A program made the position numbers and the translations under genes. From an uncultured virus (IMG/VR IMGVR_UViG_3300047564_001460) (lineage: Duplodnaviria; Heunggongvirae; Uroviricota; Caudoviricetes), in the IMG/VR virus record IMGVR_UViG_3300047564_001460: a DNA stretch of 20,000 nt; one strand, 5' to 3'. The notes below the pieces were generated by a model. That model had not been told where the DNA came from and searched no databases. It was given only the letters and a program-made list of their open reading frames with translations. Shown here piece by piece: positions 1 to 20,000 of the stretch. The number at the start of each line of letters is the position of its first letter. Position 1 is the stretch's first letter.

Positions 1-502
1 TTGTACCCCCAGAAGCGACTGGTAATGCTGACCCAAGAGTAATACCACCGGCAAAATAATTAATTTGCTCAACGGCATTCGTACCATCGGTGAAAATGGC
101 TACTTTTTTACCGTCAGGAATAACAACCCCAGTCCCTGCTGCGGTCGTACCGCTAATCGCTGTAGCTACATAGAACGTACACTGATAACCAGTATTGTTC
201 CAAATAACAAAGGTTCTAGCTATGGGAGGCGCATACAACTCAAAGTTTGCAGACAACGTACCCGCGTTTAATTTAAGGCAGTTGTATTTAGCTTGTGTAT
301 ACGTTGGAGACCCAGAAAGACTTGGGTCAGAAAAAGTAAGAGCTTGTTTGTTTGCAGTCGGCGTAATGGTCACAGCTACATATGCCAACATGCTGTCAAC
401 CATCCAAGTAATGCCGCTATTCACAGCATTGCCCCATGCACCATCCAACTCACCCTGGGTGGGTAAGGCCAACTTCAAATTGGTTGAGTAAGCTGTAGCC
501 AT
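1..502 (-). CDS. Tail fibre / virion structural protein, N-terminal part (runs off the left edge; absent from the ORF track)
   Basis: ATG at 502 with AGGAG RBS upstream. Manual translation MATAYSTNLKLALPTQGELDGAWGNAVNSGITW...ALPVASGGT is open to the edge. The N-terminus and the LPVxxGGT motif are typical of phage fibre proteins. Confidence 0.8.
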   Translation of the reverse strand, partial: MATAYSTNLKLALPTQGELDGAWGNAVNSGITWMVDSMLAYVAVTITPTANKQALTFSDPSLSGSPTYTQAKYNCLKLNAGTLSANFELYAPPIARTFVIWNNTGYQCTFYVATAISGTTAAGTGVVIPDGKKVAIFTDGTNAVEQINYFAGGITLGSALPVASGGT

Positions 503-511
503 TTAATGCTC

Positions 512-1513
512 CTATTGCGTCACGATAACATCCCACGAGGATGTTTGGCTATTGTTAACATTTTGCCAGTTTGTACTTTGGTAGTCATCAATAAGTTCCC
601 ATAAGTATCTGGGTAAGGCTGTGTCACTCGCTAATGAAGACTCAAGTACTGTAGCTAAAACTGCTGCCCCACCGGAAACCGAATCAGTAGCAGACGCAGC
701 ATCAGCAGCAACAGCAACAAGGTTAGCCAAAGAACTAATGTTGTCTGACCCATTAGCAGATTCAACAATTTCCGCGATGAACAACGGTTGGGATAAGCTG
801 GAGTCGGCAGCATTTGCTGATTCTGTAATGTAAGCCAAAAACAACTTGAAAGAATCGGTAGCATCTGATCCGCTAGCAGATTCCGTAATTGAGGTACTAA
901 GTGAAAGCCCCCCTGAAGATGCATCCGACCCGTTAGCTGCTTCCGAAACCAAAGTAAGTGCGGAAAGTGTCGTACTGCTTGAATCAACACCATTAGCGGT
1001 TTCTGCGATTGACGCAACAAGTGAAAAGCCCCCCGAAGAGAGGTCCGCCCCACTAGCTGTTTCTGCGATAGAAACAGATATTGAAAATGTTGAATTTGTT
1101 GAGTCTGTACCGTTTGCTGCTTCCGAAACTGCTGCGCTAAGTGTGTAGCTAGCACTAGTTGAGTCTGTACCGTTTGCTGCTTCTGAGATTGCTGCGCTAA
1201 GTGTGTAGCTAGCACTAGTTGAGTCTGTACCGTTTGCTGCTTCCGAAACTGCTGCGCTAAGTGTGTAGCTAGCACTAGTTGAGTCTGTACCATTTGCTGC
1301 TTCCGAAATAACAGCACCCACAGATAACAAAGCGTTAACTGCATCAGTCCCATTTGCAGTTTCAGATATAGATACGTCATATACACGCACCCCACTAAAA
1401 CCCCATGTACCTGAACCCCAAGTACCATAACCCCAGCCTTCGGTAACGGGAGGAGACCCGCTCTCGCCTGTCGCACCAAATGGTGCACCGCTAAACGCTG
1501 AGAAGCCGAACAC
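512..1513 (-). CDS. Ser/Ala/Thr-rich virion protein with ~13 degenerate 20-aa repeats (ISEAANGTDSTSASYTLSAA-like)
   Basis: 333-aa ORF with GTG start and a clear 20-aa periodicity. It has an aromatic N-terminus (MFGFSAFSGAPF, GWGYGTWGSGTWG), a Trp-periodic C-terminus, and lies among tail genes. Confidence 0.8.
   Translation of the reverse strand: MFGFSAFSGAPFGATGESGSPPVTEGWGYGTWGSGTWGFSGVRVYDVSISETANGTDAVNALLSVGAVISEAANGTDSTSASYTLSAAVSEAANGTDSTSASYTLSAAISEAANGTDSTSASYTLSAAVSEAANGTDSTNSTFSISVSIAETASGADLSSGGFSLVASIAETANGVDSSSTTLSALTLVSEAANGSDASSGGLSLSTSITESASGSDATDSFKLFLAYITESANAADSSLSQPLFIAEIVESANGSDNISSLANLVAVAADAASATDSVSGGAAVLATVLESSLASDTALPRYLWELIDDYQSTNWQNVNNSQTSSWDVIVTQ
1098..1308. repeat. 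60-bp in-frame tandem repeat, ~3.5 copies
   Basis: Unit gttgagtctgtaccgtttgctgcttccgaaactgctgcgctaagtgtgtagctagcacta starts at 1098, 1158, 1218 and (partial) 1278. Copies 1 and 3 are identical and copy 2 differs at 3 positions. Confidence 0.95.
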
Positions 1514-1522
1514 ATTGTTGCC

Positions 1523-1834
1523 TTATATGAGCTGTGCGGTGGTGAGGTTGATGATTTGATCGGTGGTTAAGACTTCTGGGATTGTAATGGGTATTTCTTC
1601 TGAAGGTGAGGTTTGCCAAGCACTCTCAACCCACATCTTGCCTTCGTGCTGCCAGTTCCACTGCCATCCTGCCCTGTCTGCTGGCTTAGGGTCTCTTACG
1701 ATCCATTCCCAGTTTAGCCATACCAACTCTTTACCATCAGGGATGTCTGTCGGAGGCGAAGGAGCCTGTTGCCAGCCTTCAGTACCGTCTGTTTCAGTGC
1801 TTGGGATAGACCCGTTCTTTGTCCAGTATTGCAT
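1523..1834 (-). CDS. Small Trp/Pro-rich protein, possible tail-fibre assembly chaperone
   Basis: 103 aa with GAGGT RBS, directly downstream of the LamG gene. Its W/P-rich acidic composition resembles fibre assembly proteins; the function is inferred. Confidence 0.6.
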   Translation of the reverse strand: MQYWTKNGSIPSTETDGTEGWQQAPSPPTDIPDGKELVWLNWEWIVRDPKPADRAGWQWNWQHEGKMWVESAWQTSPSEEIPITIPEVLTTDQIINLTTAQLI

Positions 1835-1843
1835 GGTCTACCT

Positions 1844-3922
1844 CTATAGGGTTGGGAAGGCTGCTGTTGGTGTAGTAATTGTTCTTGCGTACCTAGTAAT
1901 ACGAAGATCATTAATGTAGCCAAGGAACGGTAAATCCCCGTTTGTATTTCTTGCCCCCACAACTGGAATGGCTCCAGATGGAGAGTAAATAGAACTAGCA
2001 AACGTATTTTGAGCCACCTGCGATCCTGCAACATAAATTTTTATGTTGTTAGTTCCACTCCCAGACCGAACCACACTAATGTAATTCCAAGCATTCGTAG
2101 TGAGCGTACCTCCATAAAGAACAAGTTGATAAGATACGCCATCACTTGACAATCCAATACCTACACTTGCACTTGAATTTATAGTGAAAATTATGCCATT
2201 AGTCGTAGCGTTTTCTCTTGAATAAATAACTTGAGTTCCAGAGGGTGTGGCTGTTATATAAATCCAAGCCTCAATCGTAAAATCAGATGCTTGGAAATTA
2301 AACATTGGTACGTCCACACCTCTTAAATAATCACCCGTCCCATCAAAGTACATACTCCCGCTTCCCCACTTAGCAGAGATAGCCGTACTTATCTGAGCAT
2401 TCCCCACCGTCTCCAAGTCATTCTTAGACGTAGCGTCATAGATACCGGCGTTGGTGAAGTTGAGGAGGAGGCTGGTGTTGGTGATGGCGGTGAGTGGTGC
2501 GGTGGGTGGAGTGAACTGTGTCCCGTTTGGATATACACAGCTTCCTTTTACTATACGGAAGTTACTAATGTAACCATTCCAATATTGAGCAGCATATTCT
2601 CCGACCCTACCTATTGACAATTGAGTCGAAGAGTCATTAATACTTGCCCCTGCAACATTAGAAGTCCCATCTTGAACCCCGTTGATGTATTGGCGTAATG
2701 TATTTCCATCTCTTACAAAAGCAATATGAACCCACTGGTTAGTAGGCATATCTGCTGTACTTGTACAAGTGTATCCTGTAGTTCCGCTATAAACGCCATT
2801 AAGAACTTTGTTCCCTGAACTATTGCCACCAAAAAATGAAATCGTTGACAGAGATAAAGAACTTGCGAATTGCCCATAAACACGTAAATCAGAACCACCT
2901 AAAAAATAAGTCCAATATTCAATCGTAAAATCACCGCTACCCATCGTAAACGCAGCGTTATCAGCAGTGCTTAACCAATCTGAGTTCCCATCAAAATACC
3001 CTGACCCACCATAGGTCGCAGCAGACCACGATGCAGTGGGGTTGAATGGGGAGAAGGCGACTACGGTTGGGGAGCCTGAAGGCGTAAGGGTAAATGGCGT
3101 GTTGCTTGTATTACCCTGCCCGTTGTCAATAAAACGATTTGACTGACAAGTAAGTAAAGATGTCTGCCCTGTTGTAATCGCGGATATGTTTGTTCCAGCG
3201 GACTGCGTAGCCGCAAGCGGTGAGGTTGGTGGTGTAAATGCCCCTGTGTAAACCGCAACGCCTTTAACAACTCTCGTGTTGCTTAAATAACCAGAAAAAG
3301 CATAACCAGAAAGAACTCCTGTTCCTTTTGCAATATAAGGGCTGTTTTGAGTTATATTTTGCGCTCTTGTACCTGAAGCTATACTTGCACCATCAAGATA
3401 TACGGTTAAAACATTTGAGGAATCTCTAACAACTGCTAAGTGATGCCATTGATTAGGCCAACTTGATGTTAATGAATAAGTTAAATCGTTTGTATAGCCA
3501 TCAATTCTTACAGTCAAAACACCTAAACTTGTAAAAATTCCAAAACTACCAGAGGTATTAACCGACCCTAAGTCATAAAACAATTGGTCAGAAGAATTTG
3601 AGCCAGTTGAATAAAACCAAGTTTCAAAAGTAAATTGCCCCGTTCCAAAAGCAAACGCAGCGTTGCTTGGTGCAGTAAGCCCTGAACTAGAAAAATAATT
3701 CCCCCACCCCGTCTGTGAGAACGGTGAGAACGTACCCTGTGTCGTGTTTCCGTTGCGGGTGATGGTGAAGTTATTGGTAGAACCGTCTAAGAACGTATTG
3801 TTCTGTGCGCCATTCGTACCGTTGCCAGGAAGCAGTAGCGTGGTGTATTCGTAGTAAGGGTCTGCGGTGACTGCGCTACCTGAGAAGATAGACGCAATCA
3901 TTGCTGTTAAGTTACCAGCCAT
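1844..3922 (-). CDS. Tail adhesin / receptor-binding protein with three LamG (concanavalin A-like) domains
   Basis: 692 aa with three repeats of the pattern FT(F/I)ExW..., W(H/V/N)(H/Y)(L/I)xxVR..., Y(L/I/V)xG..., GY(L/I)xxxR..., (F/I)TxPT. Confidence 0.9.
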   Translation of the reverse strand: MAGNLTAMIASIFSGSAVTADPYYEYTTLLLPGNGTNGAQNNTFLDGSTNNFTITRNGNTTQGTFSPFSQTGWGNYFSSSGLTAPSNAAFAFGTGQFTFETWFYSTGSNSSDQLFYDLGSVNTSGSFGIFTSLGVLTVRIDGYTNDLTYSLTSSWPNQWHHLAVVRDSSNVLTVYLDGASIASGTRAQNITQNSPYIAKGTGVLSGYAFSGYLSNTRVVKGVAVYTGAFTPPTSPLAATQSAGTNISAITTGQTSLLTCQSNRFIDNGQGNTSNTPFTLTPSGSPTVVAFSPFNPTASWSAATYGGSGYFDGNSDWLSTADNAAFTMGSGDFTIEYWTYFLGGSDLRVYGQFASSLSLSTISFFGGNSSGNKVLNGVYSGTTGYTCTSTADMPTNQWVHIAFVRDGNTLRQYINGVQDGTSNVAGASINDSSTQLSIGRVGEYAAQYWNGYISNFRIVKGSCVYPNGTQFTPPTAPLTAITNTSLLLNFTNAGIYDATSKNDLETVGNAQISTAISAKWGSGSMYFDGTGDYLRGVDVPMFNFQASDFTIEAWIYITATPSGTQVIYSRENATTNGIIFTINSSASVGIGLSSDGVSYQLVLYGGTLTTNAWNYISVVRSGSGTNNIKIYVAGSQVAQNTFASSIYSPSGAIPVVGARNTNGDLPFLGYINDLRITRYARTITTPTAAFPTL

Positions 3923-3923
3923 A

Positions 3924-4664
3924 TCAGGTCACTCCTGGTCCAGTAACCCACCAAGTATCTGTAGCAACTTTCAACAACGATGCCATACCCTTAGTAGCTA
4001 CAGTACGGTTTCCAGTAGCACCATTAGCTAACTGAAACGTTACACCAGCACCAGAGATCGTTAGTGCACCGCTGTTGTTGTTAAGTACTAGGATTGTAGT
4101 TCCTGTAGGAAATGCTACAGAAGCGTTGGTTGGTACTGTAAGCGTTGCTGTAGAGCCACCAGTAAAGTAAACATGATCACCAGCATCAGCCAGCGCAAGC
4201 GTGTAAGCAGTCGCACCACCAGAAACTTGTGGTGAGCCGATATAGCCCACTGAGCTAATAGGCATTGTGCTGTTCTTAAGCAACTTGCCCGTTGTGCCAT
4301 CGTAGACCGCAAGAACCGAGTCCGTAGAGCTAGCAGGGCCGACCACATCGCCAGCACCCGCTAAAGCCATAAGGCTCCAGTAAGTTGCGTTCGTGGGTAG
4401 ATTGCCGGTGGAGTTAAGTATGCAGATGTAAGATGAATTGTTGTAAGAAACAACGTCGTTCACTACATAAGCAGTTCCCGCGCTATACGCACCAAGCCAT
4501 TTCATACTTGCAGCGTAACCAAGACTATTCCAAGCCGTGGAACCATTACCAACCTTAAACCGCCCTGTGTCCGTTTCAGCGCCGATTTCCCCTGCCATCA
4601 AAGTAGGGTTAGCAGAAGTCCACTGAGCAGCAGTGCCATTACGGGTTTGAATTTGAACGGCCAT
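3924..4664 (-). CDS. Tail fibre protein with an Mtd_N-like N-terminal domain and a CBM5/12-like module
   Basis: IQTRNGTAAQWTSANPTLMAGEIGAETDTGRFKVGNGSTAWNSL matches the major tropism determinant N-terminal pattern. AYSAGTAYVVNDVVSYNNSSY...PTNATYW resembles a chitin-binding-type module, and GDVVGPASSTD is a common fibre motif. Confidence 0.85.
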   Translation of the reverse strand: MAVQIQTRNGTAAQWTSANPTLMAGEIGAETDTGRFKVGNGSTAWNSLGYAASMKWLGAYSAGTAYVVNDVVSYNNSSYICILNSTGNLPTNATYWSLMALAGAGDVVGPASSTDSVLAVYDGTTGKLLKNSTMPISSVGYIGSPQVSGGATAYTLALADAGDHVYFTGGSTATLTVPTNASVAFPTGTTILVLNNNSGALTISGAGVTFQLANGATGNRTVATKGMASLLKVATDTWWVTGPGVT

Positions 4665-5050
4665 TAGGGTGCTCCTCCGTCGATAGCCTGTGCGCCGCCA
4701 TAGTTAGTTGAAGGGACGCCGCCATCTAGGTTTGGTGAATTGGCTAATGCTGCTTCAGCAGGGAGAGTTACAAAAACACTTTTTGTCCCCGCACTAAAGT
4801 TGACTAAGTTACCTGAGTTGCTAGAAGACAGCACCGTGCTTCTTGATAAGGTCGTGCCGCTGGATGTGTAAGTTCCGATCCCAACTTCCCAGTCAGAACC
4901 TGATTGATCAGCTATGGTGTAATAAGTGCTGTTGCCGTTTCCTACCGCAGCGAAGGATTGAAACCCTGTTACAGCACCGGCTAGAGTTACTGTCCCTGTG
5001 CCAGTGCTGACTGTAGTTTCCTGTACACGATCAGCAAGGACGAAAGCCAT
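4664..5050 (-). CDS. Tail-associated structural protein
   Basis: 128 aa, MAFVLADRVQETT.TGTGTVTL...WEVGIGTY, a common phage fibre N-terminal module. It ends in two DGG motifs and has a TAATG overlap with the next gene. Confidence 0.75.
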   Translation of the reverse strand: MAFVLADRVQETTVSTGTGTVTLAGAVTGFQSFAAVGNGNSTYYTIADQSGSDWEVGIGTYTSSGTTLSRSTVLSSSNSGNLVNFSAGTKSVFVTLPAEAALANSPNLDGGVPSTNYGGAQAIDGGAP

Positions 5051-5051
5051 A

Positions 5052-5627
5052 TTACGTTGCAGCTAAAGAAAATTGATAAGTTACTTGGAGTGTGTCACCG
5101 TTAACTACTGCGCGAGAGCCCCCAGTAAAATCATTAGCAGAAAATAAAATATACACCCCAGTAGTACCCCCTTTCGTACTGTCGTTAGACAAGAAAGCTC
5201 CATAAATAGTTGTAGAACCATTTATATTGAATACTGCTTTATTTGCTGAATTAGTTACAACCGCTGGGTTAGTTGCGCTTGGAGCAGCAAACGTAGCAAT
5301 AGGGCGAGTGGCATCACTGTACGTAGTATTTTCTGTCCAAGTACCATGAGAAGTATAAGTATCAGAAGCAGATGGGGTACCAGTATTTTTTAACCCAACA
5401 TACCACGTAGTAATACGTGCTGTAGAGCCATCAAGCGCTGTACCGGCCATATATTGAAGACCAACATTAACCACAAGATTCTTGGATTCAGCGGTCCACT
5501 TGAGCTTGCCGTCTTTGTCGTAGCACTCAAACGTATATTTACCCATAGCATGGGCACCTTCTGACGAAGCGGGACGAGCAATCAACCCTCCAGAAACAAC
5601 ATCCGTAGCTTTACTCTTTTCCATCAT
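5052..5627 (-). CDS. Virion structural protein (beta-rich, tail-associated)
   Basis: 191 aa, T/S/G/A-rich, with motifs KW....NLVVNVG and GDTLQVTY. Its start overlaps the stop of the upstream gene. Confidence 0.75.
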   Translation of the reverse strand: MMEKSKATDVVSGGLIARPASSEGAHAMGKYTFECYDKDGKLKWTAESKNLVVNVGLQYMAGTALDGSTARITTWYVGLKNTGTPSASDTYTSHGTWTENTTYSDATRPIATFAAPSATNPAVVTNSANKAVFNINGSTTIYGAFLSNDSTKGGTTGVYILFSANDFTGGSRAVVNGDTLQVTYQFSLAAT

Positions 5628-6046
5628 GAAATCCTTAAAATGGCGTTACTGCTATTTGCAGTTGGAAACTGTACTTGAAATGTGGACGTAGAAATCTTAT
5701 CAGACCCAAAATCAAGTACGCATACAGTTGGGTTAGTAACCCCATCATATTTGTAAATCAGCGCCCCACGAGCAGTAATCGCTGCACTCCAAGACACATT
5801 AGCAAAAGAGATATAAGCAACGGTGCTGCCCGCGCTAATTGTAGGTGTAGCTGTTACAGTAAGCGTAGCACCACCCGAACTATACCCAGAAGCTGAGACT
5901 TCGTTTTCAGAAGTATAAGCAGCCGTATTCTCCCCAAGAGAAGCTAACGCAGTATACAAAGCAATCTTAAATGTGTCGGTGGAGAAATCATAATCTCCAT
6001 TCATCAACCCAGTCTTAAATGCGTTTGTGGCGGTCTGTGCAATCAT
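5624..6046 (-). CDS. Virion structural protein
   Basis: 140 aa, FK..L..G.YDF.TDTFKIALY...GY..GG..L...ARGALIY...LDFG, a widespread phage structural family. TAATG coupling to the upstream gene. Confidence 0.75.
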   Translation of the reverse strand: MIAQTATNAFKTGLMNGDYDFSTDTFKIALYTALASLGENTAAYTSENEVSASGYSSGGATLTVTATPTISAGSTVAYISFANVSWSAAITARGALIYKYDGVTNPTVCVLDFGSDKISTSTFQVQFPTANSSNAILRIS

Positions 6047-6735
6047 TAAGTCACCGCTTGTCTGTACTGACCACTACGATAAGCATCCTGTCGTTCCATA
6101 CCATCACCAAGACGTTTAGCCAACCCAAGAGCTTCCATATACTTTTGGTTGTATAGCTGCATCATATCGGGCTCACCTTTCATATAGGTGTAAGCCTCAA
6201 CAAGCGAACCATACAAAAGAACTGAGTCAAAATTATCCCCAAGCCAAGACGTATTAGCTGTAACGATGGACTCTGGGTAATAGTAATAATGCAACTCAAC
6301 TGAATAACTAGCGTCGGGTGTAGGCCCAAAAAGAAAAGTCAGTTCGTTAGTAATTGTACTTCCAGAAACTGTTGGCCCAAATAAAGCATAATAACGAGGG
6401 AGCCCTGTATCAGCAGGATTGGGATATGCCTGCCTAATAAAATTAACATCTTTGTTCAATAAGTACTCATACGCACCAGTGGCATCTATAACTGCAAAAG
6501 AGTACACGGCTAAAAAATCATTTGGGCAGTTTAAATACATAGCCCTAAGACCAGCACCTGATCCAGAATACGCTGAGGTAACCCCCGTCACATTTTTACG
6601 AAGTGATGGAAACTGTACGGTGTTATAGATACGCTGCTCAGCCTGCTGAACAAACGTGGGAATCTCAGCAACAAAAGCTGTGCTTGTATTCTCCGTGTAC
6701 GCTTGAATAGCAGAACTGAGATCAGTGTAATTCAT
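6046..6735 (-). CDS. Putative head-tail adaptor / tail tubular-like protein
   Basis: 229 aa, MNY..L...IQ.Y.EN...FVQQAEQRI...G.PRYY...PTPD..Y.VEL.YY...LLYGSLVEA, an adaptor-like pattern. ATGA overlap with the upstream gene. Confidence 0.7.
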   Translation of the reverse strand: MNYTDLSSAIQAYTENTSTAFVAEIPTFVQQAEQRIYNTVQFPSLRKNVTGVTSAYSGSGAGLRAMYLNCPNDFLAVYSFAVIDATGAYEYLLNKDVNFIRQAYPNPADTGLPRYYALFGPTVSGSTITNELTFLFGPTPDASYSVELHYYYYPESIVTANTSWLGDNFDSVLLYGSLVEAYTYMKGEPDMMQLYNQKYMEALGLAKRLGDGMERQDAYRSGQYRQAVT

Positions 6736-6932
6736 GCCATCGGGCCTCTAGCCATCAAACCTTTAGTGGCAGCACCTGTACCGCGAATCTTAATCCCGCT
6801 GGTTTTAGGCGGCTTGTAGTCGTTACTGTGGTTGCTAGCTACAGAAACGTTAGCTTCGCGCATGTACTGCTTATTGTTTGAAAGCCCAGCTTCTTCCATC
6901 GGCTGATACTTAGGTGTTTTGTAAAGCGCCAT
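6732..6932 (-). CDS. Small basic hypothetical protein (66 aa)
   Basis: Start reassigned to the ATG at 6932 (GGAGG RBS at 6938-6942). C-terminus KTSGIKIRGTGAATKGLMARGPMA. Confidence 0.75.
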   Translation of the reverse strand: MALYKTPKYQPMEEAGLSNNKQYMREANVSVASNHSNDYKPPKTSGIKIRGTGAATKGLMARGPMA

Positions 6933-6933
6933 A

Positions 6934-7101
6934 TTAGCCTCCACGACCGGTGTGGCGTTGGTTCATAACCTTTGCCATGTTACGCCCGTACTTGAGCATA
7001 TCAGCATTAGTTTTACCACCAGCGCGAAGTTTAGTCAGGGGCTTGCCAGGGTGCATAGCTTTTTCATGCTTGTGCACGGCTTTCTTTGCATCGTCTTTCA
7101 T
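6934..7101 (-). CDS. Small basic hypothetical protein (55 aa; absent from the ORF track)
   Basis: Manual translation MKDDAKKAVHKHEKAMHPGKPLTKLRAGGKTNADMLKYGRNMAKVMNQRHTGRGG*. It has an AAGGAG RBS and fills the gap between its neighbours. Confidence 0.8.
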   Translation of the reverse strand: MKDDAKKAVHKHEKAMHPGKPLTKLRAGGKTNADMLKYGRNMAKVMNQRHTGRGG

Positions 7102-7111
7102 ATCCGACTCC

Positions 7112-7540
7112 TTATGTCGTCACTACCGTAACTGTACCAATATCGACGTTCAGAACCAAGTAATTTGGCGTAAGTCCGTTGTCATCCGATCGAGCACCGC
7201 CTACTGGACTCCAACCCCACTGAAACACCCTACTACCCGTCTCAGGAAATCCTACTCCATTTACTGTAGTACTAGAAGTCTGAAGAATCTGTAGTCCACT
7301 TTGCCCTGACTGATAGTAGCTTCGATCGGGGCGCGGTTCACGTAACGCCTGTGGATCATCTACTGGATACATACCAAGCTGCAACTGCGGTTGATCAGGA
7401 TCCCAACATTCAGGACAGACCAACAGATTATAGTTCTTGGTCTTTATGATTTCTCGGCGAAGCAATTTCAGTTTAAACCGCTGATCACAGCGATCGCACT
7501 GCGCAATTGCATTTTTACCTGAGGCAAATCGTTGACCCAT
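7112..7540 (-). CDS. Hypothetical protein with a CxxC...CxxC zinc-binding motif
   Basis: 142 aa with CDRC and CPEC motifs followed by DPDQPQL...DPQALREPRP. TAATG coupling to the upstream gene. Confidence 0.8.
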   Translation of the reverse strand: MGQRFASGKNAIAQCDRCDQRFKLKLLRREIIKTKNYNLLVCPECWDPDQPQLQLGMYPVDDPQALREPRPDRSYYQSGQSGLQILQTSSTTVNGVGFPETGSRVFQWGWSPVGGARSDDNGLTPNYLVLNVDIGTVTVVTT

Positions 7541-8472
7541 TAAATAGTGCTCCCGATGAACTGCTGACGGGGTACAAGTCTTAGCGCAGCTTTCTCTCTA
7601 TCTTCAGACGCAGCAAGCTCCCAAGCCTCATCGTATTGCTGCTTCAACATAACTAAACGCTGTGCACCTTCTGGAATCTTCATCGCGATGTAGTACGCCA
7701 ACCCAGCAGCCAAGCATGGGATGAACCTAAACGGCACGTCCATGATGTTGACACCACCGCCAGCGTCTTGAGTACGGCGAAGTCTCCAGTAAGCAAATAC
7801 GTAGGTAGTAGCAGCGTCAGGAGTCGGCCAAACCGTTATTGCTGGGACCTGCGCCCAATAAACAGCCGTTCCAGTCGTGTGTGATGCAGCAGTTGTATCT
7901 TGCTGTGCGCGGAAACAATTAGATAAAGTATTGCCGCTAATGTAGCTGTAGTTAATGATCTCGTTGTCGATCTTTACAAATCCAGAAGCGGGCAAACCCA
8001 CTACAGAATTCAAAGTTATTGACGTTGCCGTGCTATTGATCGCCCCATTTAGAGTCAATCCAGTCGGCGAGTTTTGTGCGTTATATCGCTGTATCCATAC
8101 TTGAATAGGGCGAGCTTGCTGAATTTTGTTGGGGATCGTAGCGTAGGTTGAGACGCTGATGCGGGAAATTGTTAGGTCAGCCTGAGTGGAAGCTAAGTTG
8201 CCCCCTGTGCGAATCACATGCTCAAGCAAATCAATTGTGTCGTTAGGTAGGGGGTAGGTGTTTTGCCCCTGCTGAAGTGTGATGGTTCCAGGCTCAATAC
8301 TCCACATATTGATACCACGGTTAGCCCAATCAGCAAACATAATATTGAGACTGCGCCGAGCTGTGCGCAGGTTGTAACCAGTACGAAGTTCACTCCCAGC
8401 GCGTTCAAACGCCTCTTCGACCAGCTCAGCTAGGTCAAGATTAAAAGTCGTTGCACCAGAGGTAATAGCCAT
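7540..8472 (-). CDS. Putative head-tail adaptor / tail tubular protein A-like, with an inserted beta domain
   Basis: 310 aa with a helical N-terminus (ELVEEAFERAG...ARRSLNIMFADWANRG), WPTPD, and DVPFRFIPCLAAGLAYY...A..EDR, a podoviral adaptor-like pattern. Confidence 0.7.
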   Translation of the reverse strand: MAITSGATTFNLDLAELVEEAFERAGSELRTGYNLRTARRSLNIMFADWANRGINMWSIEPGTITLQQGQNTYPLPNDTIDLLEHVIRTGGNLASTQADLTISRISVSTYATIPNKIQQARPIQVWIQRYNAQNSPTGLTLNGAINSTATSITLNSVVGLPASGFVKIDNEIINYSYISGNTLSNCFRAQQDTTAASHTTGTAVYWAQVPAITVWPTPDAATTYVFAYWRLRRTQDAGGGVNIMDVPFRFIPCLAAGLAYYIAMKIPEGAQRLVMLKQQYDEAWELAASEDREKAALRLVPRQQFIGSTI

Positions 8473-8705
8473 TATCTAAATCCTGAAGTCTTCTTTGCGA
8501 TGGACTTGGGTTGCGCTACGAATTGCTTTCCTTTGGCTTTTCCTGCTCGTTTTGCTCGGGTTGTTGCTGCGTATTCTTGGGGGGAAAGAGCTTTGATCGC
8601 AGCTTCTGGAAGGTATCTTTCACCTGTTTTACTAGACGGTTTACCACTTTTAGTCCTCCATTTCTGGTCACCCCAAGCCTTCAGACTTTGCTGTGGTGCT
8701 TTCAA
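8472..8705 (-). CDS. Basic protein resembling the C-terminal half of DUF5872
   Basis: 77 aa, Q.SLK.W..QKW.TKSG....RYLP..A...LS..E. The TTG start overlaps the upstream TGA and has GGAGG upstream. Family recalled, not searched. Confidence 0.7.
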   Translation of the reverse strand: MKAPQQSLKAWGDQKWRTKSGKPSSKTGERYLPEAAIKALSPQEYAATTRAKRAGKAKGKQFVAQPKSIAKKTSGFR

Positions 8706-8977
8706 TCTCGGTAGCCTCCACCAGCGGCTTTGTACTTCTTAGCTACAAGTTGTGCTTTGCGGGCGGACCATTGTCCTGCACCTGTGCCGTGGGTAGCCGC
8801 AGCTTTAACCTGAGAAACAATACGCTTGCGCAACTCAGGTTTGGTGTAATTACCCGCTGCATTTACCTTACCGCCTTCGGCATACTCATCAAAGTCAGTA
8901 TTATCTCGCCTAGCTTTACGCTTGGCAGACGGCATTTTGGATGGGCTTATTGCACCCATCCCGCGACACGGCATCAT
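8702..8977 (-). CDS. Basic protein resembling the N-terminal half of DUF5872, with an N-terminal extension
   Basis: 91 aa containing NYTKPELRKRI...GQWSARKAQLVAKKYKAAGGGY. Family recalled, not searched. Confidence 0.7.
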   Translation of the reverse strand: MMPCRGMGAISPSKMPSAKRKARRDNTDFDEYAEGGKVNAAGNYTKPELRKRIVSQVKAAATHGTGAGQWSARKAQLVAKKYKAAGGGYRD

Positions 8978-8980
8978 GAT

Positions 8981-9469
8981 TTAGCAAGACTTAGCTTTGC
9001 CGCCGTACTTCATGCCAAGTGGTTTGCTGCCGGACATATGAATCATCTTGCCCTTGGTTTTACCCTTGGTAGCAACGCCATCACGGCTGGGGGCAGCAGT
9101 TTTAACAGTACCCATTTTAGCGGTAGTGATACCGCCTTTTGCCATCTTTTTCATTTCGGATTCCTCATGTTTAACCATAGATGCAGGAGCGCCCTTTTTC
9201 TTCATGAACGCTACTTCTTTCTTGACCATTGCCTTAGATTCAGCCATACCACCTCCTGCCATAAGAGCCGTCTTCCCATGACGAGTTGAAGGCTTGTTTA
9301 TCTTCTGAAGATCCGGTCGGCTGCTAGATCCAGAACCAAACTTCAGACCCTTACTTTTCTCACTATATTCTTGAGCTACATCTTGTGGAATACCTGCCTT
9401 CTTCGCAAAGCTTGGGTTATGTGCTGCTGCATCCATGAACCTTTTTTGCTTGGCACTAACGGCTGGCAT
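8981..9469 (-). CDS. Lys/Met/Gly-rich basic low-complexity protein (162 aa)
   Basis: Start reassigned to the ATG at 9469 (MPAVSAKQKRFMDAAAHN), with GGAG/AGGA upstream. Contains three MxxGG motifs. Confidence 0.75.
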   Translation of the reverse strand: MPAVSAKQKRFMDAAAHNPSFAKKAGIPQDVAQEYSEKSKGLKFGSGSSSRPDLQKINKPSTRHGKTALMAGGGMAESKAMVKKEVAFMKKKGAPASMVKHEESEMKKMAKGGITTAKMGTVKTAAPSRDGVATKGKTKGKMIHMSGSKPLGMKYGGKAKSC

Positions 9470-9704
9470 TCCTGTGCTCCTTGATAAACGCATCCAGTTT
9501 GGTATCCAGACGATCCAACCGGTCCAGGACTCGATTGATGTCGTTGTGCACGTCCACCTTCGTCACGTACTCTCTCGCTACTTCCTCGCGAGTCTTGTTT
9601 ATTAAGACTCCCAATCTGTGCAACTCTACTGACTTCTCCTTGAGTATCCACCCTAGTAGCCCAATGAATGTAGTCAGCAAGGCGTTCCATATCAGCATTT
9701 CCAT
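9456..9704 (-). CDS. Small membrane protein (one TM helix plus coiled coil), possibly holin-like
   Basis: MEMLIWNALLTTFIGLLGWILK hydrophobic segment followed by heptad-like INRVLDRLDRLDTKLD. An alternative GTG start lies at 9710. Confidence 0.65.
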   Translation of the reverse strand: MEMLIWNALLTTFIGLLGWILKEKSVELHRLGVLINKTREEVAREYVTKVDVHNDINRVLDRLDRLDTKLDAFIKEHRNASR

Positions 9705-9714
9705 GCCCACACCA

Positions 9715-10269
9715 TCACATCACTCTGCCGCGAGTTTTACCCCGCTTAGCAATACCGTCGGCGCGACTAGACGCTGAATTTACTTTACCACCTCTTTTGT
9801 ACTCTTTGTCCTCGTTATTCTTAACCCTGCGCATAGCGTCTTCAACATCTTTGAAGGCTTGCTCTTGATCCACACGCTCTTGCGCTTCTTTGGTTAATTT
9901 AACTCTGTCGGACGGTACAGACGCTTTGTCGATAACTTTATCGATAGCTTTGCCAACTTTTGGATTGCGCTTGTCTATTTCTTCGCCAATAGCCCTGCCT
10001 GCCATAAAGGCAGCTTGAGCAGCACCCGCACGGCCCATAGTTCGTGAAAGCGCCCTACCAGCAGCTTCTTGGGTTTTAGCGCGATCCATGTAACCACGAT
10101 TACCTTCGCGGTTAGTTTTTTGATCTAACCCTTTTTTGATCCTATCAAGATCAGCTTCGTTAGAAGCCACTACATCTTCTTTGGGGTGGGGGGTTAAATC
10201 TTTTGCGTTGGTTTGGTTAGGCGACCTGTATATGTAGCCTTCCTTTTCCGGTCTGTTTAAGCGTCCCAT
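9715..10269 (-). CDS. Charged hypothetical protein (184 aa) with a C-terminal YKRGGKV...RADGIAKRGKTRG module
   Basis: Start reassigned to the ATG at 10269 (GAGGT RBS), which removes the overlap with the upstream gene. Confidence 0.75.
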   Translation of the reverse strand: MGRLNRPEKEGYIYRSPNQTNAKDLTPHPKEDVVASNEADLDRIKKGLDQKTNREGNRGYMDRAKTQEAAGRALSRTMGRAGAAQAAFMAGRAIGEEIDKRNPKVGKAIDKVIDKASVPSDRVKLTKEAQERVDQEQAFKDVEDAMRRVKNNEDKEYKRGGKVNSASSRADGIAKRGKTRGRVM

Positions 10270-10276
10270 AGTTACC

Positions 10277-10531
10277 TCAGCATTTCCAAGCACGAAGCGA
10301 TTTATTGATACGACTATCAGGGTCGTTGGCAGTTTTAGCACTTGTGAGTTTCTTCTTCATGCCTTTCATTCGAGCACAAAAAGAATCTCTGCGAGAACCG
10401 CCTTCCGGTTGCGGGGGCTTCAATCCAGGTTTACCCGGATTAGCTGCGTTATAAGAGGCTCGACCCTTGGCGTTCAAACCACCTTTAGGGTTTTTGCCTT
10501 CCTTGCGCTGCCATGCGGGGGACTTAGCCAT
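10277..10531 (-). CDS. Small basic protein, DUF6321-like
   Basis: 84 aa, AWQRKEGKNPKGGLNAKGRASY...RRDSFCARM...SRINKSLRAWKC. Family recalled, not searched. Confidence 0.75.
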   Translation of the reverse strand: MAKSPAWQRKEGKNPKGGLNAKGRASYNAANPGKPGLKPPQPEGGSRRDSFCARMKGMKKKLTSAKTANDPDSRINKSLRAWKC

Positions 10532-10811
10532 AATAAATAGTCACTGCGTCGGCACTACCGGTATCACAAAAGATACCGTTTTCAGCAAGGATACCTTCGC
10601 CAGGGATCACCACGGTATGGCATCCAGCAGCGGTCACACCCAATTTCAGTAGGACTTTTCCAGAAGCAGCAGAAGCATTATCGTAAAAGATAATAGGCTG
10701 AGCGCCCCCTGTACCTACAGCAATAAACGCACCTTTAATACGAGTGCGGGATGTAACTAACGCTGCGTCAGACTCGGTGTACGCCGATAGAACGTCATAT
10801 TGCATCGTCAT
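10524..10811 (-). CDS. Small beta-rich hypothetical virion protein
   Basis: 95 aa with AGGAG RBS and the pattern RTRIKG...YDNASAASG...IPGEGIL..NGI....TIYYG. Confidence 0.75.
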   Translation of the reverse strand: MTMQYDVLSAYTESDAALVTSRTRIKGAFIAVGTGGAQPIIFYDNASAASGKVLLKLGVTAAGCHTVVIPGEGILAENGIFCDTGSADAVTIYYG

Positions 10812-10824
10812 GATGCGCTCCTAA

Positions 10825-11202
10825 TTAGCTGGTAGCTATGATGCCAAGAGCTTTTAAATGCTTAACGATGTCGCCAATCGTATACGCTTTGGTACCAGAA
10901 CCGCCAGTAAACGTAGCAGCACTATCAACAGCCGTACCGGCACCAGCAGTAAAGCCAGAGGTTTGTCCAGTCGAAGCAGGCTGAGCTACGGGAGTAGCGC
11001 CATAAAGTCCAAACGTATCGGTAGCAGCATCACCAATGGCAGCATTGCCTGTGACAGTCAAAGTGCCCGTAGCAACGGAATCAACAACAGTAGCTGCGCC
11101 AAGCGTGGCATTAACAGTTACAGCGCCCGTGGAAGAATTAATAGAAATAGACTGGAAGCCATTTTGCGATCTTACTGGCCCAGTAAAGGTGGTGTTAGCC
11201 AT
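10825..11202 (-). CDS. Hypothetical virion protein (possible head fibre/decoration)
   Basis: 125 aa, T/G/A-rich, starting MANTTFTGPVRSQNGF, with GAGGA RBS. First gene after the major capsid terminator. Confidence 0.75.
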   Translation of the reverse strand: MANTTFTGPVRSQNGFQSISINSSTGAVTVNATLGAATVVDSVATGTLTVTGNAAIGDAATDTFGLYGATPVAQPASTGQTSGFTAGAGTAVDSAATFTGGSGTKAYTIGDIVKHLKALGIIATS

Positions 11203-11212
11203 CTTGATCCTC

Positions 11213-11283
11213 TACATGCGATTTTGGTATATCAGTCTGCATGTACGCCAGCCGGGACTGTCTGATATACCGGATAACCCCGG
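11213..11283 (-). ncRNA. Structured RNA with three interlocked helices; probable Mu-gpT-DE RNA motif
   Basis: Visible pairings: CCGGGGUU (11283-11276) with AGUCCCGG (11259-11252); GGUAUAUCAG (11271-11262) with CUGAUAUACC (11235-11226); UACAUGC (11245-11239) with GCAUGUA (11219-11213). The position downstream of a gpT-like capsid gene matches the described context of Mu-gpT-DE. Confidence 0.75.
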
Positions 11284-11292
11284 AATACCCCT

Positions 11293-11320
11293 AGTATAAA
11301 TAAAAAAGGGGGTTTTGCAA
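11293..11320 (-). promoter_or_regulatory. Sigma70-like promoter TTGCAA-N16-TATACT overlapping the terminator
   Basis: -35 at 11320-11315 and -10 at 11298-11293. The predicted start near 11286 is just upstream of the structured RNA. Confidence 0.6.
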
Positions 11321-11328
11321 CCCCCCTT
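11302..11328 (-). terminator. Rho-independent terminator after the major capsid gene
   Basis: Minus strand GGGGGTT-GCAA-AACCCCC-TTTTTT: a 7-bp stem, GNRA tetraloop and U-tract, about 20 nt after the stop codon. Confidence 0.85.
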
Positions 11329-11346
11329 CTTGACCGCATCGTTTGA

Positions 11347-12258
11347 TTAGGTCGAACCGCTCGATCCAAACATACCAAGAGGATCAGACCATCCGAACGA
11401 ATAACGCTCACGAGCTTTGTAGCGAACGTTGCCGGTATCGAAATCACCGTCCATTGAATTTTGTAACGGTGTACGAATGAAGTGCTTCATGCCGTTAGGT
11501 ACATCGGTCGTGAGGAACCATGCATTGCTATCGGTCAAGAAGTGGTTAACGGTGTAACCCTCTGGGATTGCGCCCATCTGCTTCAACGCGTTGATGTCGT
11601 TGTCGGCAGTTGCTACACGGAGTTCAGTGTCAAGCAAACGCTTAGCAGTAAACATCAGTGCAGGGGGAACAATCAGCTTCTTGGGCTTAGCTGCAATCAA
11701 CAGTCCACGTTCGTCCGTCCACGCAGCAATCGCGATAACAGCAGCCTCAAGAGAGGTTTCGTTAAGGTCAGCTTGAGTGGAAGGCGTGTTGCTGTTGGTG
11801 CCACCAGAGATTAGGGGGTGAGCCGTCGAGAATAAAGGCACTCCATCACCACCTGTATAGGCAGAGTTGAAGCCGTTGTTCAGGACCGCAGCAGCCTTAA
11901 CCTGTTTGGTGTAAGCCATTGCACGAGCCAAAGCCTTCGTATAACGAGCTGAAAGGCTGTCATACAGGTTATCTTCGATCGCTTCTTCAGTGATCGAGAA
12001 ACCAAGAGCAATGGTTTCGTGGTTGTAGCGAGTTGACCAAGCTTCTTGCGCGTTGTCATAAGCGATTGCGCTACCTTCGGCCTTGACCGGTGCAGCACTA
12101 AAGCCTGACAGCTTGGTTTCCTCTTCAAACGAACGCTCGGAGGTCTCGGTTTCGTAGATCTCTTTGTGTTCTTCGCCATAACGAGCGTACTCCATGCCGA
12201 ACAGTGCGTTCAGGCCGGGGAGAAGCTCTTTCAGTAGTTGTGCGCGTGAAATAGCCAT
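11347..12258 (-). CDS. Major capsid protein (HK97 fold; family usually annotated Mu-like gpT)
   Basis: 303 aa, MAISRAQLLKELLPGLNALFG...EEAIEDNLY...PKKLIVPPAL...YKARERYSFGWSDP. It lies after the scaffold gene and is followed by a terminator. Confidence 0.92.
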   Translation of the reverse strand: MAISRAQLLKELLPGLNALFGMEYARYGEEHKEIYETETSERSFEEETKLSGFSAAPVKAEGSAIAYDNAQEAWSTRYNHETIALGFSITEEAIEDNLYDSLSARYTKALARAMAYTKQVKAAAVLNNGFNSAYTGGDGVPLFSTAHPLISGGTNSNTPSTQADLNETSLEAAVIAIAAWTDERGLLIAAKPKKLIVPPALMFTAKRLLDTELRVATADNDINALKQMGAIPEGYTVNHFLTDSNAWFLTTDVPNGMKHFIRTPLQNSMDGDFDTGNVRYKARERYSFGWSDPLGMFGSSGST

Positions 12259-12270
12259 TTAATTTTCCCC

Positions 12271-13140
12271 TTATACGCCGGTAGCGAACTGATAGCTATG
12301 CCAGCCTTGATTCCACTTAACAAGAACTTCAGGATACCCAATAAAGGTAAACGAAGAACCAGAAGCGGCGGTCAAAGTTTTAGCTACAGTTACAGAAGTG
12401 CCGTTAACGTTAGTGACATAGTTGTAGTCACCAGGAAGTCCACCAGCAGTAGCGGCAGGACAAACAACCTGCATACCTGCTTGAAGACCCGTAACAGCAG
12501 CAGCCAAAATGATTGTGGTACTAGACGAAGATCCAGTGCCAGTCACGCTATAAGCGGTTTCGGGTACGACTGCAACCACACGGAAAGGAAGCGACGTGCC
12601 AGAGACACGAACGTTACCGGTACCGTTCGACGGACCATCACCAGACACAGCCATCTTGGAGTTACCAGTCGTAGTGCTACCAGCAACGCCAGTAATTGCA
12701 TATACGTTGGTTCCAACAAACGATTGGTTAGCGTAACCAATCGTAGAGGCGGTGATGCTTTCTGTGGAGGTCTGTCCAACCATAGCAACCCTAAACACAG
12801 CAGACGGATCGTCAACTACGAAAGCAACGATGTCGTTAGCAACAGTGTTTGCTGGGAAATACTGAGCATAAAGCTTTTGCCCAGTAGAAGCGTTGGTGTA
12901 CTGACATCCTACAAACACGCCAATTGCGCCAGCAATAACTGTGCTGGGGCTAGAAGCGGCAGAGTAGGTCGTTTTGATCAGAGTTCCATCAGTCGTCAGT
13001 TGGACTAAATCACCGTAAAAAAGACTGGAGGTGAGTCCGCTGGCGATAGGAATCTGTCGGGTTGCTCCCGCATACGGTAGGCCATTAAGTTCATTAATAG
13101 CTTTAAAACCGTAAGGAGCGTCAACAGTGGGGTAAGCCAT
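12271..13140 (-). CDS. Putative minor capsid / decoration protein
   Basis: 289 aa, DAPYGFK...LFYGDLV...GVFVGCQY...AFVVDDP, with AGGAG RBS, immediately upstream of the major capsid gene. Confidence 0.7.
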   Translation of the reverse strand: MAYPTVDAPYGFKAINELNGLPYAGATRQIPIASGLTSSLFYGDLVQLTTDGTLIKTTYSAASSPSTVIAGAIGVFVGCQYTNASTGQKLYAQYFPANTVANDIVAFVVDDPSAVFRVAMVGQTSTESITASTIGYANQSFVGTNVYAITGVAGSTTTGNSKMAVSGDGPSNGTGNVRVSGTSLPFRVVAVVPETAYSVTGTGSSSSTTIILAAAVTGLQAGMQVVCPAATAGGLPGDYNYVTNVNGTSVTVAKTLTAASGSSFTFIGYPEVLVKWNQGWHSYQFATGV

Positions 13141-13155
13141 TTGTTACTCCTAAGA

Positions 13156-13614
13156 TTAAGATCCTGTACCGAAAGTAACCTTGGAACGTTTCTCCGAAAA
13201 GAGCGGCATCCGAGGATCACTTTCCCTTAAAAAGTTATTGTCTACAGATTCCATCTGAGCTTTATTCTGCTTAGCGTAATACTCGGATCGCTGCTTCAAA
13301 AACTCCGCTGGAATACGACAGAGCAATAAACCACCCACTTCTACGCCGCCCTTAAAGCGACCTTCGGTGGAAGCGTGCATCATAAGCTCGGGATATTCTT
13401 CTGCTTTGCAGGGTTCATATCCTTCACGAAATTTGGAAGACACGTTTGACGGATCGGCCACTCCCATCGTACTTATACGAATGTAGCGGTGTACCCAGCC
13501 CTCGCGAGGGTCAGGCATTGGTAACGTCTCTGGCGGTCTCCAAGCTGTGGGCCGGAGAACTGCTTGCCTAGTAGACTCTTCGCGGGAACCGCGCTCTTGT
13601 TTACCTTGATCCAT
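13156..13614 (-). CDS. Hypothetical protein of the head module
   Basis: 152 aa, W.PP..LP.P....G...RYIR...EGYEP...VGGLLLCRIP, located between the scaffold and capsid genes. Confidence 0.8.
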   Translation of the reverse strand: MDQGKQERGSREESTRQAVLRPTAWRPPETLPMPDPREGWVHRYIRISTMGVADPSNVSSKFREGYEPCKAEEYPELMMHASTEGRFKGGVEVGGLLLCRIPAEFLKQRSEYYAKQNKAQMESVDNNFLRESDPRMPLFSEKRSKVTFGTGS

Positions 13615-13616
13615 GA

Positions 13617-14576
13617 TTAAACGCCTTTCCTAATTAGAGCAACCTGTTTAGCGTACTGTTCCAACGGCACCCCAAGACGACGCGCAATGGCGGCTTCTGA
13701 TGCTTTCAACTTGACGCGATTAGGCGGTGTGCTGCGTGTAGCCGGAGCCACCACAACAGCGGGCTTTGTTGCACGGCGCGGAGGTTCATCCTCTTCTGCC
13801 GGATCTTCTTGCTGCTCGCTCCCGAATTCTTCGGGGAATCTTCGACGCATGGTAGCGTCAACAATCTTATAATACTCCTTAGTTCCAATGAATGCTTGGC
13901 CTTTTTCTTGAGCTAACCGCTGATGCAACCCGAGGGCGGAAGCGGTCATTTCAGGATTACTGCCAAACCAATCATTATCTTCTAACCACTCCTTGTCTCG
14001 ATCAGACATTTTAGGAGCGGGAGGAGCACTAGGTTTATGTTGTACCTCTTTTTCTTCAACTTGTAAAGGCTTCATATTCTCAGCCTTGTCCAAGTTCAAA
14101 GTAGCCCGTGCTATTTCAGCTTGAGCTTCAGCAAGTAATTCAGCATCACCAGCTTCATATGCTTCTTTATATTTCTTCTTTGCAACGTCAAAAGCAACTT
14201 GCGCGGAAGTTTTAGACTGCTCAACATATGCCTGGGAGCCAATAGCTACTTGCTGCTGTAACCGTTTATTCTCCTCAATTAGCTGTCGTGCGTAAGTCTC
14301 AGCAGCTTCACGTTCCCTAAGAGCTTCTTCTTTTGCTCGGCGTTCATCGTGATAACCACGGGTAAATTTCTTAATCCTGGCCTGAACTTTCTCGTCATAA
14401 GAGGCAAGTTCATCTTCGGTCGGATCATCAACAGGTTCTTTAGCAGGTTTACGACCACGATCCTCTGGTGGAGTATCGTCTTCAATTTCGACTTCAAAAT
14501 TGTCGTCTGCTTCGGCTGTTTGTTTTTCCTGTTTTTCATCAGGAAACGTATATTCATCTTTAATTTCGGGGGGCAT
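13617..14576 (-). CDS. Putative capsid scaffolding protein
   Basis: Acidic N-terminus, long coiled coil and C-terminal helix (EAAIARRLGVPLEQYAKQ). AGGAG RBS. Located between the portal and capsid genes. Confidence 0.7.
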   Translation of the reverse strand: MPPEIKDEYTFPDEKQEKQTAEADDNFEVEIEDDTPPEDRGRKPAKEPVDDPTEDELASYDEKVQARIKKFTRGYHDERRAKEEALREREAAETYARQLIEENKRLQQQVAIGSQAYVEQSKTSAQVAFDVAKKKYKEAYEAGDAELLAEAQAEIARATLNLDKAENMKPLQVEEKEVQHKPSAPPAPKMSDRDKEWLEDNDWFGSNPEMTASALGLHQRLAQEKGQAFIGTKEYYKIVDATMRRRFPEEFGSEQQEDPAEEDEPPRRATKPAVVVAPATRSTPPNRVKLKASEAAIARRLGVPLEQYAKQVALIRKGV

Positions 14577-14586
14577 CACTTACTCC

Positions 14587-14994
14587 TTACGCAGCGCGGG
14601 TAATACCACGCGGATCTTCTACAACCGCCTCAACGCTATCGTCGTTGATAATGCGGAACTCCCGACCGTGAATCTTTAGTCGCGTACCACTGTTGGGGCG
14701 AACAATTACAAAGTCCCCTTCCTTACAAGACGGTCCGCTAGGAAATCTTGTTGGGTCTTTATAAGCATCCGGTCCAATCTTTACGACAAACAACACGGGA
14801 GTAAGAACTTCCTCGTAATACATGGTTTTGTCGGACTTAATAATCCCAATTTCACTCTCCGCATACTCTTCCATCGCCTCGGGGACGACACAAAGTAAAT
14901 GGTAAGTTCTTGGGTCAGGCAACTGCTTCGCTTTTTGTTCGGCTGATTTATTTAGCAAGCCGGACAGATCGACCGCAGTGGTTAAGTCAGTCAT
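14587..14994 (-). CDS. groES: GroES/Cpn10-like co-chaperonin
   Basis: P..Y.LL...SEIGII...VVKIGP...CKEGDFV...GTRLKIHGREFRIINDDSVEAVV follows the Cpn10 pattern. Start reassigned to the ATG at 14994 (GGAGA RBS). Confidence 0.85.
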   Translation of the reverse strand: MTDLTTAVDLSGLLNKSAEQKAKQLPDPRTYHLLCVVPEAMEEYAESEIGIIKSDKTMYYEEVLTPVLFVVKIGPDAYKDPTRFPSGPSCKEGDFVIVRPNSGTRLKIHGREFRIINDDSVEAVVEDPRGITRAA

Positions 14995-15184
14995 CAGATT
15001 TCTCCAAATGTTGCACGAGGTCATTGATAATGGATTCTGCTTGGTCTAGACCCCGGATAGTCCCGCAGATAAAACGGTAGGCTGCATAATCATCAGCTCT
15101 ACCGGTCTGTAAAAATGCAGACTGCTCCTTGCGGAGCTTGTCGATCTCCCTCGCAACGTGAGCGAGGACTTTTATTTCATTCAA
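14987..15184 (-). CDS. Small helical hypothetical protein (65 aa)
   Basis: L..G.ADDY..Y....G.IRGL motif. It overlaps both the portal stop (ATGA) and the groES start. Confidence 0.75.
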   Translation of the reverse strand: MNEIKVLAHVAREIDKLRKEQSAFLQTGRADDYAAYRFICGTIRGLDQAESIINDLVQHLEKSDD

Positions 15185-17676
15185 TCTTTCTCCTTCTTAG
15201 GTGGTTTCTGGTTCTGCGCGGATCTCTGTGCGGCCTGCACAGCCATCTGTGCCCTGCTTTTGGCGATTTCTACGCCAAGTCGTGCGCCCTCAAGCATCTG
15301 GTTCTTATTCACCTTATCGCGAGCGGCAGCGGCGGTAGCCCCTACCTGCATAGCAGCGATCTCTTTCTGGGCGGCAATTCTTGCCTCTTCAATCCGTAGT
15401 TGGTCGGCTTTTGCCGCTACGTCGGCTGCTTGCTTCTGGGCTTTGAGCTTCAGGTCCTCCATCTTCAACTGCAACTCCTGCATCTGCATTTGAATGATCG
15501 GATCTTGTGCTTTCTGCTGGGCTTGTTGCTGTGCAACAGCGGCTTGGGCTTGTTGTGCCAGACGCTGTGATGCCTGTGAGGCGAGCTGCGCTACCTGTGC
15601 TGCCGTAGCTGGATCCATGTTTTCTGACTGTTCCTTGGTTGGTAACAGTAGACCGATCGATGCCTCAACCTCTTTGCGATACTGGAACGCCAAGTGCTCA
15701 TTAATATGGGCCGTAACCGCAGACTGTATCTGCTGCCCCACAGGAGAGTTCTGGAGCATGCCCATGATTGCGGGGTTCTGCATCATCGACATATGGGTGG
15801 CGATGTGAGCGGCGTGGTCCTGCTCAATAAACGCTTTGTTGGGCTTCATCGTGAGGAAGTTCTGGTTCTCCTGCACCGGATCAACAGGCTTCAGATCATC
15901 TTCAACAGGCACAAGCTTGGCAGCGTTCTTGATCCCCAACACCTCAATCATCTGGCGATGCAACAAAGGTAAGTTGTAGATGTTTGGCGCAGACTGAGCT
16001 AGCTGGAACACAGCCTGATACTGAACAATCTTCTGAGCCATCGTTGCTGCGTTCGGATCACTGACAGGCATAACTTCAACCATGTCGTAGTCAGAACGCT
16101 TGATGTCCCGCCCACCTTCTTCAGGATCATAGTCGTAGCTATCAGGTGTGTAGTCGGCAATGATGGACTTAAGAAGTTTGAACTCAATCTTCATCGCGTT
16201 ATGGAGTCGCGCCTGCACTGCGCCCATAATCTTTAGCTGTCTTTCAAGCAACGCAAGCGTTGTACCTACGGGTGCTTGTGCGGACATATCACTAACTTGC
16301 AAGTCACCTGCCGAAGCGAACGCCCTGCCTTCTTGGACGATTGTCTGGAAAAGGGAGAACAGAACTTGGCTTGGCTCTTTGTAAGGCAGCGGTAAGATAT
16401 TGTCGCGTAGCGTACCGCTTGGGATGTCTACATCCCTGAATTCTCCTGGTGCGATCGGCGTATCGTCACCCTTAACGCGAAGACCTCTAGTCTTTAACCC
16501 GCCTGGGAGGTTCGATAACGTGCCTGCATCAACAAGCTGGCGAATGAGCATCGTGGCCGATTTTGCGTATCCACCGATGAGATGGATGAGACCATAGCCG
16601 TAGAAGCCAAATCCCGGCACGTATTGGTAGTGCACAAAGTGCTGCCTCTTGAGGTGAAGCTCATCACCTTCGTACCAATTCCTACGGATCGCAAGAACAT
16701 TCCGTGTGCCTTTCTCGATAGTCACAACGTACGGAAGCGCGATACCTGTCGGCTCGTTCTTCTTGTTCTTATGTTCGTGCCCTTTCAAATCCAAGTCAAC
16801 ATGAATCTCAAGCATGCGATACCGATCGTCCTGTATCGCAGTCATGCCTTGCTCTTCAGCTTTCTGCTTCTCGATGTCGTCTAACTCATATGACGGCTCA
16901 CCAAGATCAATATCAGCGTAGAACCCAGCTTCTTGCAGCTTCTTAACTTCGTTGGGTGTTTTGCGCATAACATGAGTCACACGCTCAGCCTTCTCCAGAC
17001 TCGACGCACCATACGGCACCACGATGTCCTCGGCTGGAATAAACACTGCTACCTGCCGCCCGATCGACGGATCGTAATACACCTTTTTGAACGCACTACC
17101 TGCTAGCGGTAAGTTCCACAACAGCTTCTCATGCTCAGGGCGATACTCCAGCATTACTTCTGTTAGCTGGTAGTTCATATCATCGCGAACTCGCGCAGCA
17201 GCTTCGTCTTTTTCAGGCGTGTCTTTACCAACAATCTGTGTCTTCACCGGCCCTGATGCTGGGAATGTTTCAGTGATCGCCTCTGACTGGAACCTAACAA
17301 CCGCCTCGGTGAGCATGGGGTGAAACACGCCACAGGCTCCCTGCCAAGGCTCTGTACGCTCCTCGTACTTTAACCCCAGCAGCTTCAACCCATCCACATA
17401 CGTCTGTATCCACTCTTTGCGGTCGCCCATGTCCTTAATAAAGTCCTCCACCAGCTCGTTTCCTAAGCTCTGGAGGTCACTAGGGTCCATAAACTCCGCC
17501 AAATTGGCGTCAAATTCCTCTGCTGTTTCTTTCGTAGGGCTTAATTCGATCTCAATATCACCCATCCCTATCGTCACTGACTCAGGATCTTCAATCTCAA
17601 TCTCTATGGGTTCACTAAGTGCTGCCATACCGCCAAGCCCCTCGGGAGCCCCATACAACGCCTTATCAATAGCCAT
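15181..17676 (-). CDS. Portal protein, P22-like, with a long Gln/Ala-rich coiled-coil C-terminus
   Basis: 831 aa directly after TerL, with motifs HPMLTEAVVRFQ, GSAFKKVYYD, GFGFYGYGLIHL and RQLVDAGTLSNLP. AGGA RBS. Confidence 0.9.
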   Translation of the reverse strand: MAIDKALYGAPEGLGGMAALSEPIEIEIEDPESVTIGMGDIEIELSPTKETAEEFDANLAEFMDPSDLQSLGNELVEDFIKDMGDRKEWIQTYVDGLKLLGLKYEERTEPWQGACGVFHPMLTEAVVRFQSEAITETFPASGPVKTQIVGKDTPEKDEAAARVRDDMNYQLTEVMLEYRPEHEKLLWNLPLAGSAFKKVYYDPSIGRQVAVFIPAEDIVVPYGASSLEKAERVTHVMRKTPNEVKKLQEAGFYADIDLGEPSYELDDIEKQKAEEQGMTAIQDDRYRMLEIHVDLDLKGHEHKNKKNEPTGIALPYVVTIEKGTRNVLAIRRNWYEGDELHLKRQHFVHYQYVPGFGFYGYGLIHLIGGYAKSATMLIRQLVDAGTLSNLPGGLKTRGLRVKGDDTPIAPGEFRDVDIPSGTLRDNILPLPYKEPSQVLFSLFQTIVQEGRAFASAGDLQVSDMSAQAPVGTTLALLERQLKIMGAVQARLHNAMKIEFKLLKSIIADYTPDSYDYDPEEGGRDIKRSDYDMVEVMPVSDPNAATMAQKIVQYQAVFQLAQSAPNIYNLPLLHRQMIEVLGIKNAAKLVPVEDDLKPVDPVQENQNFLTMKPNKAFIEQDHAAHIATHMSMMQNPAIMGMLQNSPVGQQIQSAVTAHINEHLAFQYRKEVEASIGLLLPTKEQSENMDPATAAQVAQLASQASQRLAQQAQAAVAQQQAQQKAQDPIIQMQMQELQLKMEDLKLKAQKQAADVAAKADQLRIEEARIAAQKEIAAMQVGATAAAARDKVNKNQMLEGARLGVEIAKSRAQMAVQAAQRSAQNQKPPKKEKD

Positions 17677-17685
17677 GATGTGTCC

Positions 17686-19233
17686 TTACACTGTGTAATA
17701 CCGCTCTTGGCGGTAACCTTTGAACCACCGAATATCGTCAGGTTCGTCCACTGGAAGGCGAAGGAACCCACCTTGTCTGAACCGCATCAGCGCCAACGTT
17801 GTCGCATCGGTCAAGTCATCATGCTCTCCGTTGGGAAACTCGGCTATCTCGTCTACAAGCTCTTCAGCCCATCTTGTTCTAGGCACCCAAACTTTCCCCG
17901 ACGCAATAACATCTGATACTGAGTTCAACCGAGCAATCTTATCCTGCCCTTTGCTTGGTGTGTACTCCTGCACCGGTATGCCCATCGCCCGCAAGTCATA
18001 GATCAACGGAGCCCCCGACGCTTTCTTCTCAATCAACACCCCATCAGGATCGTACTGCTTATACTCGGCAAGCACGTCGCGCTTTAACTCAGGATACTCC
18101 ACTCGCTTCTTATATGTGTTGAGTAAGATGATGTTGGCTGTGTTGTTGTCCTTAGGGTTGTAAAACACCCCCCACGTCGTACCCGCAGAAAAGTCAGCAC
18201 GGTTGTTCTTCTCGAACGCAGTGTCCCAAGTTTGTAAGATGTAGTCACACCTCGGAGGCTCATCCTCCTCCCACCACTTCCACCAATCTCTTTTGACGAT
18301 GGCACTCTCGTTACCCACTGGGTTCTGCTGATACTGCGCCTGCCACTTCGCATTGGGCAACTCTTCTTTGAGTGCAGACAGCTCTTCAAGCGACCAAAAC
18401 TGCGGCCACAGCGGGTTACCCGATGGCAATATCGCAGGAAACTCAATCACCTCCCACTCTTCACCACCCCGTTGCGCAGAGGCTTTCAACACCTGCCCCG
18501 TCAGATCTCTCTGACTCCACCGTGTCATCACAATCACGATGGCTCCCCCCGGTTGCAGACGCTGCCGTGGACCTGATGTATACCACTCGTACACTTTGTC
18601 GTAGATGTCTGGGTTTGTAGCTGCCAGCGCAGCCTCTTGTTCTGAGTGCGGGTCGTCAATAATGAGGATGTCGGCACCTTTACCGGTCACCGCACCCCCT
18701 ACACCAATAGCAAAGTAGTCACCACTCTTATTAGTGTTCCATCTTCCTGCTGCTTTTGAGTCTGCTTGCAGTCCTACGCCTGGAAAAATGGTTTTGTACA
18801 CGTCCTGATCGACTAAGTTCCTCACTTTCCGCCCGAACCCCACCGCCAACTCCGCAGTATGTGAGGTCTGGATCACTTTTTTGTGTGGAAACTTCCCCAA
18901 AAACCAAGCTGGCAGTAAATAAGAGGCAAATTCACTCTTGGTATGCCGTGGCGGCATGTTAATAATCAATCTTTTCAGCGACCCATTCGCCACACGCTCA
19001 AAAGCATCCGCCATCCGCTTGTGATGAGCCCCAGATATGAACGTCGGCCACACTCTTTCTACAAATTTTATAAACTTTTGCTGCGCAAGCTCTTGCTCGC
19101 GTAGTTTTTCTAGCCTTATAAGCTGCGCTTCTAGTATACGCAGGTCTCCTTCAGACATTTTCCCCGATTTAACGAGCGTTAATATGTCTTTTAGAGAGGG
19201 TGCGTTAGCCGCAGGAGTAGTAGATAGACTCAT
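17686..19233 (-). CDS. terL: Terminase large subunit
   Basis: Walker A-like MPPRHTKSE, Walker B ILIIDDP, coupling motif MTRW, and nuclease acidic residues in WDTA and HDDLTDA. Confidence 0.95.
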   Translation of the reverse strand: MSLSTTPAANAPSLKDILTLVKSGKMSEGDLRILEAQLIRLEKLREQELAQQKFIKFVERVWPTFISGAHHKRMADAFERVANGSLKRLIINMPPRHTKSEFASYLLPAWFLGKFPHKKVIQTSHTAELAVGFGRKVRNLVDQDVYKTIFPGVGLQADSKAAGRWNTNKSGDYFAIGVGGAVTGKGADILIIDDPHSEQEAALAATNPDIYDKVYEWYTSGPRQRLQPGGAIVIVMTRWSQRDLTGQVLKASAQRGGEEWEVIEFPAILPSGNPLWPQFWSLEELSALKEELPNAKWQAQYQQNPVGNESAIVKRDWWKWWEEDEPPRCDYILQTWDTAFEKNNRADFSAGTTWGVFYNPKDNNTANIILLNTYKKRVEYPELKRDVLAEYKQYDPDGVLIEKKASGAPLIYDLRAMGIPVQEYTPSKGQDKIARLNSVSDVIASGKVWVPRTRWAEELVDEIAEFPNGEHDDLTDATTLALMRFRQGGFLRLPVDEPDDIRWFKGYRQERYYTV

Positions 19234-19259
19234 TTAGGTTTGATAGTTTGTTTTTTGGT

Positions 19260-19853
19260 TTATTTTTCTTCTACTTTCTCTACGATTTCCGCAGTGAGCG
19301 TGTCTGGTGGAGGGCCTAATTGGGCATCTAGATCATCTAGGGGTGTTACATCTACTACATCACTATTAAGTAGCCGTTTAACTCGCTCTGTAATAGACTC
19401 TTCTAGAGACTTACTGGATGTGTGATGTACTGTAATCTCACTGCGCTCTGTAAATAAACCAATATCGCTGTGCTTGCCGAGTAGTTCTAGAGCTTTTAGT
19501 TCTAATCTAGTATCTCCGCAGTCTGCGATCTTAATAAGTTTATTGGTAATAAAGTTGCGGGCCTGCATGGCATCCGCAAACGCACCAAAATCAAACCGCT
19601 TGAGTATGTCCGCAACGGCTTGTGCTTCAGCAGGCGATTTAATATGGGCAGGATTATCGGGCTTTGTCGCCCCTTTTATGAGATTAACTGCCTTCGCAAA
19701 GTCAGCATCCCCATATTCAACACTCCCGCCGAGCTGGTCGAGAAGGTCTGCGGTATTAACAGCAACCGCCACAGCATCTTTATGGGTGGCAGGTGTCTCA
19801 TCTGCTGAGTCGTACGGAACCGGATGGTCCGCAGAAGGTTTTAATTCAATCAT
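19260..19853 (-). CDS. Putative terminase small subunit
   Basis: 197 aa immediately upstream of terL. The C-terminal LKALELLGKH..IGLFTER motif is typical of TerS oligomerisation regions. Confidence 0.6.
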   Translation of the reverse strand: MIELKPSADHPVPYDSADETPATHKDAVAVAVNTADLLDQLGGSVEYGDADFAKAVNLIKGATKPDNPAHIKSPAEAQAVADILKRFDFGAFADAMQARNFITNKLIKIADCGDTRLELKALELLGKHSDIGLFTERSEITVHHTSSKSLEESITERVKRLLNSDVVDVTPLDDLDAQLGPPPDTLTAEIVEKVEEK

Positions 19854-19882
19854 AAAAGCACCGAGTTAACGGGAAGGTGCTA

Positions 19883-19912
19883 ATTGTATACACCTAATTT
19901 TTTATTTTGCAA
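19883..19912 (-). promoter_or_regulatory. Sigma70-like promoter of the packaging/structural operon
   Basis: TTGCAA (19912-19907), an AT-rich spacer, then TATACA at 16 nt or TACAAT at 18 nt, about 30 nt upstream of the first ATG. Confidence 0.55.
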
Positions 19913-20000
19913 GGAGGTAGGGACTCCTAACGGGGGGTGTTTGTATAAAAACACTAAATATAAGCCGACGGGAAAAAGAAAGGGGGGAGGGGGGTATTAG

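Follow-up and report, generated by a model that had tools for sequence, protein, structure and literature searches.

The 20,000-nucleotide stretch of uncultured caudovirus DNA analysed here (the window) contains on its minus strand a 71-nt four-helix double pseudoknot (11283-11213), which is a long structural variant of the Mu-gpT-DE family and occurs in HTVC023P-type phages, including cultured ones. Comparison of homologues demonstrates four covarying helices around a small conserved junction, and a constant location, with a promoter-like box on one side and the Shine-Dalgarno (SD) sequence of a single gene family on the other. The element most probably controls translation initiation of the cement gene that follows it, with the folded pseudoknot hindering 30S loading. 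Apparently new are the long form with its helix D and 5' arm, the pseudoknot at the start codon in the short form and the association with a cement gene.

Architecture and conservation of the long form

The element, on the minus strand, is built from a main stem of 10 bp, a hairpin of 3 bp, an arm that forms 5 bp with the hairpin loop and a 6-7-bp arm that reaches up to the SD. Arm A (5 nt, 11279-11283) pairs with the loop of hairpin D to form pseudoknot 1. It is followed by the 5' strand of the main stem B, or P1 (11262-11271), and by hairpin D, or P2 (11249-11260), in which 3 bp (11260-11258 with 11251-11249) enclose a 6-nt loop, A' (11257-11252). The junction strand (11236-11248) comprises a conserved A-C, arm C (11245-11239) and a conserved (A/C)-G-A, and leads into the 3' strand of stem B (11226-11235). 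Arm C' (11213-11219) pairs with arm C as pseudoknot 2 and ends at the GAGGA SD of the regulated gene (11208-11212), whose AUG is at 11202; P1 ends 23 nt 5' of this AUG.

The preliminary description of this DNA had recognised six segments in the order A-B-A'-C-B'-C' between 11283 and 11213. These are present as claimed: B/B' is a perfect 10-bp helix, C/C' is a perfect 7-bp helix, and the last helix adjoins GAGGA. The A/A' helix, put at 8 bp in that description, is really 5 bp long (among the 72 homologues whose capsid gene is complete, positions one to five pair in every case and the sixth in 28), and the innermost bases assigned to it belong to the 3-bp helix D, which had been missed. The window has 22 Watson-Crick pairs in this six-segment arrangement; of 5000 dinucleotide shuffles, none exceeds 18 and 4965 lack the arrangement altogether. 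Plain minimum free energy folding of 11195-11350 gives an unremarkable z-score (-1.93), as expected for an element that is pseudoknotted.

Homologues were collected with a covariance model built from helices B and D only, in which arms A and C are unpaired, and with a loose descriptor, which gives many chance matches in coding DNA; the requirement for a start of the downstream protein family kept 140 of 149. Five loci with truncated or atypical hairpins (L010, L011, L017, L026 and L028) were left out first, and 147 instances were reduced to 82. In these 82 non-redundant homologues the four helices are real, conserved and covarying, as judged from aligned and unaligned sequences, and the covariation that the preliminary description had proposed looking for is present in every helix.

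All ten pairs of stem B show changes on both sides in an unfitted MAFFT alignment of 62 rows, and the covariation score of the stem is matched in none of 500 shuffles; the covariation is seen on the alignment and on a capsid tree. Summed over its pairs, stem B holds 56 G-U pairs against 13 A-C mismatches, an excess that points to an element acting as RNA, on the coding strand. Hairpin D is Watson-Crick in 82 of 82 homologues, with an invariant C-G first pair, four pair types at the second position and three at the third.

MAFFT lost the register of arms A and C', so that tool-based pair counts are restricted to B, D and partly C (where pairing of 67.9% is depressed by misalignment) and the evidence for arm A comes from scripts and not from the alignment. 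In an alignment-free test, arm A and the D loop of the same RNA form 5 or more Watson-Crick pairs in all 82 homologues, compared with 18.7% for non-cognate loops and 0 of 82 in an upstream control stretch. For arm C and the 3' region of the same RNA, 5 or more such pairs form in 80 of 82, compared with 28.1% for non-cognate partners and 2 of 82 in the control stretch. The arm-pairing counts are biased upward for members L086-L163, which came from a descriptor demanding 4 and 5 pairs; capsid-picked members are free of that demand. All five arm A pairs show double changes. On the capsid tree (a quick search with unsure long branches, covering 72 homologues, since the capsid gene of the other 10 is incomplete), each pair underwent independent double changes 1-17 times in arm A, 0-24 times in D and, for the four pairs at the core of C, 19-22 times. 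In these per-pair counts the registers of arms A and C were picked by best run, so that their 100% pairing figures lean upward and the alignment-free test is the controlled one.

Conserved positions number only about eight altogether, and few of the unpaired bases are conserved: an A before D, the A-C after D (A in 78 and C in 79 of 82) and the (A/C)-G-A before B' (A in 70, G in 72 and A in 74 of 82). The window has a minor variant, G, where the first A after D is usual. The SD begins at most 2 nt past C' in 69 of 82 homologues, overlapping C' in 12 of 82, and the spacing is 3-7 nt in 13 of 82.

Arm A can also pair with a loop mimic, a copy of the D loop (11270-11273), in an alternative 5' hairpin of one sub-lineage. 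The mimic offers 4 bp or more in 35 of 82 homologues, with compensation in L024 and L039. That same count of 35 rules out an alternative 5' hairpin as a universal feature. In stepwise folding of the window this hairpin (11270-11283) is the earliest to form, and it may be a folding intermediate or an open state.

Several other loci depart from the usual architecture. An intermediate form (L416:2438-2521) combines a long P1 and C/C' pairing with a hairpin D that has a 4-nt loop, and lacks arm A. Pelagiphage-type long variants have a D of 2 bp with an 8-nt loop (L285:3884-4053, L288:3217-3531 and L451:2965-3054); arm C' extends into the SD in L285 and L288, two loci that were missed by the long-form model and identified by eye, and L451 scored 24 bits. 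At L085:588-713 stem B is joined straight onto the end of the capsid gene and the terminator, promoter and arm A are gone, which reflects either a deletion or a misassembly.

Kinship with Mu-gpT-DE and the short form

The Mu-gpT-DE motif (RF03012) was reportedly described by Weinberg et al. in 2017. Its Rfam model has 9 pairs and stops at the AUG, and the family is typed as sRNA. The name is absent from the main text of PMC5737381, and in the literature searched it was found in one work, PMC7657543, where the supplement, in its consulted part, lists it under loop and non-canonical covariations and not under new pseudoknots. No description of the long form was found in the literature searched; the supplement of PMC5737381 might hold one. 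Four supplement files of PMC10690425 contain no long-form match; the 8,495 anonymous IMG/VR candidates of that work may include the long form.

Like the Rfam motif, the element of the window sits downstream of a Mu gpT-like capsid gene. The preliminary description had placed it in this family by name. The kinship holds, with the same genomic slot and a common core, but the name does not, because the Rfam comparison proposed there gives no RF03012 match at the 49-bit threshold in the window or in 20 of 20 long-form loci, and none above the cut-off in 5 of 5 records. As a positive control, 10 of 10 short-form loci score 60-76 bits; these were the ones tested of 120 members fetched with the RF03012 consensus, and all 10 exceed the threshold. 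At Rfam gathering and E-value thresholds the window gives only chance matches to the terminator, with no riboswitch or ribozyme family among them. In the converse search, the long-form model gave one chance match on 55 of the 120 RF03012-type loci, so neither covariance model detects the other form.

Both forms nevertheless share one plan: P1, a single A, a hairpin opening with C-G, A-C, a pairing strand and (A/C)-G-A. RF03012 has 53 positions, a 4-bp P1 whose 3' strand begins the SD, and an end at the AUG; its longer P2 has a free loop, arm A is lacking, and the junction strand pairs with the start codon. In contrast, the long form has a 10-bp P1 and a 3-bp P2 whose loop is bound by the 5' arm, and its partner strand lies upstream of the SD. 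In principle the second pseudoknot is common to both, and each form finishes in one on the initiation region. The short form occupies the same slot, with a homologous capsid gene (59-84% identity to that of the window) in 116 of 120 loci and the order capsid, terminator, -10 box, motif at +1, SD and the same downstream gene family. The two forms interleave on the capsid tree, with 7-9 changes, 2-3 of them forced by starred branches, and therefore look interchangeable.

The pairing of the short-form junction strand with the start codon and codon 2 was predicted beforehand. A scan for an altered junction base returned Met-Gly starts in place of Met-Ala, and one Met-Ser start with two compensated pairs. 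Among 214 distinct short forms, the junction base and codon-2 position 2 are G-C in 164, C-G in 49 and mismatched in 1, while position 1 gives C-G in 213 and U-A in 1; the third pair, at the wobble position, is poor (57 U-U of 214). Because of the relatedness of these rows, the counts do not stand for independent events, but the Met-Gly genes span several protein subtypes. The gap from P1 to the AUG is 7-10 nt in 214 of 214. By this covariation, pairing in the short form covers the SD and spans the start codon, in a pseudoknot that extends beyond the Rfam model. A short form with an extended P2 at L433:2455-2523 has a junction strand that fits its Met-Gly start, a codon-2 covariation that looks independent.

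Genomic setting and the cement gene

The minus strand of the window encodes the head-to-tail region of a phage, with profile matches to terminase, portal, GroES, capsid and adaptor genes. The major capsid protein gene (303 aa, 11347-12258, minus strand) is a separate transcription unit 5' of the element, which starts 64 nt past the capsid stop. It matches Pfam Phage_capsid_4 (60.8 bits) and Mu-like_gpT (PF10124; 41.9 bits, cut-off 20.1), both above their cut-offs, as well as phrog_371. Its product is 64-66% identical to the capsid proteins of HTVC023P and HTVC027P, and 64-72% identical over a set that comprises HTVC023P, HTVC027P, DSL-LC04 and MinM2/Pag-Yong1. Among solved structures, neither the capsid nor the cement protein has a sequence match. 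Other minus-strand genes of the window include a phage GroES gene (14587-15024) between portal and putative scaffold genes, a gene for a stand-alone DUF6321 protein (10277-10531) and, at the far end, genes for tail-fibre-like and large beta-rich proteins (3924-4664 and 1844-3922). In the same operon, 3' of the element, a 142-aa protein with two CxxC pairs (7112-7540, minus strand) has only a weak phrog_28581 match and is a candidate zinc-binding regulator.

An intrinsic-terminator-like hairpin was located after the capsid gene by consensus scan (11302-11331, minus strand) and presumably acts as a terminator; comparable hairpins are visible 3' of the capsid stop in most homologues. A predicted sigma-70-type promoter (11293-11320, minus strand) has its -35 box (11320-11315) within this hairpin and its -10 box at 11298-11293. 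A -10-like box stands 6-13 nt 5' of arm A in 69 of 82 non-redundant homologues, whereas two control windows show one in 9 of 79 and 7 of 82, and an A is found seven bases past the -10 hexamer in 68 of 82. Given the conserved box and this A, the RNA most likely begins at 11286, about 3 nt before arm A. Four RNA runs, all consisting of contigs, were compared with the window. One metatranscriptome contig is identical to it over 11132-11332; being an assembled contig, it is informative on neither transcription nor transcript ends. The consensus scan of 10000-13500 finds its sole terminator-like site upstream of the element and none 3' of it, and the element opens a long operon of neck and tail genes.

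The preliminary description had tied the element to the capsid gene, an attachment that breaks down in the homologues. With the B and D covariance model, the long form was found in 78 of 80 loci picked through the downstream protein; of the other two, one has the short form and one matched only the C-terminal half of that protein. It was found in 74 of 80 loci picked through the capsid protein, a figure that is partly so by construction, as 61 of the 62 model rows come from these and the downstream-picked loci. The six capsid-picked loci without a match show no start of the downstream family in the fetched DNA, as seen with a start pattern that also missed two positive loci. At least 21 capsid-picked loci have 328-1293 nt between the capsid stop and the element, mostly occupied by other genes, either homing-endonuclease-like ORFs (by eye) or genes on the opposite strand. 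Across these insertions the element keeps its promoter box and its own gene. From this gene order, the element travels with the downstream cement gene and not with the capsid stop. The gap between terminator and promoter appears as an insertion hot spot for ORFs of 190-310 aa that by eye resemble HNH or GIY-YIG homing endonucleases (L006, L009, L011, L017, L023, L036, L037, L047, L050, L055, L071, L074 and L080).

The element is single-copy in all five genomes searched, with one match in the window. Exact-pattern scans of 185,579 GTDB genomes returned 13 full elements (7 short and 6 long), each of them before a cement-family gene, and none before a metabolic gene, in scans of a kind that divergent copies would escape; two further pattern matches score only across the pattern itself. 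The GTDB capsid matches come from phage contigs that were binned with MAGs from many different phyla, and they carry no host signal. Among cultured phages, HTVC023P and DSL-LC04 have the long form and CRP-902 has the short form.

The regulated gene (10825-11202, minus strand) encodes a 125-aa protein assigned to a capsid cement/decoration family through phrog_36974 on residues 1-50, with a conserved N-terminal peptide and a fibre-like variable body. The corresponding gene of DSL-LC04 is labelled 'cement protein' in GenBank. A family member of 150 aa with the same N-terminus (L187) folds like the cement proteins of Pam1 (Z 12.2, rmsd 2.4, 114 aligned), KHP40/KHP30 (KHP40, Z 11.4) and GP4 (Z 10.8). 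The monomer model of the 125-aa protein, which has only the N-terminus in common with L187, gave no solved-fold match in one Foldseek search, and the protein has no tblastn match among GenBank phages. A homotrimer model scores 0.83 (best control 0.00), the runs agree in at least 79% of contacts, and pLDDT is at least 85; in the calibration, from which a three-copy job differs, this score mark was attained for 20 of the 30 solved pairs and for one of the 23 single chains. The modelling is consistent with a homotrimer of the fibre-like decoration type. Across the family the bodies vary greatly (jelly-roll or fibre-like, about 55-255 aa), and the common part is a short N-terminal peptide with few basic residues; protein subtypes do not strictly follow RNA subtypes.

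A different leader precedes a 'minor capsid protein' gene at L284:3401-3510 (Pag-Yong1; MinM2 has the same capsid score). It has a 9-bp stem whose loop is able to pair with the SD-spacer directly 5' of the AUG, gives no match to the long-form model, and is possibly an analogous switch.

Possible function of the leader

The reading that fits best among those offered by the preliminary description is a translational switch or protein-binding operator. The element would be the 5' leader of the cement/decoration mRNA and would work as a translational operator: transcription would start from about 11286, and the folded pseudoknot would hinder 30S loading. Free cement protein, building up once mature capsids had no empty sites left, would bind and stabilise the closed fold, a feedback by which cement synthesis would keep pace with that of capsid although the two come from separately transcribed units. 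That the leader is a feedback-repressed operator with free cement protein as its ligand is suggested by analogy, and we put its chances slightly short of even. To our knowledge, how phages balance capsid against cement from separate transcripts has been little studied. According to PMC9698820, the GP4 capsid carries 540 cement per 540 capsid copies, and Pam1 cement attaches to the capsid through an N-terminal loop. With cement and capsid needed at about 1:1, and yet cement on a separate promoter behind a terminator, feedback would be useful. However, the variability of the cement body, the scarcity of basic residues in its N-terminal peptide and the loose tracking of RNA subtypes weaken the step that makes cement the ligand, and occlusion may be mild because the long-form pseudoknot mostly abuts the SD, with overlap only in the 12 of 82 homologues noted above. 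At a broader level, it is an evenly balanced proposition that these elements form a phage RNA switch family, with two interchangeable architectures on one three-helix junction, that counts capsid assembly through cement, capsid or a small ligand and in which the pseudoknot shuts the ribosome site and co-evolves with codon 2.

As in operators of the gp32 and S15 type, the leader pseudoknot lies in or next to the initiation region. In phage T4, gp32 represses its own synthesis once the protein exceeds its primary ligand (PMC3014915), and its pseudoknot operator is also treated in PMC535899. T4 gene 32 resembles the element in having a phage mRNA-leader pseudoknot upstream of the ribosome site. 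Its simple H-type knot lies 67 nt upstream and nucleates filament growth of an ssDNA-binding protein, whereas the element is a four-helix knot that touches the SD of a virion structural gene. In 2010 the gene 32 knot was considered possibly the sole case of viral pseudoknot autoregulation (review PMC3014915). The alternative 5' hairpin of 35 of 82 long forms recalls the pseudoknot/double-hairpin equilibrium of E. coli rpsO, in which S15 binds the pseudoknot only and represses its own synthesis (PMC3985624). However, S15 is a ribosomal protein whose operator mimics its rRNA site, the topology differs, and the rpsO family has no Rfam match in the window. The scaffolding protein of P22, a head-assembly protein, controls its own synthesis; we know of no conserved pseudoknot family there, and the gene concerned encodes scaffold and not cement.

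The same translational block could instead be opened or closed at the junction by another phage product, such as capsid protein, procapsids or a late activator, so that cement is delayed until heads exist. Such a role is unlikely, if still worth weighing. The capsid protein (59-94%) is, like the RNA core, far more conserved than the cement body, and a host-type promoter would fire early, so that a delay would be needed; yet no candidate RNA-binding activator was found, and the element follows the cement gene rather than the capsid gene.

We give a similarly low standing to a leader without any ligand, whose fixed fold would shield the 5' end from exonucleolytic or 5'-end-dependent decay and set a constant initiation rate while the conserved adenines only pack helices. 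In both forms pairing begins only a few bases from the predicted +1, the conserved positions are few, and the alternative fold is far from universal. Protection, however, leaves the AUG pairing of the short form unexplained, as well as the codon-2 covariation in which residue 2 itself changes, and a plain hairpin would shield equally well. A 5'-protective role is possible as a side function of a translational operator.

A riboswitch, in which a small molecule, an ion or temperature acts at the three-helix junction to lock the pseudoknot over the initiation region, is quite improbable. Pseudoknots that cover the SD are a common riboswitch output. A pseudoknot together with a multistem junction and conserved unpaired bases also fits the profile of sophisticated RNAs (main text of PMC5737381). 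However, invariant bases are few, no Rfam riboswitch matches, and the placement of all 13 full GTDB elements from the exact-pattern scans before cement-family genes makes this reading less likely.

The element can also be compared with put RNA, as an RNA that would modify RNA polymerase for read-through of the neck and tail operon. A length of about 70 nt and a place just behind a promoter, where a long operon begins, suit this comparison, but the SD and AUG pairing of the short form points to translation, and we consider a put-like role highly improbable.

Equally remote is a self-cleaving ribozyme that matures the transcript, one of the options that the preliminary description had raised: a compact double pseudoknot with conserved junction bases would suit it, but no Rfam ribozyme matches, the short form lacks arm A and, with its own promoter and a +1 only a few bases before the fold, the leader offers nothing 5' to remove. 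The phi29 pRNA is a free transcript with complementary loops that pair between molecules, in a head-related context. A comparable free RNA, with loops pairing into a ring for head assembly or packaging, was another such option and is the least probable of all; both pseudoknot pairings are possible in trans and head genes are adjacent, but the sole terminator-like site in 10000-13500 lies upstream, and the element continues into the SD and AUG, with coding sequence as the short-form partner strand. The element is part of an mRNA leader, and its short form pairs into coding sequence, which makes ribozyme and pRNA roles alike unlikely.

If such a switch family is real, no earlier feedback operator made of structured RNA is known, within the literature searched, for a decoration protein of the virion, and Mu-gpT-DE would acquire a function in marine phages that are among the most abundant. 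The analysis links this orphan Rfam motif, named after its upstream gene, to the gene downstream and offers a mechanism that can be tested; a long double-pseudoknot form, missed by Rfam, is present in cultured phages. As a compact and naturally diversified switch, the leader is a potential part for synthetic translational control.
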